Origin: Candidatus Nomurabacteria bacterium
Lineage (GTDB): Bacteria > Patescibacteriota > Minisyncoccia > Phycocordibacterales > UBA9973
Reading direction: 5' to 3'
NCBI GenBank assembly: GCA_025361085.1
Contig: JANYAX010000036.1
Location: 7,208 to 71,207 of the forward strand
Length of the DNA stretch: 64,000 nucleotides
Shown: positions 1 to 64,000 of the stretch, piece after piece
Numbering within the stretch: the first letter of the stretch is position 1
How the letters are laid out: every line of letters begins with the position of its first letter
Program-made: the position numbers and the translations under genes
Notes under the pieces: generated by a model
What the model saw: the letters and a program-made list of their open reading frames with translations, nothing else
Told to the model about the DNA's origin: nothing
Database searches by the model: none

Positions 1-85
1 TTCTAAAAATTATAAATTATTATTTAAAATAAAAAATTGCGTCGCGCTAAAAGGACGATTGCGCGACATGATTTCGTAAAATCAT

Positions 86-2020
86 ATGTCAAAAATCATA
101 GGTATAGATTTGGGTACAACAAATAGTGCGGTTGCGATCATCGAAGGTGGTCAACCAAAAATTATAGAAAATATAGAAGGTGCACGAACAACTCCTTCGG
201 TTGTTACTATTGCAAAAAACGGTGACAGAATGGTTGGGCTTCTTGCAAAACGTCAAGCGGTTACCAACCCAGAAAATACAGTTTATGGAATTAAAAGATT
301 TATCGGTCACTTGTATGATGATCCAGAAATTCAGAAAGATGAGAAAACTATTCCATACAAAATTCAAAAAGGTTCAACTGGTGGAGTTGAAGTTAAAATG
401 GCAGACCAGTGGCTTCGTCCCGAAGAAATTTCGGCTAAAATTTTAGCAAAGATTAAAGCCGATGTCGAAGCAAAACTCGGAGAGAAAATTACTGAGGCCG
501 TTATCACTGTCCCAGCATATTTCAATGACGCTCAAAGAAAAGCAACAAAAGACGCTGGAGTTATTGCTGGGCTCGATGTAAAAAGAATTATTAATGAACC
601 AACGGCTGCTGCTCTTGCTTATGGTTTCAACACAAAGAAAAATGAAAAGATAGTCGTCTATGACTTTGGGGGTGGAACATTCGATGTCTCAGTTCTTGAA
701 GTTGGGGATGATGTTATCGAAGTAAAATCTACCGATGGTGATTCACACATGGGTGGTGAAGATATTGATCAAAAGATTGTGAAGTGGATTGCCGATGAAT
801 ACAAAAAAGAATCTGGTATCGATGTCACAAAAGACATGCTTGCGCTTCAGCGCTTGAAAGAAGCAGCTGAAAAGACAAAGCACGAACTTTCTACAACGAT
901 GGAATCAGAAATAAATATTCCATTCATTACTTCCGATGCGCAAGGTCCCAAACATTTACTTCTAAAAATGACACGAGCCACTCTAGAATCACTTGCTGAA
1001 GAATATGTAACTCGCTCAATCGAAATTACAAAGCGAGCACTTGAAGCTTCTCCATTTAAAATGGGAGAGATAAATGAAATTATTCTCGTCGGTGGGCAAA
1101 CCAGAATGCCTATGATCGTTGAAGCAGTCAAGAAACTTTTTGGAAAAGAACCAAATCGTTCTATCAATCCAGACGAAGTTGTAGCTCTTGGTGCGGCTGT
1201 CCAAGCTGGAGTCTTGCAAGGTGATGTGCGTGATGTTCTACTTCTTGATGTTATTCCTCTTTCACTTGGAATTGAAACACTAGGTGGCGTTTCTACAAAA
1301 TTAGTAGATCGCAACACAACAATCCCAAGCTCAAAATCACAAACATTCTCAACTGCCGCCGATAATCAAACTTCTGTTGAGATTCATATTACTCAAGGAG
1401 AAAGACCGATGGCAGGTGACAACAAATCACTTGGTAGATTTATTCTTGATGGTATTCCACCTGCACCAAGAGGTATGCCACAAATCGAAGTTACTTTCGA
1501 TGTAGATGCTAATGGAATTCTGAACGTTAAGGCGAAAGACAAAGCCTCAGGCAAAGAACAATCAATTCGCATTGAAGCAAGTTCTGGCCTTACAGATGCC
1601 GATATCAAGAAGATGAAAGATGAAGCTGAAGTTCACGCCGAAGAAGATGCAAAGAAAAAAGAATTAGCTGATGAAAAGAATACTGCTGAGATGATGATCT
1701 TCACAGCTGAAAAATCATTAAAAGAATATGGTGATAAAATTCCTGCTGATGTTAAAAAAGGAGTTGAAGATAAAATTGCAGATGTCAGAAAAGCAAAAGA
1801 TGGTAGTGATTTACAATCTATTAAAACTGCGCTTGAGAGTTTGTCTACAGAACTTTCTAAAGTTGGAGAAATAATGAATAAGGCAAATGCTGAAGCTGCT
1901 CAAAACCCAAATCCTACTCCAGAAACTCAAGGAGAAGAAATCAAAGATGCCGAAACTACTGAAAGTAGTACAGGTGCCGACAACGGAGGTGCAGAAGTAA
2001 AAGAAGAAGGAAGTAAATAA
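86..2020 (+). CDS. dnaK: Molecular chaperone DnaK (Hsp70)
   Basis: 644 aa; N-terminal IDLGTTNS ATPase motif, DLGGGTFD, C-terminal lid with acidic tail; canonical Hsp70 throughout. Confidence 0.95.
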
Positions 2021-2154
2021 AGTATGGCTTCTTTCCGAATAGCTCTTCCCAGAGGGTACGAAAATTTTTTGCTAAAAATTTTCTCGGTTCTCGCTCCGTC
2101 GAGCTCCAAAGCCCCTCTGGTAAGACTATTCAGAAATACGCCTACAATACAACT

Positions 2155-3243
2155 ATGTCAAAAGATTATTACAATACACTTGGTGTTGACAAGAGTGCTT
2201 CGAAGGAAGAAATCAAGAAAGCATTTCACAAGCAAGCTCATAAATATCACCCCGATAAAAATAAAGGTGATGATAGTAAATTCAAGGAAGTGAATGAAGC
2301 TTACCAGGTTCTTTCTGATGACCAGAAACGTGCAAGATATGACCAATTCGGTTCTACCGATGGCCCAATGGGTGGTGGTTATGGTGGAGGTCAGCAAGGT
2401 GGATTTGGTGGATTTGACTTTTCAGGTTTTCAGAATGGTCAAGGTTTCGATATGGGAGATCTCGGAGATATTTTCGGAGATTTCTTTGGTGGCGGAATGG
2501 GGCGAGGTACAAAAAATGTACGTCGTGGAAGAGATATCCAAACTGAAATTGATTTAACTTTCGAAGAATCAGTTTTTGGCGTTAATAAGAATATTTCAAT
2601 CACTAAACAATCTACTTGCGATATTTGTAAAGGAACTGGTGGAAAAGTTGGTACGAAAATGAATACTTGTAAAACTTGTAATGGACAAGGGAAAGTGCGT
2701 GAAGTTCGTCGCTCGATACTTGGTTCATTTGAAACTACTAAAACTTGTGAGACTTGTTTAGGTTCAGGCAAAGTTTCATCAGAGAAATGTTCTAACTGTC
2801 ATGGCATAGGTGTTCTAAGAAAGCAATCAGAAATAAATATCGGCGTTCCATCTGGAATAAATGATGGGGAGATGCTAAAGATGGCAGGTGCGGGTGAAGA
2901 TATTCAAGGTGGTAAATCTGGTGATTTATATATAAAAGTAAGAGTTAAACCTCATGCAATTTATAAGCGAGATAGTCTTAATCTGACGATGGATTTGCCA
3001 ATTAAACTTACCGATGCACTTCTTGGTATGGTTTATAATTTGAAAACATTGGAAGGGAACACGATCGAAGTTAAAATTCCTGAAGGTATAAATCATAATG
3101 AATTACTTAGAGTTAGAGGCAGAGGTGTGCCATCGAGCCGTGGACGCGGTGATATAATAATTCGTATTCAAGTCAAAATGCCGACAAAACTTTCACGAAG
3201 AGAAAAAGAATTAATTGAAAAATTAAAAGAAGAAGGCCTCTAA
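2155..3243 (+). CDS. dnaJ: Chaperone DnaJ (Hsp40)
   Basis: J-domain with HPD (KYHPDKN); Gly/Phe-rich linker; four CxxCxGxG zinc-finger repeats; directly downstream of dnaK. Confidence 0.93.
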   Translation: MSKDYYNTLGVDKSASKEEIKKAFHKQAHKYHPDKNKGDDSKFKEVNEAYQVLSDDQKRARYDQFGSTDGPMGGGYGGGQQGGFGGFDFSGFQNGQGFDMGDLGDIFGDFFGGGMGRGTKNVRRGRDIQTEIDLTFEESVFGVNKNISITKQSTCDICKGTGGKVGTKMNTCKTCNGQGKVREVRRSILGSFETTKTCETCLGSGKVSSEKCSNCHGIGVLRKQSEINIGVPSGINDGEMLKMAGAGEDIQGGKSGDLYIKVRVKPHAIYKRDSLNLTMDLPIKLTDALLGMVYNLKTLEGNTIEVKIPEGINHNELLRVRGRGVPSSRGRGDIIIRIQVKMPTKLSRREKELIEKLKEEGL

Positions 3244-3245
3244 TT

Positions 3246-3276
3246 CTCCAGATAGTGGCAAGGCCACTATCTGGAG
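3246..3276. repeat. Perfect palindromic hairpin CTCCAGATAGTGG-CAAGG-CCACTATCTGGAG, 3 nt after dnaJ stop; member of a 2-copy family (second copy 20186..20218)
   Basis: 27-nt core ccagatagtggcaaggccactatctgg identical at both loci; outer stem bases differ but stay complementary (ctc/gag vs ccc/ggg); no U-tract follows. Confidence 0.6.
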
Positions 3277-3363
3277 GAGGGAAAACCTTTACTTATCGCT
3301 CATTTTTGCTATGATTGTTAATATTATTATTTATTACAGGTCGTAGACCTGATATATAAAGAG

Positions 3364-4755
3364 ATGAATAAAAGTTCTAAGGCTGCAAAGAAGCTCTGGA
3401 AAATTGGTTCTAAAGATTTCAACACTCAATATTTTGATTACAATAAAGAGGGTGATTTAATTATTAAAGAAGGACACAATATTTATAATGTTCGTTATTT
3501 GGCAGAGAAATTCGGCACTTCACTAGAAATTCTCATGCCTTTTGTTATTGAGGAGAGATTAGAAGATTTTCTAGATCTTGCCGCGGCCATATCAAAGAAA
3601 GTAGAATTTAAAGGTAAATTCTTTTATAACTACCCGATGAAGGTCAATCAAAGCAAGGAGATAGTCATGTCTGTTGTTGGTGAAGGAGCACACCTTGAAA
3701 CGTCATCATACAATGAACTTTGGATGGTTAAAAAAATGCTAGAACAAGAAAAGTTCAATCCGAACATTCGTATACTTTGTTCAGGTCCAAAAACTGATAG
3801 CTATATAAATCTTATCGATGAATTACAACATAAAGGTGTAAAAATTTTTCCTTTGATCGAAGGACCAAACGAATTAAAGTTTTTACAATATTCTAAATAT
3901 GATGTCGGTATACGTCTCGATATCCCAGTGAAAGCAAGTTCTAGATGGAATAAACCAGTAGACAGATTTGGTTTCTCAGCAAAAGAAATTTTGGACATGG
4001 GATCGTTTAAGAATTTGAAAATTCTTCACTATCATGTTGGATCGCAAATTGAAAAACTTAATGATGTTTTGATTCCGATTAAATATGCGCTTGATGTTTA
4101 CTTCAAACTCAAAGAAAAAAATCCATCGCTTGATACTCTTGATATCGGAGGAGGGATGCCGATACCTTACGAGAGAACAAAAGGTTATCCTGTCGAAAAG
4201 TTAATGGAAAGAATACTTAAATTAGTCAAAACAGAATCAGAAAAGCGCGGGCTTCCACATCCAAATTTGATTTGTGAATGGGGTAGATATATGGTTGCTC
4301 CAGCGCAAATTACAGTTTACAAAGTTATTGATACAAAAAGAATAAAACATAAAGCCAGTCCTGCCACAAAATGGTATGTTATTGATGGTAGTTTTATGAA
4401 TGATCTTCCAGACACTTGGGCCATCGATCAAAAATGGGCAATTGCTCCTGTAAATAATAAAAGAGACGGTAATCTAAATGAAGTTTGGCTTGCTGGCTCC
4501 TCCTGTGATTCTGATGATATATATAAAGGATTGAAAGAAACTCTCACCTTACCAGTATTCGATATGAACGGTGAAAATGACGGTGCTGGACCAATGTATA
4601 TTGTTGTGTTTGATACAGGTGCTTATCAGACATCTCTTGCTGCACAACATTGCATGCTATCATCACCGATGAAAATAGTGGTAGAAAATGGCCACATCGT
4701 CGTTGTAAAAAAACGTGAGTCAGCTGAAGATGTTGGTAAAACTTTCGGATGGTAA
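3364..4755 (+). CDS. PLP-dependent group IV (alanine-racemase fold) basic amino acid decarboxylase; likely arginine decarboxylase given neighbours
   Basis: 463 aa; YPMKVN PLP-lysine region, GGGMP, HYHVGSQ, EWGRY, CDSDD motifs typical of the Orn/DAP/Arg decarboxylase family. Confidence 0.7.
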   Translation: MNKSSKAAKKLWKIGSKDFNTQYFDYNKEGDLIIKEGHNIYNVRYLAEKFGTSLEILMPFVIEERLEDFLDLAAAISKKVEFKGKFFYNYPMKVNQSKEIVMSVVGEGAHLETSSYNELWMVKKMLEQEKFNPNIRILCSGPKTDSYINLIDELQHKGVKIFPLIEGPNELKFLQYSKYDVGIRLDIPVKASSRWNKPVDRFGFSAKEILDMGSFKNLKILHYHVGSQIEKLNDVLIPIKYALDVYFKLKEKNPSLDTLDIGGGMPIPYERTKGYPVEKLMERILKLVKTESEKRGLPHPNLICEWGRYMVAPAQITVYKVIDTKRIKHKASPATKWYVIDGSFMNDLPDTWAIDQKWAIAPVNNKRDGNLNEVWLAGSSCDSDDIYKGLKETLTLPVFDMNGENDGAGPMYIVVFDTGAYQTSLAAQHCMLSSPMKIVVENGHIVVVKKRESAEDVGKTFGW

Positions 4756-4796
4756 TTAATTAGGTTCTAGTACCTAGTTTCTAGGAGTTAGAAAAA

Positions 4797-4904
4797 GGGG
4801 TAGCATTATGAAAAATTATGAGTAGGTGTGGGCGCGCCGGAGCCTCGAGTGTACTCACGAGAGGTGGAGAGGGATAAGCGAATAATTTTTCATAATGCTA
4901 CCCC
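4797..4904. repeat. GC-rich approximately 66-nt core flanked by perfect 21-bp inverted repeats (GGGGTAGCATTATGAAAAATT / AATTTTTCATAATGCTACCCC); candidate structured RNA or MITE-like element
   Basis: Inverted repeat read directly; core gagtaggtgtgggcgcgccggagcctcgagtgtactcacgagaggtggagagggataagcg is far more GC-rich than its surroundings and contains the internal hairpin CTCG-AGTGTACTCA-CGAG. Confidence 0.5.
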
Positions 4905-4941
4905 TTTTATTATAAAATCATTGTGATAAAATATATACATT

Positions 4942-5961
4942 ATGAATACAAATTTAAACACTTTAGAATTTATTCTAAAAAATTATAAGAATTTCAATGC
5001 ACGTGCGACGAAAGACGCAACTATTTCGTATTGGCGTCATATTGAAAAGGGTGGAAAAATGTTTTGGGCCATGGGTGGGGCGATGTCTTCTGCTCAGCTT
5101 GGAATAACACTTGCGCCTGCAATCCGAAGTGGTTTGATTTCGGGAATGTCTGTGACAGGAGCGAACCTCGAAGAATCACTCTTCCGTCTTGTTGCTCACA
5201 AGAGTTACAAAGATTTTCCTGATTATCGATATTTTACTAAAGAAGATGACACAAAAATTCTCGAAGACCGCATGCGTCGCGTGACAGATACAAGTATCCC
5301 AGAAGATGAAGCATTTCGTGTTGTCGAGAAACAAATTGTCCCTACTTGGAAGACAGCCACAGTAGATGGCACAAGAAAGTTTTGGCATGAATATTTCTAC
5401 GAGCTTATTCAATCGATTGATAAAGAAAAGCACGAAGGAAGTGCCGATGAATGTTGGTTACTTGCAGCAGCCGAGAAAAATATTCCAATTGTAGTTCCTG
5501 GATATGAAGATTCAACTTTTGGAAATATTTTTGCTTCATATGTAAAGACTGGTGAATGCAGTGCAAATATTGCAAAATCCGGAGTTGAATACATGTGTGC
5601 TTGGTATGACCAATATCAGAAATTATCCGAAGGTCAGGGTGTCGGGTTCTTCCAAATTGGTGGTGGTATATCTGGGGATTTTCCAATCTGTGTAGTCCCT
5701 TCTATCAAATATGATCTGCAAAAAGATGTTAAACCATGGGCATATTTCTGCCAAATTTCTGATTCGACAACTTCATATGGTTCATATTCAGGGGCAACTC
5801 CAAATGAGAAAATTACTTGGGATAAACTTACAAAAGACACTCCAATGTTTGTCATCGAATCCGATGCAACTATCGTCGTTCCTCTAGTACTAAATGCACT
5901 TATGGAATGCCAAGCAAACCCAGCTGAAGCAAATAAATTAATAGAAAAGTACACAGCATAA
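4942..5961 (+). CDS. Deoxyhypusine synthase-like protein (DHS family; possible aminobutyl transferase / homospermidine-type synthase)
   Basis: 339 aa, DHS-typical length; VTGANLEES resembles the DHS VTTAGG-EED NAD-region motif; sits between a decarboxylase and an agmatinase-family gene. Confidence 0.6.
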   Translation: MNTNLNTLEFILKNYKNFNARATKDATISYWRHIEKGGKMFWAMGGAMSSAQLGITLAPAIRSGLISGMSVTGANLEESLFRLVAHKSYKDFPDYRYFTKEDDTKILEDRMRRVTDTSIPEDEAFRVVEKQIVPTWKTATVDGTRKFWHEYFYELIQSIDKEKHEGSADECWLLAAAEKNIPIVVPGYEDSTFGNIFASYVKTGECSANIAKSGVEYMCAWYDQYQKLSEGQGVGFFQIGGGISGDFPICVVPSIKYDLQKDVKPWAYFCQISDSTTSYGSYSGATPNEKITWDKLTKDTPMFVIESDATIVVPLVLNALMECQANPAEANKLIEKYTA

Positions 5962-5973
5962 ATAATTTTTGAA

Positions 5974-7026
5974 ATGGACAACAAAAAAATTATAGAAAAA
6001 AAAATATCAAATTTTAACCCAAATGAAAGTGGTGAACTTCATGAGGGAATTTTTGGTTTGCCATTTAGTGTAAATGAATCTAAATTAATTCTTGTACCGG
6101 TGCCATGGGAAGCAACAACTACTTATGGTGATGGAGCCTCATATGGTCCTAAATCAATATTAGAAGCCTCACAGCAAATAGATTTATATGATTCAATATA
6201 TCCAGATGGTTGGAAGGAGGGAATTGCGATGCAAGATATTCCGATGAATATATTTAAAAAGAGTGAAGAAATTGGCGAAAAGACAAATGAATATGTAAGA
6301 AAATATAACGAAAGACAAATTGATAAAACATTACAAAATGAAATAAATAAAGCGGGTGAAGAATTAAATAAATATGTTAAACAAGTTACTTCCGATTTTT
6401 TAAATAAAGACAAGATTGTTGGAGTTATTGGAGGGGAACATAGTGTTCCACTTGGGTATATTGAAGCTTTGTCAGAAAAATATGAAGATTTTGGTATTTT
6501 GCACATTGACGCACATTCTGATCTCAGAGAAGCATATCAAGGTCTTACTTATTCTCATGCGTCTATATTTTATAATGTTTTAAAAATTAAAAATGTCTCT
6601 AGTCTTGTTCAGTTCGGTGTTCGAGATTTTTGTGAAGATGAATTCAATCTTATTCAAAAAAATGAAAAACGTATATTTCTTTTCACTGATTATGAAATAA
6701 AGAAAAAAATATTTAGAGGAACGACAATAAAAAAAGAATTTAATGAAATAATTAAAAAACTTCCCCAAAATGTATATGTCTCTTTTGATATCGATGGCCT
6801 TATTCCTTATCTAAGTCCTAATACTGGTACGCCTGTAGTGGGTGGTTTCACTATTGAAGAAGTTGTCTTTTTGATTGAAGAAGTTGTTAATTCTGGTAGA
6901 AAAATAATAGGCTTTGATTTGTGTGAGGTTTCCCCAGGAGAAAATATCAATAATAAATGGGATGGAAACGTTGGGGCAAGAGTTTTGTATAAGCTTTGTC
7001 AGCTTACATTAAAAAGCCAGAAGTAG
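5974..7026 (+). CDS. Arginase/agmatinase-family ureohydrolase (agmatinase-like)
   Basis: 350 aa; Mn-binding motifs GGEHS, HIDAHSDL, SFDIDGL..P..GTP characteristic of the ureohydrolase family. Confidence 0.75.
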   Translation: MDNKKIIEKKISNFNPNESGELHEGIFGLPFSVNESKLILVPVPWEATTTYGDGASYGPKSILEASQQIDLYDSIYPDGWKEGIAMQDIPMNIFKKSEEIGEKTNEYVRKYNERQIDKTLQNEINKAGEELNKYVKQVTSDFLNKDKIVGVIGGEHSVPLGYIEALSEKYEDFGILHIDAHSDLREAYQGLTYSHASIFYNVLKIKNVSSLVQFGVRDFCEDEFNLIQKNEKRIFLFTDYEIKKKIFRGTTIKKEFNEIIKKLPQNVYVSFDIDGLIPYLSPNTGTPVVGGFTIEEVVFLIEEVVNSGRKIIGFDLCEVSPGENINNKWDGNVGARVLYKLCQLTLKSQK

Positions 7027-7083
7027 AAATTATAAATCAACTCACTGTATCACACAGCAAGAACCAAATTTGTAAAAAAATAT

Positions 7084-7114
7084 AAGGCGTACAAATAATG
7101 TACGCCTTTTATTT
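7084..7114. terminator. Bidirectional rho-independent terminator hairpin (AAGGCGTACA-aataa-TGTACGCCTT) between convergent genes
   Basis: 10-bp perfect stem flanked by A-run upstream and T-run downstream. Confidence 0.55.
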
Positions 7115-7512
7115 TAATAATTGTTGTCATTGAGAACCTTCATCAAACCGACAGGCACTCCAATGCATCCAAATATTCCCCACGCAACATAAATTGGGGT
7201 TATTGATTTTATCATAAAACCAAAAATTACCCCCAGAATTGTTGCACCAACGAAGAGTATTAAATATATTATTACTAATTCTTTTAATACTTTTTTCCAA
7301 ACTTTTTCTCTTTTCATTGTTTCCTCCTTTTTGTTTGCTCTCTCATCCTTTTTACGAAGATAAAGAAGACTCATGGATCTTCTTGCTTTTTGTTTTGCTG
7401 TCAGTCTCATCTTTTGATTGTTTTTAAGATTAATTGAATTGTGTTTACCTCCGACAAAAGTTGGGGACAAAAATAATTTAACTAATAAATGAAAAGAATT
7501 TTCAAGGAACAA
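7114..7512 (-). CDS. Small membrane protein (2 TM at C-terminus); true start probably an internal Met
   Basis: ORF with basic N-terminal region and hydrophobic C-terminal half; no recognisable family. Confidence 0.35.
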   Translation of the reverse strand: MFLENSFHLLVKLFLSPTFVGGKHNSINLKNNQKMRLTAKQKARRSMSLLYLRKKDERANKKEETMKREKVWKKVLKELVIIYLILFVGATILGVIFGFMIKSITPIYVAWGIFGCIGVPVGLMKVLNDNNY

Positions 7513-7647
7513 TTAATTCTGTGTGAAGTATAGCACAATACATAATACATGTCAAGTATTTTGAGTAATATGAATTGACTTTATTAAATATATCAAGTAA
7601 AATATATTTAGTTTGATAAGTTTTATTATTATTAAATTAAAATATTT

Positions 7648-8232
7648 ATGAGAATTGCAAGAAGTGAACAGATCGCGTTTTCAAGTATACTCTTTGATTC
7701 ATTGTTTGGGCTAGTACTTTTTTTTAGTATTGATTCTATTCTTGATATAAAGAATCCGACCAGTTTGTTTTTCTATTTATTTAGTATTATTATTTTGGCT
7801 CATTGGTGGCTAATGTTTAAATCATGCGATGACGCTTATAATGAAGAAGTTACCAACTCCGCACTCGATTTAATCATCGGTGTTGTTCAATTGATATTTA
7901 TTGAGTTTATAGTACTTGCATCACGCTCATCTGACTACATTTTGGCTACAAAATTTCTATTAGCGTTATTTATAATTGATTTGTTGTGGGCAGTAATTTG
8001 GCTTTATATAGGTAAATGGAGAACAGCAGATATTTCAAAAATTCATTTAATGGAAAAAGAATTAAAGTATAACATCTTAATTGATTCAATCGCTGTTGTT
8101 TTGTTCTTGCTGTTTATGTTTTTCTTTCAGTCGTTTATGCCAATATTTTTTGTTATTGGATTTGTAATAATCTATTTAATATACATAATTCTTTCTTTTA
8201 AATATAAAATTATTGATATAGATATATTCTAA
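7648..8232 (+). CDS. Polytopic membrane protein, unknown function
   Basis: 194 aa, 4-5 hydrophobic segments; sits upstream of SET-domain gene with a 10-nt gap. Confidence 0.4.
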   Translation: MRIARSEQIAFSSILFDSLFGLVLFFSIDSILDIKNPTSLFFYLFSIIILAHWWLMFKSCDDAYNEEVTNSALDLIIGVVQLIFIEFIVLASRSSDYILATKFLLALFIIDLLWAVIWLYIGKWRTADISKIHLMEKELKYNILIDSIAVVLFLLFMFFFQSFMPIFFVIGFVIIYLIYIILSFKYKIIDIDIF

Positions 8233-8241
8233 AAAGTTAAA

Positions 8242-8706
8242 ATGAATTATAAAAAAATTCTTAATCAAGTCAAAAAAAGGCCTCGTGTTCACGGTTATAT
8301 CTCTCCCAATACTGAAACAAAATTGAGCCTAATTCATGGATTAGGGTTGTTTTCAAAGAGAGTTATAAATAAGAACGAAATAGTTGCTGTGTGGGGTGGA
8401 TGTATTGCAACAAAAAACGAGATAGAAAAATTACCCAAAGATATTGGTTACGAATATGCACTTGAGATATATCCAGGGTATTATCTTGCTGAGGTGAAAG
8501 AGTCAGAATTAGATTCTTCTGACTTTGTAAATCATTCTTGCTCACCAAACTGTAAAATTGTAAATAAATTTACAATGATATCAAAACGAAAAATTAAAAA
8601 GGGGGAAGAACTAACGTCAGATTTTTCTAACCATAAAATGAACGGGCATAATTTCTTATGTAATTGTGGTGCCAAAAATTGTAAAAAAAAGACCTTTTTT
8701 AATTAA
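8242..8706 (+). CDS. Minimal SET-domain protein (putative protein-lysine methyltransferase)
   Basis: 154 aa; GLGLFS (GxG), NHSCSPNC (NHSCxPN), EELTSDF (ELxxDY-like) and post-SET CNCGAKNC (CxCx4C) all present in canonical order. Confidence 0.7.
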   Translation: MNYKKILNQVKKRPRVHGYISPNTETKLSLIHGLGLFSKRVINKNEIVAVWGGCIATKNEIEKLPKDIGYEYALEIYPGYYLAEVKESELDSSDFVNHSCSPNCKIVNKFTMISKRKIKKGEELTSDFSNHKMNGHNFLCNCGAKNCKKKTFFN

Positions 8707-8732
8707 AAGAGTAGATATGCTATAATACATAT

Positions 8733-9656
8733 ATGTCATGGTTTTTTATTGCACTGATTGGTCCATTTCTATATGCTTTAACAAATTATATAGATAAAAT
8801 TCTTTTAGAAAAATATTTTAAAGAAAGTGGTATTGGAACTATCTTGTTGTTTTCTTCGTTGATATCTATGTTTGCGCTACCTATTTTTCTGATTATAGAT
8901 AATACAGTTTTAGATGTTAATATAATAAATATTCTCATTCTCGCATTAAAAGGGACATTGGGGGTGGGAGTATTGTGGTTTTATTTAATGGCCTTAAAAA
9001 ATGAAGAGGCTTCAGTTGTTATTGTTTTTTATCAGCTTGTGCCAGTGTTTGGAGCAATATTAGGCTATTTTTTTCTTGGTGAAATACTAACAAAAATGCA
9101 AGTAATCTCTATGGCTATAATTATTTTAGGGACAATGATTATATCATTTGAAATAGATTCAGATAATCATTTTAGATTAAGAAAGAAAAACACTATTATC
9201 CCAATGATCGGAGCCTCTTTATTTTGGGCGACAGGAGGAGTTATTTTCAAATCTGTTGCGCTTAAAGAAAACTTATGGCGGTCATTATTTTGGGAACATG
9301 TAATGTTAGTGTTAGTTGGCATAATTATTTTTATTTTTGTAAGGTCATATCGCAATAGTTTTATTTTAGCGCTAAAAAATAATTCTAAAAATATTTTATC
9401 ACTCAATATTATAAATGAATTTATATATATATCTGGAAATGTTGCTGTAGCTTATGCGTATTTACTTGCTCCAATTGGACTTGTATTACTCACAGAATCT
9501 TTTCAACCGATCTTTGTTTTAATTATTGGAGTGATTTTAACTGCTTTATTCCCTAAAATTATAACCGAAAAAATGCAAGCAAAACATCTTTGGCAGAAAG
9601 TTATTGCTATTAGTATAACGGCACTAGGTACATATCTTTTGCTTTTTTATAAATAA
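8733..9656 (+). CDS. EamA/DMT-superfamily transporter (10 TM)
   Basis: 307 aa, two repeated 5-TM halves; typical drug/metabolite transporter topology. Confidence 0.65.
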   Translation: MSWFFIALIGPFLYALTNYIDKILLEKYFKESGIGTILLFSSLISMFALPIFLIIDNTVLDVNIINILILALKGTLGVGVLWFYLMALKNEEASVVIVFYQLVPVFGAILGYFFLGEILTKMQVISMAIIILGTMIISFEIDSDNHFRLRKKNTIIPMIGASLFWATGGVIFKSVALKENLWRSLFWEHVMLVLVGIIIFIFVRSYRNSFILALKNNSKNILSLNIINEFIYISGNVAVAYAYLLAPIGLVLLTESFQPIFVLIIGVILTALFPKIITEKMQAKHLWQKVIAISITALGTYLLLFYK

Positions 9657-9667
9657 TTTTATTTATT

Positions 9668-10579
9668 ATGATTCCAGAATTTCCAAACTTTAAGAAGTTA
9701 GAATTATCTGATAAAGAAGAAATTGAAAAATTTGTATCTAATTTTCCACCTTATTCCGCTTTTAATTTTATTAATTTATTGATCTGGGATATAAAAAATA
9801 CACGTAAAATATCAAAATTAAATGATAACCTGGTAATATTTTTTACTGATTATGAGACAGATGAACCGTTTTTGTCTTTTTTGGGAAATAATAAATGCAA
9901 AGATACTATTTTAAAACTTGTTAGTTTTGCTCAAAAGGAAAAGATATCTACTAAACTTAGATTTATTACAGAAGAAATTATTTCTCAAATAAAATCTGAC
10001 AATTTAAATATTGAGGAAGATCGTGATAATTTTGATTATTTATTTTCTCCGTTTGAATTATCAAATTATACGGGAATTAAATTCAAAAAACATAGACATC
10101 TTGCCAAAAGATTTTTACAGGATTATCCAAATGCTATTTTTAAAATAGAAAATTTAAATAATGAAAAAAATAAAAATGATATTCATTCTGTATTGCGTAA
10201 ATGGGAGAATGGTAAAAAATTAGAAAATAAATTTTGTAATTTAAGTTACGAGGAGAAAGCTATTGATAACCTATTAAAAAATATTAGTGACAAAAAATTG
10301 ATTTTATCATATGTGCTTATAGATAACAAAATGATAGGATTCAGTATTGATGAAATATTACCAAATGAGGTCGTAATATCACACTTTGTTAAAGCCGATA
10401 ACTCTTTTAGGGGAATATATGAATTTTTAAATAAAAAATTAGCCAGTTATTTATTTACTTTAGGCATTAAAACATGGAATTGGCAACAAGATTTAAATAT
10501 TAAAAATTTAAGAGAGACAAAATTGGGATATAGACCTGTTTCTTTTTTAAAGAGATTTAGCGTGTCGTACAAGATTTAA
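9668..10579 (+). CDS. Hypothetical protein, possibly DUF2156-like (MprF C-terminal, GNAT-fold aminoacyl-transferase-like) domain
   Basis: 303 aa; N-terminal PPYSAFNFINLLIWD resembles the DUF2156 signature as recalled; assignment weak. Confidence 0.35.
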   Translation: MIPEFPNFKKLELSDKEEIEKFVSNFPPYSAFNFINLLIWDIKNTRKISKLNDNLVIFFTDYETDEPFLSFLGNNKCKDTILKLVSFAQKEKISTKLRFITEEIISQIKSDNLNIEEDRDNFDYLFSPFELSNYTGIKFKKHRHLAKRFLQDYPNAIFKIENLNNEKNKNDIHSVLRKWENGKKLENKFCNLSYEEKAIDNLLKNISDKKLILSYVLIDNKMIGFSIDEILPNEVVISHFVKADNSFRGIYEFLNKKLASYLFTLGIKTWNWQQDLNIKNLRETKLGYRPVSFLKRFSVSYKI

Positions 10580-10602
10580 GGAATATTGAAAAACAATATT
10601 TT

Positions 10603-10998
10603 ATGATGTATAATAGAAAGTACAATTATATGAAAACCAAACAACATTTTTATAATCATATATTTTTTTACATAATATCTTTTTTCCTTTTAGTGACAAT
10701 ATTTAATTCTTTCTATCGTTTTATTATTAAAAATGATTATATCGTTTATTATGAAGATAAATGTGATCCTTACACGGAGTCATGTTTTATGTCTTGTGAA
10801 GCAGACAGTTGTATTTATTATAAAAAGATACAAAAATATGCTTTAAATGTTTATACTGAATGTGGTAATAATATCACAAATTGTTACCAAGCAAGTGTTT
10901 GTTTAAAAAATGATAAAAATTGTTCTATAACATATTGCAATTTAAATATAGATTCTAATTGTGAATTTATTAATAATAGTCGTATCCAAAATAATTAA
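10603..10998 (+). CDS. Signal-anchored Cys-rich (12 Cys) secreted/surface protein
   Basis: N-terminal TM followed by Cys-rich domain; no family recognised. Confidence 0.35.
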   Translation: MMYNRKYNYMKTKQHFYNHIFFYIISFFLLVTIFNSFYRFIIKNDYIVYYEDKCDPYTESCFMSCEADSCIYYKKIQKYALNVYTECGNNITNCYQASVCLKNDKNCSITYCNLNIDSNCEFINNSRIQNN

Positions 10999-11022
10999 TT
11001 ACTAGCATAAAGAATAAATAAC

Positions 11023-12711
11023 ATGATTTGCTATTCATTTACAGAGCCACTTTATTTAATTTTTTCACCAGATCTTCCAGCATTATTTTATTATTCGCAT
11101 ATAGTTACAGCTATAGTTGCTATTTTTGTTGGTTTTTTTGTTTTAAAAAGTGGTAAAAAACTTTTACTAAATCGATTATTATTCGCCATTTCAATCTGTT
11201 TTTTCTTTTGGGTGGTTTCAAATATTATCTTGTGGACAAATATTCATAGTAATATTATGTTGTTTGTTTGGTCACTTCTTAGAATACTCTCTTCCATGAT
11301 GTCTATTTTGAGTATTTATTTTTTGTATGTTTTTTTAGAAAAAAAAGATATTTCCTTTTTTTTAAAAGGAATTTTTCTCGTTCTTATATTACCAGTTATA
11401 ATACTTGCTCCGACATATATTAATTTGAGCGGATTTAATCTTGCAACTTGTGATGCTTTTATGTTTGAAGGGGGTCTATTCCAATTCTATCGCGTTGCTT
11501 TTGGGATATTAGCGATGTTATGGATTTTAATTTTATTAATAAGAAGATATCACAAAGCAGATGTTAATTTTAAGAAACAAATATTACTTGTGGGTGTGGG
11601 CATTGAATTATTTTTGTTATCTTTTTTTATTGTGACATTTTTAGCAGCTTATTTTACTAAAATCGGATTACTTCCTGATTCTAGATTAGAATATTATGGG
11701 TTATTCGGAATAATTATTTTTGTAATATATTTGAGTATTCTTACTGTTAAATTTGGAGCTTTTAATATTAAATTATTGGCAAGTCAAGCATTAGTTTGGG
11801 GACTTGTGATATTAATTGGGGCACAATTCTTTTTTATAAAAATCACAGCTAATTTTGTCTTGAATGGAATAGCTTTTATTGGGATATTGATTGCTGGTCC
11901 ATTTCTTATAAAATCTGTAAAAAAAGAGGTTAATCAGCGAGAATTATTGGAATCATTGACGTTGAAACTCGAACAGTCAAATTCAAATTTTGCTGAAGCT
12001 AATGAAAAATTGAAAGGGTTGGATAAATTGAAAACAGAATTCGTTTCGCTCGCTTCTCATCAGTTGCGCAGTCCACTTACTGCTATTAAGGGTTACATTT
12101 CTATGTTGATCGAGGGAGATTATGGAGAAATTAATCCTAAAGCAAAAGAAATCGTTGATAGGGTTGCAGAATCAAGTAACAATCTAACACTCGTTGTTGA
12201 AGACCTGCTTAATGTTTCCAAAATTGAATCTGGTGGAATGAAATATGACATGGTTAAATTTGATTTTAGCGAACTTGTAAATAATACGGCAAAAGATTTG
12301 TCTATTACCGCTGAAAAGAAAGGGCTAAAACTTACTCATAAAATCGATATGAGCCATCAATACTTTGTGGATGGTGATAAAGAGAAACTAAGACAAGTTT
12401 TGATCAATTTGATTGACAATTCGATGAAGTATACTGAAAAAGGTAAGATCGAATTAGATTTGGATAATCAAGATGGCAAAATCACTTTGTCTGTCAAAGA
12501 TACAGGGGCAGGGGTTGACCCTGAGGTCGAAGATACAATTTTTGAGAAATTCTCAAGAGGTGAAGGTGCGAAGTTGAACGCTTCTGGGTCTGGACTTGGG
12601 CTTTACTTAGTTAAAGAAATAGTTGAAGCTCACCACGGGCGAGTCTGGGTGGAATCTCTTGGTGTGGGTAAGGGCTCAACATTCTTTGTGGAATTGAACG
12701 AAGTAAAATAA
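11023..12711 (+). CDS. Sensor histidine kinase with multi-TM N-terminal sensor domain
   Basis: 562 aa; 7-8 TM N-terminus, coiled coil, H-box SHQLRSPLTAIKGY, N/G1/G2 boxes (DNSMKY, DTGAGV, GSGLGL). Confidence 0.85.
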   Translation: MICYSFTEPLYLIFSPDLPALFYYSHIVTAIVAIFVGFFVLKSGKKLLLNRLLFAISICFFFWVVSNIILWTNIHSNIMLFVWSLLRILSSMMSILSIYFLYVFLEKKDISFFLKGIFLVLILPVIILAPTYINLSGFNLATCDAFMFEGGLFQFYRVAFGILAMLWILILLIRRYHKADVNFKKQILLVGVGIELFLLSFFIVTFLAAYFTKIGLLPDSRLEYYGLFGIIIFVIYLSILTVKFGAFNIKLLASQALVWGLVILIGAQFFFIKITANFVLNGIAFIGILIAGPFLIKSVKKEVNQRELLESLTLKLEQSNSNFAEANEKLKGLDKLKTEFVSLASHQLRSPLTAIKGYISMLIEGDYGEINPKAKEIVDRVAESSNNLTLVVEDLLNVSKIESGGMKYDMVKFDFSELVNNTAKDLSITAEKKGLKLTHKIDMSHQYFVDGDKEKLRQVLINLIDNSMKYTEKGKIELDLDNQDGKITLSVKDTGAGVDPEVEDTIFEKFSRGEGAKLNASGSGLGLYLVKEIVEAHHGRVWVESLGVGKGSTFFVELNEVK

Positions 12712-12720
12712 TTGTAAATA

Positions 12721-12758
12721 AAAAAGCTGAGCTAGGTCTTGCCTAGCTCAGCTTTTTA
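12721..12758. terminator. Bidirectional terminator hairpin AGCTGAGCTAGG-tcttg-CCTAGCTCAGCT flanked by A5/T5
   Basis: 12-bp perfect stem between convergent HK (+) and cysS (-). Confidence 0.65.
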
Positions 12759-12764
12759 TTTATC

Positions 12765-14120
12765 TTATAGTTTAGATATTTTTGATCCTGACTCTGTGTC
12801 TTTCACTTCGTAACCGAGATTATTTATTTTGTTTCTTATTTCGTCACTTTTTGCCCAATCTTTTTTCTCTCTAGCTTTTTCTCTTTCTTCGGCTAGTTTG
12901 TTTATTTCATCGGGGATTATTTCTTTTTGAATTTTATCTAATCCAAAACCTAAAACTTTATCAAAATTTAAAATTGTTGCGCGTTTATCTTTGATCGATA
13001 TATTTGTATTTTTTAATAATTCCCAGACAAGGGCAAGGGCTTGAGGGCTGTCTAGATTATTATCTAAATACTCAATAAATCGTGCCTTATACTCCATATT
13101 GACGACTCCAACATCCTCTCCAAGGGCTAAAAAGGCTTCTCTGAGACGCATAAGTGCGGTCTGGGCTCCTATTACTGACGTTATTGTAAAGTTCGTCCTC
13201 GTCGAATAATTCGAAGTATATAACCACAATCGAAAAGCAATAGGATCGATACCTTTCTTTATAATATCTTCTAGTGTGTAGAAATTACCAGCAGATTTCG
13301 CCATTTTGATTCCATCTACTAGAAGATGCTCATTGTGCATAAAATATTTTGCAAAATTTTTTCCAGTAGCACATTCAGACTGAGCTATTTCGTTCTCGTG
13401 ATGAGGAAAAATATTATCAACACCGCCAGTATGAATATCGAAGCTTTCGCCAAGATTTTTCATACTCATAGCCGAGCATTCGATATGCCAACCGGGGCGC
13501 CCTTTACCAAGAGCCGTTTCCCAAAATACGTTTCCATCTTCAGGAACCCATGCTTTCCATAATGCGAAATCTTCGGTATTATCTTTTTCGTATTCATCTC
13601 TCTTCATTCTTCCATCTGCGTTTTCTTTTAAATCTGAAAGTTTAAAATGTGAAAGTTTGCCGTATTCTTTGTCTTTATAAATATCAAAATATACAGAACC
13701 ATCTTCTGATTTATAGGCATAACCTTTATCTATCAAAGTTTGTATAATAACAACCATTTCGTTTATATAATCGGTTGCTTTAGTGTAAATATCGGCTGGC
13801 AATATATTCAGTAAATCTCGGTCTTTGAAAAATTCATCTGTGTAAAATTCAGTGAGTTCTTCTAAACTTTTATTTTGAGATTTGACTTCTCGAATGATTT
13901 TATCTTCAACATCAGTTATATTCATGATGTGTTTTACGTTGTATTTTTTATATTGAAGATATCTTTTCAATAAATCAGCAAAAATATACGCACGCCAGTT
14001 TCCGATATGAAGGTGATTGTAAACAGTTGGGCCACAAGTATAAAGACCAACTTCGCCCTCATTAATTGGTTCAAAAATTTCTTTTTCTCGTGATAATGTA
14101 TTAAATATTTGTAAAGACAT
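12765..14120 (-). CDS. cysS: Cysteinyl-tRNA synthetase
   Basis: 451 aa; HIGNWRAY (HIGH), KMAKSAGN (KMSKS), Zn-binding Cys; class I fold. Confidence 0.93.
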   Translation of the reverse strand: MSLQIFNTLSREKEIFEPINEGEVGLYTCGPTVYNHLHIGNWRAYIFADLLKRYLQYKKYNVKHIMNITDVEDKIIREVKSQNKSLEELTEFYTDEFFKDRDLLNILPADIYTKATDYINEMVVIIQTLIDKGYAYKSEDGSVYFDIYKDKEYGKLSHFKLSDLKENADGRMKRDEYEKDNTEDFALWKAWVPEDGNVFWETALGKGRPGWHIECSAMSMKNLGESFDIHTGGVDNIFPHHENEIAQSECATGKNFAKYFMHNEHLLVDGIKMAKSAGNFYTLEDIIKKGIDPIAFRLWLYTSNYSTRTNFTITSVIGAQTALMRLREAFLALGEDVGVVNMEYKARFIEYLDNNLDSPQALALVWELLKNTNISIKDKRATILNFDKVLGFGLDKIQKEIIPDEINKLAEEREKAREKKDWAKSDEIRNKINNLGYEVKDTESGSKISKL

Positions 14121-14652
14121 ATAAAATTATTATGACAATAATAGTAACTACCGCCCAAATCGTCAATGATTTTAATCGCTTATTATTTTTGATAATTTGT
14201 TCTCGAAGATTTTTGATTTTTGCGTCATGAGCGATTATTTGTTTATGAGAATTTACGTATAAACTTTTCAATAAATGAGCGAATAGCAATTTGTTGTCGC
14301 TGATACTTGCGTTGTTTTCATCCATAGTCCCAAGTTCCATTTCTTTCAAAAATGCACTTAAAGCTTGAATCGGTTCATTGTGAATACTGAAAATATATTT
14401 ATCACTTGCGATAAATATCAATTTATTATCAACGTTTTCGCTTTCTGCCACCTGCGGGAAGGAAAGAAATGCATAAATATAATCATTATATAATCTGATA
14501 ACATCGTCGTTCTTATTGGCTGACATCTCTTCTTTTATAATTGAAGGAATATTGTATTCTTCTAAAACGTAAGAAATCTCTGCATCTTTTGGAGCTTCCA
14601 GATCTATCCAAGCCAATTCTTTGTGACTATATTTTGATATCATAATGCCCAT
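14101..14652 (-). CDS. Hypothetical tail-anchored membrane protein (overlaps cysS start by 20 nt)
   Basis: 183 aa soluble domain plus single C-terminal TM; no family recognised. Confidence 0.35.
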   Translation of the reverse strand: MGIMISKYSHKELAWIDLEAPKDAEISYVLEEYNIPSIIKEEMSANKNDDVIRLYNDYIYAFLSFPQVAESENVDNKLIFIASDKYIFSIHNEPIQALSAFLKEMELGTMDENNASISDNKLLFAHLLKSLYVNSHKQIIAHDAKIKNLREQIIKNNKRLKSLTIWAVVTIIVIIILYVFTNI

Positions 14653-14748
14653 TATACCTTTACGCTTGCATTTTCGCCAGCTTTTGTGTATTATAGGTCT
14701 TATCCAGATATATGCAGTATTTCAATGATTTCTGGATATTTTAATATT

Positions 14749-15120
14749 ATGCCTAAAGCAACAACTACAACAAAAAAGACCAAAACAACAATTCCTGAAA
14801 GTAAGGAATTTGCCGTTATATTTACTGGTGGCAAGCAATACAAAGTTGCAGTTGGGGATGTTTTGAAAGTAGAAAAAATAGAAGGGGATTTCAAGATTGG
14901 AGATAAGGTTGTGTTTGATAAAGTCCTTCTTGTAGATGATGGTACAAATACAACAATCGGAACTCCATATATCGCAAATGCAAAAGTAGAATCACTATTT
15001 CAAAAAGTAGGGAAAGGTAAAACAGTTAAAGTGGTCAAATATAAACAAAAGAGCCGATACCTCAAACAAAACGGCCACCGCCAACCATTCCTCGAAGTCA
15101 AAATCTCATCAATCAAATAA
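14749..15120 (+). CDS. rplU: 50S ribosomal protein L21 with Lys/Thr-rich N-terminal extension
   Basis: FAVIFTGGKQYKVAVGDVLKVEKIEG matches the L21 core; start trimmed to Met22 of the track ORF; inverted repeat ATCCAGATAT..ATTTCTGGAT in the leader (14703..14739). Confidence 0.8.
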   Translation: MPKATTTTKKTKTTIPESKEFAVIFTGGKQYKVAVGDVLKVEKIEGDFKIGDKVVFDKVLLVDDGTNTTIGTPYIANAKVESLFQKVGKGKTVKVVKYKQKSRYLKQNGHRQPFLEVKISSIK

Positions 15121-15148
15121 AAAAATCCGTTATAAACGGATTTTTTTA
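15121..15148. terminator. Terminator hairpin ATCCGTTTATAAACGGAT followed by T7
   Basis: Perfect stem plus U-tract directly after rplU. Confidence 0.6.
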
Positions 15149-15760
15149 TGCGCGGTTTTTGAGGGCGTTTTTGATTGTTTCGGAATCGGAGTATTCGAGT
15201 TCGGTGCCGGTTGAAAGCCCACGGCCAAGAGAGACTATTTTGAAACCGTACTTTTCTTCCAGTGGTGACATTTTCTCACGCAAATACATATCGGTGTGTT
15301 CACCTTGAGGGTTTAAAGAAAGAGCGATAATTACTTCTTTCAAACCATCGTGCTTTGCGCGAGTTTCGATAGAATTCAATAACTCTTTTAATCTTAAAAA
15401 TGTTGGGGTATCTTTTGTGACTATTGGTGCAAGCCCTCCGAGAATAAAATACATTCCAGAATAATTTTTACTTCTTTTTATATTTTCATAATCTGCGTCT
15501 TTTTCAATAATCAGAAGGGAAGTTCGGTCAGTTTTTTTATCACTACAAGTCGCACAAAGCTCATCACGTTCATCTTCAAAAAACAAAAAACACGATGGGC
15601 ATTGGTGAATCAGATTTTTGAGCGAAAGCACACTATCGCCGAGTTCTTTTACATAATTTGGATTTTTATGAAGAAGAAAATATACAAAACGCTTCGATTG
15701 ACGTTCGCCAATTCCGGGAAATTCTTTAAAATATTGCGCTAATTTGTCGATTGGACTCAT
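15146..15760 (-). CDS. recR: Recombination protein RecR
   Basis: 204 aa; C4 zinc finger CPSC..CATC, Toprim domain, RecR-typical length. Confidence 0.85.
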   Translation of the reverse strand: MSPIDKLAQYFKEFPGIGERQSKRFVYFLLHKNPNYVKELGDSVLSLKNLIHQCPSCFLFFEDERDELCATCSDKKTDRTSLLIIEKDADYENIKRSKNYSGMYFILGGLAPIVTKDTPTFLRLKELLNSIETRAKHDGLKEVIIALSLNPQGEHTDMYLREKMSPLEEKYGFKIVSLGRGLSTGTELEYSDSETIKNALKNRA

Positions 15761-15879
15761 ATATTATGTCTATGCTTCATCAAAATATTCTTTTTTTCGG
15801 GTCCTCGGACGAGGGGGACGGGAGCCGGTGCCAGACCAGCTCAAAAAAGAACATTTTGATTTCGCTCATTTAATTAACA

Positions 15880-17262
15880 TTAAAACCCTCCTATATCATC
15901 CGACGAAGATGCACCGAAACTTGCTCCAGTTTTATCTATCGACATGAATGTCGTAGATTTCTCATCGAAGTATAGGTCAACTTTACCGACAGGACCATTT
16001 CTGTGTTTTTCAATCAAAATTTCGGCAATGTTTGTTTTCTCACTTTCATCTTTACCTTTATCTTCACGGTGAATAAACATCACGATGTCGGCGTCCTGCT
16101 CGATGGAACCTGAATCACGAAGGTCAGATAGTCTTGGGCGTCCACCACGAGATTCAACCGCACGAGAAAGCTGTGACAAGGCAACGACTGGTACGTCGAA
16201 CTCTTTTGCGAGAGCTTTCAATGATCTAGAAATTTCTGTTACCTGGTTGACCATATTGTCATAATTTTTCGAAGTAGACATAAGTTGTAGGTAATCGACA
16301 ATGATTAAACCAATTCCATGCTCAGCACGAATGCGACGACAAACTGAACGCATGCGAACAATATTGTTTCCAGCTAAATCGTCTACGAAGATTGGTGCTT
16401 TTGAAAGACTATCGAGCGAATCTCTGATTTTAGCGAATTCTCCTTCGGATGAGAGATTGCCAGTACGAAGATTCCAAGCATTTACTTTCGATTGTGCGGC
16501 CAAGAGTCTGTCGACGAGTTGCTGTGTACTCATTTCGAGTGAGAATATTACAGTCGGAGTTCCGTGATTGAGCGCAGCCTGGCGGGCAATATCTAGAGCA
16601 AGAGTAGTTTTACCCATAGAAGGTCGAGCAGCGAGGATGACAAGGTCTGATTTTTGAAGTCCAGATAAATATTGATCGAGATCGTGAAAACCGGTCGGAA
16701 CACCACGAAGTTCACCCTTGTTCTCGTGTAATTTTGCCAGTCTATCCCAAGCTTCGGGCAAACTATCTTTTAATGATTGGAATGCATGACCGCTAGTGCC
16801 TGTATTTATACCCATCATCTTTTTCTCGGCTTGATCGAGAATATCGAAAACATCTTCGACTTCTTCACGAAAACCAAGTTCCGAAATATGATCTCCGGCC
16901 TCGATTATTTTTCTTAAAATATGTTTTTTGTTTACGAGATCACCGTAGTATTTAATATTTGTCGAAGCAGGAACCGAATTCGTCAATTCACTCAAGTAAC
17001 TACTTCCACCGATTTGATCAAGTAAACCTTTTTCTTCGAGCTTGTGTGATACCGAAAGAATATCGATCGGGTCACCCTTACTCGAAAGCTCTATCATTAT
17101 TTTATAGATTTGTGCGTGTTTTGATGCGTAAAAAGAATCACCATTGATAACATCATTAATTTCATGAATAGCACCCGGGCGAAGCATTATAGAGCCCAAA
17201 ATAGCTTTTTCTGCCTCGATGCTTTGCGGTGGAATTCTAAGATTTGTTTTTTTATCTGCCAT
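15880..17262 (-). CDS. dnaB: Replicative DNA helicase DnaB
   Basis: 460 aa; N-terminal DnaB domain, Walker A GARPSMGKT, Walker B IIVDYLQL, arginine finger region; no intein. Confidence 0.93.
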   Translation of the reverse strand: MADKKTNLRIPPQSIEAEKAILGSIMLRPGAIHEINDVINGDSFYASKHAQIYKIMIELSSKGDPIDILSVSHKLEEKGLLDQIGGSSYLSELTNSVPASTNIKYYGDLVNKKHILRKIIEAGDHISELGFREEVEDVFDILDQAEKKMMGINTGTSGHAFQSLKDSLPEAWDRLAKLHENKGELRGVPTGFHDLDQYLSGLQKSDLVILAARPSMGKTTLALDIARQAALNHGTPTVIFSLEMSTQQLVDRLLAAQSKVNAWNLRTGNLSSEGEFAKIRDSLDSLSKAPIFVDDLAGNNIVRMRSVCRRIRAEHGIGLIIVDYLQLMSTSKNYDNMVNQVTEISRSLKALAKEFDVPVVALSQLSRAVESRGGRPRLSDLRDSGSIEQDADIVMFIHREDKGKDESEKTNIAEILIEKHRNGPVGKVDLYFDEKSTTFMSIDKTGASFGASSSDDIGGF

Positions 17263-17367
17263 ATGGTGTCATTGTATCAGCTATAATCGAAGTCTCAAAA
17301 TCGGTATTATGGATAAATGCGGGGATAAAATGTGCAAAACTAATCAATATTTGTTATTATATAGAAT

Positions 17368-18339
17368 ATGGCTAAAAAATTATTATCGGGAATACAACCA
17401 TCTGGGACTATACATATAGGTAACTATTTCGGAGCTATGAAGCAGTTTGTGGATTTGCAAGATAGTTATGATTCATACGTTTTTATCGCCGATTTACATG
17501 CAATCACGACAATACAAAACAGAGAAGAATTATCAAACAATATTCTAAACGTCGCTCTCGATTATTTAGGATGCGGGCTTGATCCCAAAAAAGTTTGTTT
17601 ATTCAAACAGTCCGATTTGATGGAAGTCACAGAACTCGCATGGTATTTTAATTGCATTACAACCATGCCATATCTCGAGAGAGCCACAGCGTATAAAGAT
17701 GCATATCAGAAAGCAAAAGAAGTGAATGTTGGCCTTTTCGATTATCCGATTTTAATGGCAGCAGATATTTTGATCCAAGATGCAGACGTTGTTCCTGTAG
17801 GTGCTGACCAGAAACAACACGTAGAATACGCACGTGACACAGCGCAGAAGTTCAACAATATTTATGGTGAGACATTTAAATTACCAGAGCCACTCATTTT
17901 AAAGAATATGGCAATTATTCCTGGTGTTGACGGCAGAAAGATGAGTAAGAGTTATAAAAATACGATCCCACTTTTCGGCACCGATGAAGAAATTAAAAAA
18001 GCAGTTATGAAAATTGTAACCGATTCAAAGACTCCAGAAGAATCGAAAGACCCAGACACTTGCAATATTTTCGCATTACATAAACTCTTTTTGGATGTAG
18101 AAGAATTAAAATATCTAAGAGAAAGATATGTGAAAGGAGGTTTGAGTTACAAAGAATCAAAAGAAATGTTGCTTGATGAAATATTAAAACTCATAAAGCC
18201 AATGAGAGAACGAAGAGAAATGTATGCTAAAGATATTGACTCAGTAAAAGAGATTCTTGCAAACGGTGCGAAAAAGGCTAAAATTATAGTGGCCGAGAAA
18301 ATGAATATTATTCGCGATAGAGTTGGAGTAAAAATATAA
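17368..18339 (+). CDS. trpS: Tryptophanyl-tRNA synthetase
   Basis: 323 aa; SGIQPSG..HIGNYFGA (HIGH), KMSKS present. Confidence 0.92.
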   Translation: MAKKLLSGIQPSGTIHIGNYFGAMKQFVDLQDSYDSYVFIADLHAITTIQNREELSNNILNVALDYLGCGLDPKKVCLFKQSDLMEVTELAWYFNCITTMPYLERATAYKDAYQKAKEVNVGLFDYPILMAADILIQDADVVPVGADQKQHVEYARDTAQKFNNIYGETFKLPEPLILKNMAIIPGVDGRKMSKSYKNTIPLFGTDEEIKKAVMKIVTDSKTPEESKDPDTCNIFALHKLFLDVEELKYLRERYVKGGLSYKESKEMLLDEILKLIKPMRERREMYAKDIDSVKEILANGAKKAKIIVAEKMNIIRDRVGVKI

Positions 18340-18343
18340 TTTT

Positions 18344-18556
18344 ATGAAATATGTATTTGCTGTAATTGTAGTTACCTTGAATCTCATAAATGTTCCGCTC
18401 AACATGCTTTATATGAAAGTGCAGAAATGGTATTTACCAATGTGGAAGAAAGACAAAATAGTATATTTTGCTTTCGCTCCTTTTTATTGGGTATTGGTGG
18501 TATTAACTTTTATATTTGGATATCCATGTGAACTATTGGCAAAATTCGTACATTAG
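18344..18556 (+). CDS. Small 2-TM membrane protein
   Basis: 70 aa hydrophobic ORF 4 nt after trpS; weak. Confidence 0.3.
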   Translation: MKYVFAVIVVTLNLINVPLNMLYMKVQKWYLPMWKKDKIVYFAFAPFYWVLVVLTFIFGYPCELLAKFVH

Positions 18557-18564
18557 TGGTATTA

Positions 18565-18752
18565 TATAAATAACCGATAATCCAGCTGACACTGGGGAGG
18601 TGAGAGAAGAAAACCATTACAAAATGGCCAGTAGAACTCTCCGTTGACCGCGAAAAGGTAAAAATGAAGTCGAGAAAGTAGGGTGGCACCGCGAACTAAA
18701 AATCGCCCCTGCAAATTTATCAATTAGATAAGTTTGAAGAGGCGATTTTTTG
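18565..18752 (+). promoter_or_regulatory. T-box riboswitch-like leader upstream of aspS (AGAGA box, GAC-containing candidate specifier region, T-box sequence GGGTGGCACCGCG, terminator hairpin plus U-tract)
   Basis: agtaGGGTGGCACCGCGaac matches the conserved T-box consensus; downstream AATCGCC..GGCGATT stem with nested CAAATTTATC/GATAAGTTTG pairing and T6. Confidence 0.55.
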
Positions 18753-18805
18753 TTACGATGATGATATAATTGTTGAACAATTGATAGCAACTTCGACTAA
18801 AATAT

Positions 18806-20155
18806 ATGAAAGGAAGAATATATATAAAAGAATTAAATAAGTGGATGGGCAAAGAAGTAATGATTGCTGGCTGGGTTGATGTCCGTCGCGATCAAGGGAA
18901 AATGATTTTCTTGGATTTTCGTGATATGACCGGAAAGGTGCAAGGTGTTATTTTACCCAATTACACCGAGACTCTTGAAGTTGGAAAAACTTTGCGTAAT
19001 GAATTTGTCGTAAAAGTAAAAGGAAAAGTAAATGAACGCCCAGAGCGCAACAAAAAAGCCGATACATTAAATGGTGAACTCGAACTTGAAATACTTGAGA
19101 TTGAGGTGCTTGCTGAAGCGGCTACTTTGCCTTTCGATATGTCACTTACTGGCTACAATCTCGAACTCACAACAGAGCTCGATAATAGAGCTTTAGTTAT
19201 GAGACAACCCAAAGTTCAAGCAATCTTCAAAGTTACTGAAACTATCATAGATTCGTTCCGCGAATTTATGAAAAATAATTCTTTCTTTGAATTCCAAGCT
19301 CCAAGTATCACTCCAGCGACAGCCGAAGGTGGAGCCGAAGTTTTTCAAGTAGATTATTTTGGTAAAAAAGCATATTTGTCGCAATCGCCACAACTTTACA
19401 AACAGATTGTAATGTCGGCATTCGAAAGATGTTTCTCTGTGAACAAAGTTTTTCGCGCTGAACCATCTTCAACCACTCGTCACTTGACTGAAGTTGTTTG
19501 TTTGGATGCTGAAATGGGCTTTATCGATTCGTGGCGCGATGTTCGCGATATGGCCGAAGAAACTTTCCGATATATACTTAAACAAGTTGAAACAAAAAAT
19601 GCCGAGCATCTTAAAATGCTCGGGGCTGATTTACCTGTAATGATCGACAAAACCCCGACTTATTCTTTACGTGAAGTTCAGCAAAAAATATTTGAAGTCT
19701 ACGGCAGAGACGTTCGTGGTGAGAAAGATACGAATCCGCAAGATGAACGTGAGATTTGCGAAATAGTCAAAAAGGAAACTGGTTCGGACTTCGTGTTTAT
19801 CTATGGTTACCCAACTCGCAAGAAGCCTTTCTATGTTTACCCAAATCCAGAAGAACCAGAATTCAACGAAGGAATGGACTTGATTTGTCGTGGAGTTGAA
19901 TGGCTCTCGGGCGGGCGAAGAATAAACAAATACGACCAGCTCGAAGAGCATGTGAAAATTTGGGGCATGGATCCAAATAAGATCAAAATGTTTTTGGAAG
20001 CATTCAAATACGGAGTTCCACCAGAAGGCGGGTTCTCATTTGGTGCTGAACGCATAACCATGCAACTTCTCAACCTAAAAAACATCCGCGAAGCTTGCAT
20101 GTTCCCACGCGACATGAACAGAATTGACGAACGTTTAAGTGAAGAAGGGTATTAA
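18806..20155 (+). CDS. aspS: Aspartyl-tRNA synthetase, archaeal/non-discriminating type (class IIb)
   Basis: 449 aa; OB anticodon-binding N-terminus, class II motifs, C-terminal GGFSFGAERITM; short length and gatB nearby favour the ND-AspRS type. Confidence 0.8.
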   Translation: MKGRIYIKELNKWMGKEVMIAGWVDVRRDQGKMIFLDFRDMTGKVQGVILPNYTETLEVGKTLRNEFVVKVKGKVNERPERNKKADTLNGELELEILEIEVLAEAATLPFDMSLTGYNLELTTELDNRALVMRQPKVQAIFKVTETIIDSFREFMKNNSFFEFQAPSITPATAEGGAEVFQVDYFGKKAYLSQSPQLYKQIVMSAFERCFSVNKVFRAEPSSTTRHLTEVVCLDAEMGFIDSWRDVRDMAEETFRYILKQVETKNAEHLKMLGADLPVMIDKTPTYSLREVQQKIFEVYGRDVRGEKDTNPQDEREICEIVKKETGSDFVFIYGYPTRKKPFYVYPNPEEPEFNEGMDLICRGVEWLSGGRRINKYDQLEEHVKIWGMDPNKIKMFLEAFKYGVPPEGGFSFGAERITMQLLNLKNIREACMFPRDMNRIDERLSEEGY

Positions 20156-20185
20156 AACACAAATTTTATTAAAGAATTCCCAAAT

Positions 20186-20218
20186 CCCCCAGATAGTGGC
20201 AAGGCCACTATCTGGGGG
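20186..20218. repeat. Second copy of the CCAGATAGTGG-CAAGG-CCACTATCTGG palindromic hairpin, about 30 nt after aspS stop
   Basis: Same 27-nt core as 3248..3274; extended here by CCC/GGG. Confidence 0.6.
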
Positions 20219-20542
20219 ATTGACTTTATGGGTTTTGAGATGTAGAGTGAAAGAAAAATTCAAACATTAATTAAATTAACAACAAAATGTATCCTGCGCA
20301 GCCGCAAAAGAACTGGAGGCTGATGGATATATAATTTCAAATATTCCGAGGAACAACGATGGGATTAAAAATAGAATCTCATGGGTGTAATAATGATGGA
20401 CCGTCGCAATCAGCGACGGTTTTCATTTGAAAAAGTAACTCTCACGAAAATGTTTTGTGTATCAGACACCTAGCAAGGGGTGCCTTTTCTACCTTTCAGT
20501 GGCCTTTTTTATATTAAATTTGCGTGTTATAATTGAAAGGTA

Positions 20543-21385
20543 ATGAAAAAAGAAATCATACGGTCACTTGTAAATAACTTTGAATCTTGTGCTAAAAAAA
20601 CCGAAGAAGGAATAGAATTTTGGCTTGCTCGTGATTTACAACAACTTTTAGGATATGACAAGTGGGATAATTTTTTAAATGTTATCTCAAAAGCAAAAAT
20701 ATCTTGTGAAAATAGCGGTAATAATGTTTCTGATCATTTTGCCGACGTCGGGAAAACGATCCAAATGCCTAAAGGTGCCCAAAAAGAAGTGCCAGATTTA
20801 ATGCTCACTCGTTATGCTTGTTATTTAATTGCCCAAAATGGTGATCCTCGAAAAGAAGAGATATCTTTTGCCCAAAATTATTTTGCAGTTCAAACAAGAA
20901 AATTTGAAATCATTGAAAAAAGAATTCAAGAATTTGAAAGAATAAAAGCTCGTCATAAACTTACAGAGACCGAGAAAGAATTATCAAGCGTTATTTTTCA
21001 GCAAACACACAGCGACAAAAATTTTGCCCTTATTCGGAGTAAAGGAGATAAAGCTTTATTTGGGTATGGAACAAGTGAAATGAAAACAAGATTGGGTATT
21101 CCACAAAGTAGAGCGCTTTCAGATTTTCAACCAACAATTCTCTTAAAAGCAAAAGATTTTGCAACAGAAATTACGATTTTTAATACAAAAGCAAAAGGGC
21201 TAAGGACTGAACAATTAATTTCAGATGAGCATATAACTAACAATCGAAGTGTGCGTAAAACACTTATTGAGCGTGGCATCCGTCCAGAAAGTTTACCAGT
21301 TGAAGAAGATATTAAAAAAGTAGAAAGAAAGCTGTCGTCAGATGCTAAGAAAAATTTTAAAAAGCCAATAAAACTTAAAAAATAA
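20543..21385 (+). CDS. dinD: DinD-family protein (DNA-damage-inducible protein D-like)
   Basis: 280 aa; EFWLARDL, SDHFAD, LTRYACYLIAQNGDP, YFAVQTRK and FALIRSKGDKALFGY match blocks recalled from E. coli DinD. Confidence 0.6.
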   Translation: MKKEIIRSLVNNFESCAKKTEEGIEFWLARDLQQLLGYDKWDNFLNVISKAKISCENSGNNVSDHFADVGKTIQMPKGAQKEVPDLMLTRYACYLIAQNGDPRKEEISFAQNYFAVQTRKFEIIEKRIQEFERIKARHKLTETEKELSSVIFQQTHSDKNFALIRSKGDKALFGYGTSEMKTRLGIPQSRALSDFQPTILLKAKDFATEITIFNTKAKGLRTEQLISDEHITNNRSVRKTLIERGIRPESLPVEEDIKKVERKLSSDAKKNFKKPIKLKK

Positions 21386-21432
21386 TTAAGATGTAAAGTA
21401 GAAGAATATTAATTAATAAATTTAAAAAAATT

Positions 21433-21822
21433 ATGGATGATTGTATTTTTTGTAAAATTGCAAAAGGGGAGATACTAAGTGAAAAAGTTTACGAAGATGA
21501 TGGTTTCTCTGCTTTTTTGGACATGAATCCTGTAGCTAAAGGCCACACTCTTCTAATACCCAAAAAACACGTAAGGTGGATGAAAGATTCTCCTGATGAA
21601 CTAATCAGTAATATTTTTATCCTCGCTAAAAATCTTATGATAAAAATCCAAGAAAAATTACAATGTGACTATGTCCAACTTTCCGTAGTTGGGGAAGAAA
21701 TAGGCCATTTTCATATACATTTAGTTCCTACATTTTTTAACCAAAAATTAGCAAAGTGGGATAAAACTAATTATGAATCAAAAGATGAAATGAAAAATTA
21801 TGCCCAAAAAATACGAGAATAA
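21433..21822 (+). CDS. HIT-family (histidine triad) nucleotide hydrolase
   Basis: 129 aa; HFHIHLVP histidine-triad motif. Confidence 0.8.
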   Translation: MDDCIFCKIAKGEILSEKVYEDDGFSAFLDMNPVAKGHTLLIPKKHVRWMKDSPDELISNIFILAKNLMIKIQEKLQCDYVQLSVVGEEIGHFHIHLVPTFFNQKLAKWDKTNYESKDEMKNYAQKIRE

Positions 21823-21824
21823 TT

Positions 21825-22604
21825 ATGTCTGAAATTGCTTCACAATATCAAATTAAACAGGGAACTTTCGAGGGGCCACTAGAGCTCCTACTTTCGCTTA
21901 TTGAACAAAGAAAGCTTTTTGTAAATGAGATATCGCTTGCCGAAGTTACAAATGATTATATCGCATATATTAAATCATTATCCGACGTTCCTAGCGACAA
22001 GCATATCGCGAATGTTTCGTATTTTATTTTGATCGCGGCAACTCTTATACTTATCAAATCAAAATCATTACTGCCCAATCTGGCGCTTACTGACGATGAG
22101 ACCGAGAAAATTTCTGATCTCGAGAATAGATTGAGGTTATACAAGGTTATAAAAAATGCGAGCGTTGAAATAAAAAATAATTTTGGAACGAAAATAATTT
22201 TCATGCCTAGTGAACGTATCTGGAGCGAGCCATTATTCTCACCAGATTCTACAATCACAATAAGTAGCATGAGCGATAGCATCAAAGATGTTCTTAATCA
22301 TGTTCCCAAAAAGGTTGAGAAGCTTCCTGAAATTGAAGTTAAGAAAATTATTAACATCGATGAAATAATAAATAGTCTGACCGACCGTATTCAAAATGCC
22401 ATGAATTTATCATTCAAAGCATTCACACAAAGTCAAGGTGCCGAAAATGTCGAGGAAGCAAAAGTCCATGTTATCGTTTCATTCCTTGCTATGTTAGAAT
22501 TGGTTAGAGAAGGAATAATAGACGTTATGCAGAATTCTTCTTTTGGAGATATAGAAATTAACAAACAACAAGTTCCCATAGGTCTGACCTATGGGCAGAA
22601 TTAA
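21825..22604 (+). CDS. scpA: Segregation and condensation protein A
   Basis: 259 aa; N-terminal FEGPLELLLSLIEQRKL typical of ScpA; followed by scpB. Confidence 0.8.
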   Translation: MSEIASQYQIKQGTFEGPLELLLSLIEQRKLFVNEISLAEVTNDYIAYIKSLSDVPSDKHIANVSYFILIAATLILIKSKSLLPNLALTDDETEKISDLENRLRLYKVIKNASVEIKNNFGTKIIFMPSERIWSEPLFSPDSTITISSMSDSIKDVLNHVPKKVEKLPEIEVKKIINIDEIINSLTDRIQNAMNLSFKAFTQSQGAENVEEAKVHVIVSFLAMLELVREGIIDVMQNSSFGDIEINKQQVPIGLTYGQN

Positions 22605-22634
22605 AAGAATAAGTCCATAGGTCAGACCTATGGG
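22575..22634. repeat. Two tandem copies of 21-bp perfect palindrome CCATAGGTC-N-GACCTATGG (22575..22595 inside scpA 3' end, 22614..22634 intergenic)
   Basis: cccataggtctgacctatggg and tccataggtcagacctatggg, 18 nt apart, immediately upstream of scpB. Confidence 0.55.
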
Positions 22635-22643
22635 AAAACAACC

Positions 22644-23198
22644 ATGTCCATTGAACTTGAGGCAAAAATAGAAGGATTACTTTTTTATAAAGGAGAAGAT
22701 GTTGAAGTCAAGAAGTTGGCCGAACTTTTAAAAGTTTCAGTCGAAGAAATGGAAGAAGCATTGAAAAAACTTGAGCAATCTTTGACTGGGCGTGGACTTG
22801 TGCTTGTTCGCAAAGATGATTCTGTAGTACTTGGTATAACCAGTGAATTAAGTTCTTTGATCGAATCCATTCGCAAAGATGAAATAACAAAAGAACTCAC
22901 AAAATCATCTCTTGAAACGCTGTCTATCATTTTATACAAGAATGGAGTATCCCGAAGTGAAATAGATTATATCCGCGGAGTGAATTCTAGTTTCATCCTT
23001 CGCAATTTACTCGTTCGCGGACTTATAGAAAAAATTACCGATCCAAAAGATAGTAGACGTTTCCTCTATAGACCAACATTCGATACTTTATCATTTATGG
23101 GAATTACTTCGATAAAAGAATTACCAAACTACGATGAAGTTTTAGCTCAATTACAAGAAGTTATAAAACAAGAAGAAAATCATGATCAACTCTCTTAA
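22644..23198 (+). CDS. scpB: Segregation and condensation protein B
   Basis: 184 aa; EGLLFYKGE N-terminus and tandem winged-helix layout typical of ScpB. Confidence 0.8.
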   Translation: MSIELEAKIEGLLFYKGEDVEVKKLAELLKVSVEEMEEALKKLEQSLTGRGLVLVRKDDSVVLGITSELSSLIESIRKDEITKELTKSSLETLSIILYKNGVSRSEIDYIRGVNSSFILRNLLVRGLIEKITDPKDSRRFLYRPTFDTLSFMGITSIKELPNYDEVLAQLQEVIKQEENHDQLS

Positions 23199-24240
23199 AA
23201 TATTTTTACCGGCTGTTATAAGTTTTATTATTGGGATATTGTTGACCCCCATTGCTACGCATTATTTTTTCAAATATAAAATGTGGCGCAGATGCTCTAG
23301 AAACGAGAATATTCCAGTCGAGAAATTAAGCGGTTTTGCTAAAATTCATGACGACAAAGCAGAAATATCTACTCCTCGCACTGGTGGTATAATTATTTGG
23401 GCTTCTGTGATTCTAACGCTTGCGGTTGTGTGGATTTTCGACTTTGTCTTTGATGGCGTCATCAGTACCAAATTATATTTTATTACTCGAAACCAGACAC
23501 TTCTTCCATTCTTCACTCTCATTGTTGCTTCACTTATAGGTCTTGGTGATGACTTTTTACAAATTTTTGGTCGTGGTAAGTGGACAACCGACCCAATAAT
23601 TTTGCGATATATAAAAATAGGAATTATTTTATTGTTAGGTCTTGTCATCGGTTTGTGGTTTTATTTTAAACTCGGTGTTACTGAATTATATATTCCATGG
23701 TATGGATTTATCAATCTCGGTTTTTTATTTATCCCCTTTTTTATTCTGGTCATGCTTTCTCTTTGGTCAACGAGTGTAATCGATGGTGTAGATGGCCTTT
23801 CTGGTGGAGTTCTCGCTTCGATATTCATGGCTTATACTATTATCGCTTTCTTTAATAATCAGGCCGATCTAGCAACATTTTGTGCGGTGATTACTGGTGG
23901 AATACTTGCTTTTTTGTGGTTCAATATTCCTCCTGCACGATTTTATATGGGAGAAACAGGCATGATTGGGCTTACCGTCACGCTGTCGGTTATCGCATTT
24001 ATGACCGATACAGTTTTACTTTTGCCGATAATTGCATTTCCGCTATTTATTACTGCACTTTCTGATGTAATTCAAATTGCCTCACGAAAGCTTCGCCATG
24101 GTAAAAAAGTTTTCTTATTTGCCCCACTCCATCATCACTTTGAAGCTATTGGTTGGTCAAAACCAAAAATTACTATGCGCTACTGGATCGTAGGGATCAT
24201 GACATCAATCATCGGAGTTATAATTTCGCTTATTAGTTAA
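23182..24240 (+). CDS. mraY: Phospho-N-acetylmuramoyl-pentapeptide transferase (GT4 MraY/WecA family)
   Basis: 352 aa polytopic; DD motifs and HHHFE near C-terminus; sits in mraY-ftsW-murG order. Confidence 0.75.
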   Translation: MINSLKIFLPAVISFIIGILLTPIATHYFFKYKMWRRCSRNENIPVEKLSGFAKIHDDKAEISTPRTGGIIIWASVILTLAVVWIFDFVFDGVISTKLYFITRNQTLLPFFTLIVASLIGLGDDFLQIFGRGKWTTDPIILRYIKIGIILLLGLVIGLWFYFKLGVTELYIPWYGFINLGFLFIPFFILVMLSLWSTSVIDGVDGLSGGVLASIFMAYTIIAFFNNQADLATFCAVITGGILAFLWFNIPPARFYMGETGMIGLTVTLSVIAFMTDTVLLLPIIAFPLFITALSDVIQIASRKLRHGKKVFLFAPLHHHFEAIGWSKPKITMRYWIVGIMTSIIGVIISLIS

Positions 24241-24253
24241 AACGAAAAGGTTA

Positions 24254-25369
24254 ATGAAGCAAAATAAAATTGATAAAGTATTTTTTGGTATTGTAATCGC
24301 TCTTGTTGTTATAGGGTTGATCGCTTTTACTTCTGCATCACTTGGGATATTGGCTAAAAGCGAAACAAAATTTTACAGTGTGATATTCAGCCAGTACGTA
24401 TTTGGATTTTTGGGTGGGTTAATCGCTCTTGTCATTGGGCTTAAAATCCCTTACAAACTATTGAGAAAGCATTCACTTGTTCTATTTATTCTTTCAATAA
24501 TATTAACTGGACTAGTCTTGGTTCCAGGTATTGGGCAGACGCACGGTGGCGCGCGCAGATGGGTAGAGATTTTTGGTTATTCATTCCAACCAGTTGAATT
24601 TCTAAAAATTGGATTTATTATTTATTTTGCGGCGTGGCTATCATGGGCAAAAGGAAAAGTTCGCGATCCTATTTTCAGTGTTTTACCTCTTGTGGTTATG
24701 CTCGGAGTTATCGCGGGGGTATTACTCAAACAGCCTGACACAAAAAGTATCATACTTATAACTATCACTGCTGCTGTTATGCTATTTGTCTCTGGAGCTC
24801 CGATCAAATATATTCTAGGAATTGTCGGGCTATCAATCATTGCGCTTGTGATACTTGTATCATTCAAACCTTATTTGAGAGAAAGAGTAAATACATTTCT
24901 AAATCCTGGCGAAAATAGTAGAACTTCATCATATCAACTTCAGCAATCACTCATTGCTGTTGGATCAGGTGGAATAATGGGGCGAGGACTAGGCCAGAGT
25001 ATTCAAAAGTTTAATTATTTACCTGAGCCACAAGGGGACTCGATCTTTGCTGTTTATGGCGAAGAAATGGGATTTGTAGGAACAGCAGTTTTGATTTGTC
25101 TTTATCTTGCCTTTGTTCTGCGCGGTTATCGAATCGCGATTCGCAATGCACCAGATTCATTTGCAAAATTGCTCGTAATCGGGATAGTGACCATCATCAC
25201 AGCTCAATCATTTATGAATATCGCCTCAATAATCGGGGTCTTTCCTCTGACGGGAGTGCCTCTTGTATTCATTTCTCAAGGAGGAACAGCATTACTTCTT
25301 TCGCTTGGTATGGTTGGGATAGTCTTAAACATTTCACGATTCCAGGTTAAAGCTATAGTGGAAAGATAA
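24254..25369 (+). CDS. ftsW: SEDS-family peptidoglycan glycosyltransferase FtsW/RodA
   Basis: 371 aa, 10 TM, SEDS-typical periplasmic loop; between mraY and murG. Confidence 0.8.
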   Translation: MKQNKIDKVFFGIVIALVVIGLIAFTSASLGILAKSETKFYSVIFSQYVFGFLGGLIALVIGLKIPYKLLRKHSLVLFILSIILTGLVLVPGIGQTHGGARRWVEIFGYSFQPVEFLKIGFIIYFAAWLSWAKGKVRDPIFSVLPLVVMLGVIAGVLLKQPDTKSIILITITAAVMLFVSGAPIKYILGIVGLSIIALVILVSFKPYLRERVNTFLNPGENSRTSSYQLQQSLIAVGSGGIMGRGLGQSIQKFNYLPEPQGDSIFAVYGEEMGFVGTAVLICLYLAFVLRGYRIAIRNAPDSFAKLLVIGIVTIITAQSFMNIASIIGVFPLTGVPLVFISQGGTALLLSLGMVGIVLNISRFQVKAIVER

Positions 25370-25395
25370 TCAAAAATACGATATAATTTGGGTAT

Positions 25396-26532
25396 ATGAA
25401 AATATTACTTACAGGAGGTGGAACAGGGGGGCATTTTTATCCGCTTATTGCTATTGCTGAAAAGCTTATAGAAGTTGCCGATAAAGAAAAAATCATTGAC
25501 TTAAAACTTTATTATATGTCAGACAAGCCGTATGATAAGCGTTTACTTTTCGAAAACAACATTCGTTTTGTTCAGATTCCTGCAGGTAAAATGCGCACAT
25601 ATTTCTCGGTTAGAAACTTTTTTGATATGTTCGCTACGGCAACTGGCGCATTTTTTGGTTTAATCAGCATGTTTTTTATTTATCCTGACGTGGTTATATC
25701 AAAAGGTGGTTATGCCGCTTTTCCAGCAGTTCTTGCTGCAAAGTTATTGAGAATCCCAGTCATAGTTCACGAATCCGATTCATACCCAGGAAGACAAAAT
25801 GTTTGGACAGCAAAGTTCGCTTGGCATGTCGCTATTTCTTGGCCAGAAGCAATCGAATATTTACCAAAAGAAAAAACAATTCTAACGGGGCAACCAATTC
25901 GTAAAGAAATTTTACACGGCGATCCAAATGGCGCGCTCGAATACTTCAAATTGAAATCAGATCTTCCTATTATTCTTGTCATCGGTGGTTCTCAAGGAGC
26001 AGAAATCATAAATAATATTATTGTCGACATACTCCCAACTCTTTTATCGAAGTACCAAATTATTCACCAGACTGGGCCTAATAATATCGAAGAAGTATTG
26101 GGGCGTTCAAAATTGTTAATGGAAAATAATCCAAATATCGATAGATATGCACCGATACCATACTTAAATAATCTTGCTACTCGTATGGCCGCTGGCTGTG
26201 CCAATCTTGTGATTTCGCGCGCCGGATCTGCAATCTTTGAAATCGCATCATGGGGGATTCCTTCTATTATTATTCCGATCACCAATTCAAATGGTGATCA
26301 CCAAAGGAAAAACGCATACAATTATGCTCGAAACGGTGCGTGTGAAGTCGTAGAAGAAGCAAACCTAACTTCTCATTTATTGGTAGCAGAAATTGATAAA
26401 ATTTTATCGTCTCCACAAAAAATGGCACAGATGAAGACCAATGCGCTTACTTTCGCTTCGCCTGACGCCGCCGATAAAATCGCAAAATCTGCCATTGATT
26501 TAGCACTTACTCATGAAGAAAAAGAAAATTAA
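25396..26532 (+). CDS. murG: UDP-GlcNAc:lipid I GlcNAc transferase MurG
   Basis: 378 aa; GGGTGGHFYPLIAIAEKL N-terminal glycine loop, GT28 fold. Confidence 0.85.
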   Translation: MKILLTGGGTGGHFYPLIAIAEKLIEVADKEKIIDLKLYYMSDKPYDKRLLFENNIRFVQIPAGKMRTYFSVRNFFDMFATATGAFFGLISMFFIYPDVVISKGGYAAFPAVLAAKLLRIPVIVHESDSYPGRQNVWTAKFAWHVAISWPEAIEYLPKEKTILTGQPIRKEILHGDPNGALEYFKLKSDLPIILVIGGSQGAEIINNIIVDILPTLLSKYQIIHQTGPNNIEEVLGRSKLLMENNPNIDRYAPIPYLNNLATRMAAGCANLVISRAGSAIFEIASWGIPSIIIPITNSNGDHQRKNAYNYARNGACEVVEEANLTSHLLVAEIDKILSSPQKMAQMKTNALTFASPDAADKIAKSAIDLALTHEEKEN

Positions 26533-26537
26533 TAAAC

Positions 26538-27983
26538 ATGGATACAAATTCAAACAAAAAAATAGTTACGCGTTTTGCTCCTTCACCGACAGGGTTTATG
26601 CATGTGGGGAATTTGAGAACAGCACTTTTTACATATTTGCTTGCAAAAAAGAATGATGGAACATTTATTTTAAGAATTGAAGATACTGATAAAGAAAGAG
26701 AGGTATCAGGAGCAACAGAACATATATTAAAAGTACTTAAATGGGTTGGAATAAGCTGGGATGAGGGTCCAGATATCGGAGGCCCAAATGCGCCATATAC
26801 TCAATCTGAAAGATTAAATATATATAAACAATATGCAGAAAAGTTAATTGAAAAGGGGCTAGCATATCCCGACCCATACACAGAAGAAGAAGTTGAGACA
26901 TTACGCAAAAAAGCAGAAAGCGAAAAACGACCATTTTTATATCGAGAATACCGACCTGAAACTTTTGGTATTTGGGATGGTAAAAAACCTTTGAGATATA
27001 AAGTTCCAGAGGTAAAAGTTTTTCGTTGGCACGATTTGGTGTTTGGTGATTTATCCGCGGGACCAGAAGCATTGGATGATTTCATCTTGATTAAAAGTGA
27101 TGGTTATCCTACTTACAATTTTTGTCATATTGTTGATGATATAGAAATGGGAATTACTCATGTTGTTCGGGGTCAAGAATATATTTCTTCTATTCCAAAA
27201 TATCTTTCTTTGTATGAATCCTTAGAGGTAACACCACCGTTTTATATTTGCATGCCTCATATAATGGGAAAGAATGGAATTAAAAAATTAGGTAAAAGAG
27301 ATGGAGCTAAAGATGTTCTCGATTATGAAAAAGAAGGATATTTACCTGCGGCAATGGTGAATTATTTAGCTTTGCTTGGTTGGCACCCAAGTGATGATAA
27401 GGAATTGTTTTCAATGGATGAATTAAAAAAAGTATTTGATGTAAATCGAGTTCAAAAATCAGGAGCGCAGTGGAATGATGAAAAACTTGATTGGATGAAT
27501 AAAGAATATATCAAACTTCTAGATAAAGAAACTCTTCAAAATAAAATTTTTGAACAATTACCAGAAGAATTAAAAAAAGAAAAGTTGGTACCAATCATCG
27601 CTGAACGAATTTCTAAATTTAGTGATATAAAGACAATGCTTGAAAATAAAGAGCTGGACTTTTTCTATAAGAAACCAGAATATCAAAAAGAAAAACTTTT
27701 ATTTAAAGATACTACTATTGAAAAAACGATTATCAATTTGAGCACAGCATTAGAATCATTCGAAAAATTTGGAAAAGACGATTATACAAAAGAGAAGATT
27801 AAGATAGCATTAATGGAGATCGCTGACCACGAAAAAAGTAGAGGGGAAGTGCTACACCCAGTAAGATTTGCATTATCAGGCCTCGATAAATCGCCAGATC
27901 CATTCATTTTAGCCGAAATACTTGGCAAAAATGAGACAATTTCACGTTTAAATGAGGCTATTAGATTATTAAAAACGCAATAA
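26538..27983 (+). CDS. gltX: Glutamyl-tRNA synthetase
   Basis: 481 aa; PSPTGFMHVGNLRTALF (HIGH), KLGKRDG (KMSKS variant). Confidence 0.9.
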   Translation: MDTNSNKKIVTRFAPSPTGFMHVGNLRTALFTYLLAKKNDGTFILRIEDTDKEREVSGATEHILKVLKWVGISWDEGPDIGGPNAPYTQSERLNIYKQYAEKLIEKGLAYPDPYTEEEVETLRKKAESEKRPFLYREYRPETFGIWDGKKPLRYKVPEVKVFRWHDLVFGDLSAGPEALDDFILIKSDGYPTYNFCHIVDDIEMGITHVVRGQEYISSIPKYLSLYESLEVTPPFYICMPHIMGKNGIKKLGKRDGAKDVLDYEKEGYLPAAMVNYLALLGWHPSDDKELFSMDELKKVFDVNRVQKSGAQWNDEKLDWMNKEYIKLLDKETLQNKIFEQLPEELKKEKLVPIIAERISKFSDIKTMLENKELDFFYKKPEYQKEKLLFKDTTIEKTIINLSTALESFEKFGKDDYTKEKIKIALMEIADHEKSRGEVLHPVRFALSGLDKSPDPFILAEILGKNETISRLNEAIRLLKTQ

Positions 27984-28005
27984 TGAGGTATAATACAAGA
28001 TATTA

Positions 28006-29280
28006 ATGAGAAAATTGATATTTTATATTATTTTAATAGCAATTATCGTCGCCTTTTTACCTGGTCAAGTTAAAGCTTTGACGGCAGAACAGGTACGCCA
28101 GCAAATCGAAGATACAAACAATCAAATCGACGCTCTTGATAAAGAGATAAAGCAATATCAATCACAAATATCTGAGACGAGTGCTCAATCAAACACGCTC
28201 GCAAATTTAATAAAAGAATTAACTCTTACTCGAAATAAGTTAATAGCAGAGAGAACACAAATACAGAAAAAAATTACAGCAACGGGTTTAGTAATCGAAA
28301 CACTCATAGGCGACATTAGTGACAAAGAAAAATCTATAGCGATTTTAAAACAATCTTTCAGTAAAATGATTAATGATCTTAATCAAAATGACAACACCTC
28401 GATTATTGAACGCCTTTTGACGATTGGAAATTTCTCTGACTTCAGTTATGACTATAACAATTTACTTACTCTTAATGAAAAAATTAAAGAGAATATAAAA
28501 AATATTTCCGAAGAAAAAGCACAATTACTTACTTCCAAAACAGAAAAGGAAGGCGAAAAACAAAATCTAGATACTCTCAAACAAAATCTAGTTCAAAAAG
28601 AGCAAGTAGTAGCGATTACAAAGAAAGAGAAAGATACATTATTTACAGAAACAAAAAACAAAGAAGCCGAGTACAAAAAACTTTTAGCTGAGAAAGAAAA
28701 AATTAAAGAATCTTTCGAGAAAGTTCTAGAAGATTACGAATCAAAACTTAAATTTATTCTAAACCCAAAACTTTTACCAAAAGAAGGTTCTGGGGTACTA
28801 TCTTGGCCACTCGACTATATTTTAGTCACATCTCCATATGGCTCAAGGTGGGGTAAATTCCACTATGGAATGGATTTCAGAGCCTCAGTTGGAACAAATG
28901 TCATGTCGATGGCTTCAGGAACGGTCATGGGCACTGGTGATACCGATATCGATTGTAAAAGTGCATCTTTTGGTAAATGGGTGTTCATTAAATATGATAA
29001 TGGACTTTCGAGTACATATGGGCACTTGTCGGTAATATCTACCAAGAAAGGACAAGTCGTAAAAACCGGTGACATCGTAGCACTTTCTGGAAATACTGGT
29101 TCATCAATGGGACCTCATTTACATGTAGCTGTTTACGCATCTGATGGAGTCAAAGTAGATACTGTTCCAAGTAAAAGTTGTAATGGAAAAATATTTACTC
29201 AACCGATAGCCGCGCTAACTGCATATCTTGACCCAACATTATATTTACCTAAAATTACGTCGGATATGATTAAAAAATAA
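28006..29280 (+). CDS. M23-family murein endopeptidase with N-terminal signal and long coiled coil (EnvC-like)
   Basis: 424 aa; HYGMDF and GPHLHVAVY metal-binding motifs in the C-terminal LytM domain. Confidence 0.8.
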   Translation: MRKLIFYIILIAIIVAFLPGQVKALTAEQVRQQIEDTNNQIDALDKEIKQYQSQISETSAQSNTLANLIKELTLTRNKLIAERTQIQKKITATGLVIETLIGDISDKEKSIAILKQSFSKMINDLNQNDNTSIIERLLTIGNFSDFSYDYNNLLTLNEKIKENIKNISEEKAQLLTSKTEKEGEKQNLDTLKQNLVQKEQVVAITKKEKDTLFTETKNKEAEYKKLLAEKEKIKESFEKVLEDYESKLKFILNPKLLPKEGSGVLSWPLDYILVTSPYGSRWGKFHYGMDFRASVGTNVMSMASGTVMGTGDTDIDCKSASFGKWVFIKYDNGLSSTYGHLSVISTKKGQVVKTGDIVALSGNTGSSMGPHLHVAVYASDGVKVDTVPSKSCNGKIFTQPIAALTAYLDPTLYLPKITSDMIKK

Positions 29281-29328
29281 TTATTGACTTGCGTATAAAC
29301 ATTATTAAGTGTTATAATAATATTATAT

Positions 29329-29646
29329 ATGGATAAAGATGAAAGAAAACCAAGATTACATATTCACATTGGGGGGTTAGTAATTATCATAATTATCGTT
29401 CTTGTTTTGTTCAAGTTTGATATCAAATCAAAAATTAATTCTCCTCAATTCCAGAAAAATGTCACATATGTTGAAGATCAGGTCAAAGGTTTATGGCAGA
29501 AATATATTTCTGGCCCACTAAGATCTAAAACCGGAGATATGTTTATAGATGTTACAAATCAAGGGCTTAAAAAAATTCAAGATAATTTTACAAATAATGT
29601 ATTCAAAACTCCAACAGAAGACACCGTAAATAAGATAACTAACTAA
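29329..29646 (+). CDS. Small signal-anchored hypothetical protein
   Basis: 105 aa with single N-terminal TM. Confidence 0.35.
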   Translation: MDKDERKPRLHIHIGGLVIIIIIVLVLFKFDIKSKINSPQFQKNVTYVEDQVKGLWQKYISGPLRSKTGDMFIDVTNQGLKKIQDNFTNNVFKTPTEDTVNKITN

Positions 29647-29765
29647 ACTCGGTAATGCCGAGTTTAGTCGTTGCACATTATAAGATATATGTTATACTTA
29701 TACACGTGTAAAGGCACATGAACCACGTCGAAGTTTCAAGCAAAAACTAATCTAATAAAAATCGT

Positions 29766-29963
29766 ATGACAGGAACAATCAAAACTCTTACAGATAAAGG
29801 ATTTGGGTTTATAGCTCGTGAAGGCGAAGCTAAAGATCTCTTCTTCCATTCCAAAGAGCTAGTTGGTGTTACTTATGATGAACTAAAAGTAGGCGACGCA
29901 GTCACTTTTGAAGTTACTCAAAGTGAAAAAGGCCCAGCTGCTACAAAAGTATCTCTCGCGTAG
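29766..29963 (+). CDS. cspA: Cold-shock protein (CspA family)
   Basis: 65 aa; GTIKTLTDKGFGFI RNP1-like motif, FFH RNP2-like motif. Confidence 0.88.
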   Translation: MTGTIKTLTDKGFGFIAREGEAKDLFFHSKELVGVTYDELKVGDAVTFEVTQSEKGPAATKVSLA

Positions 29964-30014
29964 TCAAAACTAAAAATACTCTCACTGTTATGTGAGAGTA
30001 TTTTTAGTTTTGAC
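29963..30014 (+). terminator. Very long perfect terminator hairpin (GTCAAAACTAAAAATACTCTCAC-loop-GTGAGAGTATTTTTAGTTTTGAC)
   Basis: 22-bp stem directly after csp stop; the track ORF 29992..30213 begins inside this hairpin. Confidence 0.65.
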
Positions 30015-30063
30015 TTATCTTTTTATAAGATGTAACATTAAGGAAACTAAAAAAGGAGGCCAA

Positions 30064-30213
30064 ATGCCAACTAAAATTCAGAGCAAAAACAAACCCTTAC
30101 CCAAAAATAAAACAAGGAGGAGGGTTAGATTATTTTTCAGAGAAAAACTATCTCCGAGTGTATTTGCGAGAGAGCCAGTCGAATGGACTGGAAAAAAGAT
30201 TTACGACAAATAA
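30064..30213 (+). CDS. Small basic protein (50 aa), unknown
   Basis: Strong RBS AAGGAGG 6 nt upstream of ATG 30064; Lys/Arg-rich; track ORF start trimmed. Confidence 0.35.
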   Translation: MPTKIQSKNKPLPKNKTRRRVRLFFREKLSPSVFAREPVEWTGKKIYDK

Positions 30214-30252
30214 AATTGGCTACCTTATTTAGGTAGCCAATTCTATTTTATG

Positions 30253-30336
30253 TGCCCGGGGTGGGACTTGAACCCACACGCCATAAATGGCAAGAAATTT
30301 TAAGTCTCTCGTGGCTACCAATTACACCACCCGGGC
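30253..30336 (-). tRNA. tRNA-Leu (anticodon UAA)
   Basis: 84 nt; GCCCGGG/CCCGGGC acceptor stem, anticodon loop CUUAAAA, long variable arm, T-loop GTTCAAGTC; no CCA encoded. Confidence 0.85.
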
Positions 30337-30405
30337 AAATAAAAACTTACAGTTAATATAATTACATAATTTTCAATATTTTACAAATTTTGCTATACTA
30401 TTTCT

Positions 30406-31860
30406 ATGTCAAAAGAGTATTACACGACCATTGGTCTCGAAATTCATGCCGAGCTTAACACCAAATCAAAGATGTTTTGTGGTTGCAAAAACGATCCAGA
30501 TGAAGAAAAACCAAATGTAAATATTTGCCCTGTGTGTATGGCACACCCAGGTACTCTCCCTGTGATCAATAAAAAAGCAGTTGAAAATGTTATAAAAGTT
30601 GGGCTTGCACTCGGAGCCAACATTGCCGATTTTACAGAATTCGACCGCAAGAATTATTTTTACCCCGATATACCTAAGGCGTATCAGATTTCGCAATATA
30701 AATTTCCCATTGTCTCAGGTGGTAATCTAAAAGGTGTAGATATTACTCGCGTGCACCTAGAAGAAGATACTGCGACTTCCAAACACGACAGGGGGGATTA
30801 TTCTCTTGTAGATTTCAATCGCGCCGGAGTTCCTCTCATGGAACTTGTGACCGAACCTGTAATTCATTCTGCAAAGCAAGCAGGGGAATTTGGTCGTGAA
30901 CTCCAACTTTTGCTTCGCTATTTAGGAGTGTCTGAAGCAAACATGGAAAAGGGTGAAATGCGAGTAGAGCTTAATATTTCAATTTCAGAAGACCCAAAAG
31001 TTTTAGGTACAAAGGTTGAAGTGAAAAATATCAATTCATTCCGCGCCATGGAGCGTGCCGCCCTATATGAGACAAAACGAATGGCCAAACTTCTTGACGA
31101 AGGACGTGGTAATGAAATAATTCAAGAGACACGCGGTTGGGATGAGAATAAGCAATCAACATTTTCTCAACGCACGAAAGAAAATGCTAATGATTACCGT
31201 TATTTCCCAGATCCAGATTTACCGAAATTATTCTTGAATAAAATATTTGATATCAAAAAGATGCAAAGTGAATTGCCTGAACTTCCAGAGCAAAGAAGAA
31301 ATCGCTACCGTAATGATTATAGAATAAAAGATGAAGATATTGAAAGTTATATAACAGATAAAGAATTAGGTGATTGGTTTGAAAAAGTAGCCACTGTATT
31401 TTTGCAAGGTATTTCCTCGAGTGGTGAAGCGGAGAGAGATGATTCCTTAGCAAAAATACGTACCGCTTCCAACTACATAACTTCTGATTACTTGGGTCTT
31501 AAAAAGAATAATATGGAAGTCCGACTTCCAAGTGAAGAAAATTTTGCTGAACTTATAAACATGGTAAATGATAATAAAATTTCTTCAAGAGGAGCAAAAG
31601 ATATATTGGTTATGATTGTGTTAAACGATGAATCACCAAAGAAAATAGCCGAAGAAAAAGGAATGATTCAGAATCACGACGAAGGAACACTTAAAGAAAT
31701 CGTCCAAAAAGTTATAGACGCAAATCCAAACGTCGTCGCCACATATAAAAGTGGCAAAGAAAATGCTATAATGTCATTAGTTGGTCAAATTATGAAAGAA
31801 TCAAAGGGGTCGGCAAACCCACAACTTGTTCAGAAATTATTAAAAGAATTAATAAAATAA
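30406..31860 (+). CDS. gatB: Asp-tRNA(Asn)/Glu-tRNA(Gln) amidotransferase subunit B
   Basis: 484 aa; N-terminal GLEIHAEL, CGC..CPVC cluster, C-terminal GatB/YqeY domain. Confidence 0.9.
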   Translation: MSKEYYTTIGLEIHAELNTKSKMFCGCKNDPDEEKPNVNICPVCMAHPGTLPVINKKAVENVIKVGLALGANIADFTEFDRKNYFYPDIPKAYQISQYKFPIVSGGNLKGVDITRVHLEEDTATSKHDRGDYSLVDFNRAGVPLMELVTEPVIHSAKQAGEFGRELQLLLRYLGVSEANMEKGEMRVELNISISEDPKVLGTKVEVKNINSFRAMERAALYETKRMAKLLDEGRGNEIIQETRGWDENKQSTFSQRTKENANDYRYFPDPDLPKLFLNKIFDIKKMQSELPELPEQRRNRYRNDYRIKDEDIESYITDKELGDWFEKVATVFLQGISSSGEAERDDSLAKIRTASNYITSDYLGLKKNNMEVRLPSEENFAELINMVNDNKISSRGAKDILVMIVLNDESPKKIAEEKGMIQNHDEGTLKEIVQKVIDANPNVVATYKSGKENAIMSLVGQIMKESKGSANPQLVQKLLKELIK

Positions 31861-31864
31861 ATAT

Positions 31865-32893
31865 ATGGATAAAAAATTACGGGTTGCGGTGAATGGTTTT
31901 GGGAGAATCGGTCGGGCATTTTTGAAAATCGCTTGGGAAAGAGATGATATTGAAATAGTCGCAGTTAATGATTTGGGCTCTATAGAGAGCTTGGCATATT
32001 TGCTTCGTCACGACACTGTTTACAGAAACTTGAATCACAAAGTAGAAACAAAAGAAGGAGCTCTTGTTATTGATAGCAAAGAAGTTAAATTCATTTCCGA
32101 GAAAGATACAACCAAGTTGCCTTGGAAAGATTTAAATATTGACGTGGTTGTTGAATCGACAGGTCTCTTTACTTCATTTGATAAAGCAAAATTCCACATT
32201 GATTGCGGAGCTAAAAAGGTTGTTATATCTGCTCCTTCTAAGGGGGCCGAAAGCACAGTTCACGGCGAAACAATATTGCTCGGCATCAATGAAGAAAAGT
32301 TTGGCACTTGTGATATCACTTCAAACGCATCATGTACGACAAATGCTGCGAGCCCACTTATCGCTATTTTGCATGAATCAATCGGCATAGAGAAAGCAAT
32401 TCTAAACACTGTTCATGGGTACACAGCGACTCAAGCCCTCGTAGACGGCCCAAGCAAGAAAGACCTTCGTGAGGGTCGTGCTGCAGCCCAAAACATCATT
32501 CCAAGCTCAACTGGCGCCGCTATCGCCGTTACAGAAGCCTTTCCAGTCTTAAAAGGACTTTTCGATGGTATCTCTATTCGCGTTCCAGTCCCTGCTGGCT
32601 CGATTGTAGATATTACTTTCATCGCCAAAAGAGAAACCACCAAAGAAGAAGTAAATGAAATTTTGAAAAAAGCATCGCAAGATGCACGTTGGAACAAATT
32701 ATTTACTGTCACTACCGATAATCTAGTTTCGTCTGACATTCTCGGTGAATCACACCCATGCATAGCCGACCTTGAAATGACTCGCGTCGTTGGTGGCAAC
32801 CTCGTCAAAGTTCTCGGCTGGTATGACAATGAGATGGGGTATACAGCGACCCTCGTCGAACATGTAATCAAAACGGGGAGAACAATAATATAA
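31865..32893 (+). CDS. gap: Glyceraldehyde-3-phosphate dehydrogenase; last approximately 25 codons appear phage-supplied (see prophage)
   Basis: 342 aa; NGFGRIGR Rossmann motif, ASCTTN catalytic Cys, C-terminal WYDNEMGY. Confidence 0.9.
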   Translation: MDKKLRVAVNGFGRIGRAFLKIAWERDDIEIVAVNDLGSIESLAYLLRHDTVYRNLNHKVETKEGALVIDSKEVKFISEKDTTKLPWKDLNIDVVVESTGLFTSFDKAKFHIDCGAKKVVISAPSKGAESTVHGETILLGINEEKFGTCDITSNASCTTNAASPLIAILHESIGIEKAILNTVHGYTATQALVDGPSKKDLREGRAAAQNIIPSSTGAAIAVTEAFPVLKGLFDGISIRVPVPAGSIVDITFIAKRETTKEEVNEILKKASQDARWNKLFTVTTDNLVSSDILGESHPCIADLEMTRVVGGNLVKVLGWYDNEMGYTATLVEHVIKTGRTII

Positions 32894-32919
32894 AAATAGT
32901 TTTCTAGTAATTAGAAAAA

Positions 32920-32948
32920 GCTCTGCTAAATATAGCAGGGCTTTTTTT
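32920..32948 (+). terminator. Terminator hairpin GCTCTGCT-aaatat-AGCAGGGC plus T7 after gap
   Basis: 8-bp stem (one G-U) followed by U-tract. Confidence 0.55.
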
Positions 32949-33101
32949 ATGGCCTGCTCGTCAATCAAACAGGTCGAATTATTAGAAACTAATTAAAGAG
33001 AAATAACATGTTAAAAGAAATTATAACTACTCTCGGAATTAGCAATGTGATCATAACCATCGCACTTTTAGGAATCATATTCTTTCTAGCTGCTAACTGG
33101 T

Positions 33102-33479
33102 TTGTTTACTTCATCGCTAGGTCTTGGAGCAAGGGAATCATGGCAGGTAAAAACTCTTACTAATTTTATGCTCACAAGAGAAAAGTTAGATGGATGGTTC
33201 AATGATAGAAACAAAATCAGTTTAAAAATTGATTTAAAAAGCAAAGTTGAATGTGACCATATGTGTTCCGGAAATTGTAGACGAGTTGGTTGCAATTGTG
33301 AATGCGGAGAATGGCACAAAGAAAGTGATGTTTGTGAGATGTGCGGAGGTACCGGAGAAGTCAGCTGTGACGAAAGAGACAGGGACGGAAACTGGGAACG
33401 AGGTACAGGAACACAAATGTGCGAATGCAGACTTGATAACGAAATAGATATGAGCGGTGCTAGTGAGGGGGATAGATAA
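33102..33479 (+). CDS. Cys-rich small protein with DnaJ-like CxxCGGTG zinc-finger motif (start uncertain)
   Basis: 12 Cys in about 60 aa; first prophage ORF after attL; a 51-aa 2-TM ORF (33008..33163) lies just upstream. Confidence 0.3.
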   Translation: MFTSSLGLGARESWQVKTLTNFMLTREKLDGWFNDRNKISLKIDLKSKVECDHMCSGNCRRVGCNCECGEWHKESDVCEMCGGTGEVSCDERDRDGNWERGTGTQMCECRLDNEIDMSGASEGDR

Positions 33480-33577
33480 AATTATTCGTCGAAAAATAAT
33501 TAATTAATAGACTTACGCCCATACACAGCACCTCATTTGCTCTGAATAAGAGCTACCACTCGTAAGTCGGTAAAGGG

Positions 33578-34138
33578 ATGAGGTGTGTTGCATGGGGAAC
33601 TAAATGTATGACAAAAATTATAAAGAAAAAAGAGAAAGGGATCAGTAGACACTGGAAAAACTTTCTAGATAAAGATTACTTAGGTTCTCACAATTTAGAA
33701 ATTGGAGAAGAACTACTCGTGACAATCGCAAAGTTTGAGGGAGAAGAAGAGGTTAGAAACACAAAAGGAGGAACAAGTGCAAAGCAGGTTGTTTATTTTA
33801 AAGAAGAGGTCCCAAAAATGATAATGAACATTACAAACGGCAACACAATTGCATCTTTGTATGGTTCACATCCGGATAAATGGATTGGAAAGCAAATACA
33901 GATTTACAGTACACAGGTACCATTCGGTAAAAAACAAGTTGATGCTCTTAGAGTGAGAGATGTGATTCCAAAAATTAACGTCAACGCAGATGCTCACATC
34001 ACAGTGCTTGAAGCAGCGACAACAATTGATGAACTAAAAGAAGCTTTCAAATCTCTTCCGGTATCAGCACAGAAGAATGCTGATGTAGTCGCAAGAAAGG
34101 ATGCTCTAAAAATAAAATTAACAACTAACACTCAATAA
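33578..34138 (+). CDS. Hypothetical phage early protein (candidate single-strand annealing partner of YqaJ exonuclease)
   Basis: 186 aa directly upstream of and 2 nt from YqaJ-like gene; no motif recognised, function guessed from position only. Confidence 0.3.
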   Translation: MRCVAWGTKCMTKIIKKKEKGISRHWKNFLDKDYLGSHNLEIGEELLVTIAKFEGEEEVRNTKGGTSAKQVVYFKEEVPKMIMNITNGNTIASLYGSHPDKWIGKQIQIYSTQVPFGKKQVDALRVRDVIPKINVNADAHITVLEAATTIDELKEAFKSLPVSAQKNADVVARKDALKIKLTTNTQ

Positions 34139-34140
34139 TC

Positions 34141-34887
34141 ATGAAAATAATTAAAGGACTAGAACAAGGGACACAAGAATGGTTAGAATCTCGCAGATGT
34201 ATGGTAACAGGTACAAAAATGGACAGTGTTATGGGTACACCTCTAGATCAATTAATGCTTATTTGTGAATTAATTGCAGAAGAAGCAACAGAGCAGACAA
34301 AAGCTTTCAAATCTACACCAGAAATGGAGAGAGGAACAGCTGAGGAAGTTTTCGCTAGAAAACATTTTGAGCAGTTAACAGACAAGAAAGTGACTCAACT
34401 AGGATTCTGTATCTCAGATGAATTCAAGTATCTAGGTATCTCTGGCGATGGATGGATTAAAAACAAAAAAGGAGTTTACGAAGAAGCATTCGAGAACAAA
34501 TCTCCAGATAGTAAAAATGCTATTTTCTATCAACTCGCAGATAAAATACCTGCACAAGAATTAGGACTTGGAACATGGTCCAAACCTACAAAAACAGAGC
34601 CAGAGCCAGTCTTTAAAGAGTCTGCTAAAGCTCCATTCTTAGGCATACCCGCTCAATACAAGTGGCAAGTAGTAACTTACTTCATCGTGAACACAGATCT
34701 AAAGACTTTATACTTCTCAGTTTATGATGCTCGTTTCATCGATGACGAAACTAAAATGCACATCATTAAAGTTGAACGCAGTAATCCATTAATGCAGGAT
34801 GCGATCGCAGAAGCAATAGCAGAATTAATCGTCTTTCGTAAGAAGTGGCTCAAGTATAAAGACGCAGTATTAACAACTAATTTCTAA
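34141..34887 (+). CDS. YqaJ-like viral recombinase-family exonuclease (lambda Exo-like, PD-(D/E)XK)
   Basis: 248 aa; N-terminal QGTQEWLESRRCMVTGTKMDSVMG matches the YqaJ signature (QGS.eW...R.G..TaS). Confidence 0.65.
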   Translation: MKIIKGLEQGTQEWLESRRCMVTGTKMDSVMGTPLDQLMLICELIAEEATEQTKAFKSTPEMERGTAEEVFARKHFEQLTDKKVTQLGFCISDEFKYLGISGDGWIKNKKGVYEEAFENKSPDSKNAIFYQLADKIPAQELGLGTWSKPTKTEPEPVFKESAKAPFLGIPAQYKWQVVTYFIVNTDLKTLYFSVYDARFIDDETKMHIIKVERSNPLMQDAIAEAIAELIVFRKKWLKYKDAVLTTNF

Positions 34888-34896
34888 TTATTATTT

Positions 34897-35211
34897 ATGG
34901 CTAACGAAAAAATCTTTGCTGATGGTATGCACTTCCAAAAAAGAGATGGTGCTCCTACCTTTGTGGTAGGGCAAGTCTCTTTCAAAGTACCGGAAGTTAT
35001 ACCGTTCTTAAACAAGCATCAGAATAATGCCGGATACGTCAATGTAGACATCAAAATAAGCCAAGGTGGCAAGTATTACATGGAATTAAACACATACAAG
35101 CCTACTAATAATGTAGTTAAGCAAGAAGAGAGAAATCAAAGTGAATTAAATAACCTAGATACGATCGAGTATCCGGAGGAACAAATTAACCCAGAGGATA
35201 TTCCTTTTTAA
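34897..35211 (+). CDS. ssb: Short single-stranded DNA-binding protein (OB fold) with acidic C-terminal DIPF tip
   Basis: 104 aa; C-terminus EEQINPEDIPF mirrors the SSB DDDIPF protein-interaction tail. Confidence 0.5.
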   Translation: MANEKIFADGMHFQKRDGAPTFVVGQVSFKVPEVIPFLNKHQNNAGYVNVDIKISQGGKYYMELNTYKPTNNVVKQEERNQSELNNLDTIEYPEEQINPEDIPF

Positions 35212-35214
35212 TCT

Positions 35215-35919
35215 ATGGCTAACCAATGGTTTAAATTTTATGGCGGAGAATATTTGTCGGATCCAAAGATCCTGCAACTTACCGCTCAAGAACGTAGCTG
35301 TTGGGTTACCCTTTTGTGTCTCGCAAATCAGAGTGAAAATGGAGTGGTTAAGTTTTTATCAGAGAAGCAGTTACTTGCATTATCTGGTATCACAGAGCCA
35401 CTCCATAACATTCTGGAAAAATTCAAAGATTTAGAGATGATACGGATTTGTAACGGAGTTGTAACGATAAAGAATTGGGAAAAGAGACAGATGTCTGAAT
35501 CATATTCTAGGGTAAAGAATTTTAGGAAACGCCAGAGTAACGCCAATGATAACGATAGAAGAGAAGAGAAGAGAATAGAAGAGAATAAGAAAGAGATAGA
35601 GTTACCTATTTGGATAAATAAAAATGCATGGAATGCATGGGTGCAGTATAGGAAAGAAAAAAAGAAAACACTCACACCAACATCTATCAAATTGCAATTA
35701 AAGTTTTTAGAAGAGAATCAGAAAGACCACGCACAGATCATCAAAAATTCAATAACGAACGGATGGACCGGATTATTTGCCTTAAAAGATGAATCAAAAG
35801 GCAACAAAAGAACTCCTCCACGATTAACAGAGCCAAATACAAGTAAGGAGGATAATGACAGAAGAAATTTTTTGGATAAACAGTCGAGAGATTTAGCAAG
35901 TAACATGAGTGTGAATTAA
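35215..35919 (+). CDS. Phage replisome organizer-like / replication initiation protein
   Basis: 234 aa; N-terminal WFKFYGGEYLSDPKI...LLCLAN resembles phage replisome organiser N-terminal domain; basic C-terminal half. Confidence 0.45.
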   Translation: MANQWFKFYGGEYLSDPKILQLTAQERSCWVTLLCLANQSENGVVKFLSEKQLLALSGITEPLHNILEKFKDLEMIRICNGVVTIKNWEKRQMSESYSRVKNFRKRQSNANDNDRREEKRIEENKKEIELPIWINKNAWNAWVQYRKEKKKTLTPTSIKLQLKFLEENQKDHAQIIKNSITNGWTGLFALKDESKGNKRTPPRLTEPNTSKEDNDRRNFLDKQSRDLASNMSVN

Positions 35920-35922
35920 TTT

Positions 35923-36204
35923 ATGACAATGACAATGAATATTCAACAAACATCACTATTTGCCTATATCAACGAAGTAAAGCCAACACTAGGACATAGA
36001 CAAAAGGTTATATACGAAGCATTTGGAACTAGAGACAATTTTACAAACTCAGAGATGTCCGCTTATCTTAATTGGCCTATCAATACAGTAGTCCCAAGGG
36101 TAAATGAATTGCGAAAGGTTGGTCTAGTAAGACAATCGTGCATCAGAACGTGCAAAGTTACAGGTCGAAATGTTATCGCATGGGAAGTAGGAAAGATTGT
36201 ATGA
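35923..36204 (+). CDS. Winged-helix DNA-binding protein
   Basis: 93 aa; predicted HTH around SEMSAYLNWPINTVVPRVNELRKVGLV. Confidence 0.35.
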   Translation: MTMTMNIQQTSLFAYINEVKPTLGHRQKVIYEAFGTRDNFTNSEMSAYLNWPINTVVPRVNELRKVGLVRQSCIRTCKVTGRNVIAWEVGKIV

Positions 36205-36362
36205 AAAAGAAGATGAAACATTTTTGCAGGTTATATAAATACATCTGCGTAATGTGTGGAAAGGAAAGACACAAGAGACATTTTGTTCAAGAGGGAGAAA
36301 TTTGTACAAGTTGCGAGAGATTAAGAGTCAGCGATAATCAACAACAATTATTTAATTAAAAC

Positions 36363-36929
36363 ATGACAAGCTATCCTAACAAATCGAAATCAATCCCCAC
36401 TTACGAATCACAACACTTTAGTGGACTCGTAGTGGTCCATCCGGATACAGGCAAGAATGCTATCCGGATCAATGATGAGAAAGGATACTACTATTTTTTA
36501 AGTCAGAAATGCAAAGTTGGAGATACCATATCGGTTTACTACACGAACAAGAAGCCCAAGAGAACAGATTCGCAGAATAGATACCTACATGAATATCTAT
36601 CGCTTATATCACTCTCATGCGGTCATACAGTCGAAGAGTTAAAGATATGGATTAAAGGGAAGTTTCTATCGAAAGGAATTACAGAAGTATTTGGAGAGAA
36701 AGTAAGAAAGGTTAAAGGCACATCGGAGTTAAACATAAGTGAGTTTGCAGAATTGATTGAAAGGATTGAAGAGACAACAGAGATACCGGCACCAGAAACA
36801 GATTTATTTAAGATGCCTCATTCAAATCAAGAACACGAGAGACTCAAACGAGAGCAAATATCACATTATTCAAGTTTAAAACCAAGTCGAGCATTAACAC
36901 ATATTCAACACAAAGCAAATGTCAACTGA
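36363..36929 (+). CDS. Hypothetical phage early protein
   Basis: 188 aa; no family recognised; overlaps next gene (translational coupling). Confidence 0.35.
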   Translation: MTSYPNKSKSIPTYESQHFSGLVVVHPDTGKNAIRINDEKGYYYFLSQKCKVGDTISVYYTNKKPKRTDSQNRYLHEYLSLISLSCGHTVEELKIWIKGKFLSKGITEVFGEKVRKVKGTSELNISEFAELIERIEETTEIPAPETDLFKMPHSNQEHERLKREQISHYSSLKPSRALTHIQHKANVN

Positions 36930-37401
36930 TTCATACAAATTAAAGGGCGACATAGTTTCAAAAATCTACGACAGCATATGCGAGGGTCTCACAGATGTTC
37001 AGATAGCAAAGAAGTACAACATAGATCATTCAACTGTTTATTATTACAGGAAAAAAGAATTTAACCTCAGACATAATCTAGGTCCAGTCAGAGAAAAAAA
37101 GATTATAAAACCAGTATCTAAAAAAGTGCATCACATCTTTACTCCGACAATGCCTAAGCTTAAGAAAATACACGAGAGCAAGAGAGACCTAGAAGATCAT
37201 GAACCTAAGCACACAACAAAAACCTATATGGAAATACAGCAAGAAGAAGAGGATAAAAGATTGAGTCGTATATCGCATTGTGATCACGTTCATTGGATAC
37301 GAAGATGCTCAAGTTGCGGAGTGATACTTGAAAGCGATGCACAGGTCAATGAGCATTATTTTAATAAAGAAAAGCCACACGTTAAAGAGATAATTTTATG
37401 A
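36919..37401 (+). CDS. HTH protein with C-terminal Cys/His cluster (paralog of 37398..37751)
   Basis: 160 aa; N-terminal IYDSICEGLTDVQIAKKYNIDHSTVYYYRKK HTH (sigma-70 region 4 / homeodomain-like); CDHVHW..CSSCG. Confidence 0.4.
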   Translation: MSTDSYKLKGDIVSKIYDSICEGLTDVQIAKKYNIDHSTVYYYRKKEFNLRHNLGPVREKKIIKPVSKKVHHIFTPTMPKLKKIHESKRDLEDHEPKHTTKTYMEIQQEEEDKRLSRISHCDHVHWIRRCSSCGVILESDAQVNEHYFNKEKPHVKEIIL

Positions 37402-37751
37402 CAGAGCAGAGAACAATGAAAAATGTTCCTATGGAGGAAAGAAAAAAGATTCTCCTAGATTTACAAATAATGAAGTCTAGAGATGTGAGGGAAAAATATA
37501 ACATCACAAACAACACTCTCGGACATATCAGATTCTTTTATGGAAAATCAAACGCAGTTGCAGGAGGATACTTTCATAAAGATTTATTACAAGGTGCAGT
37601 GAATCCATTAGTTGAAAAAATAAGAGAGTTAAAACGCAAAGGTAGGAATTCATTAGAAGTAGCGAGAGAGTTGAGAGTCGACCTCGCTACGATAAATAAA
37701 AATTGGGTAGATGAAATTCAACATGAAGAAGAAATGCAAATGTGTATTTGA
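37398..37751 (+). CDS. HTH protein (paralog of 36919..37401)
   Basis: 117 aa; KKILLDLQIMKSRDVREKYNITNNTLGHIRFF parallels the upstream gene HTH; overlapping start/stop. Confidence 0.4.
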   Translation: MTEQRTMKNVPMEERKKILLDLQIMKSRDVREKYNITNNTLGHIRFFYGKSNAVAGGYFHKDLLQGAVNPLVEKIRELKRKGRNSLEVARELRVDLATINKNWVDEIQHEEEMQMCI

Positions 37752-37863
37752 GAATGGAAAGCTTTTGATGAGATGTGCCGAGTGTAGAAAAGAATTTAAT
37801 AAGCCGAAGTCTTGTCCGACTTGTCATGCTGATTTACCACCTAACCATCCTTTGAGGAAATAA
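37723..37863 (+). CDS. 46-aa C4 zinc-ribbon protein (not in ORF track)
   Basis: MKKKCKCVFENGKLLMRCAECRKEFNKPKSCPTCHADLPPNHPLRK read from sequence; overlaps end of previous gene. Confidence 0.3.
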   Translation: MKKKCKCVFENGKLLMRCAECRKEFNKPKSCPTCHADLPPNHPLRK

Positions 37864-37869
37864 AAAGTC

Positions 37870-38100
37870 ATGAAATTAGAAATAACATTTTACGCCGACA
37901 CATTCAGACATACTGAAATAGAGATAGACGATATTATTGACAAACAACTTCCACTATGTAGCTGCAATCTTATAAGCATGGGAGATCACTACTGCCAAAG
38001 AGGAAAAATGATACAAAACTGGTTGGCAGAAAAAATGCATGAACAATTTTATTATACAGGGAAAATTATGTTAATAACTGGTAAAAAAATAAACATATGA
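37870..38100 (+). CDS. Hypothetical phage protein
   Basis: 76 aa ORF in tightly packed + strand array. Confidence 0.3.
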   Translation: MKLEITFYADTFRHTEIEIDDIIDKQLPLCSCNLISMGDHYCQRGKMIQNWLAEKMHEQFYYTGKIMLITGKKINI

Positions 38101-38297
38101 CCAACAAAACAAAAAGACAAATGATTGAGGAAACAAATCAATTCTTGCGTGATAGGTCTTGGGATTTTAGAGTCAGCAGCTTATCCGGTGCAATACGAGT
38201 AAAGAGAACATTGTCGTTTAAGTTGTGGGCGTTAAGGAAAGCATGGGATGAATTAATGGTCGTGATTATAAACGCATTTAAGAATCTAAAAAAATGA
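38097..38297 (+). CDS. Hypothetical phage protein
   Basis: 66 aa, overlapping starts/stops with neighbours. Confidence 0.3.
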   Translation: MTNKTKRQMIEETNQFLRDRSWDFRVSSLSGAIRVKRTLSFKLWALRKAWDELMVVIINAFKNLKK

Positions 38298-38719
38298 CAA
38301 GACTAGAAATCATATTTGAGTTAGCAAAGTATTGTCCATCAGTGATCTACCAAAAGATACTCCACTGGCCGACAGAAGAATTGAATCTACTCCTAGAAAT
38401 ATATAAAAACGATTCAAGAAATCTAGAGACATTACTAAATATATTTAAGAGGTTAGATAAGGTCTTTGAAAAAATAGAAAAAGAAACACCAAAAGAGTTT
38501 GAACTATTTGAAATATCGTTGGTGCCAGTAGACAAAACAAGTGGCTACAAAATGGACTTATGGAGTTATTTATCAGAATTTTTTGGAGGCACATCTGTAT
38601 CAATCCCCAAGCACTGCAAACTTTGTGGAATAGAGAGAAAAGGTACTTTTATAACTGGCTATTACTTCGATTGTGAATGGATGCATAACATTGATGAATT
38701 AATAAAATCATGCAAGTAA
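38294..38719 (+). CDS. Hypothetical phage protein with C-terminal Cys/His cluster
   Basis: 141 aa; HCKLCG..CEWMH. Confidence 0.3.
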   Translation: MTRLEIIFELAKYCPSVIYQKILHWPTEELNLLLEIYKNDSRNLETLLNIFKRLDKVFEKIEKETPKEFELFEISLVPVDKTSGYKMDLWSYLSEFFGGTSVSIPKHCKLCGIERKGTFITGYYFDCEWMHNIDELIKSCK

Positions 38720-39105
38720 TTAATTTCACAGTCTCCGGCAATCAAGAAGATCCAAAAGGAAACCCTCTCGGCTACCACAGGACCACACAGAAAGCGAAAT
38801 GGGCACCATCACATCAACGATATGAGAAATGGAAAGGCCACGTCATACAAGCATTCAATCGCACCGGATACAGAGATAATAAAAATCTAAATGTAAAACC
38901 TATCGCAATATCGAAAGAACATCCGGCCAGAGTAGACATAGACATCGAATACGCAAACGAGATACGGCCAGATAATGACAATGTTCTAAAGGGGGTATTA
39001 GATGCATTGTTTGTGAATGATAAATTCGTTATGGCAGGAAGTTTCAAATCATTAATAGCACCCGATAGAGTCGGTCGGGTTAAGGTAAAAGTGACACTTT
39101 ATTAA
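38710..39105 (+). CDS. rusA: RusA-like Holliday junction resolvase
   Basis: 131 aa; RPDNDNVLKGVLDALFVN matches the RusA catalytic D-x-DN..K..DAL block. Confidence 0.55.
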   Translation: MQVINFTVSGNQEDPKGNPLGYHRTTQKAKWAPSHQRYEKWKGHVIQAFNRTGYRDNKNLNVKPIAISKEHPARVDIDIEYANEIRPDNDNVLKGVLDALFVNDKFVMAGSFKSLIAPDRVGRVKVKVTLY

Positions 39106-39394
39106 GATGGAAGAAATGGAATTGATTAATGCTTATTGTTTCGGATTGATAAAAAGAGCAAAAGAAACAGAAGCACAAAAAATGACAATCACGCAGGAAA
39201 ATGTGAAGTATCTAGATGAGGAATTAGGAGACTGGAAAATCACAGTTGAAAAAATAAATAATTAATAATAACCGAGGATCATCTCTACCAACCAAACCGA
39301 TACCACTCCGCAAGGAGAGTTATAAAGTTACCGCTTGATTTGTGCCATTATTTCGACCAATGGCAGGGGGACCAAGCAGAAAGGACATCGGTGA

Positions 39395-39793
39395 TTGGTA
39401 AAGGTGATTCTCAAAAAACAAAAACCAATGAATACACATAAACAAAAAATGCTTAATGAGTTAGATGAAGAATTATTCCGTTTGAAGTTTAATATCGCAC
39501 ACGATGCTCCATATGTAACGGAACTTGAATCACTAAAGCAAGTTAAGGTAAAAGAATCAGAAGAAGCCAGAGCAGAGATTGATACGATGAATGCTGTAAC
39601 TGGTCCTGCAGGTAAGAAGAAAGAACACAGAGATACATTAAAAATAAAATTGTCTGCCTATGGAAAACTTATCAATGCTATCAAAGACTACGATACAACC
39701 ATCGGTCAACTTAAAGGAAAGATTGAAGTAGCAGAAAACAAAGTTGAAATAACTAAGAAGAAAATAGAATTCTTAACTGCATACGAGGGATAA
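39395..39793 (+). CDS. Hypothetical coiled-coil phage protein
   Basis: 132 aa; start possibly at internal Met (39428). Confidence 0.3.
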   Translation: MVKVILKKQKPMNTHKQKMLNELDEELFRLKFNIAHDAPYVTELESLKQVKVKESEEARAEIDTMNAVTGPAGKKKEHRDTLKIKLSAYGKLINAIKDYDTTIGQLKGKIEVAENKVEITKKKIEFLTAYEG

Positions 39794-39800
39794 ATAAACG

Positions 39801-40454
39801 ATGGCAAAATACTCAGATGAAAAAAGAATAGAACACAAGGAATTAGTCAAAGACGCTCTGGTCCAAAAACCCAGAGCTTCCTTGCGTGAACTTTCTATAC
39901 TGATTGATAAAAATGTCGGCCAGAAATTTGACCCTCATTACATTTTAAAAATTGTCTCTGAGGTAAGAGATGAGAGACGAAAGCGATATTCAGATGATCC
40001 AGAAGTGCAGGAAAGAATCGCAGAGATGGAGGACAAGATGAGAAGATTGCAAGAAGAGATGTGGAAAATTGTTCTTGATGAATCGGTTTACTTGACTGGT
40101 TCAGAAATAGGACATCCAAAGACATCGAACTCATCGAAGATTAAAGCTGCACTCGCTATTATAAAATCTGAAAAAGATTTACTCGAAGCGCAGATGGATG
40201 CAGGAGTCTTTGAAAGAAAACTGGGAACGATTGATGTTGATGCAGATGCCGGAGAATATCAACCAATCTTAAATGCAATGTTTAATCTTGGAATGATTAA
40301 AGACAATGTGCCGAGCGCGAAATATGTTGAAGCAAAAGAAGTGAAAACAAAACAAATCAATGGACCAACTACTACAAAAAAACAATCCAATACTTCAAAA
40401 GGCAGTGATGGAAAGAAACTTCCGTCGAAATCTCGTAAAGGAGGGAGGGCTTAA
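39801..40454 (+). CDS. Putative terminase small subunit (HTH N-terminus)
   Basis: 217 aa directly upstream of and overlapping terminase large subunit; assignment mainly positional. Confidence 0.4.
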   Translation: MAKYSDEKRIEHKELVKDALVQKPRASLRELSILIDKNVGQKFDPHYILKIVSEVRDERRKRYSDDPEVQERIAEMEDKMRRLQEEMWKIVLDESVYLTGSEIGHPKTSNSSKIKAALAIIKSEKDLLEAQMDAGVFERKLGTIDVDADAGEYQPILNAMFNLGMIKDNVPSAKYVEAKEVKTKQINGPTTTKKQSNTSKGSDGKKLPSKSRKGGRA

Positions 40455-41793
40455 AGGATTCTGCGCTGCTTATCTTCCACACTATTTCACACTTCCACAG
40501 GCAGACTTCCATCCGGAACTAATACATGATCTAGATGATTGGAGCGAAGAGAATCAATATCTTGCTAGAGAGGGATTCAGAGGATCTGCTAAAAGCTCTC
40601 TCGCTGTTACTGCTCTCATTCTCTATGCCGCACTTGAAGATAAAACAAAATTTATTATTCCAATCAACGAAACAGATGATGTTGTTAAGCTAACCATTGC
40701 CGGACTTCGTGAAGAGCTAGAAAGAAATCAGAATATAAAAAAAGACTATGGCGATTTAATTAAAAAAAATGCATCACGACAAACTGCTTTCAATGAAAAA
40801 AATATCGTGCTTCAAAATGGATGTCGTGTTATGGGCCGTTCACGTGGTCAAAAGATTCGTGGATTAAAACATAATCAGCATCGTGTTGGGCTAGTAGTAG
40901 CAGACGACATCGAAGAAGCCGAGAGAGTAGCTAAAAAAGAATATCGAGATAAAACAGAGAGATGGCTACGAGGTACTGTCATCCCTGCAATCGAAGAGGG
41001 AAAGGGTCGCTTAGTTGTTTTAGGAAATAAACTTCACACTGATGCGATTATGGAAAGATTGAAGAAGATTCCTATTTTTAAATACCGAGAATATCCACTG
41101 ATTGACCCTATAACGAACGAATGCACATGGAAAGGGAAATACCCTACTCAAGAGAGTTTAGATCGTCAGAGGGCGAAAGTAGGCGAGGCAATGTGGCAAA
41201 GAGAGTATCTCCTCAAAGTATTACCACCAGAGGGACAAGATGTAAAAGCAGATTGGATCCAATACTACGATGATATTCCAGTAGAGGCAGAGGTAGGATT
41301 ACATGGGACTGGTGTTGACCTTGCTATCAGTCAGAAAGAAACAGCAGACTATACGACGATGGTATCCGGTGTCACTGCGATGATTAATGATCTGCCAAAG
41401 ATTTATATTAAGCCATTCCCAATCAATGCTCATCTTACATTCCACGAAACGATAGAGACGGCCAAGAACATGGCACAACTTAACCCTTTATCAATTTTCT
41501 TTGTTGAACAAGTCGCCTATCAGTTAGCAGCAATTCAAGAAATGGAAAGACAGATGATTCCAGTTGTACCAATGCAAGCCGGTGGAGACAAGAGAGCAAG
41601 ACTTCGTGCAATCGCAATTTACATTCAGAATGGGACAATCCAATTCCCTAGATATGGATGTGAAGATTTAATCACACAACTTCTAGGTTTCGGAATTGAA
41701 TCACATGATGACCTAGTAGATGCATTCGTTTATTTAATTCTGGGACTGGTCCAGCAGAATATGCAAAACCCAGAGGTTAGAGGACTATTTTAA
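40360..41793 (+). CDS. terL: Terminase large subunit (start likely at Met17, nt 40408)
   Basis: 477 aa; ATPase N-domain (GSAKSS P-loop-like, VVADDIEE Walker B-like) and RNaseH-like nuclease C-domain. Confidence 0.75.
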   Translation: MDQLLQKNNPILQKAVMERNFRRNLVKEGGLKGFCAAYLPHYFTLPQADFHPELIHDLDDWSEENQYLAREGFRGSAKSSLAVTALILYAALEDKTKFIIPINETDDVVKLTIAGLREELERNQNIKKDYGDLIKKNASRQTAFNEKNIVLQNGCRVMGRSRGQKIRGLKHNQHRVGLVVADDIEEAERVAKKEYRDKTERWLRGTVIPAIEEGKGRLVVLGNKLHTDAIMERLKKIPIFKYREYPLIDPITNECTWKGKYPTQESLDRQRAKVGEAMWQREYLLKVLPPEGQDVKADWIQYYDDIPVEAEVGLHGTGVDLAISQKETADYTTMVSGVTAMINDLPKIYIKPFPINAHLTFHETIETAKNMAQLNPLSIFFVEQVAYQLAAIQEMERQMIPVVPMQAGGDKRARLRAIAIYIQNGTIQFPRYGCEDLITQLLGFGIESHDDLVDAFVYLILGLVQQNMQNPEVRGLF

Positions 41794-41796
41794 AAT

Positions 41797-41988
41797 ATGC
41801 TACCTATCAACCATCTAAGCCCACAGTGGCAAAAATTAATAAGGGAAATTGTAGGAGCTGCACCAAAGCTAGATTTTGCAGACATTGTCATCAAAGTGCA
41901 AAATAAACAACCGGCAATTACAGAGTACACAATCAAACGAAAGCCAGAGAATATCGATGCTCTCACAGTGACAGGATTGTTTGATTAA
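41797..41988 (+). CDS. Hypothetical small phage protein
   Basis: 63 aa ORF, 4 nt after terL. Confidence 0.3.
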   Translation: MLPINHLSPQWQKLIREIVGAAPKLDFADIVIKVQNKQPAITEYTIKRKPENIDALTVTGLFD

Positions 41989-42100
41989 TCTGTGGATGGT
42001 TTGTGTTGATGGTGGAAAGCAAATATACTTATATTATAAATTTTAATATTACTCGCCTGAGCGAACAACGCAGGGCCATACTTCAATCGAAAGATGAAAA

Positions 42101-44311
42101 GTGTGGCCCTGTTTTTTTATAAAAATGTCAATCATTGATAAAGCATTAAACGCAATAGGTCTCACTAAAAAAGCAAATGCTGACATACCGTTATCATCCG
42201 GAGTCTCACAAAGTGGGTTCGGACTTTTTAATTTATCGGGAACAAAAATATCAGCTGCTAAAGCAATGGGTGCATATAACGCATGGACCTATGCTTGTGT
42301 TCGTGCTATTGCAGAAGAACTCGCAAAGACACATTTTAAATTATACAAAGTCAAAAAAGATAAAGATAAAAATATCTATGAAGAAATAAGCGAACATCCA
42401 ATCCTAGATTTGCTTGATGGAGTCAATCCATATCAAACAGGATATGAACTTAAATATTTAACTGGTAGTCATCTAGAACTAACAGGAAACTCTTATTGGT
42501 TACTTGATGGAGTAACTGACGAAAAGAGTCAGCCAAAAGCACTCTACATTTTAAATCCAAAATACATCAAAGTTATACCTGCTCCACTACCAGAATTTAT
42601 CAAAGGATATTCTTATATTGTTGATGGAGTTGAAAAGACATATAAACCTTACGAGATTCTACATCACAAATACCCAGACCCAAATAATCCTTATGAGGGT
42701 ATTGGAACTGTTCAAGCAATCGCAGAATGGATTGATGCCGATAATGCAGCAACAACAATGAACGGAAAATATTTCACTAATGGCGCTCGTCTTGGTGGAA
42801 TCATTACTGCAGAGACTGCAATAACTGACGGACAAATGAAAGTTATGCGTTCATCTTTTGAGAGTTTATACAAAGGAAAAAATAATGCATACCAAGTTGG
42901 CATTTTACCAAAGGGAGCAAAGTATGAAGAGACATCCGCTACTCCAAAAGATATGGACTTCTCAACACTTCAACAAGTGATGAGAGATAAAATCCTTGGA
43001 GCATTTAGAGTACCCAAAACAATTCTCGGAACTGCCGAGAGTGAAACAAATCGCGCCACAGCTGAGACAGCTAATTATATTTTCTCAGAGCGCACCATTA
43101 AACCAAAGCTAGAACAGATCGTGCAGTACCTCAACGAATTCCTTGTACCACGATACGGCGACGATCTCGTTCTAGACTTTGAATCTCCAACACCTGCAGA
43201 CAGAGTCGCACTTATGGCAGAACTTACCGCAGCACTTGGAACAGGCCAAGCATCAATGAGTGTAAACGAAGCACGCGCACAATTCTTTGACTTACCTCCA
43301 ATTTCAAACGGAGATGAAGTCATGACATCTTTTAATTCTGTACCACTCGGAGCACCAGAGAAAAAAGAAAATACATCTATCTCGTCAAAGGGAACTACAA
43401 AGAGACCATCAGTCCGTTACGCAAAAAATGCAAAGGCAAGAAAATCTATGGCCACAGATATTGCAGAAAGAATCGCAAAAGGAATTGATGATATTCAAAC
43501 AAAGGAAAAAGAAATCAAAGAAACATCTTTAAATAAAATTAAGTCTTTAACAAAAGAGGATTATAGCGTTATGTATAAAGCCTTTTTTAACCGCGTTACT
43601 CCATACGAAAAACTTATTGCAACTGCCGTACGCAAAATGAATAAGGACCAGAAAGAAGAAGTGTTAAAAAATTTAGGAGATAACTCAAAAGCAAATATTA
43701 AATCTCCTGTCCTTGATACAGCAAAGTATGTATCCGTCTTAATTGATTTAGTCACTCCAATATTTACAGATTTATTCAGTAAAGAAGCAGACAGTGCAGC
43801 AAAGTTTATCGGTACAACATTCACACTTTCAAAACCGGTCCAAGATGCAATCAAAAGAAGTGCCGAGCTTATGTCTCAAAGTTATAACGAAACGACAGTC
43901 GCAGACATTACAGCAGTTATATCACAGGCACAACTAGAGGGAGCAAGTCTTGACCAAGTCTCAGACAGAATCTCACAAATTTATGAAGTAGCCGATGGAA
44001 TGAGAGCTGACAGAGTAGCAAGGACAGAAACATTCAGAGTTGGAAATGATGCCACGAAAGAAGCATGGAAACAGTCAGAAGTAGTTAAAACAATCAAATG
44101 GTATACGGCAGAGGATGAAGCAGTTTGTCCTTACTGTGGACCAGAAGATGGAAAAGTTATCGATATTGAAAGCGACTTCTACTCAAAGGGCGACACAGTG
44201 GTCGGAAGTGATGGCCAAGAACTCGCAATTGACTATTCAGACGTTGGAGCGCCTCCCTTACATGTTAACTGTCGATGTTACATAAGACCAGAGGATATAA
44301 GCACTGATTAA
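42101..44311 (+). CDS. Portal protein fused to a Mu F-like (SPP1 gp7-family) minor head protein domain
   Basis: 736 aa; N-terminal portal-like region; C-terminal RVARTETFRVGNDATKEAW..CPYCGP matches the Phage_Mu_F motif. Confidence 0.7.
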   Translation: MWPCFFIKMSIIDKALNAIGLTKKANADIPLSSGVSQSGFGLFNLSGTKISAAKAMGAYNAWTYACVRAIAEELAKTHFKLYKVKKDKDKNIYEEISEHPILDLLDGVNPYQTGYELKYLTGSHLELTGNSYWLLDGVTDEKSQPKALYILNPKYIKVIPAPLPEFIKGYSYIVDGVEKTYKPYEILHHKYPDPNNPYEGIGTVQAIAEWIDADNAATTMNGKYFTNGARLGGIITAETAITDGQMKVMRSSFESLYKGKNNAYQVGILPKGAKYEETSATPKDMDFSTLQQVMRDKILGAFRVPKTILGTAESETNRATAETANYIFSERTIKPKLEQIVQYLNEFLVPRYGDDLVLDFESPTPADRVALMAELTAALGTGQASMSVNEARAQFFDLPPISNGDEVMTSFNSVPLGAPEKKENTSISSKGTTKRPSVRYAKNAKARKSMATDIAERIAKGIDDIQTKEKEIKETSLNKIKSLTKEDYSVMYKAFFNRVTPYEKLIATAVRKMNKDQKEEVLKNLGDNSKANIKSPVLDTAKYVSVLIDLVTPIFTDLFSKEADSAAKFIGTTFTLSKPVQDAIKRSAELMSQSYNETTVADITAVISQAQLEGASLDQVSDRISQIYEVADGMRADRVARTETFRVGNDATKEAWKQSEVVKTIKWYTAEDEAVCPYCGPEDGKVIDIESDFYSKGDTVVGSDGQELAIDYSDVGAPPLHVNCRCYIRPEDISTD

Positions 44312-44336
44312 AAATAAAAATAATAAACAAAATCAA

Positions 44337-45512
44337 ATGGAGCAATATAAAAAATTAACCGAAGAGATAGCAGCAAAGATTGCAGAGAGTCTAGCAACTG
44401 ATGCAATCGCTGATTCAATCAAATCAACGAAAGCCTCAGAAGACACTGGGACTTTCAATGTTGTTATTTCAAACTCAACAAAAGATAGACAAGGGGAAAT
44501 CGTAGATCAAAACGGATGGGATTTAACAAATTACAAAAACAATCCAGTCGTTCTATGGGCGCACAATTACTCAACCTTACCCGTTGGAGTATGTGACAGC
44601 ATCGAAGTAATCAATGGTGAACTTACTGCAAAAGGTAGATTCGCTCCTCATGCATTCGCTCAAGATGTTCGCAAATTATATGAAGCAGGAATGTTACCAG
44701 CAACATCTGTCGGATTTATCGCAAAAGAGATGGAGGGAAATAAAATTTTAAAAGCAGAACTTCTAGAATTTTCATTCGTACCGGTCCCTGCAAATCCTGC
44801 TGTTAGAGACTTAGCAAAAACTCTTAACCTTAATCTTGAAGAAATGATCACCAAAGGAATTTTTACAAAATCAGAAACAGAAGATGAGATAGTAGAAACT
44901 CCCGAAGAAAAGAAAGACGAAGAGACAATTGAAATACCAGAAGAAAAAGGAGCCGTTCTAGATGCTCTTGATGAACAGGACCAGAGAGAAGCAAAGTGGG
45001 AAAACCTAGACGAAGTATTTGAAATATTTAACGCATTCTTAGATACATACTTAGATGAAAATACTCCTGCCGACCAATTCTCAACATTACTAACTGAGAC
45101 AGCACAACTGCTCGCAGACTTTGCAAAGAATCCAGTAGACGATGATGTTGCAGGAAAAATGTTGAAAGCAAAATCAAAAATTAAAACTTCTTTATTTGAG
45201 AAATTAATGTCTCAGCAAGTAGAGAAATCCGGAAAAGTATTGTCTGCTAAAAACGCAGAAATAATCAAATCAGCAATCGATGGCATGAAAGCCGCGTCCG
45301 TAACCTTAGAGGAGCTACTCACTGCTTCCGAGGGTGACGGGGAGAGTAAATCGCAAGAGATACCCTCCGAAAAAGATAATGGGTCGATAAAGGTAGCAGG
45401 ACAAAACGAAATTGTCGAAGCTTTGAAAATAAGCAACGATAGCCGACAGGTCTTGAAACTTATTGCAACCGTAGTGGGTAAATCATTAGAAAACTTTAAT
45501 AAGAAAAAATAA
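44337..45512 (+). CDS. Prohead protease (HK97 gp4-like, S78) fused to coiled-coil scaffold domain
   Basis: 391 aa; protease block VVLWAHNY..GELTAKGRF..SVGF; acidic coiled-coil C-terminal half. Confidence 0.65.
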   Translation: MEQYKKLTEEIAAKIAESLATDAIADSIKSTKASEDTGTFNVVISNSTKDRQGEIVDQNGWDLTNYKNNPVVLWAHNYSTLPVGVCDSIEVINGELTAKGRFAPHAFAQDVRKLYEAGMLPATSVGFIAKEMEGNKILKAELLEFSFVPVPANPAVRDLAKTLNLNLEEMITKGIFTKSETEDEIVETPEEKKDEETIEIPEEKGAVLDALDEQDQREAKWENLDEVFEIFNAFLDTYLDENTPADQFSTLLTETAQLLADFAKNPVDDDVAGKMLKAKSKIKTSLFEKLMSQQVEKSGKVLSAKNAEIIKSAIDGMKAASVTLEELLTASEGDGESKSQEIPSEKDNGSIKVAGQNEIVEALKISNDSRQVLKLIATVVGKSLENFNKKK

Positions 45513-45521
45513 TTTAAACCA

Positions 45522-46709
45522 ATGAACAAAGAAACTTTAGATCAAATCAAATCAATGCTCGGCGAAACAGTCGAGTCAGTGATGGAAGCAAAACTTGCTG
45601 AGGCAGTATCTCCAATGGTAGCTTCACAAGTTAAAAGCATTGTAGACGGCCTTAAAATGGAACGTGCAATGTTCGGTAAAGACAAGACAGGATTATCAGA
45701 TGAACAAAAATCAATGTTTGTAGACACTGTTAAAGTGGCTGCAAAGATTGGTAAGACAAAGGCTAACGAAGCTTTAATTGAAGAAACAGATAACCGCGGA
45801 GGTTACCTTGTTGCTGTTGAAGTAGAAAAGGCAATTCTTAGAATTGCTGCATCAGTTGGTCTTATTCTTTCACAGGCTCAGATGTGGCCTATGGGTACCG
45901 ATAAAAAAGGTATTCCTAATTACACCGGTGCATTCCTAGAGGGCGAATTCCTAGGAGTAGATGCAGCAGGTGTACCAACAGGATTAACTTTTGGTCAAGC
46001 AATTCTTGATACTCAGAAGTGGCAACTTGCATTCATTCTCGGAAACGACTTGATTGCAGATTCCGACATCCAATTAGCAGACTGGTTACTTGCTCTTGCT
46101 GCTGAATCAATAGCAAACATGACAGATAAGCAAGGATTTATCGGCTCTGGCGCTCCATTTAACGGAATACTACCACACGCAAGTGCAACAGTAGTAACTC
46201 TTGCAACAACAAAGACAAGCTTCGATAAGTTTGATGTTGTCGCAGATGCTGCAACAGTTATTGCAAATCTTGAAGAGTCATTACTCGATGGTGCTGCTTG
46301 GTATATGTCTAGAACTGTCTGGGCATCTCTACGTACACAGAAAGATACTGGTGGAAACTTCATCTTGCCACAAGCAGGAGCTGCATCCGCAGGAGTCTTA
46401 TCTCAAAACCCAACTGGGGGTGGTGTAAAAATCGCAGGAGAAATCGGTGGATTCCCAGTATTCACATCTCGTCACTTACCTGCATTGTCAGCAACTGCAA
46501 TCTCAACTAAATATATTATTTTTGGAAACATGAAGTGTTTAGCGTTCGGAGATAAAGGCTCAATGACAGTGTCTCAATTTGAGTCCGGTGCATTCGGTGG
46601 AAAAGAAATTGCATTGTCTGATCAACGCGCTCTAGTCTACAAGAAACGTTTTGCATTAGTCGTTGCATTACCTGCTGGCTTCGTTGTTGTTAGAACATCA
46701 GCGTCTTAA
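45522..46709 (+). CDS. Major capsid protein, HK97 fold
   Basis: 395 aa; position after protease/scaffold; N-terminal delta-like coiled region then capsid-like domain. Confidence 0.7.
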   Translation: MNKETLDQIKSMLGETVESVMEAKLAEAVSPMVASQVKSIVDGLKMERAMFGKDKTGLSDEQKSMFVDTVKVAAKIGKTKANEALIEETDNRGGYLVAVEVEKAILRIAASVGLILSQAQMWPMGTDKKGIPNYTGAFLEGEFLGVDAAGVPTGLTFGQAILDTQKWQLAFILGNDLIADSDIQLADWLLALAAESIANMTDKQGFIGSGAPFNGILPHASATVVTLATTKTSFDKFDVVADAATVIANLEESLLDGAAWYMSRTVWASLRTQKDTGGNFILPQAGAASAGVLSQNPTGGGVKIAGEIGGFPVFTSRHLPALSATAISTKYIIFGNMKCLAFGDKGSMTVSQFESGAFGGKEIALSDQRALVYKKRFALVVALPAGFVVVRTSAS

Positions 46710-46732
46710 TCTTAACTTAGAAATTTTAATTT

Positions 46733-46924
46733 ATGAGTAAAGAATTAAACAAGTACACAGTACTTAAACCAATCGGAGTCTATGGAGAACGCTACGAGAA
46801 AGGTGCTGAGGTAAAACTCACATCTGACGAAGCGGAGAACATCGGCGACGAATATGTGAAGCTCTCGAAAGGTGAAACTACTGACGAAGTAGCAACAACT
46901 AAGAAAGCAAACAAAAAGGCCTAA
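46733..46924 (+). CDS. Small head-associated protein
   Basis: 63 aa ORF between capsid and connector genes. Confidence 0.3.
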   Translation: MSKELNKYTVLKPIGVYGERYEKGAEVKLTSDEAENIGDEYVKLSKGETTDEVATTKKANKKA

Positions 46925-46947
46925 GTCTCGGCTCTGCTCCCAAGCAA

Positions 46948-47613
46948 TTGGGAGCAGGAACGGGGACTTATAAAATATCCTCGAAAAATATTATGCCTAC
47001 ACCACAAGAAACAATAGTATCGTATGCACTTACAACAGTGCAGAGAGTAAAAGATAGACTCGTAATAGACAACACAAATTTTGATGTGTTATTTGCTCGT
47101 TTAATAAGCTCTGTAACTGATTTTATTGAGAGTCAATGTGACATACATTTTAAAGAAACAGTTTATACCAACGAAGCATACTCCGTTTTAAATCATCAAA
47201 AAGAACTCATTTTAAAAAATATACCAGTAAGCGAAGTTACATCATTTCAATATCGAGCAGGGGTCAAATCTAATCCTTGTTGGACCGATTATCAAATTGA
47301 TTCATGGGAGCTCCTACCGGATGAGGGAATCATCTACGTCCATGGTGGGATGGTTGCGGGGATTAACACAGCACAGGTCACTTATAAAGCCGGATACAAG
47401 ATTGATTTTGCAAATGCAGGGACATCAACTCATACACTACCAGCCGATCTATCAGAATTATGCGAGAGATTGGTAATCAGAACATTCAAGCGTCGAGATG
47501 CAGAGGGAAAAGAATCAGAAGCATTTGATAGGTCGACAATTAAATTCTTAACGGATCTAACCGAAGAGGACAAATCAATAATAAATAAATACTCTAGAGT
47601 TACGTTCAGATAA
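46948..47613 (+). CDS. Head-tail connector (gp6-like)
   Basis: 221 aa, positional. Confidence 0.4.
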   Translation: MGAGTGTYKISSKNIMPTPQETIVSYALTTVQRVKDRLVIDNTNFDVLFARLISSVTDFIESQCDIHFKETVYTNEAYSVLNHQKELILKNIPVSEVTSFQYRAGVKSNPCWTDYQIDSWELLPDEGIIYVHGGMVAGINTAQVTYKAGYKIDFANAGTSTHTLPADLSELCERLVIRTFKRRDAEGKESEAFDRSTIKFLTDLTEEDKSIINKYSRVTFR

Positions 47614-47616
47614 AAA

Positions 47617-47985
47617 ATGATAGAAATTAATGTCGAAATTAAAAACCTAAACACACTTACAGATAGATTTAAAAGGTATCCGGAGATAAGCACACCAATA
47701 CTTCAAAAGGCAGTTAATGCGGCATCGGTCTATCTAGGAAAGTATTCAGTCAGAGGGGTTGTGCCTTGGAAATCAGGAAATCTAATGCACTCGTTCAGAT
47801 TAAACATTGGAGACTTGCAAGCAGAATGGACACCGACCGCATATTACGCAATTTTTGTAAACAACGGGACGATAAAACAGAGAGCAAATCCATTTATGCA
47901 AAGAGTAAGAGACTTAGCTAAACCGGAAATAGATAAAGTGTTTGAAAATGCTTTGGAGAAGATAACAAAAGAAATAATGCAATAA
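47617..47985 (+). CDS. HK97 gp10-like tail component
   Basis: 122 aa; N-terminus resembles the HK97 gp10 family. Confidence 0.45.
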   Translation: MIEINVEIKNLNTLTDRFKRYPEISTPILQKAVNAASVYLGKYSVRGVVPWKSGNLMHSFRLNIGDLQAEWTPTAYYAIFVNNGTIKQRANPFMQRVRDLAKPEIDKVFENALEKITKEIMQ

Positions 47986-47989
47986 ATAT

Positions 47990-48430
47990 ATGTCATTAAT
48001 TACAAATATAAAAAATCAAATAAAAATAAAACTTGATGCGTTAGTTACAGCACACACACTTGGAGAGGTTCAAGTAGACGATTTTAAAAATGGATTGTTT
48101 GATAGAGATTATGGCAAATTCCCAGTCGCAATAGTAACGACTCCATCAGTTGAGGGAAGCTATCTAACAAATTGCCAAAATGAAAGATTATATACATACG
48201 AAATAATCGTTATACAGAAAGGTGAAAATGTGACATCACCGACAGAGACAGAAGAGTTAATTGAATCATTACTCGATGCTTTCGATAATGATCCAACCCT
48301 TAATGGAAAAGCTGACGGAGGAGTCGAACCGTCATCATCGACGCCACAAGCGGTGTCATCGAGAGACAAAACATATATTGCTTTCTCGATAATATTAAAA
48401 GCCAAAGCAGTTAAAGACCTAATATATTAA
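47990..48430 (+). CDS. Tail completion/terminator-like protein
   Basis: 146 aa, positional. Confidence 0.3.
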   Translation: MSLITNIKNQIKIKLDALVTAHTLGEVQVDDFKNGLFDRDYGKFPVAIVTTPSVEGSYLTNCQNERLYTYEIIVIQKGENVTSPTETEELIESLLDAFDNDPTLNGKADGGVEPSSSTPQAVSSRDKTYIAFSIILKAKAVKDLIY

Positions 48431-48638
48431 ATATTTATGATAGAAAAATCAACAAATAAATCAATGGGCGATAAAAAAGAACTTAAAACAAAAGAGGAAT
48501 ATCACTTCGCAGGTGGAACAGAATACAAACCAATCACTATCGAAGCAGAGAGCAAGGAAGAAGCAGAAAAAATTTACAAAGAAAAAAGAGAAAAAGTCGC
48601 TTAATAAAATTATTAATAATTAAATTTAAAAAAATAAC

Positions 48639-49625
48639 ATGAGTAAAGGAATTGGAAGATTAATGAGTGCAGGGATAGCAAAAGAAAGTGTTCGTGGAAC
48701 TGCAGAAACAGCCGCAACATTTTATATCCCATTTAGTGAAGCAAACTTTATACCTAAAGACGACAAAATAACTGATGAGCAGTCATATGGAGTTATTGAA
48801 GATAGTATCGCACAGTCAATCGTAAAAGAATGGTCCGAGATTGAACTAGGTGCACCGTTAACAGATAAAAGTTTTGGTTTGATATTACTCGCAGCTCTTG
48901 GATCAGTAAATACAGCATCAAATCCAGATGCAGGTGGTAACGTAAAAGACCATACATTTACAGTTTCTCAGTCATCACAGCATCAATCTTTGACAATGTT
49001 CTTGGATGATCCAATTGGTGCAGCAGACTACAAATTCGCTCTTGGAGCATTGAGTAGTCTTGAAATTAGTTATGAACTAGGTAAATACGTGACATATAAG
49101 GCAAAGTTTATGGCAAAAAAAGGAGCAAGTGCAACCCTTACTCCATCAACAACAGTCGAAAATCGTTTCTTACCTCAAAACCTTACATTCAAACTTGCTA
49201 CAAATCTAGCAGGCTTAACAGCTGCAAGTGCAGTCGCTATAAAAAAAGTCAATATCACTATTGAAAAGAATTTGGAATCAGATGATGTCTTGGGTTCAAC
49301 AACTCCTGCAGACTTCTTAAATAAACAATTCTCAATCAAAGGATCACTTGAAGCGATCTGGCAAAACGAAGCAGACTTTAAAACTGCAGCTTTAGCAGGT
49401 ACAGCTCAAGCAATGAGAATTGATTTAATAAGTGCAGTAACAATCGGAACAGCTGCACATCCACAGATTACGATAGATCTTGCAAAGATAATATTTAGTG
49501 ATCACTCTGACCCAATCAAACTAAACAACATCATGACTCAGACATTATCATTTAAGGCTTTATATAGCACAACTGATTCAAAATTAGTAACAATCAAGTT
49601 AACTAACCTACAAACTTCATATTAA
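48639..49625 (+). CDS. Major tail protein
   Basis: 328 aa immediately upstream of chaperone and tape measure. Confidence 0.5.
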   Translation: MSKGIGRLMSAGIAKESVRGTAETAATFYIPFSEANFIPKDDKITDEQSYGVIEDSIAQSIVKEWSEIELGAPLTDKSFGLILLAALGSVNTASNPDAGGNVKDHTFTVSQSSQHQSLTMFLDDPIGAADYKFALGALSSLEISYELGKYVTYKAKFMAKKGASATLTPSTTVENRFLPQNLTFKLATNLAGLTAASAVAIKKVNITIEKNLESDDVLGSTTPADFLNKQFSIKGSLEAIWQNEADFKTAALAGTAQAMRIDLISAVTIGTAAHPQITIDLAKIIFSDHSDPIKLNNIMTQTLSFKALYSTTDSKLVTIKLTNLQTSY

Positions 49626-49629
49626 TTTT

Positions 49630-49929
49630 ATGGAAAGACCAACAATAAATTTTTCTCTTCCTTTTACAAAAAAGGAAATCATATGCAAAGAATGGCTAAC
49701 AGGTAGAGAGTATGAGAATACTCAAGAGCCATTTTATCAAAATTATAAAACTGGCCAAGAAAATAGGATAGATGTAAAAGGACTAACTCACAAGATGTTG
49801 GAATCTTACATCGTATCTATCGATGGAAAGACGGAAAATATTGTCGATACGATTATAGATCTACCATTCCCAGATTATGATTTCATCATTCAAAAGATAA
49901 ACGAGATTAAAAAAAAAGAATTGATATAG
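49630..49929 (+). CDS. Tail assembly chaperone (G-like); -1 frameshift at A9 run 49903..49911 predicted to extend into 49934..50063 (GT-like product)
   Basis: 99 aa ORF ending just past an A9 slippery run; the -1 frame continues for about 48 more codons to 50063, immediately before tape measure. Confidence 0.5.
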   Translation: MERPTINFSLPFTKKEIICKEWLTGREYENTQEPFYQNYKTGQENRIDVKGLTHKMLESYIVSIDGKTENIVDTIIDLPFPDYDFIIQKINEIKKKELI

Positions 49930-50075
49930 ATGACATGACGGTTGTGTGCATAAAAATGGGATGGGATTATTTCACTTTTATGGCACAACCTACATGGTTC
50001 GTTGACCAAATCATCCTCTACTATCAAAAAGAGTACGAAGAAATTAAAAAAGCAAATAGATAAACATATATCATC

Positions 50076-52211
50076 ATGGCACAAGACCTAGAAATTGTAA
50101 TAAAAGCAGTCAATCAATCTAAGGCACAGATTGATGAAGTTACGCGTGGTCTTGATGGAGTAAAATCATCAATGGATAAAGTGAAAGCTTCTTCCGAATC
50201 TCAAGCAACATCAGTTTTCAAAGGTGCTGCCATGTATGATGTATTAAGGCAATCACTTGATGCAGTTGTCGGATTTTTTAAAGAATCAATAACATCTAGT
50301 CTAGAGGCAGACAGAATAATGACTCAAGTTGCAACCAACGTAAAAAACGCTGGATTTTCTTATTCTGAATTAAGTCCAAAAATTGAAGAAGCAAGCAAGA
50401 GGGCTAAACAACTAGGATTCGATGATGAAGATTCTGCTCAAAGTCTTTCAAAACTTCTCCTCGTTACTAAAGATTTTAGCCAAGCACAAGCATTAAATAA
50501 CTTGGCTATGGATCTTGCTCGTAATAAAAATATCGACTTAGATAGTGCGACAAAAATGGTAACACTTGCTACTCAAGGAAATGTTAAAGAACTAAAACTT
50601 CTAGGTATAAATTTGAGCGAAAATGCATCAACTGCAGAGAATATGATAAGCATGCAGAATCAACTAGCAGACTCTGCAACAAACTATTCTAATACAACAG
50701 GCGGACATCTTAAAACAATGGAAATCGCTTGGGATGATTTAAAGAAAAAAATCGGAAACGAGATGATGCCAGAGATGGAAAAAATGTTTAGTCTTATTCT
50801 TGAAAATCAATCAACAATCGAAGCCCTCGCAAATGGTCTTATCTTTTTAGGCAAGAGTGTTGCATATGTAGCAAAAGGATTTGTTGATTTTGGAAAAATA
50901 TTTGCTACTGGTATAAGCTCGGTCGCAGAAAAAGCAACATCTGACTTAAGTACAGTAACATGGGCATTAAATAAAATAGGTCTAGCAAGTGATGATGCTG
51001 TAAAGAAAAATGATGCTCTTGCTCAATCGTGGAAAGATACCACAAAAGAATTAGTGGCTGACACTATGGGAGATAATGAACCTACTCTGGTAAAGGCAAC
51101 TAAACAATCAACAACCGCCTTGAAAGATTTGAGAGATACATCATCTAAGTCGTTGGCGGCTATAAAAAATGCAGCTGATGATCTTCTTAAACTTAAAGAT
51201 TCTGTTGCAAGTGCAAAGCAAGGATATAAAGATTTCAATGCCTCAGTAAATGAAACACTTACAGGGTTAGAAGATAGCCATAGGTCAACTATGGAGACTC
51301 TAAGTAATGATATAAAAAAGGTCAAAGCCAGTATGCAAGATCTTTCTTCAACATATCAGAAAAGTGTCGCTGATATAAATAATTCGTTTAATAGTGTCAG
51401 AGTATCAGATGATAAAAGTATGGCCGAGAAAATAGTGGCCAACGAAGACAAGATAGCAGAACTCCAAAAAGAAAAAGCTGCAGGAGTAACTGCTGACAGA
51501 TTAGCAATACTTCAAAAAGAGTTAGATGGAAGAATGTTGGCAGAAACACAAAATGCTGATTTCATAGCACAATTTGCAACACAAATTGCAGATGTAAAAA
51601 GATTTAATGGTCTTAGTGAATTACAACAAGAGATAGAAAACTATAATCAAAAGAGAGCATTAGCACAGCAAGATTTAAACGAAAAATTATCAAATCTTGC
51701 AATAGAATACAACGCAAAACAAAATGCATTAAAACAAGAACTAGCAGACATAAAGCAGAAACAAAAAGATGAGGATGCTATATATGCAGACAGAAAAGTA
51801 TTTATTTTATCTGAACAAGCAAAGGCATTAGAAGTCAATAAAGCTTTTGCGGCCGCAAATCTAAAAGTAACCGCAGCACAAGTCAAATCAGAGATAGATT
51901 ATTATAACCAACTTGCATCAGCTATTAAGGCTTCAAGAAGTGGGGGACAAAGTAGTTTTTCAAATATTAAAGACAGTGTTAACTCTATTACAGTATCTAT
52001 ACCAAAGTTAGCATCCGGTGGGATTGTAGATAGACCAACACTAGCAATGATCGGAGAAGCAGGGCCAGAGGCAGTCGTACCACTTGGAAAAGGTGGCGGA
52101 TTTGGAGGTGTCACTGTGATTATAAATGGAGGAAATTTCTTGTCAGAGGATGTCGCCACTGATATAGGAGACTTAATCTTTAAAAAATTAAAGCTTTCTA
52201 ATCAATTATGA
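50076..52211 (+). CDS. Tail tape measure protein
   Basis: 711 aa, highly alpha-helical, Ala/Gln/Lys-rich with glycine-rich C-terminus; follows the chaperone pair. Confidence 0.8.
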   Translation: MAQDLEIVIKAVNQSKAQIDEVTRGLDGVKSSMDKVKASSESQATSVFKGAAMYDVLRQSLDAVVGFFKESITSSLEADRIMTQVATNVKNAGFSYSELSPKIEEASKRAKQLGFDDEDSAQSLSKLLLVTKDFSQAQALNNLAMDLARNKNIDLDSATKMVTLATQGNVKELKLLGINLSENASTAENMISMQNQLADSATNYSNTTGGHLKTMEIAWDDLKKKIGNEMMPEMEKMFSLILENQSTIEALANGLIFLGKSVAYVAKGFVDFGKIFATGISSVAEKATSDLSTVTWALNKIGLASDDAVKKNDALAQSWKDTTKELVADTMGDNEPTLVKATKQSTTALKDLRDTSSKSLAAIKNAADDLLKLKDSVASAKQGYKDFNASVNETLTGLEDSHRSTMETLSNDIKKVKASMQDLSSTYQKSVADINNSFNSVRVSDDKSMAEKIVANEDKIAELQKEKAAGVTADRLAILQKELDGRMLAETQNADFIAQFATQIADVKRFNGLSELQQEIENYNQKRALAQQDLNEKLSNLAIEYNAKQNALKQELADIKQKQKDEDAIYADRKVFILSEQAKALEVNKAFAAANLKVTAAQVKSEIDYYNQLASAIKASRSGGQSSFSNIKDSVNSITVSIPKLASGGIVDRPTLAMIGEAGPEAVVPLGKGGGFGGVTVIINGGNFLSEDVATDIGDLIFKKLKLSNQL

Positions 52212-53626
52212 TCCTTACAATTAACGGCGTAGACAAAACAGCTTACGTCAAAACAAATTCCATAAACAAAACAGACAACCTAAATTCACAGGTTGATAAT
52301 TTAACTTTTCAGATAGATAACTTTGAGTCGACAGTATACAAACCATCTCTTAACGATGAAGTCATCATCACAAATGGAGCAATAAGAATATTCGGAGGGG
52401 TCATTGTAAAAATAGATGAAAAAATCAGTGCATCTCGTGTCATTAATTACACAATCACTTGCAATGACTATTCTCAATATCTTAAAAAAAGCTTGGTAAC
52501 CAAGCGTTTTACTGGTACAACCTTGGTCGCATTGATTCAATACCTTGTCACAAACTACACGACTGGATTCACTTGTGTAAATATAGCCGGAGATATTACA
52601 GTCACATCCTTTGCTTTTAATCGATTGAATGTCGCTGACTGTTTACAAAAACTCGCAGATGCAATCTCATATGTTTGGTATGTGGACTATAACAAAGACA
52701 TTCACTTCTTCCCACAAAATACAGAATCAGCACCATTTAATTTAAGCGACACATCAAACAATTTTATAACTGATTCACTAACAATAAGTGAAGATCTAAC
52801 ACAAATAAGAAATTCAATTCTAGTGCAAGGTGGGAATGCAATTAGTGCAGCACCAATCACAGAATATATCATCACTGATGGACTAAACAAATCATATCCT
52901 CTTGTGAATAAATTTTCTGATATACCTACAATTATTTTGAATGGAGTCACTCAGGTAGTGGGAGCAGAAAACGTCGAACAAGATTCCGGTCACGATGTGA
53001 TGTGGAACTATACATCAAAATCAATCCGTTTTATTTCATTACCTGCAGGGAGTCTCCAAGTTTCAATTGCAGGATTATATGAATATCCAATTTTGGTCAA
53101 TATTAAAAATCCTTTATCTGTCGGACAATTTGGTAAATATGAATTTGCTATCACTGACAAATCAATAACATCTTCAAATGAGGCCATCGAAAGAGCAAAA
53201 GCAGAACTCAAATCATACCAAAATCAGATATATGACGGCTCATTCAGAACATACACAGATGGACTCCGTTCGGGGATGGTTATAAATATTAACTCTACAA
53301 AAAGAAATAGAAATATAAATGTTTTGATCCAAGCTGTTACTACAACAATGAGAGATCCAACCGGAACAAAGTTTGAATACGCAATAAAATACGCAACATT
53401 AAAATCAATAGGAATCATTCAATACTTGCAGGACCAATTAAGAGATAGAGAAATAATCGCAGATGCAAGTCAGTCACTACTCAACTACATCGAACTTCCA
53501 TCAGATAGTCTCAGTGTAAGCGATAACATGGCCACACCAACAAAAACGAGTGGACCATACAAATGGTCAAATGACGCAGGGTCGACAGTGAACAAATTAA
53601 AGTGGGGGTTGGGAACATGGGCATAA
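52208..53626 (+). CDS. Distal tail / baseplate protein
   Basis: 472 aa overlapping tape measure stop; positional. Confidence 0.45.
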   Translation: MILTINGVDKTAYVKTNSINKTDNLNSQVDNLTFQIDNFESTVYKPSLNDEVIITNGAIRIFGGVIVKIDEKISASRVINYTITCNDYSQYLKKSLVTKRFTGTTLVALIQYLVTNYTTGFTCVNIAGDITVTSFAFNRLNVADCLQKLADAISYVWYVDYNKDIHFFPQNTESAPFNLSDTSNNFITDSLTISEDLTQIRNSILVQGGNAISAAPITEYIITDGLNKSYPLVNKFSDIPTIILNGVTQVVGAENVEQDSGHDVMWNYTSKSIRFISLPAGSLQVSIAGLYEYPILVNIKNPLSVGQFGKYEFAITDKSITSSNEAIERAKAELKSYQNQIYDGSFRTYTDGLRSGMVININSTKRNRNINVLIQAVTTTMRDPTGTKFEYAIKYATLKSIGIIQYLQDQLRDREIIADASQSLLNYIELPSDSLSVSDNMATPTKTSGPYKWSNDAGSTVNKLKWGLGTWA

Positions 53627-54111
53627 AAAATATGAATAAACAAATTAAAAAAGAAATAGGGAGAGACACGATGGACTTAAAAGGAGTCCTTACAATTACC
53701 AAGTTTAAAGATGGCAAAAAGATAAGTGAAGAAAGTCATCATAATTTAGTGATGAGTGGAGCCACCGGATACGGTAAAAATGTGATTCTTAGAAAACTAT
53801 CAAATGATAATACTTATTCTCAATACATTACGACAATGTCACTTGGAGATGGAACAGCAGCACCAACTGAGGCAGATACTGCACTTGGAAATTCACTTGT
53901 TGCAAATATCCCAATCACTACATGGCAAATATCCGGTAATTCTTTAGTTATGAGTATATTCTGTGCCAGTGCAAATTTAGCCAATGGAACTTATAAAGAA
54001 GCGGGATTCTTTACAAGTGATTCAAGAATTTTCTCGCACATTCTCTTTACTGGTAACTATGTCAAGGCTACTGGGGAGGATACATTATTCACTTATACCT
54101 TAAATATTTAA
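53602..54111 (+). CDS. Tail-associated protein
   Basis: 169 aa. Confidence 0.3.
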   Translation: MGVGNMGIKNMNKQIKKEIGRDTMDLKGVLTITKFKDGKKISEESHHNLVMSGATGYGKNVILRKLSNDNTYSQYITTMSLGDGTAAPTEADTALGNSLVANIPITTWQISGNSLVMSIFCASANLANGTYKEAGFFTSDSRIFSHILFTGNYVKATGEDTLFTYTLNI

Positions 54112-54112
54112 T

Positions 54113-55093
54113 ATGATACAACAAGGACAAGATGCAAAGGCATCGGACTTCATAAATAAAACAACAAAAGATGCAACACCTACAAATAATGTGGGCAAGG
54201 TTCCATTACTTGAGAGTAATGGTTTACTTGATGGAGATTTTTTACCAAACAAAGTAATAAAAAAAGTTTATTCTTTTTCATCAGTTGGAGATTCAACAAC
54301 ATCAATCGATGTGACTGTTCCAGTCGCAGGAACTACTCGTTACACATGGAATGGAACTGGAACAAACCCAAACATCAATGCTTCTACATTCCCAGTTGGA
54401 GCGCAAGTTTCTATATACACACCAAACTTCGCAAACCTCGGTGATAATTTTGTCGGAGTTGTGACAGCAAGTGGAGCAAACTATTTTGAAGTAGCAAACG
54501 GAAGTGGAGTTGCAGAAGCAACAAATACTCTTTCGGACGGATATTTGAAAGTCAATAAAAACGTAATTTGGACTAAAACAGCCGGATTGAAGGCTTGTAT
54601 TGTAAAACTAGTAGGAGGTGGAGCAGGTGGAGCTAGATCAAATACTACCTCAAAAGCGTTTGGCGGAGGTGGAGGGTCATATGCTGAAAAAACATTTTTA
54701 GCGTCAGATTTAAATGCAACTGAAACGATTTCTGTTGGTGCTGGAGGGAAAAGAGGTAACTATTCACCAGTAAGTGATGCAGGTGCTGGTGCAACAAGTA
54801 CATTCAAAAGTATATCGGCTGGAGGTGGTAATTTTGTTGTATATTCGTCGGGTGTACCGGGAACTGGAGGGGTTGCAACTGGTGGAGATATAAATATAAA
54901 TGGCGGTACGTCTTTTCCTGCTAAAGGAACCTCAACTGCAGGTGGAAACTCTTTATTTGGCTTCGGTGCACAAAGTAGGTCAGAAAATGCCGGAAATTAT
55001 GGAGGGGGTGGAGCAGGTAGTGATAATGCTTCAACTGGTGACCAAGGATCACACGGAGGAGATGGAGTAATTATTATTGAAGAATTTTATTAA
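54113..55093 (+). CDS. Glycine-rich tail fiber / receptor-binding protein
   Basis: 326 aa with repeated GGGAGG / GGGGGS / GAGGG runs. Confidence 0.45.
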   Translation: MIQQGQDAKASDFINKTTKDATPTNNVGKVPLLESNGLLDGDFLPNKVIKKVYSFSSVGDSTTSIDVTVPVAGTTRYTWNGTGTNPNINASTFPVGAQVSIYTPNFANLGDNFVGVVTASGANYFEVANGSGVAEATNTLSDGYLKVNKNVIWTKTAGLKACIVKLVGGGAGGARSNTTSKAFGGGGGSYAEKTFLASDLNATETISVGAGGKRGNYSPVSDAGAGATSTFKSISAGGGNFVVYSSGVPGTGGVATGGDININGGTSFPAKGTSTAGGNSLFGFGAQSRSENAGNYGGGGAGSDNASTGDQGSHGGDGVIIIEEFY

Positions 55094-55107
55094 AAAACCA
55101 ATTAATT

Positions 55108-55392
55108 ATGGAGAATCAACAACAAAAAGATCATGACCTACTAATTAAAATAAGCACAGTGCTTGATGGGTTAGTAAATGATGTCAAAGATATTAAAACC
55201 AACACAGTTGGACGTATTGAGGATCTAGAAGTTTCAAGGGCCACAAAAGATGAATTAAAAAATGTTAGTGACAAAGTTGAAAATATAGAAAAAAAACAAG
55301 TTTCAAACGACACATATCTTAAACTTGCTGTCGCTCTTGGAGCATTAATTTTGAGTGTCTTAGTCTGGCACTTAACAGGTTACAAAATATAA
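55108..55392 (+). CDS. XhlA-like coiled-coil membrane protein (lysis-associated)
   Basis: 94 aa; coiled coil followed by single C-terminal TM, as in the PBSX XhlA family; precedes lysin. Confidence 0.4.
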   Translation: MENQQQKDHDLLIKISTVLDGLVNDVKDIKTNTVGRIEDLEVSRATKDELKNVSDKVENIEKKQVSNDTYLKLAVALGALILSVLVWHLTGYKI

Positions 55393-55399
55393 AAAATGT

Positions 55400-56551
55400 A
55401 TGGATACACAATATAAATTAGGAGCAAAAAAAGACCATGACGATTTGAGAAATATTCCTCTTGTTGCGGTACAAGCACCACTTCCAAAAGGATCTATCCC
55501 ATCGAAGTATATGACCGATGTTTCAATGATTCCGATACTCAATCAGAATCAAATCGGTGCATGTGTCGGACACGCAAAAGCAACTGTTCTATGTTATTTA
55601 AACTGGAAAGAGACAGGAAACATCATTTATCTTTCTCCTCGATTCTTGTATGCACTCGCAAAGGCTATCGACAATAATCCAAACGAGGGAACATATCCGG
55701 CTATTGTGGCCAAGATTGCAAAAGATATGGGATGTCCTACAACAAAGACAGTACCAAATGATACGCTTTTATCTCACAAGGACTACATAAATATCACAGT
55801 CACAGATGCAATCAAAGAGGATGCATACCCATTCAGGACTGGAGGATACGCAACTGTGAATGGAGGGATAGCAGACGCTCTTAAAAATGCCATTGTGCAA
55901 AATGGTGTTATTGATGTGACTATCTCAGTTGGAAATTATACAAGTCCAATGAGAAAAGGTACTGATGGACTTCATAGAATCGTCCTTTATGGTTTTGATG
56001 GAGATACTTTTTACTTCATCAATAGTTGGGGAGAATCTTGGGGAGATAAAGGAAAAGGATATTTTTATTTCAAGCAGCAAGAAGTAACAGATGCACTTGC
56101 AACAGTAGATATTCCAAACGAAATATTAAAAAAAGTGCAATCACTTCCTACTGCTGTGCTCACTCGCCAACCATCTACAAAGACAGAGACACTGGGTGAA
56201 ATGGTGGCCACATACAACGGACTATCAAAGACATTTAAAACACTCGAAAGACCAGACTTAGGAAACAAGCCAAACATCTCATGTATTCCAAAAGGAAAAT
56301 ATGTCTGCAAGAGAATCTTCTCATTAAAGTTTTTGGGCTATGTCTATCAATTACAGAACGTCACTGGACGCTCTGGCATTTATATTCATGCCGGTAACTA
56401 TTACAGAGATGTACAAGGATGCATCATCTTGGGTAGTGCTTTCTCTGACATCGATAGAGACGGAAACTTGGATGTGATCAATTCAAAGATCTCATGCAAA
56501 GCGTTGTTTGATTTTTTCAACAATCAATCATTCACGCTCATTATTAAATAG
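55400..56551 (+). CDS. Putative endolysin: papain-like (peptidase C1-like) domain fused to a YkuD (L,D-transpeptidase-fold) C-terminal domain
   Basis: NQIGACVGHA (Cys region), GLHRIVLYGFD (His) and INSWGESWGDKGKGYF (NSWG..WG..GY) papain hallmarks; C-terminal IYIHAGNYYRDVQGCIILG resembles the YkuD H..G....GCI motif. Confidence 0.55.
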   Translation: MDTQYKLGAKKDHDDLRNIPLVAVQAPLPKGSIPSKYMTDVSMIPILNQNQIGACVGHAKATVLCYLNWKETGNIIYLSPRFLYALAKAIDNNPNEGTYPAIVAKIAKDMGCPTTKTVPNDTLLSHKDYINITVTDAIKEDAYPFRTGGYATVNGGIADALKNAIVQNGVIDVTISVGNYTSPMRKGTDGLHRIVLYGFDGDTFYFINSWGESWGDKGKGYFYFKQQEVTDALATVDIPNEILKKVQSLPTAVLTRQPSTKTETLGEMVATYNGLSKTFKTLERPDLGNKPNISCIPKGKYVCKRIFSLKFLGYVYQLQNVTGRSGIYIHAGNYYRDVQGCIILGSAFSDIDRDGNLDVINSKISCKALFDFFNNQSFTLIIK

Positions 56552-56584
56552 GTTCGATTATCAATTTAATACATATAAAAATAT

Positions 56585-56776
56585 ATGAACATCATAAGTA
56601 AATCAGCAAGTAAGTTTGTTTTTGTAACAATGACACTAGCATTAATTGCAGCATTGTTCACAGGTAAAATTTCTGGGGAGCAGTTCATGTCACTAGCAAC
56701 AATGACATTCGCTTTCTATTTTGGGACTCGTGCCAAGAGTGATACACAAGACACGACAACTACGGTGGCGAAGTAA
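56585..56776 (+). CDS. Holin-like 2-TM protein
   Basis: 63 aa, two hydrophobic segments, charged C-terminus; between two cell-wall hydrolases. Confidence 0.4.
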   Translation: MNIISKSASKFVFVTMTLALIAALFTGKISGEQFMSLATMTFAFYFGTRAKSDTQDTTTTVAK

Positions 56777-56810
56777 GCCAACATTTTTGTGGTTTCAAAA
56801 ACCACGCACC

Positions 56811-57302
56811 ATGAAAAAAATATATATAGCAGTCAGCACTTTGTTCATCACAGGAATGATCATCGCATTCTCGGTCCCATCAGTTACTAAAGTTGAAATA
56901 CCATACGACGATAGAGCAGATAGGATTGATTCTTATTTCAAGAGTAAGGGAATGCCACTCGCAGGATACGGTCATGAATTTGTAGAACAAGCGGACAAGA
57001 ACGGAATTGATTGGAGACTATTACCGGCAATATCAATCAAGGAGCAATCCGGTGGTCTACGCAAACCATATAACTGTCCTAACAAGACAATTAATTATAA
57101 CTGGTTTGGATGGGCAAGTGCACGAATATGTTTTCATTCGATAGATGAGGCAATTAAAACAGTCTCGGAAAATCTCGGGGGAAACAATCCAAGAACGCAA
57201 TCATATTATAAAGGTGACACAAGAGAGAAATTGCATTCATACAATGGGACAGTAGATCCAAAGTATCCAAGTGCAGTGATTGAAATTATGGAGAAGTTTT
57301 GA
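56811..57302 (+). CDS. Signal-anchored GH73-like N-acetylglucosaminidase
   Basis: Start trimmed to MKKIYIA; AISIKEQSGG and NYNWFGW resemble the GH73 ESGWG and NYNLFG motifs. Confidence 0.45.
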   Translation: MKKIYIAVSTLFITGMIIAFSVPSVTKVEIPYDDRADRIDSYFKSKGMPLAGYGHEFVEQADKNGIDWRLLPAISIKEQSGGLRKPYNCPNKTINYNWFGWASARICFHSIDEAIKTVSENLGGNNPRTQSYYKGDTREKLHSYNGTVDPKYPSAVIEIMEKF

Positions 57303-57336
57303 AAGCAGGTCCGCGGAAATTACGCGGACCAATATC

Positions 57337-57405
57337 GCGGGTTAGTGTAATGGTCGCACGTTTGGCTCATGCCCAAACGGACTCGGTTCGATTCCGAGGC
57401 CCGCA
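57337..57405 (+). tRNA. tRNA-like element, anticodon CAU (Met/Ile2-type), non-canonical acceptor/D junction; preceded by hairpin GGTCCGCG-gaaatta-CGCGGACC (57308..57330)
   Basis: D-stem GTGT/GCAC, anticodon stem TTTGG/CCAAA with loop CUCAUGC, T-arm CTCGG-TTCGATT-CCGAG, acceptor GCGGG/CCCGC; only one nucleotide between acceptor and D stem. Confidence 0.35.
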
Positions 57406-57439
57406 ACAAGTAATGTTCTTTAAAAGAAAGGAGACCAAT

Positions 57440-57664
57440 ATGGCAAGGAATGATCCGGAACAAGTCACACGCCATCACATCATCCCATCATCTAGGATAC
57501 AAGGAAAACCTATAACTGGGATCTGCAAAGTTAAGCGATGGCTGCATGAACTGTATCACAATCTTTTTGGTAATATGACACCGTACGAAATAGGCCAGTG
57601 GCTCAATGAGACATTTTGGAACTGTGAGTATGAGATCACTATTAGAAGAAAGAGAAATTTTTAA
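57440..57664 (+). CDS. Small His-rich protein (possible His-Me finger/HNH-like)
   Basis: 74 aa; strong RBS AAAGGAG 7 nt upstream; RHHIIP..WLHELYH pattern; track ORF 57299.. trimmed because its 5' part is the tRNA-like element. Confidence 0.35.
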   Translation: MARNDPEQVTRHHIIPSSRIQGKPITGICKVKRWLHELYHNLFGNMTPYEIGQWLNETFWNCEYEITIRRKRNF

Positions 57665-57760
57665 AAGGGGACTTCGGTCTCCTTTTTCTTATGCACTAGA
57701 CAAAATAACAATATTGCTTTATAATTTCGCTATTAATATATTCAACTAATATTTCAATTT

Positions 57761-58225
57761 ATGAGTGAACAAACAATCAAAAAAGAAAGTGGTCTCACAT
57801 TCAAGAAAGGTTTTTTAAATAGTTTCAGAGGCAGTCTTGTTTTAACATCATCAGAATTATATTTTGAATCAAAAGATAAGAAAGTTTTCAGTGTTTTAAT
57901 CAGTGACATTGAAAATTCTAGAGCTAAAAAGGGAATCGGAAATGGCCTTGATTATTTAGTTATTGAATACAAAGAGGATGGCAAGTCAAAGAAAACAGAA
58001 TTCGAGCACATGGCTTTTGTCAGTGGTCTTGCTATGGGTAATATGTCACAACTCCGAGAGACTTATTTTAAGTCGTGGGAAACAATCATCGAAGAAACAC
58101 GCATGGGCAAAAACAAAAAAGCTAGTGGATTGGATGATATAGAAAAACTCGCAGATCTAAAAGCCAAAGGTCACATTACAGAGGCAGAATACGAAGCAAA
58201 GAAAAAACAAATTTTAGGATTATAA
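57761..58225 (+). CDS. Bacterial PH-like (GRAM/YokE-type) domain protein with C-terminal SHOCT motif
   Basis: 154 aa; C-terminus DIEKLADLKAKGHITEAEYEAKKKQILGL fits the SHOCT pattern. Confidence 0.45.
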   Translation: MSEQTIKKESGLTFKKGFLNSFRGSLVLTSSELYFESKDKKVFSVLISDIENSRAKKGIGNGLDYLVIEYKEDGKSKKTEFEHMAFVSGLAMGNMSQLRETYFKSWETIIEETRMGKNKKASGLDDIEKLADLKAKGHITEAEYEAKKKQILGL

Positions 58226-58247
58226 TTTATCATTAATAATTACATAT

Positions 58248-58802
58248 ATGAATGAAAATATAAAAATAAAAAAGTGTCCTCATTGTATAAAAGAAGTAGA
58301 TGTTGAAGCCAGTCGTTGTCCTCATTGTCAGGGTAAAATCTTTGTATGGACTAGGGGAAGAAAAATTCTAGCAGGATTTATTATCTTTACAGTCTTTATT
58401 TTGGTTATTTCTGGTAGCTCAAACAGCAACAAAACACCTACAACATCATCGAATACAACATCAAATACGGTCACAGCGACAGGTCCACAACTTGAACTGC
58501 TTAGCTACAACTGCGACAAAGAATATGGATATTTTACAATTAGCGGACAGGTTAAAAATATAAGTGGTAATTCTTTGAAGAATGTGACGGCCGTTGGATC
58601 TACTTATGCCAAAGACAAAACATTTATAAATTCAGAATCTACTTTGATTGAATACAACCCAATTCTTCCAAATCAAACATCTCCGTTTAAAGTAATGATG
58701 ACAGAGAATCCACAAATGAGTAAGTGTAATGTTGATTTTAAGTATTTGATTGGTGGAAGTATAGAATTTAAAGATAGTAGCAACGTAGTTACTAAAAAAT
58801 AA
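58248..58802 (+). CDS. Zinc-ribbon, single-TM, Ser/Thr-linker, beta-rich ectodomain membrane protein (candidate superinfection-exclusion/moron)
   Basis: 184 aa; CPHC..CPHC ribbon, TM, STTSSNTTSNT linker; located next to the integrase. Confidence 0.4.
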   Translation: MNENIKIKKCPHCIKEVDVEASRCPHCQGKIFVWTRGRKILAGFIIFTVFILVISGSSNSNKTPTTSSNTTSNTVTATGPQLELLSYNCDKEYGYFTISGQVKNISGNSLKNVTAVGSTYAKDKTFINSESTLIEYNPILPNQTSPFKVMMTENPQMSKCNVDFKYLIGGSIEFKDSSNVVTKK

Positions 58803-59012
58803 CAACCACCGAAGAGATTAAGGCACATTTTTACAAATGTGCTTTTTCTTTACCTGTTCATAACTTTTATTGACATATTGTCAAGTTAGTTGTATAACTC
58901 CCTTGTGAGTCATTAACAACAACTTAATTAAAGCCATTGTTCCGAAAGGAATCGTCTGTGAAAACAGATTGATGCTACCAATGTCTTGTGAAAGTATTTA
59001 TATAATCCTTTT

Positions 59013-60077
59013 TTGGATGTATACTATAACTATCTCTGTCAAGTACAGAGTAGCAATTCCGCAAGGAGTTACGCACAAGTCCATCGAGTAGCATCGATGG
59101 ATTTCGTGTTTATGAAATTTGACGATGCAATAGAAAAGTTTACGAATTGGAGACAATTCAAAGTGTGCGGAGAAACGGTAAAAAGGTACGACAAAGTGCT
59201 ACGCATTTTTTGTTTGTATCTACATAATCCGGATATAGAAAAAATAACGGTCGACCAAGTATTAAAATATCTAGGAGAGATGCAAACACTTGGATGGAAA
59301 AAGAATGGATTAAATATTGTTTGTATTGGGTTGAGAAAATTCTTTGAGTTTTATGAGATGCAAGGCTATAAAGTTATCAAAGCTGAATTAGTCCCAATAC
59401 TTAAAAAAGAATTTAAACTTCCGAGAATTGCGACGGAGGATGGATATGATGCTCTGCTTGAACAATTTCCTGCAGACTCAAACGATCCGCACCACATCCG
59501 CAATCGTGCCATCGCTATGCTCTTGTGGGATACAGGAGCCAGAAATGGAGAGATATTATCGCTCGATGTCGATGATCTAAACTTAGAAGAAAGGAAAGCA
59601 ATAATCAAAACAGAGAAGTCGCGAGGACGTAGACCAATTCGCGAAATATTCTGGCAAGAAAAAACAAACAAGGCTCTCAAAAATTGGATTGAGAAAAGAA
59701 AATATTTGATGAACATTATGAAGTTTCAAGACCAGAACGCTCTATTTATTTCAATTGCAACGTGTAATAAAAGTGTAAGGGGTGGAAGATTAAAAGTTTG
59801 TGGACTAGCAGAGATTTTGAGGACTGCATCGAATAGGGCAGGGATTCCAACTTTGAATGCTCACTCAATGAGACATTTTATGGGAAGAAGTATTATTGAA
59901 CAGGGAGGCTCAAACTCCGATGTTTCAAATATTCTTGGTCACTCATCCATGGACTCATCATGGATATATACGATGATGGCCGGACCGCAATTGCAAAAAC
60001 GATGGTCACATTTTAAAGAGGTAGCCGTCAAAGCTGTCACCGTAAAAACAGGGCGGTTCGGGAAGATGAGAATATAG
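59013..60077 (+). CDS. int: Tyrosine recombinase / phage integrase
   Basis: 354 aa; catalytic R..HxxR..Y signature (ARNGE, HSMRHF, LGHSS..WIYT); adjacent to attR; true start may be an internal Met near 59097. Confidence 0.85.
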   Translation: MDVYYNYLCQVQSSNSARSYAQVHRVASMDFVFMKFDDAIEKFTNWRQFKVCGETVKRYDKVLRIFCLYLHNPDIEKITVDQVLKYLGEMQTLGWKKNGLNIVCIGLRKFFEFYEMQGYKVIKAELVPILKKEFKLPRIATEDGYDALLEQFPADSNDPHHIRNRAIAMLLWDTGARNGEILSLDVDDLNLEERKAIIKTEKSRGRRPIREIFWQEKTNKALKNWIEKRKYLMNIMKFQDQNALFISIATCNKSVRGGRLKVCGLAEILRTASNRAGIPTLNAHSMRHFMGRSIIEQGGSNSDVSNILGHSSMDSSWIYTMMAGPQLQKRWSHFKEVAVKAVTVKTGRFGKMRI

Positions 60078-60123
60078 TCGTTGATAAATTGACTTTATCG
60101 TTTACATATGTAAACATAGATAT

Positions 60124-60594
60124 ATGACTAAAAGAGAACAATTAGAGGAGAAAGTTAAAGAAATGACCAAAACACATGGCCGTAATGACTATAAAATTAT
60201 TGAATGTTTAGCATGTGGAAATGAATTTGTTGGTGGTACTACTGGCAAAAGATGTGATGACTGTAGTTTAGAAAACTCAAAAAAGAGAATGACCGGATTA
60301 AGTAAGTCAAAAATTGCAATCAAAAATAATGCTGTTGAAAGGAAGTGTTTCTTTTGCTCAAAAACAGAAAATACTCAAATACACCACATAGATAAAGATA
60401 AATTGAATAATGACATAAGCAATTTATTAATATTATGTAAAGGGTGTCATCTAAAATTACATGGCAAAATATACAATCCTCTTTTAAAGAGAGTATTTGC
60501 AATTCTCACAGAAGAGAGATTTTCTTATGAAGAGATTGGGGAGATGTTCGGGACTACTAGACAAAACGTCTATAAGTTGTTAAAAACCAAGTAG
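60124..60594 (+). CDS. HNH endonuclease with N-terminal zinc ribbon and C-terminal sigma-70 region-4-like HTH
   Basis: 156 aa; CLACG..CDDC, HNH block CFFC..IHHIDKDKLNN..LCKGCHLKLH, C-terminal FSYEEIGEMFGTTRQNVYKLLK. Confidence 0.7.
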   Translation: MTKREQLEEKVKEMTKTHGRNDYKIIECLACGNEFVGGTTGKRCDDCSLENSKKRMTGLSKSKIAIKNNAVERKCFFCSKTENTQIHHIDKDKLNNDISNLLILCKGCHLKLHGKIYNPLLKRVFAILTEERFSYEEIGEMFGTTRQNVYKLLKTK

Positions 60595-60779
60595 TTTACA
60601 TTTGTAAAGTTATCCACAGGTTAAGGGGTTTACGTTTGTAATAGTAGAGTGTATAATGTTTAGAGTAGTTTGAAAGATGAATAAAAATATTTTGCTTGTC
60701 AGTAGAGAGTGTGAAAATATTCGCAACTTCTACCGACGAGCAAAGGCAGAGCAAGTTTTTATAAAAAAATATCCTTGCA

Positions 60780-60855
60780 TGGTATCGTAACGAAATGGGG
60801 TATACCTACACGCTCGTAGATCATGTAGTAAAAACAGGGAATAGTATAAAATAAA
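60780..60855 (+). pseudogene. gap: Displaced original 3' end of gap (25 codons, WYRNEMGYTYTLVDHVVKTGNSIK*), attR-side remnant
   Basis: About 75 percent identical at nt level and collinear with 32819..32893; no start codon or upstream coding context; rpiB begins 4 nt downstream. Confidence 0.6.
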
Positions 60856-60859
60856 AAAC

Positions 60860-61312
60860 ATGAAAATATACATAGGTTCAGACCACGCTGGTTACGAATT
60901 AAAAGAAAAACTAAAGATATTTTTAAAAGAATCTGGTCACGAAGTGACAGATAAGGGTGCTTTCAAATTAGATAGTGATGATGATTTCCCAGATTTTATT
61001 ATTCCAGTTGCAGAAGCTGTCGCCGAAGGTCCTGAGCTAGAAGAGCGAAGGGGAATTATTCTCGGTGGAAGTGGTGAAGGAGAAGCAATGTCTGCTAATA
61101 GAATTGATGGTGTAAGGGCTACAGAATACTACGGAGGTGATCCAGAAATAATAAAAGTCTCACGAGAACACAACGATGCCAATATTTTATCGCTCGGCGC
61201 ACGTTTTGTAACTGAAGAAGAAGCCGAAGAAGCTGTTCGATTGTTCCTCGAAACAAAATTTTCTGGCGATGAACGACACATTAGAAGACTAAAGAAGCTA
61301 GAAGCTGAATAA
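60860..61312 (+). CDS. rpiB: Ribose-5-phosphate isomerase B
   Basis: 150 aa; MKIYIGSDHAGYELKE N-terminus typical of RpiB/LacAB. Confidence 0.85.
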   Translation: MKIYIGSDHAGYELKEKLKIFLKESGHEVTDKGAFKLDSDDDFPDFIIPVAEAVAEGPELEERRGIILGGSGEGEAMSANRIDGVRATEYYGGDPEIIKVSREHNDANILSLGARFVTEEEAEEAVRLFLETKFSGDERHIRRLKKLEAE

Positions 61313-61313
61313 T

Positions 61314-62024
61314 ATGACAGAAATAACTCCAGCAGTGCTTGTTGAAAATTTTAGTGAATTGAATGAGAAATTGGCCAAATTTGTAAACATTACAAAAATG
61401 ATTCAGATCGATATTTGTGATGGTAAATTTGTTCCATCTACTTCTTGGCCTTTCGACGAGCTCAGGGCAGGCCAAGATAAGCACGCAGTGGGTAGTAATT
61501 TGAAAAAGATTCTCGATGAAGAGGAAGGAATGCCGTTTTGGAATAGTATAGATTTTGAGTTTGATTTGATGGTTTTAAATGCCCACAAACAATTTGAATT
61601 TTTTTCAAAGCTTGGAGCCAAAAGTTTAGTATTTCATGTTGAAGCAGAAGATGAATATAGTTTCAAAGAATTTTTGGAGTCACTCGACCCATATTGGCGA
61701 GACAATATTAAAATAGGCGTTGCTATCAATACTACAACAGACATCACAAAGTTAGAACCTTTAATAAATTGTGTGGATTTTGTACAGTGCATGGGAATAG
61801 AAAAAGTTGGATTTCAAGGAGAAGCATTTGATGAAAGAGTTTTAAAACAGATTAAAGATTTAAGATTAAAGTATACAGAATTAAGTATAAGTGTTGATGG
61901 TGCAGTCAATGAAGAAACCGCACCTCTTCTTTTAGAAGCTGGAGCAAATCGCCTTGTTATCGGTTCTGCTATTCTAAATAGCTATGATATGAGAGAAACT
62001 ATCCGCGAATTTGAAAGATTATAA
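61314..62024 (+). CDS. rpe: Ribulose-phosphate 3-epimerase-like (divergent)
   Basis: 236 aa; QIDICDGKFVP, FDLMVLNA, GFQGEAF and SVDGAVN..GSAIL parallel the RPE motifs HxDxMDGxFVPN, DVHLMV, GFGGQ, VDGGV; in pentose-phosphate operon. Confidence 0.65.
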   Translation: MTEITPAVLVENFSELNEKLAKFVNITKMIQIDICDGKFVPSTSWPFDELRAGQDKHAVGSNLKKILDEEEGMPFWNSIDFEFDLMVLNAHKQFEFFSKLGAKSLVFHVEAEDEYSFKEFLESLDPYWRDNIKIGVAINTTTDITKLEPLINCVDFVQCMGIEKVGFQGEAFDERVLKQIKDLRLKYTELSISVDGAVNEETAPLLLEAGANRLVIGSAILNSYDMRETIREFERL

Positions 62025-62069
62025 TTTTATCGATGGTTTTTGTGTTTAATATTTGCTAAAATATAAAAT

Positions 62070-62906
62070 ATGGAAATGCTAAGTGACAAAAAAGTTAAAG
62101 AGTTAAAAATAAAAGCGAAAAATATTCGCGCTAGTATCATCGAAATGCTCGCCGAAGCTGGTAGTGGGCACACAGCCGGCGCGCTCGGGATGGCAGATAT
62201 TTTCGCCTTACTTTATTTTCATACATTAAAACACGACCCCAAAAATCCACTGATGGAAAGTAGAGATAGATTGGTATTGTCGAATGGTCATATTTGCCCT
62301 GTCTTGTATGCAACCATGGCCGAAGCTGGATATTTTCCTAAAGAAGAATTACTCACTTTACGTAAATTTGGGTCACGATTGCAAGGCCACCCACACCGTG
62401 AATATATGCCGTGGCTCGAGACATCATCTGGTCCACTTGGTTCAGGACTTTCACAAGCTGTCGGTATGGCAATTTCAGAAAAAATTTACGGCGGAATAAA
62501 AAATATATATGCAATTCTTTCAGATGGCGAACACGACGAAGGTAATACTTGGGAAGCGATAATGCTTGCAGGTAAAGAGAAACTCGCAAATCTAATTGTG
62601 ATAGTAGATCGAAATCATATTCAAATAAGTGGCAATACCGAGCGCATTATGCCACTCGGTGATTTGAAACAAAAATACAAAGATTTCGGGTGGAACATTT
62701 TTGAAGTTGATGGTCATGATTTCTGGCAAGTAAACAATGCTATTTTTCTTGCAAACAGAAACAAAGTTTCTCCATCAGTCATCATAGCAAATACTATTCC
62801 TGGCAAAGGTGTCAAAGAATGGGAACAAGATTATCATTGGCATGGCAAAGCACCAACCAAAGAAGAAGCCGAATCTGCATTAGAAAAACTAGAACCTAGC
62901 CACTAG
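62070..62906 (+). CDS. Transketolase, N-terminal (TPP pyrophosphate-binding) subunit
   Basis: 278 aa; GHTAGALGMADI, GDGEHDEGNTWEA TPP-binding motif; split tkt arrangement. Confidence 0.85.
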   Translation: MEMLSDKKVKELKIKAKNIRASIIEMLAEAGSGHTAGALGMADIFALLYFHTLKHDPKNPLMESRDRLVLSNGHICPVLYATMAEAGYFPKEELLTLRKFGSRLQGHPHREYMPWLETSSGPLGSGLSQAVGMAISEKIYGGIKNIYAILSDGEHDEGNTWEAIMLAGKEKLANLIVIVDRNHIQISGNTERIMPLGDLKQKYKDFGWNIFEVDGHDFWQVNNAIFLANRNKVSPSVIIANTIPGKGVKEWEQDYHWHGKAPTKEEAESALEKLEPSH

Positions 62907-62925
62907 CTACTAGAACCTAATTATT

Positions 62926-63930
62926 ATGCTAAATCAAAAATTAAAATTAAATACAAAAGTGTTCAATAGAGATGTTGAGAAAGTATCTACTCGCCAAGGT
63001 TTTGGTGAAGGTCTTCTCCAGATTGGAGTTTCGAATGAAAATGTTGTTGCACTATCGGCTGACCTCAAAGAATCGACAAAAGTAGATCTTTTTGCTGAGA
63101 AATTTCCCGATAGATACATCGAGCTAGGAGTAGCTGAACAAAATCTCGCAAGCGTTGCAAGTGGAATCGCTTCCATGGGTAAAATTCCATTTATCGCTTC
63201 ATATGGCATATTTAATCCGGGCCGTAATTGGGAACAAATTCGCACCACGATATGTTACAACAATCAACCCGTAAAAATTATCGGCTCACACACTGGGCTC
63301 TCAGTAGGCCAAGACGGGGGGTCACACCAAATGCTTGAAGATATTGCACTCACACGATCGATACCAAACATGGTTGTTATCTCACCATGCGACTCTATCG
63401 AGGCTAAAAAGGCGACAATCGCATGTGCAAAAACAAAAGACCCTACATATATACGACTCGCAAGAAATAATACTCCGATAATTACAACCGCAGATACTCC
63501 ATTCGAAATAGGAAAAGCCGGACTAGTTTTTGTTCCTGAAATCGGGCTGGCTCACGTTGGGATAATCGCGACAGGGACGATTTTATATAAAGCTATAATG
63601 GCTGCACATGAACTTGAAAAGAAAGGGATCAAAGTAAAAGTTTTAAATTTATCTACAATAAAACCACTAGATACTGAAGCGATAATTTCACTTGCAAGAG
63701 AAACTCGCGCCATTGTGACCGCAGAAGATCACCAGATTGCCGGAGGTATGGGTAGTGCAGTTTCGGAATGTATTGCACAAGAATATCCGATCCCGATTGA
63801 ATTTGTTGGAGTAGATGATGAATTTGGCCAATCAGGCATACCAGAAGAACTCGAAAAACACTACGGAATCGACACAGAGAGTATCATAAAAAGAGTAGAG
63901 AAAGTATTAAAAAGAAAAACCGCTAAATAG
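62926..63930 (+). CDS. Transketolase, C-terminal (pyrimidine-binding) subunit
   Basis: 334 aa; pyrimidine-binding and C-terminal domains. Confidence 0.85.
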   Translation: MLNQKLKLNTKVFNRDVEKVSTRQGFGEGLLQIGVSNENVVALSADLKESTKVDLFAEKFPDRYIELGVAEQNLASVASGIASMGKIPFIASYGIFNPGRNWEQIRTTICYNNQPVKIIGSHTGLSVGQDGGSHQMLEDIALTRSIPNMVVISPCDSIEAKKATIACAKTKDPTYIRLARNNTPIITTADTPFEIGKAGLVFVPEIGLAHVGIIATGTILYKAIMAAHELEKKGIKVKVLNLSTIKPLDTEAIISLARETRAIVTAEDHQIAGGMGSAVSECIAQEYPIPIEFVGVDDEFGQSGIPEELEKHYGIDTESIIKRVEKVLKRKTAK

Positions 63931-63943
63931 TAGCGGTTTTTCT
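63916..63943 (+). terminator. Terminator hairpin ACCGCTA-aatag-TAGCGGT plus T5
   Basis: Stem overlaps tkt stop codon, followed by U-tract. Confidence 0.55.
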
Positions 63944-64000
63944 TAATTACTCTGTCTTTGTAGTTTTTTTTCTTTAAGTAATTTCATTTTATAATTTTCT

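What the first reader, a model, noticed from the sequence alone, without database searches (positions are those of the whole stretch)
3246..3276. Two-copy palindromic hairpin family with compensatory outer-stem changes (second copy 20186..20218)
The core CCAGATAGTGGC-AAG-GCCACTATCTGG is identical after dnaJ and after aspS. Copy 1 extends the stem with CTC/GAG and copy 2 with CCC/GGG: different bases, but complementarity is preserved, implying selection on structure. Neither copy is followed by a U-tract, so they are not canonical intrinsic terminators. Candidates are lineage-specific U-less terminators, RNA-stability elements, REP-like repeats, or a protein-binding site.
Basis: seen in the sequence. 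Interest (0 to 1): 0.5.

Follow-up and report, generated by a model that had tools for sequence, protein, structure and literature searches.

The report
REP-like mobile hairpin repeat in Nomurabacteria
The two identical hairpins are copies of a small palindromic repeat that, in related ultra-small (CPR) bacteria, brackets and even sits inside the gene of a REP-type tyrosine transposase, so they are best read as a new, low-copy variant of the known REP/RAYT mobile-repeat system rather than as special terminators.

Summary
Perfect hairpins lie at 3246-3276 (14-bp stem) and 20183-20221 (18-bp stem). They share a 27-nt core, and none is expected by chance.

The same core (CAGATAGTGGC-AAG/CTT-GCCACTATCTG) occurs at about 12 other intergenic loci. 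All are in low-GC Nomurabacteria-type contigs.

In a related genome (LBPS01, locus L004), two copies in inverted loop orientation flank a 239-aa IS200-like Y1 (HUH) protein. Its best structural match is E. coli TnpA_REP bound to a REP hairpin. A third copy lies inside that ORF.

In three more distant lineages the same syntenic gene carries three hairpins. Their stems are lineage-specific but match within each locus.

Both window copies are absent from the orthologous sites of the closest available relatives. Copy 1 is a clean ~40-nt insertion between the dnaJ stop and the next promoter.

The outer-stem "compensation" reflects sub-families that were copied with their outer stems. True covariation exists in the inner stem across lineages.

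Verdict: a REP-like element cognate to a RAYT-like transposase. It is a new variant: ATAG rather than GTAG tag, low copy number, and in-ORF copies. Mobilisation by the enzyme and any RNA role are inferred.

The parts
3246..3276 (+). REP-like hairpin, copy 1. Stem 3246-3259 pairs with 3263-3276; loop AAG at 3260-3262. It begins 2 nt after the dnaJ stop codon (3241-3243).
   Evidence: The 32-nt unit CTCC..GGAGG is identical to L009, apart from a flipped loop, at a non-homologous locus.
3244..3285 (+). Segment of about 40 nt (TT-hairpin-GAGGGAAAA) that is absent from the orthologous dnaJ-decarboxylase spacer of relatives. This is the inserted unit; its edges are uncertain by about 2 nt.
   Evidence: Alignment A3. 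L036, L038 and L039 read TAAAA|CCTTTACA with nothing in between.
20183..20221 (+). REP-like hairpin, copy 2. Stem 20183-20200 pairs with 20204-20221; loop AAG. It begins 27 nt after the aspS stop (20155).
   Evidence: The 41 nt AATCCCCC..GGGGGATT are identical to L026 1190-1230, which lies between the aldolase and L25 genes. The hairpin is absent after aspS in L040 and L041.
2155..3243 (+). dnaJ, the gene whose 3' end abuts copy 1 (context only).
   Evidence: Pfam domains DnaJ, DnaJ_CXXCXGXG and DnaJ_C.
3288..3315 (+). Promoter-like block (TTTACT-16-TATGAT with an upstream TG) for the Orn/Arg decarboxylase gene. It is conserved in relatives and marks the right edge of the insertion site (context only).
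18806..20155 (+). Nondiscriminating aspartyl-tRNA synthetase, the gene upstream of copy 2 (context only).
20543..21385 (+). Bro-N / phrog_8036 gene. Together with copy 2 it forms a segment of about 1.25 kb between aspS and the HIT gene that is absent in relatives (context only).

Best explanation
The two hairpins are dispersed copies of a REP-like (repetitive extragenic palindrome) element of a Nomurabacteria/Paceibacterota (CPR) lineage.

The unit is 31-41 nt long. It has:
- an invariant base, (C)AGATAG...CTATCT(G);
- a lineage-specific apical stem;
- a 3-nt loop;
- a variable outer stem.

Its cognate enzyme is a vertically inherited, RAYT-like Y1 (HUH) transposase of about 240 aa. That gene lies between an S1-domain gene and a Lactamase_B_3-gyrA block. 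In every lineage examined it is preceded by one copy of the hairpin, contains a second copy in frame (codons ~60-68), and ends in a third copy that supplies its last codons or its stop codon.

Proposed mechanism, by analogy with E. coli and S. maltophilia TnpA_REP:
1. The hairpin forms on single-stranded DNA.
2. The enzyme binds it and cleaves and rejoins DNA next to it.
3. Over evolutionary time this seeds new solo copies in intergenic DNA, typically just after stop codons.

What is shown:
- the repeat family;
- its association with the enzyme gene and its covariation with it;
- the fold of the enzyme;
- the insertion/absence polymorphism at both window sites.

What is inferred:
- catalysis by this enzyme on this hairpin;
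- that the window's own genome still carries the gene;
- any effect of the transcribed hairpins on mRNA 3' ends.
For: 1. Repeat family. The identical 25-27-nt core occurs at two window sites. It also occurs at 5 exact sites in the one matching genome of the 185,579-species collection, the Candidatus Nomurabacteria MAG LBPS01, and at further low-GC metagenome loci. Two decayed copies turned up in fetched DNA, at L001:170 and L002:3388. All dispersed copies are intergenic, mostly 1-34 nt from a stop codon. Their neighbouring genes are not homologous to window genes.

2. Cognate enzyme. L004 5232-5951 encodes a 239-aa protein.
- It passes the Pfam Y1_Tnp cut-off (32.7 bits against 23).
- Its only NCBIfam hit is REP_Tyr_transpos.
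- The best PDB match of its AF2 model is 4er8_A, TnpA_REP bound to a REP hairpin (E 1.4e-4, target TM 0.65), ahead of the IS608 and ISDra2 TnpA structures.
- H87/H89 (HUH) and Y147 are conserved in 30 homologues.
- It is flanked by the hairpin with inverted loops (CTT at 5177-5201, AAG at 5926-5950), and it contains a variant carrying a compensated T:A to A:T change at 5412-5436.

3. Covariation. L029 carries three CAGATAGGGGC-TAA/TTA-GCCCCTATCTG hairpins. L031 carries three CAGATAGTG-GCGAAAG-CACTATCTG hairpins. L033 carries a CGC variant. All sit in the same syntenic gene. Across 120 homologues, internal codon 62 (GNG) and the C-terminal codon AGN agree in 94 of 103 informative cases. Pair counts on 24 units give 89.6% paired cells, and 8 of 14 pairs show two-sided changes.

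4. Insertion.
- The dnaJ-decarboxylase spacer is empty in L036, L038 and L039, and holds a different palindrome in L035.
- The relatives fetched for aspS (95% and 91% aa identity) lack both copy 2 and the adjacent Bro-N gene.

5. Sub-families including the outer stem recur at unrelated loci.
Against: - No RAYT gene lies in the 64-kb window, and the rest of that genome could not be fetched.
- Copy number is low. There are 2 copies in 64 kb, and about 5 dispersed plus 3 gene-associated copies in the LBPS01 MAG.
- No dispersed copies were seen in about 27 kb each of three other lineages that have the gene, nor in 40 kb of the aspS relatives fetched (L040, L041). In most lineages the hairpins may therefore be a property of the gene rather than a spreading repeat.
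- The canonical GTAG/GTGG tag 5' of the stem is absent. The invariant ATAG is itself base-paired.
- The protein scores far below the NCBIfam RAYT cut-off (34 bits against 80). Neither the single sequence nor the profile matches any PDB chain by sequence.
- The palindrome at the dnaJ site in L035 does not match that genome's own gene-associated hairpin.
- The collection scans required exact matches, so the apparent 100% conservation of the core is partly due to ascertainment.
Confidence: 0.78

Rival explanations
1. The hairpins exist primarily as RNA elements: U-less terminators, or 3'-end protectors of the dnaK-dnaJ and aspS transcripts. On this view, sequence identity reflects a shared RNA-binding factor.
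For: - Both copies lie just after stop codons of co-directional genes and would be transcribed.
- The RNA hairpins are very stable: -29.7 and -38.1 kcal/mol with flanks.
- Across loci, the loop reads AAG in the sense of the upstream gene in 8 cases and CTT in 2-3 cases.
- REPs are known to sit mostly downstream of ORFs and to act on transcripts (PMC3733652).
Against: - The same genome has ordinary terminators with A/T tracts and unique stems, at 7084-7108, 12721-12757 and 15117-15149.
- The hairpins are missing from the same sites in the closest relatives, so no conserved regulatory need is apparent.
- Identical units occur before, inside and at the end of a transposase ORF, and covary with it.
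- Loop orientation flips between otherwise identical units (window copy 1 versus L009; L004 versus L020). The orientation bias is weak (8 to 3).
- This rival is compatible with the best explanation as a secondary effect.
Confidence: 0.1
2. The Y1 gene plus its hairpins is an ordinary active IS200-family insertion sequence. The dispersed hairpins are solo ends or footprints left by its transposition.
For: - The protein matches Pfam Y1_Tnp (IS200-like).
- Hairpins sit at both gene ends, as at IS200/IS605 ends.
- One contig (L020) breaks at a hairpin.
Against: - The gene occupies the same syntenic slot (S1 gene | Y1 gene | Lactamase_B_3 | gyrA) in lineages down to 66% aa identity. This indicates vertical, single-locus inheritance.
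- The 5' and 3' hairpins are the same sequence in inverted orientation, as in REPtrons. IS200/IS605 has distinct left and right ends on one strand.
- The only NCBIfam hit is the RAYT model; no IS200 model was returned.
- The best structural match is TnpA_REP.
- Dispersed copies are bare hairpins of 31-41 nt.
Confidence: 0.07
3. The palindrome is a double-stranded DNA operator, or a parS/NBS-like site, bound by a dimeric protein.
For: - It is a perfect 12-3-12 inverted repeat.
- There are few copies per genome.
- Copy 1 lies 12 nt upstream of a promoter-like block.
Against: - Complementarity extends beyond the conserved core with different sequences (up to +10 bp). This is expected for a folded strand and not for a duplex site.
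- Across lineages the two arms change together.
- There are no half-sites above chance.
- The sites are absent at orthologous promoters.
- Copies occur inside an ORF.
Confidence: 0.03

Closest known systems
REP / TnpA_REP (RAYT) 'REPtrons' of Proteobacteria, especially group 3 (Stenotrophomonas maltophilia REP_Sm, Marinomonas REP_Mb)
   Same: - A short perfect palindrome with a 3-nt loop.
- Extragenic, mostly just downstream of ORFs.
- The enzyme gene is flanked by two copies in inverted orientation.
- The enzyme is a Y1 HUH protein, inherited vertically at one locus.
- The repeat sequence is lineage-specific and co-evolves with the enzyme.
(PMC2817692, PMC8266576, PMC5581495.)
   Different: - The tag is ATAG, not GTAG/GTGG, and it is base-paired inside the stem.
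- There is a handful of copies per genome rather than tens to hundreds.
- No BIME clusters were seen.
- Two further copies lie in frame inside the enzyme's ORF.
- The protein is about 240 aa, with a long linker before the HUH strand and a C-terminal extension, and it is below the NCBIfam RAYT cut-off.
- The host is a CPR bacterium.
REPIN-RAYT systems (Pseudomonas fluorescens)
   Same: A non-autonomous palindromic repeat tied to a single-copy domesticated Y1 transposase and persisting by vertical descent (PMC3116915, PMC5581495).
   Different: REPINs are doublets of two inverted REPs with a short spacer. The window copies are singlets 17 kb apart. The only close pairs found are those around and within the enzyme gene itself (L004, and L020 where the contig ends at the in-ORF copy).
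Subterminal hairpins of IS200/IS605 elements (IS608, ISDra2)
   Same: ssDNA hairpins recognised by a Y1 HUH enzyme of the same fold. The hairpins lie close to the gene ends.
   Different: In IS200/IS605 the left and right ends differ and lie on one strand, and the whole element is multi-copy and mobile. Here both ends are the same palindrome, and the gene keeps its synteny.
Rickettsia palindromic elements (RPE) and intragenic REPs
   Same: Palindromic repeats that can sit in frame inside ORFs and add a tolerated peptide segment. REP ends can also supply stop codons (PMC3733652). Here the hairpin-encoded peptides (residues 51-71 and 216-239) are predicted to be disordered.
   Different: RPEs are longer (about 100-150 bp) and are found in many unrelated genes. 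Here the in-ORF copies are in the cognate transposase gene itself, and they evolve in concert with the flanking copies.
Rho-independent (intrinsic) terminators
   Same: A stable GC-containing stem-loop just after a stop codon.
   Different: There is no U-tract. The sequence is shared between unrelated loci, whereas the window's own terminators each have a unique stem and A/T tracts.

Membership tests
REP (repetitive extragenic palindrome) | A short (20-40 nt) palindromic unit able to form a stem-loop on one strand | tested here: met
   Perfect 14- and 18-bp stems with a 3-nt loop. ssDNA folding gives -15.6 and -21.4 kcal/mol, z about -7 to -8.
REP (repetitive extragenic palindrome) | Repeated at many extragenic sites of one genome (usually more than 100 copies) | tested here: not met
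   The element is repeated and always extragenic, but at low copy. There are 2 copies in 64 kb. The LBPS01 MAG has 5 exact copies plus 3 variant copies, of which 3 belong to the enzyme gene. Complete genomes were not available.
REP (repetitive extragenic palindrome) | A conserved GTAG/GTGG (or CGTC) tetranucleotide 0-2 nt 5' of the stem foot (PMC6006769, PMC3733652) | tested here: not met
   The invariant columns are A-ATAG ... C-CTAT-T. The conserved tetranucleotide is ATAG, and it pairs with CTAT inside the stem.
REP (repetitive extragenic palindrome) | At least one copy next to a tnpA_REP gene, with the gene flanked by two copies in inverted orientation (PMC2817692) | tested here: met
   L004, L029, L031 and L033 all have 5' and 3' copies with reverse-complementary loops, in 4 of 4 loci where both ends are seen. 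This could not be tested in the window's own genome.
REP (repetitive extragenic palindrome) | The repeat sequence is lineage-specific and covaries with the enzyme | tested here: met
   Stem position 11/21 is T:A, G:C, C:G or A:T depending on lineage, and is the same within a locus. Codon 62 and the C-terminal codon are concordant in 94 of 103 informative cases.
RAYT / TnpA_REP (the associated protein) | Y1 HUH fold with an HUH motif and a catalytic tyrosine | tested here: met
   Pfam PF01797 scores 32.7 bits against a cut-off of 23. The AF2 model (core pLDDT 80-97) has 4er8_A as its top PDB hit. H87-F-H89 and Y147 (with N151) are conserved. Assigning these residues catalytic roles is an inference.
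RAYT / TnpA_REP (the associated protein) | Scores above the curated NCBIfam equivalog cut-off (NF047646) | tested here: not met
   34.2 bits against a cut-off of 80. It is nevertheless the only relevant hit.
RAYT / TnpA_REP (the associated protein) | Housekeeping-like inheritance: one locus, conserved synteny, vertical descent (PMC5581495) | tested here: met
   The same neighbours (S1-domain gene, Lactamase_B_3, gyrA) occur in L004, L029-L034 at 66-100% aa identity. Copy number per complete genome was not tested.
RAYT / TnpA_REP (the associated protein) | Binds and cleaves its cognate single-stranded REP | not testable with these tools
   This needs biochemistry with purified protein and hairpin oligonucleotides.
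REPIN | Two REPs in inverted orientation separated by a short spacer, forming a larger hairpin | tested here: not met
   The window copies are singlets 17 kb apart with the same loop orientation.
Intrinsic terminator | A GC-rich hairpin immediately followed by a U/T tract | tested here: not met
   Neither copy is called by the scan, and the tails are GAGGGAAAA and GACTTTAT.
IS200/IS605 insertion sequence | Distinct left and right subterminal hairpins on one strand, with the whole element in several copies at varying sites | tested here: not met
   Both ends are the same palindrome with inverted loops, and the gene is in fixed synteny across lineages.

The most novel reading that the evidence does not exclude
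The three hairpins that precede, interrupt (in frame) and terminate the RAYT-like ORF may be functional substrates of the enzyme it encodes, not passive passengers. The gene would then be a self-targeting 'master copy'.

On this reading, the enzyme (or hairpin-driven gene conversion) keeps the three copies identical, couples its own expression to hairpin formation, and only occasionally seeds solo copies such as the two in this window.

This would be a REP-RAYT architecture specific to CPR bacteria. It would give a physical explanation for long-term co-evolution of enzyme and repeat in very small genomes.
Probability: 0.25. Interest if true: 0.75.

Novelty: new variant of a known kind. Interest (0 to 1): 0.55.

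Why it matters
REP/RAYT systems have been characterised almost entirely in Proteobacteria. My three literature searches found no description of one in Patescibacteria/CPR, although JGI's automatic annotation already labels some of these proteins 'RayT'.

This case matters for three reasons:
- Streamlined CPR genomes keep a domesticated HUH transposase at a fixed locus, together with a cognate hairpin.
- The hairpin can be written into the enzyme's own reading frame in two places and be kept in concert with the flanking copies. This gives a simple, sequence-only read-out of enzyme-repeat co-evolution: codon 62 against the C-terminal Ser/Arg codon.
- Solo copies mark recent insertions and rearrangement edges in otherwise syntenic genomes.

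In practice, such repeats also break metagenome assemblies (the L020 contig ends in one), and they can be mistaken for terminators.

Tried and rejected
- **DNA-uptake-sequence idea.** Isolated half-sites (AGATAGTGGC, up to 1 mismatch) are not above chance once the four arms of the two hairpins are removed.
- **Rfam.** At gathering thresholds only two tRNAs were found, with nothing at the hairpins.
- **Viral contigs.** No match to the core.
- **Sequence-only comparison with PDB.** Nothing relevant came from the single protein or from a 30-sequence profile. The link to TnpA_REP needed a structure model.
- **The window's own contig.** The NCBI contig is 74,523 bp.
- **Metagenome hits with other loops or without the closing C..G.** These were set aside as probable chance hairpins or unrelated terminators:
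  - loops GAT, TTT, ATC and TAC in GC-rich contigs (53-59% GC);
  - loops TTA, TGA and TAA with A/T tracts.

  A 10-bp stem is expected to recur by chance among the very many hairpins in that collection. L007/L014 (loop ATT, closing C..G kept) may be a true relative.
- **Loop orientation relative to the upstream gene.** The count is 8 AAG against 2-3 CTT. This is too weak, and the loop flips between otherwise identical units, so I did not use it as evidence for an RNA role.
- **L004 versus L020.** This comparison shows homology ending at a hairpin, but it is not a clean empty site.
- **Wider homologues.** A scan of 1.84 billion representative proteins shows a very large family (13,189 representatives at E<=1e-3). 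The QI..LS hairpin motif occurs only in the clade at or above about 63% identity.

Full report
**Observation**

The window carries two perfect hairpins.
- Copy 1 is at 3246-3276: CTCCAGATAGTGGC-AAG-GCCACTATCTGGAG, a 14-bp stem. It starts 2 nt after the dnaJ stop codon.
- Copy 2 is at 20183-20221: AATCCCCCAGATAGTGGC-AAG-GCCACTATCTGGGGGATT, an 18-bp stem. It starts 27 nt after the stop of an Asp-type class-II tRNA synthetase.

The shared 27-nt core has no other match in the window with up to 3 mismatches, and none in 100 shuffles. These are the two best short-loop inverted repeats in the window. As ssDNA they fold at -15.6 and -21.4 kcal/mol, with z about -7 to -8.

Neither is followed by a T-run, and neither is called by the terminator scan. 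The same scan, together with the repeat finder, picks up ordinary terminators with A/T tracts and unique stems at 7084-7108, 12721-12757 and 15117-15149. Rfam finds only two tRNAs in the window.

**The family outside the window**

I scanned one genome per species (185,579 species) for CAGATAGTGGC-N3-6-GCCACTATCTG. This returned five exact copies on four contigs of a single MAG, Candidatus Nomurabacteria GW2011_GWE2_34_25 (LBPS01).

A looser metagenome scan returned 24 loci. Those with an AAG or CTT loop and the closing C..G all come from contigs of 29-37% GC. They collapse to about 12 distinct dispersed loci. Hits with other loops, some in contigs of 53-59% GC, are probably chance hairpins or ordinary terminators.

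Re-scanning the fetched DNA with looser patterns found two decayed copies, at L001:170 and L002:3388.

All dispersed copies are intergenic, usually 1-34 nt from a stop codon. Their neighbouring genes are not homologous to any window gene. Isolated half-sites are not enriched, and viral contigs have no match.

One caveat applies. The collection scans find only exact matches, so the perfect conservation of the core is partly built into the search.

**The key association**

In LBPS01 (locus L004), two copies 725 nt apart have reverse-complementary loops: CTT at 5177-5201 and AAG at 5926-5950. They bracket an ORF of 239 aa at 5232-5951.

Evidence on what this protein is:
- It passes the Pfam cut-off for Y1_Tnp, the IS200-like transposase family.
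- Its only NCBIfam hit is the REP-associated tyrosine transposase model, but at 34 bits against a cut-off of 80.
- Sequence searches against PDB found nothing relevant.
- An AF2 model (mean pLDDT 71.6, core 80-97) has E. coli TnpA_REP bound to a REP hairpin (4er8_A) as its best and only significant PDB match (E 1.4e-4, target TM 0.65). The IS608 and ISDra2 transposases follow.
- H87-F-H89 and Y147 are conserved among 30 homologues.

The stop codon of the ORF lies inside the 3' hairpin.

Unexpectedly, a third hairpin lies inside the ORF at 5412-5436, codons 60-68 (QIEALPLSE). It reads CAGATAGAGGC-CTT-GCCTCTATCTG, which is the canonical sequence with a compensated T:A to A:T change. In L020, a 73%-identical orthologue, the internal copy is the canonical sequence, and the contig ends in it.

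The peptide segments encoded by the hairpins, residues 51-71 and 216-239, are the low-confidence parts of the model. This fits constraint at the DNA level rather than the protein level.

**Covariation across lineages**

The protein has 2,780 homologues in the word-indexed search, mostly from Nomurabacteria/Paceibacterota. JGI names some of them 'REP element-mobilizing transposase RayT'.

I fetched contigs for three homologues of 72-84% identity to P0001 (identities from the A2 alignment). All show the same gene order: S1-domain gene on the opposite strand, the Y1 gene, Lactamase_B_3, a small ORF, then gyrA. On the downstream side L004 likewise has Lactamase_B_3. This indicates vertical inheritance at one locus.

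Each locus again has three hairpins: one 30-55 nt upstream, one internal, and one over the stop codon. The stems differ between lineages but agree within a locus:

| Locus | Hairpin |
|---|---|
| L029 | CAGATAGGGGC-TTA/TAA-GCCCCTATCTG. The loop of the 3' copy is the stop codon. |
| L031 | CAGATAGTG-GCGAAAG-CACTATCTG |
| L033 | CCAGATAGCGC-CTAAA-GCGCTATCTGG. The 5' copy has changed on both arms to AAATATAGCGC..GCGCTATATTT. |

The 5' and 3' loops are reverse complements in all four loci where both ends are seen.

Both in-ORF copies are translated, in different frames, so the covariation is visible in protein sequences. Among 120 homologues, internal codon 62 (GNG: V, A, E or G) and the C-terminal codon after Pro-Asp (AGN: S or R) agree with a shared N in 94 of 103 informative cases.

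I made a gapless alignment of 24 hairpin units. It gives:
- 89.6% paired cells;
- two-sided changes in 8 of 14 pairs;
- all four Watson-Crick types at pair 11/21;
- every measure well above the slid controls.

Pairs 5-10 were fixed by the pattern used to collect the units. The invariant part is (C)AGATAG...CTATCT(G).

**Are the window copies insertions?**

Copy 1. The dnaK-dnaJ-decarboxylase-deoxyhypusine synthase-arginase block is syntenic in relatives with about 73-82% DnaJ identity.
- In L036, L038 and L039 the dnaJ stop is followed directly by the conserved promoter block (TAAAA|CCTTTACA...).
- The window has about 40 extra nucleotides there (TT + hairpin + GAGGGAAAA, 3244-3285).
- L035 has a different 44-nt perfect palindrome at the same point. 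Its outer arms resemble CAGATAGTG with a compensated T:A to C:G change.
- L037 has an unrelated 630-aa gene there.

Copy 2. The relatives fetched for aspS are L040 (95% aa identity) and L041 (91%). L040 runs aspS-HIT-ScpA. L041 has different genes, on both strands, between aspS and ScpA, and no Bro-N gene. Neither has a REP hairpin after aspS. The window has the hairpin, then about 320 nt, then a Bro-N gene (phrog_8036, E 2e-92) between aspS and HIT.

Both copies are therefore lineage-specific additions rather than conserved regulatory sites.

**The outer stems**

- Window copy 1 shares 32 nt, including CTCC..GGAGG, with L009.
- Window copy 2 shares 41 nt, including AATCCCCC..GGGGGATT, with L026.

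Both partners are at unrelated loci. The outer stems therefore travel with the element as sub-families.

About half of the copies extend the stem by 3-10 bp with various sequences, and the others do not. Perfect palindromic extension and two-arm changes can arise in one step by intrastrand template switching (quasipalindrome correction; from my own background knowledge). They are therefore not by themselves proof of selection on structure.

**Mechanism**

The best-supported reading is a REP-like element cognate to a RAYT-like Y1 HUH enzyme.

By analogy with E. coli, S. maltophilia and Marinomonas TnpA_REP, the enzyme would bind the folded single strand and cut and rejoin next to it, seeding solo copies. 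Those enzymes cleave at CT or CA next to the single-stranded REP. Group 3 REPs are perfect palindromes with a 3-4-nt loop (PMC8266576).

GC skew is positive throughout the window. The + strand, which shows the AAG loops, therefore has the sequence of the lagging-strand template, which is where IS200/IS605-type enzymes act. With only two copies this is no more than consistent.

Transcribed copies may also affect mRNA 3' ends, as described for REPs in general (PMC3733652). I treat this as a possible secondary effect.

**Limits**

- The window has no Y1 gene, and its remaining genome was not retrievable.
- Copy numbers are low.
- No solo copies were seen in about 27 kb each from three other lineages carrying the gene, nor in 40 kb from the aspS relatives fetched (L040, L041).
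- The GTAG/GTGG tag that defines described REPs (PMC6006769, section 38) is replaced by a base-paired ATAG.
- No activity has been shown.

**Comparison and novelty**

The system works like a REPtron (PMC2817692, PMC8266576), and its inheritance matches that described for RAYTs (PMC5581495).

It fails three formal membership features: the tag, high copy number, and the NCBIfam cut-off. It also adds in-frame copies inside the enzyme's own ORF that evolve in concert with the flanking copies.

Intragenic REPs, and REP ends that supply stop codons, are known in other genes (PMC3733652). I found no report of them in the cognate transposase gene, and no report of REP/RAYT in Patescibacteria, in three literature searches.

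A library-wide scan shows the protein belongs to a very large family: 13,189 50%-identity representatives at E<=1e-3. The QI..LS motif is restricted to the clade at or above about 63% identity. One distant member (P0406) repeats a heptapeptide in the same two places, which hints that the trait may recur elsewhere.

I therefore rate this a new variant of a known kind, of moderate interest.

Noticed in passing
window 3334-3352 (and L035-L039, just upstream of the decarboxylase start codon): A small hairpin (CAGGTC-GTA-GACCTG) sits between the promoter-like block and the RBS/ATG (3364) of the Orn/Arg decarboxylase gene. Relatives keep a hairpin at the same place with different, compensating stems (GCAAAA/TTTTGC, GTGAAA/TTTCAC). 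This is a possible conserved leader structure of a polyamine operon (decarboxylase, deoxyhypusine synthase, arginase).
   Followed up: no
window 20543-21385: A 280-aa Bro-N domain protein matches phage family phrog_8036 over its full length (E 2e-92). It is absent between aspS and the HIT gene in the two aspS relatives fetched (L040, L041). It is a lineage-specific, phage-like gene lying next to REP copy 2.
   Followed up: partly
L004 5412-5436; L020 1-25; L029 10186-10212; L031 10188-10210: The RAYT-like gene carries its cognate hairpin in frame inside the ORF (codons ~60-68). It carries the hairpin again over its last codons or stop codon; in L029 the hairpin loop TAA is the stop. Both peptide segments are predicted to be disordered.
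   Followed up: yes
L035 4093-4136: A 44-nt perfect palindrome, CAGACAGTGCCTAAAGCGCTA-TG-TAGCGCTTTAGGCACTGTCTG, sits exactly at the dnaJ-downstream site of another genome. That genome is on the same contig as RAYT locus L029. The outer arms resemble the REP base with a compensated change. It does not match that genome's gene-associated hairpin.
   Followed up: partly
L007 543-599 / L014 9359-9415: The same 11-bp stem CAGATAGTGGC, but with an ATT loop, is embedded in a 27-bp perfect stem in a contig of 27-30% GC. It may be a further relative of the family with a strongly extended palindrome.
   Followed up: no
L016 7231-7289 versus L001 5039/5040: A 59-bp indel lies inside a long ORF in contigs that are otherwise 100% identical. 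It could be strain variation or an assembly artefact.
   Followed up: no
window 7084-7108, 12721-12757, 15117-15149: Ordinary bidirectional intrinsic-terminator-like hairpins with flanking A and T runs and unique stems. This shows the organism uses canonical terminators.
   Followed up: partly
protein P0406 (a distant homologue of the RAYT-like protein): The heptapeptide QHRGSTS occurs both in the linker before the HUH strand and at the C-terminus. This suggests that in-ORF copies of a lineage-specific repeat may also exist in other clades of this large family of 13,189 representatives.
   Followed up: no
L004 ~3790-3812 and L020 ~405-427 (upstream of the S1-domain gene): A conserved AAAAAAACCGC....GCGGCACAG stem with differing loops lies in the divergent promoter region next to the RAYT locus. 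Homology between the two genomes ends at the REP hairpin.
   Followed up: no

What the first reader, a model, noticed from the sequence alone, without database searches (positions are those of the whole stretch)
3364..7026. Three-gene polyamine cluster: group IV decarboxylase, deoxyhypusine-synthase-like and agmatinase-family ureohydrolase
Bacteria lack hypusine, so a DHS homologue next to an arginine-decarboxylase-like enzyme and a ureohydrolase points to an alternative route. From published biochemistry of bacterial/archaeal DHS homologues, DHS-like enzymes can transfer an aminobutyl group onto agmatine (N1-aminobutylagmatine), which an agmatinase-like ureohydrolase then converts to sym-homospermidine. 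The clustering supports such an agmatine-centred pathway. Alternatively the DHS-like enzyme modifies a translation factor.
Basis: partly seen in the sequence, partly recalled or inferred. Interest (0 to 1): 0.55.

Follow-up and report, generated by a model that had tools for sequence, protein, structure and literature searches.

The report
Arginine-to-homospermidine operon in a CPR bacterium
Three adjacent genes in a tiny-genome (CPR) bacterium most likely turn arginine into the polyamine homospermidine by a route published in 2024-2026, so this is a sound but essentially known pathway found in a new host.

Summary
Three co-directional ORFs at exactly 3364-4755, 4942-5961 and 5974-7026 encode a short alanine-racemase-fold arginine decarboxylase, a deoxyhypusine-synthase (DS) family protein and an agmatinase-branch ureohydrolase. 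A promoter-like site and a strong terminator bound them.

The gene set and order match the experimentally characterised bacterial SpeY pathway (Kobayashi 2024; Li et al., JBC Sept 2026). In that pathway ADC makes agmatine. SpeY couples two agmatines into N1,N9-bis(guanidino)homospermidine (G44G, "diagmatine"). A dedicated ureohydrolase then releases homospermidine.

Supporting evidence:
- The three genes stay clustered in CPR relatives despite rearrangement and replacement of the ureohydrolase.
- Clade members elsewhere sit beside long SpeA plus agmatine deiminase, or are fused to SpeD-like decarboxylase domains.
- The catalytic Lys and NAD-site residues are kept, while the spermidine-binding aspartates are lost.
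- No efp gene lies near any copy.

Caveats:
- The DS protein belongs to a divergent subfamily that fails every curated SpeY and DHS model.
- That subfamily is about as conserved as DnaK.
- It has Asp where DHS has catalytic His288.
- I could not place a characterised SpeY inside this clade.

Verdict: new member of a known kind, modest interest.

The parts
3288..3315 (+). Promoter-like site (TTTACT-16 nt-TATGAT with TG) in the dnaJ-ADC gap, preceded by a hairpin at 3244-3276
   Evidence: Consensus scan and sequence of the gap. Weak evidence: the number of promoter-like hits in the region equals the shuffle expectation.
3364..4755 (+). PLP-dependent arginine decarboxylase of the short ('ancestral') alanine-racemase-fold type, 463 aa
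   Evidence: Pfam PF02784 + PF00278. Best NCBIfam matches are SpeA models over the N-terminal part (188.6 bits, below cut-off). It aligns to E. coli SpeA 83-387 and 482-580 and V. vulnificus SpeA 63-367 and 467-573, skipping the ~95-aa four-helix-bundle insert. The PLP-Lys motif YPMK93VNQ, GGG262, EWGR305 and SSC381DS are present.
4756..4941 (+). ADC-DS spacer with a 26-bp perfect inverted repeat (4793-4819 / 4882-4908) around a GC-rich core, followed by a T-run; possible intercistronic terminator/attenuator or stability hairpin
   Evidence: RNA MFE -67.2 kcal/mol, z = -7.3. No Rfam family. Unique in the window and loci. Non-homologous long hairpins occur at the same position in relatives (z -6.9, -6.9, -4.1, -2.1).
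4942..5961 (+). Deoxyhypusine-synthase-family NAD enzyme, SpeY-like (predicted diagmatine/G44G synthase), 339 aa
   Evidence: Pfam DS 1.2e-35. Below all curated SpeY/DHS cut-offs. Catalytic K295, E289, W293, and NAD-site E78, D190, GGG240-242, D308 are conserved; N195, D246, Y279, Y282 replace human D243, H288, D313, D316. Context and fusion evidence.
5974..7026 (+). Mn-dependent ureohydrolase of the agmatinase branch, 350 aa (predicted G44G/diagmatine ureohydrolase)
   Evidence: Pfam Arginase 5.8e-53. TIGR01230 agmatinase 164.7 bits vs cut-off 174.3. Metal-ligand motifs GGEH156S, D179AH181SD183 and D272ID274 are present. Best PDB relatives are agmatinases 3pzl/3lhl. The start codon is 12 bp after the DS stop.
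7084..7108 (.). Bidirectional intrinsic terminator closing the operon
   Evidence: 10-bp stem (5 GC pairs), 5-nt loop, T-runs on both strands.

Best explanation
The three genes form an operon that makes sym-homospermidine from arginine by the SpeY ('diagmatine') pathway. Step 1: the PLP-dependent decarboxylase converts L-arginine to agmatine. Step 2: the DS-family enzyme uses bound NAD to oxidise the primary amine of one agmatine. It carries the 4-guanidinobutyl group as an imine on Lys295, passes it to the amine of a second agmatine, and reduces the product with the NADH formed. This yields N1,N9-bis(guanidino)homospermidine (G44G, caldomycin, diagmatine) plus ammonia. Step 3: the Mn ureohydrolase removes the two guanidino groups as urea (via mono-guanidino G44) to give homospermidine. 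By analogy with characterised partners it should not hydrolyse agmatine, so no putrescine is made. Shown here: gene identities, conserved catalytic residues, operon structure, and conserved or recurrent clustering. Inferred from published homologues: substrates, G44G as the intermediate, and ureohydrolase specificity.
For: Published biochemistry: T. thermophilus CdmS couples two agmatines and a ureohydrolase then gives homospermidine (PMC10981699). Seven SpeYs from diverse phyla all make G44G, SpeY-linked ureohydrolases act on G44G but not on agmatine, and W. algicola has ancestral AR-fold ADC + SpeB + SpeY (PMC13625781). In this window: the ADC lacks the four-helix bundle, as described for that ADC type. 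The catalytic and NAD residues of the DS protein are kept, and the acidic spermidine-binding residues D243/D316 are non-acidic, as in CdmS. The ureohydrolase keeps all metal ligands. Clustering: the same operon occurs in the closest relatives. It is rearranged but still clustered in L001, L008 and L016. The ureohydrolase is replaced by a different lineage (26-31% identical) while the function is retained. Short ADC then DS forms an operon in Bacteroidota. Long SpeA plus an agmatine-deiminase-like gene flank DS in Gammaproteobacteria and Rhodothermales. SpeD-like domains are fused to DS (P0123, P0135, P0125) or sit directly upstream (L048). SpeD homologues next to speY are validated arginine decarboxylases (PMC10407285). 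Flavobacteriaceae, whose phylum (Bacteroidota) carries the clade, have homospermidine as major polyamine (PMC3072086).
Against: The DS protein is not a recognised SpeY by curated models: NF001980 gives 102.5 bits against a cut-off of 450, and NF002699 gives 64.7 against 500. None of 24 diverse clade members passes either. I could not obtain any characterised SpeY sequence, so no tested enzyme is shown to lie inside this clade. The clade has Asp246 where DHS has catalytic His288, and Tyr where DHS has Asp313 and Asp316, so the chemistry could differ. Most Myxococcota, Planctomycetota and Acidobacteriota copies have no polyamine gene within 4.5 kb. The window's ureohydrolase falls just under the agmatinase equivalog cut-off, and its specificity cannot be read from sequence. 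No metabolite data exist for any CPR bacterium.
Confidence: 0.75

Rival explanations
1. Putrescine-first (or mixed) route to the same product. ADC plus a true agmatinase make putrescine, and the DS-family enzyme then condenses two putrescines. Alternatively it couples putrescine with agmatine to give N1-aminobutylagmatine (G44), which the ureohydrolase trims; this is the first reader's version.
For: This was the accepted view of SpeY until 2024 (PMC9992855). The window's ureohydrolase is closest to agmatinases (TIGR01230 164.7 bits; PDB 3pzl, 3lhl). The ~300-aa type in sibling clusters passes the agmatinase equivalog cut-off. This DS subfamily is untested and has a different pocket (N195, D246, Y279, Y282).
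Against: CdmS did not consume putrescine or spermidine and used agmatine only. All seven tested SpeYs accumulate G44G without an agmatinase and need one to give homospermidine. SpeY-linked ureohydrolases showed no activity on agmatine. A canonical agmatinase in the operon would compete for the SpeY substrate.
Confidence: 0.12
2. Protein modification. As proposed for Haloferax aIF5A, the DS-family enzyme transfers the 4-guanidinobutyl group of agmatine onto a lysine of a protein (EF-P or another factor), and the ureohydrolase trims it to a deoxyhypusine-like residue.
For: The Haloferax model needs the same three enzymes: ADC, DHS and an agmatinase-like protein (PMC5178350). The DS protein is about as conserved as DnaK in the same genome pairs (93/91/86/83% vs 90/89-90/84/82%) and 73-81% identical across phyla, which would fit a macromolecular partner. 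The catalytic Lys is retained.
Against: In Euryarchaeota the substrate gene aIF5A lies in the cluster. Here, tblastn with E. coli EF-P found no efp in the window or in 90 loci (961 kb). Partners in other clade members include an agmatine-deiminase-like gene and decarboxylase fusions, which are small-molecule logic. Reviews state that no evidence links bacterial DHS homologues to EF-P, and that Planctomycetota, Verrucomicrobiota and Chloroflexota use EpmAB lysylation. All tested bacterial SpeYs make free G44G.
Confidence: 0.05
3. The end product is not homospermidine. The DS-family enzyme could make G44G or another guanidino-polyamine as the final product, or the ureohydrolase could serve an unrelated guanidino substrate, so that co-location reflects shared arginine/agmatine metabolism only.
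For: The window's 350-aa ureohydrolase lineage differs from the ~300-aa lineage in sibling clusters and is below the agmatinase cut-off. L048 and L064 carry DS without a ureohydrolase nearby.
Against: A ureohydrolase, or a deiminase, recurs next to DS through an independent gene replacement. There is a 12-bp gap between DS and the ureohydrolase with one shared terminator. Every SpeB homologue tested hydrolyses G44G.
Confidence: 0.04

Closest known systems
Winogradskyella algicola cluster: ancestral AR-fold ADC + SpeB-like diagmatine ureohydrolase (DUH) + SpeY (Li et al., JBC 2026, PMC13625781)
   Same: It has the same three enzyme types, including the short ADC without the four-helix bundle, and the same predicted chemistry (arginine to agmatine to G44G to homospermidine). 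Bacteroidota members of the window's DS clade show the same short-ADC-then-DS operon.
   Different: The host is a CPR (Paceibacterota-like) bacterium. The window's ureohydrolase is a 350-aa lineage, against 313 aa for the W. algicola DUH. I could not obtain the W. algicola sequences, so identity and clade membership are untested.
Thermus thermophilus caldomycin synthase CdmS (TTHA1570) with SpeB (Kobayashi et al. 2024, PMC10981699)
   Same: It is a DS-family NAD enzyme with a conserved catalytic Lys (K299 there, K295 here) and Glu (E293 there, E289 here). The positions of human D243 and D316 are non-acidic in both. It acts with an ADC and a ureohydrolase.
   Different: CdmS has Phe and Leu at those two positions, whereas the window protein has Asn195 and Tyr282. 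The paper reports the other pocket residues as identical or similar to human DHS, whereas the window protein has Asp246 at the His288 position. The NCBIfam model named for this activity (NF002699) scores only 64.7 bits against a cut-off of 500.
Eukaryotic/archaeal deoxyhypusine synthase (DHS; e.g. human 6XXJ, P. horikoshii 7cmc)
   Same: The fold is the same (profile E-values 1e-17 to 1e-24). So are the NAD site, the Lys-imine catalytic motif (W-x-K) and, presumably, the tetrameric Rossmann-type architecture.
   Different: The substrate is a protein lysine and the donor is spermidine. DHS has D243, H288, D313 and D316, all of which are replaced here. Eukaryotic DHS makes no G44G. The host here is a bacterium with no IF5A.
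Haloferax volcanii ADC / DHS / agmatinase-like aIF5A deoxyhypusination model (PMC5178350)
   Same: It uses the same three enzyme classes with agmatine as the precursor.
   Different: That cluster contains the aIF5A substrate gene, and the DHS there is a canonical archaeal type. Here no efp or IF5A gene is nearby.
Bacterial homospermidine synthase HSS (e.g. Blastochloris viridis 4TVB)
   Same: It gives the same end product and is also NAD-dependent.
   Different: The fold is not homologous, it uses putrescine rather than agmatine, and it has no catalytic Lys. The two pathways are reported to be mutually exclusive.

Membership tests
SpeY (bacterial DHS homologue, G44G/diagmatine synthase) | DS (PF01916) fold protein encoded by a bacterium | tested here: met
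   Pfam DS 1.2e-35, residues 17-318. Close homologues are named Candidatus Paceibacterota.
SpeY (bacterial DHS homologue, G44G/diagmatine synthase) | Catalytic lysine (human K329 / CdmS K299), neighbouring Glu (E323 / E293) and NAD-binding residues retained | tested here: met
   K295, E289 and W293 are invariant in 24 clade members. E78, D190, GGG240-242 and D308 align to human E137, D238, G282-284 and D342.
SpeY (bacterial DHS homologue, G44G/diagmatine synthase) | Spermidine-binding aspartates of DHS (D243, D316) replaced by non-acidic residues, as in CdmS (F204, L286) | tested here: inconclusive
   The window protein has N195 and Y282, which are non-acidic but not the CdmS residues. Archaeal DHS 7cmc also has Leu at the D316 position, so this feature is not fully discriminating. 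No SpeY sequence was available for direct comparison.
SpeY (bacterial DHS homologue, G44G/diagmatine synthase) | Genomic association with an arginine decarboxylase (any fold) and an agmatinase-type ureohydrolase or agmatine deiminase | tested here: met
   Window operon; relatives; SpeD-like fusions and upstream ORFs.
SpeY (bacterial DHS homologue, G44G/diagmatine synthase) | [quoted passage not shown] | tested here: not met
   102.5 bits vs 450 and 64.7 bits vs 500. The best E-values over 24 clade members are 2.9e-39 and 2e-28. This shows the models do not cover the clade, not that the activity is absent.
SpeY (bacterial DHS homologue, G44G/diagmatine synthase) | Produces G44G from two agmatines and no homospermidine without a ureohydrolase | not testable with these tools
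   Needs heterologous expression in speB-deficient E. coli and HR-LC-MS, as in PMC13625781.
Bona fide deoxyhypusine synthase (acts on IF5A) | Reaches a DHS equivalog model and keeps D243, H288 and D316 | tested here: not met
   DHS models score 55-91 bits against cut-offs of 304-434. The residues are N195, D246 and Y282 instead.
Bona fide deoxyhypusine synthase (acts on IF5A) | Substrate factor (aIF5A/eIF5A, or EF-P for a bacterial analogue) encoded nearby or known to be modified | tested here: not met
   tblastn with E. coli EF-P found no hit in the window plus 90 loci (961 kb) at E <= 0.01. Whole genomes were not available, so only linkage was tested.
Ancestral (short) alanine-racemase-fold arginine decarboxylase | AR-fold PLP decarboxylase closest to SpeA but lacking the ~100-aa four-helix bundle and the C-terminal extension | tested here: met
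   463 aa. It aligns to E. coli SpeA 83-387 and 482-580. SpeA models are the best NCBIfam hits over the N-terminal part. The PLP-Lys and Cys motifs are present.
Ancestral (short) alanine-racemase-fold arginine decarboxylase | Specific for L-arginine | not testable with these tools
   Inferred from SpeA affinity and the co-encoded ureohydrolase. Needs an enzyme assay.
Diagmatine ureohydrolase (DUH; SpeY-associated SpeB homologue) | Arginase-fold enzyme with a complete binuclear-metal ligand set, on the agmatinase branch | tested here: met
   H156, D179, H181, D183, D272 and D274 lie in the canonical motifs. TIGR01230 is the best model (164.7 vs 174.3, just under the cut-off).
Diagmatine ureohydrolase (DUH; SpeY-associated SpeB homologue) | Hydrolyses G44G but not agmatine | not testable with these tools
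   No sequence determinants are published. The characterised DUHs (WP_138435142, WP_014432698) could not be fetched for comparison.

The most novel reading that the evidence does not exclude
The window's DS protein represents a separate DS-family lineage that no curated model covers. It is as conserved as DnaK, 73-81% identical from CPR bacteria to Myxococcota, Planctomycetota and Acidobacteriota, and has Asp in place of the catalytic His288 and Tyr in place of Asp313 and Asp316. Its chemistry or substrate could therefore differ from the characterised SpeYs. One example would be agmatine-dependent guanidinobutylation of a protein lysine, trimmed by the ureohydrolase to a bacterial deoxyhypusine-like modification. 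Another would be synthesis of a different polyamine.
Probability: 0.07. Interest if true: 0.8.

Novelty: new member of a known kind. Interest (0 to 1): 0.3.

Why it matters
The finding extends the recently established agmatine/SpeY ("diagmatine") route to homospermidine into the Candidate Phyla Radiation. These organisms have minimal metabolism, so keeping a three-gene polyamine operon beside dnaK-dnaJ suggests that homospermidine matters to them, and it predicts a dependence on arginine. It also shows that public annotation calls this very large, highly conserved subfamily only "deoxyhypusine synthase family protein". That name hides a probable homospermidine pathway in many Myxococcota, Planctomycetota, Acidobacteriota, Bacteroidota and CPR genomes. 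The DnaK-level conservation and the His-to-Asp change at the catalytic position are worth one biochemical test.

Tried and rejected
1. Fetching characterised SpeY, DUH and ADC sequences to place the window proteins.
- The JBC 2026 paper has no supplement held as text, and only accession numbers for the ureohydrolases appear in the main text.
- tblastn against PLSDB plasmids found nothing.
- A homology search seeded with a Bacteroidales clade member returned only unnamed or MAG proteins, none from Winogradskyella.
- Result: no characterised SpeY is shown to lie in the clade.

2. EF-P linkage. tblastn with E. coli EF-P over the window and 90 loci gave no hit. The rival was down-weighted, not excluded.

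3. Known RNA families. Rfam on the whole window found only two tRNAs. A permissive scan of the ADC-DS spacer gave only miRNA-like hairpin matches far below threshold. No known riboswitch is present.

4. Other conserved neighbours of the DS gene outside CPR. Clustering 1742 flanking ORFs gave nothing above 8 loci apart from the decarboxylase and ureohydrolase groups. An FAD-oxidase plus short-chain-dehydrogenase pair occurs in 5 loci and is probably unrelated.

5. Using loss of the conserved Pro after the catalytic His to call SpeD-like partners arginine decarboxylases. The Pro is absent in the fused domains but present in L048, so the test is inconclusive.

6. Literature search for homospermidine plus DHS in Myxococcus found no paper.

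7. Structure prediction was not run. The tool returns no coordinates, so it could not resolve the pocket question.


Full report
OBSERVATION

The window carries three same-strand ORFs at exactly the coordinates given: 3364-4755 (463 aa), 4942-5961 (339 aa) and 5974-7026 (350 aa). Pfam assigns them as follows:
- Orn_Arg_deC_N plus Orn_DAP_Arg_deC
- DS (PF01916, 1.2e-35)
- Arginase (PF00491, 5.8e-53)

They lie directly downstream of dnaK (86-2020) and dnaJ (2155-3243). The dnaJ-ADC gap holds a hairpin and a promoter-like site at 3288-3315. The DS and ureohydrolase genes are 12 bp apart. A 10-bp-stem bidirectional terminator sits at 7084-7108, just after the ureohydrolase. The three genes are therefore a plausible transcription unit.

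Named close homologues come from Candidatus Paceibacterota and Nomurabacteria MAGs. The rest of the window holds housekeeping genes typical of a small genome. The host is most likely a CPR bacterium.

THE THREE PROTEINS

Decarboxylase.
- It is closest to biosynthetic arginine decarboxylase SpeA (NCBIfam NF003763, 188.6 bits over the N-terminal part).
- It aligns to E. coli SpeA residues 83-387 and then 482-580, and to V. vulnificus SpeA 63-367 and 467-573. It therefore lacks the ~95-residue four-helix bundle.
- This is how Li et al. describe the "ancestral AR-fold ADC" found next to SpeY in Winogradskyella algicola.
- The PLP-lysine motif (YPMK93VNQ) and the catalytic Cys motif are present.

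Ureohydrolase.
- It keeps all six metal ligands (H156, D179, H181, D183, D272, D274).
- It is closest to agmatinases (TIGR01230, 164.7 bits against a cut-off of 174.3; PDB 3pzl and 3lhl).

DS-family protein.
- It retains the residues that define the catalytic machinery of deoxyhypusine synthase. K295, E289 and W293 are equivalent to human K329, E323 and W327. The NAD-site residues E78, D190, GGG240-242 and D308 are also kept. Several of these are invariant in 24 diverse relatives.
- The acidic residues that hold spermidine in human DHS are replaced: D243 by N195, D313 by Y279 and D316 by Y282. His288 is replaced by D246.
- In T. thermophilus CdmS, the equivalents of D243 and D316 are likewise non-acidic (F204, L286).

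WHAT IS KNOWN

Kobayashi et al. (2024) worked on the T. thermophilus DHS homologue CdmS (TTHA1570).
- It consumes only agmatine and couples two molecules into the bis-guanidino precursor caldomycin.
- A ureohydrolase then converts caldomycin to homospermidine.

Li et al. (JBC, 23 Sept 2026) extended this to seven SpeY homologues from diverse phyla.
- All accumulate the same compound (G44G, "diagmatine") in agmatinase-deficient E. coli.
- Eukaryotic DHS and bacterial HSS do not.
- SpeY-linked ureohydrolases (C. aerophila, W. algicola) hydrolyse G44G but not agmatine.
- SpeY occurs with arginine decarboxylases of three different folds, and with either an agmatinase-type or an agmatine-deiminase-type partner.

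The window's gene set is the W. algicola architecture.

EVIDENCE FROM RELATED LOCI

CPR relatives:
- The closest relatives (DS 91-93% identical) have the same dnaK-dnaJ-ADC-DS-ureohydrolase (352-354 aa) layout.
- More distant CPR relatives (DS 81-86%) still cluster the three functions but in other orders and orientations.
- Some of them use a second ADC lineage (44-51% identical) and a different ~300-aa ureohydrolase lineage (26-31% identical to the window's). That lineage passes the agmatinase equivalog cut-off.
- Keeping the function through gene replacement is good evidence that the DS enzyme needs a ureohydrolase partner.

Outside CPR, members of the same DS clade show:
- a short ADC directly upstream in Bacteroidota;
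- a ~660-aa SpeA plus an agmatine-deiminase-like gene in Woeseia/Chromatiales and Rhodothermales loci;
- an AdoMet_dc (SpeD-like) gene directly upstream in another CPR genome (L048), and a tblastn SpeD-like match upstream in an Acidimicrobiales MAG (L050).

The exhaustive representative search also found single polypeptides that fuse a SpeD-like domain to the DS domain:
- P0123, from marine Euryarchaeota MAGs
- P0135
- P0125, which carries an extra methyltransferase domain

The Michael lab showed that SpeD homologues next to speY are arginine decarboxylases. Their examples come from marine group II Euryarchaeota, Gimesia, Solirubrobacter, Capsulimonas and DPANN archaea. These partner patterns are the ones reported for SpeY.

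No efp gene lies in the window or in any of 90 fetched loci (961 kb).

WHERE THE PROTEIN DEPARTS FROM THE TEXTBOOK CASE

The DS protein belongs to a subfamily that is clearly separate from the curated families.
- Against NCBIfam it scores 102.5 bits on "homospermidine biosynthesis protein" (cut-off 450).
- It scores 55-91 bits on the DHS equivalogs.
- None of 24 diverse clade members passes any of these.
- In 1.84 billion representative proteins, only 182 match below 1e-30 and 1361 below 1e-3.

It is also extraordinarily conserved.
- The protein is 73-81% identical between the CPR protein and those of Sorangium, Corallococcus, Cystobacter, Polyangium, Planctomycetota, Acidobacteriota, Verrucomicrobiota/Kiritimatiellia and Roseiflexus.
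- It is 51-58% identical to a second subclade in Bacteroidota, Gammaproteobacteria, Bdellovibrionota and Obscuribacterales.

Identity to the window protein in the same genome pairs:

| Locus | DS | DnaK | ADC | Ureohydrolase |
|---|---|---|---|---|
| L085 | 93 | 90 | 89 | 69 |
| L087 | 91 | 89 | 83 | 69 |
| L089 | 91 | 90 | 83 | 69 |
| L003 | 86 | 84 | 75 | 31 |
| L005 | 83 | 82 | 80 | 26 |

A neighbour-joining tree places the window's CPR group as one cluster nested among Myxococcota, Acidobacteriota and Planctomycetota sequences. Three other CPR lineages branch elsewhere, which indicates several transfers.

I could not obtain any characterised SpeY sequence. Whether a tested enzyme lies inside this subfamily remains open. 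W. algicola is the likeliest candidate, given the identical short-ADC-then-DS layout in other Bacteroidota. No bacterial SpeY was found among the solved structures.

MECHANISM AND RIVALS

Best explanation (about 0.75): arginine is converted to agmatine by the ADC. Two agmatines are converted to G44G plus ammonia by the NAD- and Lys295-dependent DS-family enzyme. G44G is converted via G44 to homospermidine plus two ureas by the Mn ureohydrolase. The gene identities, the catalytic residues and the linkage are shown here. The substrates and the intermediate are inferred from homologues.

It is disfavoured because CdmS ignores putrescine, and because SpeY-linked ureohydrolases do not touch agmatine.

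Rival 2 (about 0.05) is a Haloferax-like protein modification that uses the same three enzymes. The DnaK-level conservation would fit it. Several points count against it:
- the substrate gene is clustered in Euryarchaeota but absent here;
- the decarboxylase fusions and deiminase partners point to small-molecule chemistry;
- reviews report no link between bacterial DHS homologues and EF-P.

Rival 3 (about 0.04) is that homospermidine is not the end product.

NOVELTY AND SCORE

The pathway and this gene architecture are published, so this is a new member of a known kind. The CPR host is not mentioned in the SpeY paper. Two points add some interest:
- The DS protein sits in a hyper-conserved, annotation-poor subfamily with an Asp at the His288 position.
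- CPR genomes pair this DS with at least two unrelated decarboxylase folds.

Interest is 0.3. The most novel reading still allowed is that this subfamily has a different or additional, possibly macromolecular, substrate. I give that about 7%.

SIDE OBSERVATIONS

- The 186-bp ADC-DS spacer folds into a 26-bp perfect stem around a GC-rich core (z = -7.3). It has no Rfam match and is unique in the window. Sequence-unrelated long hairpins occupy the same spacer in several relatives.
- An EamA transporter recurs just downstream of the DS gene or cluster in CPR genomes.
- A complete-looking tailed prophage occupies about 33.5-56.5 kb.

Noticed in passing
window 4756-4941 (stem arms 4793-4819 / 4882-4908): The ADC-DS spacer forms a very stable hairpin: a 26-bp perfect stem around a GC-rich core in a ~36% GC genome, followed by a T-run (MFE -67.2, z -7.3). 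It has no Rfam family and is not repeated elsewhere. Relatives L013, L004, L005 and L089 have sequence-unrelated long hairpins in the same spacer (z -6.9, -6.9, -4.1, -2.1). L003 and L085 have none. It may be an intercistronic terminator/attenuator or an mRNA-stability element.
   Followed up: partly
window 4942-5961; loci L003-L082: The DS-family protein is as conserved as DnaK in the same genome pairs and 73-81% identical between CPR and Myxococcota, Planctomycetota, Acidobacteriota, Verrucomicrobiota and Chloroflexota. The window's CPR group is nested inside that crown group in an NJ tree, and three other CPR lineages branch elsewhere. This implies repeated horizontal transfer plus very strong constraint. 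The cause of the constraint is unexplained.
   Followed up: partly
window 5974-7026 vs L001, L003-L005, L008, L012, L013, L016: The ureohydrolase in the cluster has been swapped between lineages. The window and its closest relatives use a 350-354-aa type (just under the agmatinase equivalog cut-off). Sibling CPR clusters use a ~300-aa type (passes the cut-off) that is only 26-31% identical and usually on the opposite strand.
   Followed up: yes
proteins P0123, P0135, P0125: These are single polypeptides that fuse a SpeD-like (AdoMet_dc) domain to the DS domain. P0123 comes from marine Euryarchaeota MAGs. P0125 (756 aa) has a presequence-like N-terminus and an extra NNMT/PNMT-type methyltransferase domain between the two, which suggests a eukaryotic (possibly stramenopile) origin and a methylated product.
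   Followed up: partly
window 8733-9656; L048 7015-7929; L064 7055-7951; L087 8021-8938: An EamA-family transporter recurs immediately downstream of the DS gene or the polyamine cluster in several CPR lineages, including ones with divergent DS genes. In L087-L088 an LPG_synthase_C (DUF2156) gene lies between them. It could be a polyamine, agmatine or arginine transporter, or simply conserved synteny.
   Followed up: partly
window ~33500-56600 (tRNA-Leu at 30252-30336, tRNA-Met at 57336-57407): A tailed-phage gene set sits in this CPR-like genome: RecE-like exonuclease, replication initiator, large terminase, portal, head protease/major head proteins, tape measure and tail proteins. It is probably a prophage.
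   Followed up: partly
L085 8200-8355 and 4892-5000: In the 93%-identical relative, a 51-aa ORF with a PAD_porph (agmatine deiminase) hit lies ~2 kb downstream of the cluster and may be a relic of an alternative agmatine-processing gene. In the same relative the ADC-DS spacer is a 6% GC TAATAATTAA tandem repeat instead of a hairpin.
   Followed up: no
window 8242-8706: A 154-aa SET-domain protein (PF00856, 9.5e-15) is encoded between the polyamine operon and the EamA gene. Together with two small membrane-protein-like ORFs (7114-7512 on the minus strand, 7648-8232), it is absent from the corresponding position in L087 and L089.
   Followed up: no
L022, L023, L027, L030, L045 (next to the DS gene): In five Myxococcota/Acidobacteriota-type loci, an ORF of about 450 aa (337-474 aa) that reads like an FAD-linked oxidase lies close to the DS gene (13-50 bp away in three of them). 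In four of these loci it is accompanied by an ORF of about 246 aa that reads like a short-chain dehydrogenase, a DprE1/DprE2-like pair. Both identifications are by eye from the sequences, not from a family scan. No link to polyamines is evident.
   Followed up: no

Follow-up and report, generated by a model that had tools for sequence, protein, structure and literature searches.

An intergenic hairpin with a near-invariant core and freely changing arms in a Nomurabacteria-like Paceibacterota bacterium

The hairpin behind the speA-like gene

The stretch of DNA analysed here (64 kb; hereafter the window) carries dnaK, dnaJ, a speA-like decarboxylase gene, a long hairpin, a deoxyhypusine-synthase-like (DHS-like) gene and an agmatinase gene, in that order (Table 1). 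Homologues of the DHS-like protein at 83-93% identity are named Candidatus Paceibacterota or Nomurabacteria, and the host is a Nomurabacteria-like Paceibacterota (CPR) bacterium. CPR bacteria, or Patescibacteria, have tiny, densely packed genomes in which, to our knowledge, almost no non-coding elements have been characterised. A sequence-only reading of this DNA had singled out a GC-rich island bounded by perfect 21-bp inverted repeats, placed after the decarboxylase stop and 37 nt before the DHS-like gene. Both distances hold (stop at 4755; ATG at 4942, 37 nt past 4904), and the repeat proves longer than was described. The 21-mer GGGGTAGCATTATGAAAAATT at 4797-4817 on the forward strand, with its exact reverse complement at 4884-4904, belongs to a perfect inverted repeat of 27 nt (4793-4819 and 4882-4908), and the whole hairpin measures 116 nt and begins 37 nt past the speA-like stop. 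The 62-nt core that it encloses is 63% GC in a window of 36% GC, and the CTCG...CGAG pairing noted inside the island falls within hairpin P3.

The RNA fold of the hairpin has a free energy of -56.7 kcal/mol (z = -9.2), and none of 200 shuffled sequences was equally stable. Taken in isolation, the core folds no better than its shuffles (z from -0.5 to -1.6); the exceptional stability is thus due to the long stem. In the predicted fold, the core is a three-way junction of P1, P2 and P3 with two tandem G·A motifs. The 5' arm of P1 starts with an A-run and is GC-richer in its outer part, and its inner part consists of A and T only, except for one G. In the window there is no further match to GGGGTAGCATTATGAAAAATT with up to three mismatches (shuffle mean 0.01 matches).

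Table 1. Coordinates of the hairpin, its neighbours and related elements. L numbers are our labels for loci outside the window.
Feature	Sequence	Position	Strand	Details
speA-like PLP-dependent arginine/ornithine decarboxylase gene	window	3364..4755	+	Pfam PF02784, PF00278
P1 closing stem, 5' arm	window	4793..4819	+	27 nt, AAAAGGGGTAGCATTATGAAAAATTAT, perfect complement of 4882-4908
Conserved G-rich core	window	4820..4881	+	62 nt; from RNA fold
P1 extension	window	4820-4823, 4878-4881		GA/GU with GC/GA; tandem G·A, then G-C, U·G
P2 hairpin	window	4825-4838		GGUGU GGGC GCGCC; from RNA fold
J2/3	window	4839-4841		GGA
P3 hairpin	window	4842-4865		GCCUC GA GUG UACU CAC GA GAGGU, with tandem G·A internal loop
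Unpaired purine strand	window	4866-4877		12 nt, GGAGAGGGAUAA
P1 closing stem, 3' arm	window	4882..4908	+	ATAATTTTTCATAATGCTACCCCTTTT; terminal T-run continues as TTTTATTAT
Putative extended -10 (TG-A-TAAAAT) of DHS-like gene	window	4924..4932	+	9 nt before ATG; read from sequence
TGnTATAAT-like box sites	window	4924-4944
TGnTATAAT-like box site	L007	~484-507
TGnTATAAT-like box site	L005	~6846-6867	-
TGnTATAAT-like box site	L028	14453-14478
TGnTATAAT-like box site	L032	13779-13808
DHS-like gene	window	4942..5961	+	Pfam PF01916
A1 copy	L004/L008			neighbours: methyltransferase gene and mnmA
A1 copy	L005 (CAZQOL010000008.1)			neighbours: CYTH and RNase J-like genes; upstream of the RNase J-like gene
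A1 copy	L006			at contig end; one adjacent (downstream) gene
A1 copy	L007/L026/L027			neighbours: M24 peptidase gene and TraG-like gene
A2 copy	L026	14672-14777		neighbours: HD and RNase J
speA-DHS spacer	L009			40 nt, no hairpin
speA-DHS spacer	L012	9892-9985		(TAATAAT)n tandem repeat
speA-DHS spacer	L014, L022-24			different GC-cored hairpin, family D
M24 peptidase-TraG-like slot	L026	9856-9971		A1
M24 peptidase-TraG-like slot	L005	6912-7018		family B
M24 peptidase-TraG-like slot	L028	14331-14475		family C
M24 peptidase-TraG-like slot	L032	13643-13805		family D nested inside another hairpin
M24 peptidase-TraG-like slot	L016	3172-3197		26 nt, no hairpin
Slot upstream of RNase J	L005; L026; L016-19			A1; A2; family B, respectively
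Family B	window	2030-2150	+	dnaK-dnaJ spacer; three-way-junction hairpin, about 115 nt
Family B	L009	7232-7352
Family B	L012	11008-11132
Family B	L005	6912-7018	-
Family B	L016	6885-6998
Family B	L026	19515-19625
Family C	L012	4381-4455, 7173-7248		hairpins of about 70 nt
Family C	L014	4521-4592, 7197-7268		hairpins of about 70 nt
Family C	L028	~14343-14412		hairpin of about 70 nt
Family D	window	15779-15860 (core 15797-15842)		18-bp AT-rich inverted repeats, one A·C / G·U position
Family D	L014	~9930-9975
Family D	L022	1802-1877, 2927-3002
Family D	L026	18052-18136
Family D	L032	~13678-13750
Long perfect hairpin	window	29962-30015		24-bp arms, 6-nt loop
Long perfect hairpin	window	22573-22636		22-bp arms, 20-nt AT-rich spacer
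Terminator-type hairpin	window	3249-3280, 20183-20221		CCAGATAGTGGC-AAG-GCCACTATCTGG

The hairpin has part of what an intrinsic terminator requires: GCUACCCC-UUUUAUUAU lies 38-150 nt past the speA stop, with a GC-rich base and a U-tract directly after it. With bidirectional Rho-independent terminators it shares the A-run, the GC-rich stem base, the T-run and a place between transcription units. Such terminators usually have a stem of 5-14 bp and a loop of 3-8 nt, whereas this stem is 27 bp long and closes a branched loop of 62 nt; a consensus scan for loops of 3-8 nt makes no call here. The hairpin also differs from them in that its core is shared with other loci.

A putative extended -10 box lies between the hairpin and the DHS-like gene. 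The same geometry, TGnTATAAT, then 7-8 nt, then ATG, follows the hairpin slots in four further loci (L005, L007, L028 and L032). If these boxes are promoters, the hairpin belongs to the 3' end of speA and not to the DHS leader, and the DHS-like mRNA would be near-leaderless, starting 3' of the hairpin. The position of the DHS promoter is one that we infer; a simple promoter scan was non-discriminating in this AT-rich region. Extended -10 boxes 7-9 nt before ATG suggest that leaderless mRNAs are common in these genomes.

Copies of the core at unrelated loci

An exact scan of 185,579 species genomes for a 22-mer of the core found two loci (L004 and L005), and a two-part core pattern found three in JGI metagenomes (L006, L007 and L008). 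L008 is the same locus as L004, and L026 and L027 are longer versions of L007. With the window, these make five A1 loci; one divergent copy, A2, brings the distinct members of family A to six. The hairpin is thus one copy of an undescribed family of intergenic modules in Nomurabacteria-like Paceibacterota. Each copy combines an AT-rich stem of 24-29 bp, free to change as long as it pairs, with a near-invariant G-rich core. The sequence-only reading had proposed a search for further copies: the inverted repeat is single in the window, while the core recurs at unrelated loci in other genomes.

Across the five independent A1 loci the core is identical at 60-62 of 62 positions, a range to be read with the bias toward identical cores that exact-match patterns, by which the A1 members were found, bring with them. 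The cores of L004, L005, L006 and L007/L026 are identical to each other, and the window copy matches them at 60 of 62 positions. Its two private changes are a C at 4854, in the P3 loop, and a U at 4865, which turns a G-C pair of P3 into G·U. All family A copies start with AAA, end in ...CCYY-TTT(T) and are GC-richer at the stem base. Because an A-run and a T-run flank that base, a transcript in either direction would carry the hairpin followed by a U-tract. The slots occupied by family A are positions between the stop codon of one gene and the next, putative promoter. In orientation, the window copy, the L006 copy (relative to its downstream gene only, at the contig end) and A2 are sense, and the copies in L004, L005 and L026 are antisense to both neighbours.

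An ordinary intrinsic terminator of speA, evolved locally and without mobility, would account for a hairpin directly after the stop codon with a GC-rich stem base and then a T-run, and the genome holds other long perfect hairpins (for example at 29962-30015 and 20183-20221). We regard this account as very unlikely: a core identical at 60-62 of 62 positions at unrelated loci, in genomes whose genes are 70-77% identical, already contradicts it.

Family A appears sparse. In the incomplete genomes covered, the 64-kb window has a single copy and L026 has two members, divergent from each other, in 22.7 kb of sequence; the covariance model returned no further member from about 190-240 kb of related loci. 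The clade itself is abundantly sampled, with at least 120 SecY and at least 120 DHS homologues above 80% identity. The core had no match in viral, plasmid and phage collections, and two degenerate patterns found no viral contig. Logan contigs of the window organism hint at one more copy. Contig ends fall at 4848 and contig starts at 4824, breaks that in a k=31 graph would be produced by a second copy in the sample sharing exactly 4819-4853. This shared stretch would stop just before 4854, the position of the window-private C. The other end of such a Logan contig falls in the hairpin repeated at 3249 and 20183 of the window.

These breaks also bear on the idea of an invertible DNA switch, in which the 62-bp core would flip between the 27-bp inverted repeats. 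Perfect inverted repeats do flank a short segment, and from locus to locus the core faces either way with respect to the genes. However, no locus shows both orientations, and a k=31 graph of two alleles would be expected to break at 4819/4820 and not at 4848/4824. A segment of 62 bp is, moreover, very short for recombinase-mediated inversion, and no recombinase gene is adjacent at any locus. We consider such a switch extremely improbable.

The A2 copy was found with a covariance model (R1) built from four copies, at 52 bits; the rebuilt model (R2) scores it at 86 bits. It lies 4.7 kb from the first copy in L026. Its stem has 24 bp of new sequence with one G·U pair. P2 is retained through two single changes that each preserve pairing (U·G to C-G and G-C to G·U). 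P3 is shortened to GC-GA-GC-UU-GC-GA-GC, in which the tandem G·A loop is kept and both helices are altered, and the purine strand GGAGAGGGAUAA is kept at 12 of 12 positions.

The stems of the A1 copies are 27-29 bp long in every case, differ in sequence and always pair. In a four-sequence alignment, compensatory double changes occur in 19 of 27 stem pairs, and 99% of cells are paired, against 37-55% when the arms are slid. The five-member comparison gives 25 of 29 P1 pairs and 97% of cells paired against 37-54%, and the observed stem covariation was reached by none of 500 shuffles; these values come from an alignment (A6) fitted to the model, and DNA-level correction from arm to arm could also keep the arms matched. 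P1 thus carries the compensatory substitutions by which conserved structured RNAs are generally recognised, and the pairs of P2 and P3 are backed only by one-sided changes and by A2. All wobble pairs of the family are on the G-rich strand (4 G·U in P1; 5 positions in the core together with the P1 extension). This points to that strand, as RNA or as single-stranded DNA, as the folding species.

An invariant core within a heavily covarying stem is the classical signature of a functional structured RNA, for example a small RNA that acts in trans or derives from a 3'UTR, a decoy that binds proteins, or a new ribozyme. The core would then be under very strong purifying selection and the stem would need only to pair. 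The confinement of G·U pairs to one strand fits this explanation, as does A2, which preserves P2, the P3 tandem G·A loop and the purine strand. Purine motifs of the GGA type and the two tandem G·A motifs of the core are, in addition, features typical of protein binding. Against it, no conserved promoter lies upstream of the copies, the L004 copy is antisense to both genes and fills their 127-nt spacer, and the core alone is thermodynamically ordinary. A clade-wide RNA under strong constraint should be commoner than this element is, the element's location is non-syntenic even between related genomes, and Rfam holds no match. Overall, a functional RNA of this kind is a minority possibility, less probable than spread as a cassette, to which we return below.

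Hairpin turnover in orthologous spacers

We fetched four related lineages with the same dnaK-dnaJ-speA-DHS-agmatinase order. Their DHS proteins, where measured, are 91-96% identical to that of the window; for the DHS genes, nucleotide identity is 81-85%. The family A element is absent from the orthologous speA-DHS spacers of all of them (L009, L012, L014 and L022-24), which hold the contents listed in Table 1.

This distribution decides the fate of a further proposal in the sequence-only reading, that the island could be a cis-regulatory RNA. Control of the DHS-like gene by a riboswitch or attenuator that responds to agmatine, guanidine or a polyamine would suit a branched GC-rich fold within a speA, DHS-like and agmatinase cluster. 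The element is nevertheless missing from the same spacer in four related lineages that share the cluster, and an identical core lies beside mnmA, RNase J-like and TraG-like genes, often antisense. In addition, the likely DHS-like promoter is downstream of the hairpin. The suggested comparison with Rfam gave no relevant match at E values up to 10, where only hairpin-shaped miRNA models appeared, far below their thresholds; a scan of the whole window at gathering thresholds returned only two tRNAs. To ykkC/guanidine-I, -II, -III and other guanidine or polyamine riboswitches, the likeness is one of genomic neighbourhood, in this window only; the hairpin has no covariance-model match, no conserved gene association and the wrong place relative to the likely promoter. 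The riboswitch explanation is effectively refuted by the distribution of family A. The element is not part of the polyamine pathway, and a riboswitch for polyamines or guanidine is not an appropriate annotation for the hairpin.

Across five related genomes, the slot between the M24 peptidase and TraG-like genes is occupied by a member of family A, B, C or D or by 26 nt without a hairpin, a sign that hairpin modules are quickly replaced while their positions stay fixed. Upstream of RNase J, the slot likewise holds A1, A2 or B. At least four families of structured hairpins, each with a conserved GC-rich core and each absent from Rfam, thus rotate through the short spacers of CPR genomes.

Family B hairpins have an outer stem AAUAGCUCUUC...AAGACUAUU and a hairpin GCUC-CGUC-GAGC. 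They are always sense to the flanking genes, although the genes differ, and compensatory changes are seen in 23 of 38 predicted pairs among six sequences; Rfam contains no match. As a genuine cis-acting RNA motif, family B is a stronger candidate than the family A hairpin. Family C has conserved GCAGGATTATTAAAATTAT arms, is syntenic after grpE and after dnaK in two genomes, and shows compensatory changes in its core helix (CGCG/CGCG versus UCUC/GAGG). Family D resembles family A in combining a conserved GC-rich core with locus-specific AT-rich arms: the window copy, a second GC-rich island there, and the L026 copy have almost the same core, ...UCCUCGGACGAGGGGG(A/G)CGGGA(G/A)CCGGUGCCAGAC..., but the 25-bp arms in L026 are unrelated. 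Two family D copies with the same arms flank the DHS gene of L022, one on each side. We rejected a GAG...CGA junction as the signature of a superfamily; it occurs in the small L012 element but is lacking in its L014 orthologue and in A2.

One could envision that families A, B and D form a new class of structured-RNA cassettes that CPR bacteria exchange horizontally, with the three-way-junction core as an active RNA. The core, with its two tandem G·A motifs, GGGC loop and GGAGAGGGAUAA, could serve as a decoy for a protein or the ribosome, as a processing signal or as a ribozyme, and the sequence-free stem of about 27 bp could act as a processing or presentation stalk. If so, the element would be a mobile functional RNA, neither junk nor a mere terminator. 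We entertain this idea only tentatively and think it rather unlikely.

Proposed spread of the core and a possible role as terminator

The comparison of L005 with L026 is informative about how the core is inherited. Three genes shared by these loci are 70-77% identical in nucleotide sequence and 43-52% at third codon positions. The cores are identical at 62 of 62 positions, the arms at 12 of 27 (about the neutral level), and the elements sit in different slots. A core that is rare, and identical in diverged hosts, speaks for transfer rather than for ancient vertical constraint. Extreme vertical constraint would predict many exact matches, and moderate constraint would not give 62/62 at this divergence; horizontal movement of the core is therefore the best explanation. 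Between the window and L005, the inner 13 bp of the stem are identical and only about 4 of the outer 14 bp are shared, a pattern that suggests joint movement of the core and a short inner repeat. The recipient site may supply the outer arms, or these may diverge very fast under a pairing constraint or arm-to-arm correction. The hosts are related, though not closely. L005 is titled Candidatus Saccharibacteria, but we dropped the idea of a transfer across phyla: the SecY attributed to the L005 contig on matching length shares 85% identity with the SecY of L026, for which the named relatives are Paceibacterota or Nomurabacteria, and the gene order of L005 is likewise Nomurabacteria-like; the label is probably imprecise.

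A classical MITE, mobilised in trans by a transposase recognising terminal inverted repeats, was one of the two origins toward which the sequence-only reading had leaned. The element is small, has long terminal inverted repeats and no coding capacity, and is found at varied intergenic sites in different genomes and in both orientations. Two family members lie less than 5 kb apart in L026, and a second copy in the window sample would explain the contig breaks. However, the arms are unconserved (11-17 of 27 positions identical between family A copies) and the interior is invariant, the opposite of what MITEs show. Direct repeats next to the arms are lacking: target-site duplications are not visible beside the four complete copies, where element boundaries are uncertain since no empty site was found, the closest relatives being 77-85% identical in flanking genes with unalignable spacers. 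The scarcity of copies in the window and related loci, described above, also speaks against a MITE, and we saw neither matching IS ends nor a transposase, integrase or reverse transcriptase consistently near the copies. We therefore judge a classical MITE improbable. The broader idea of a terminator or mobile element is supported in spirit by a terminator slot, a GC-richer base with A/T tracts and a sporadic distribution.

Family A has several parallels among known intergenic repeats. REPINs and REP-BIMEs of Pseudomonas and E. coli are intergenic hairpins of about 100 nt in which two inverted arms of about 25 nt surround a spacer; they lie at gene 3' ends in either orientation and are credited with terminator and mRNA-stabilising effects. 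Family A is like them in size, arm-spacer layout, place and likely effect. In REPINs, though, the arms (REP) are conserved and recognised by RAYT and the spacer varies, whereas in family A the spacer is invariant, the arms vary and the copy number appears low; among neighbours in about 250 kb of loci we found no RAYT or transposase-like domain. Correia elements (CREE/NEMIS, Neisseria), ERIC, RUP, BOX and the RPE of Rickettsia are small, non-coding, palindromic intergenic insertions that are co-transcribed and form long hairpins. Repeats of this Correia-type or MITE-like kind can supply terminators or promoters, and their presence varies between related strains. Size, place and likely effect are again alike, but we find in family A none of the hallmarks of Correia elements: conserved terminal repeats of 26 bp, a duplicated TA target and copies numbering in the hundreds.

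Insertion sequences that target palindromes (IS1397/ISKpn1 into REP loops; the IS110/IS1111 family) provide a third comparison, in which a conserved insert lies between the halves of a host palindrome. Palindrome-targeted insertion would account for outer arms that differ by locus around an invariant core, as seen in the nested family D element of L032. The insertion sequences just named are full-length elements with transposase genes, whereas the family A core has 62 nt and no such gene was found nearby; we know of no 62-nt derivative of hairpin-targeting IS elements.

The reading that we favour, held with about as much confidence as doubt, is that a horizontally spreading hairpin cassette occupies the speA terminator slot, where it probably serves as an intrinsic terminator in both directions or as a 3'-end hairpin. 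What spreads between related genomes would be the core, accompanied by no more than a few inner pairs of the stem, and it would land in, or create, long palindromes. The resulting hairpin would be tolerated or kept as a factor-independent, U-tract terminator that could work in either orientation and could also protect 3' ends; in the window, both effects would serve the speA transcript. The invariant core may be the part recognised by putative machinery, a factor whose existence we infer. Several observations count against this proposal. Intrinsic terminators do not typically enclose a branched loop of 62 nt, and a simple scan for terminators makes no call. Wobble pairs confined to the G-rich strand point to a strand-specific folded species, which is hard to reconcile with a purely orientation-independent role. 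Lastly, the inner 13 bp common to the window and L005 suggest that some stem sequence travels with the core, against spread of the core only.

In conserving its interior and freeing its arms, family A inverts the logic of MITEs and REPINs and calls for an undescribed mechanism of spread or selection. Covariance model R2 is defined for a census of the family, and its members are candidate natural terminators for organisms that are newly becoming genetically tractable.

Several other identities were considered and rejected. The motif order and required nucleotides of known small ribozymes (hammerhead, twister, HDV-like and group II domain V), and those of SRP RNA, 5S loop E and the box C/D k-turn, do not fit by eye, and Rfam agrees. 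Small ORFs (MKNYE-stop in the 5' arm and a 12-aa ORF on the reverse strand) are unconserved in L004, L007 and L006. AscI and XhoI sites in the core raised the question of a synthetic or vector origin, which we rejected: the core matches nothing in plasmids, phages or full-text sequence strings, and independent assemblies (NCBI, JGI, ENA and Logan) place the element in different genomic surroundings. As for the stem as an anti-phage guide, 18-mers of two stems each match one IMG/VR contig, at about the chance level expected for a collection of that size, and extending to 19 nt only.

Other hairpins of the window are built differently. Two long perfect ones have no GC-rich core: that at 29962-30015 adjoins tRNA-Leu, and that at 22573-22636 has internally palindromic arms. 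The terminator-type hairpin present twice in the window has differing outer pairs in its two copies, and a Logan contig of the window organism starts exactly within the first of them.
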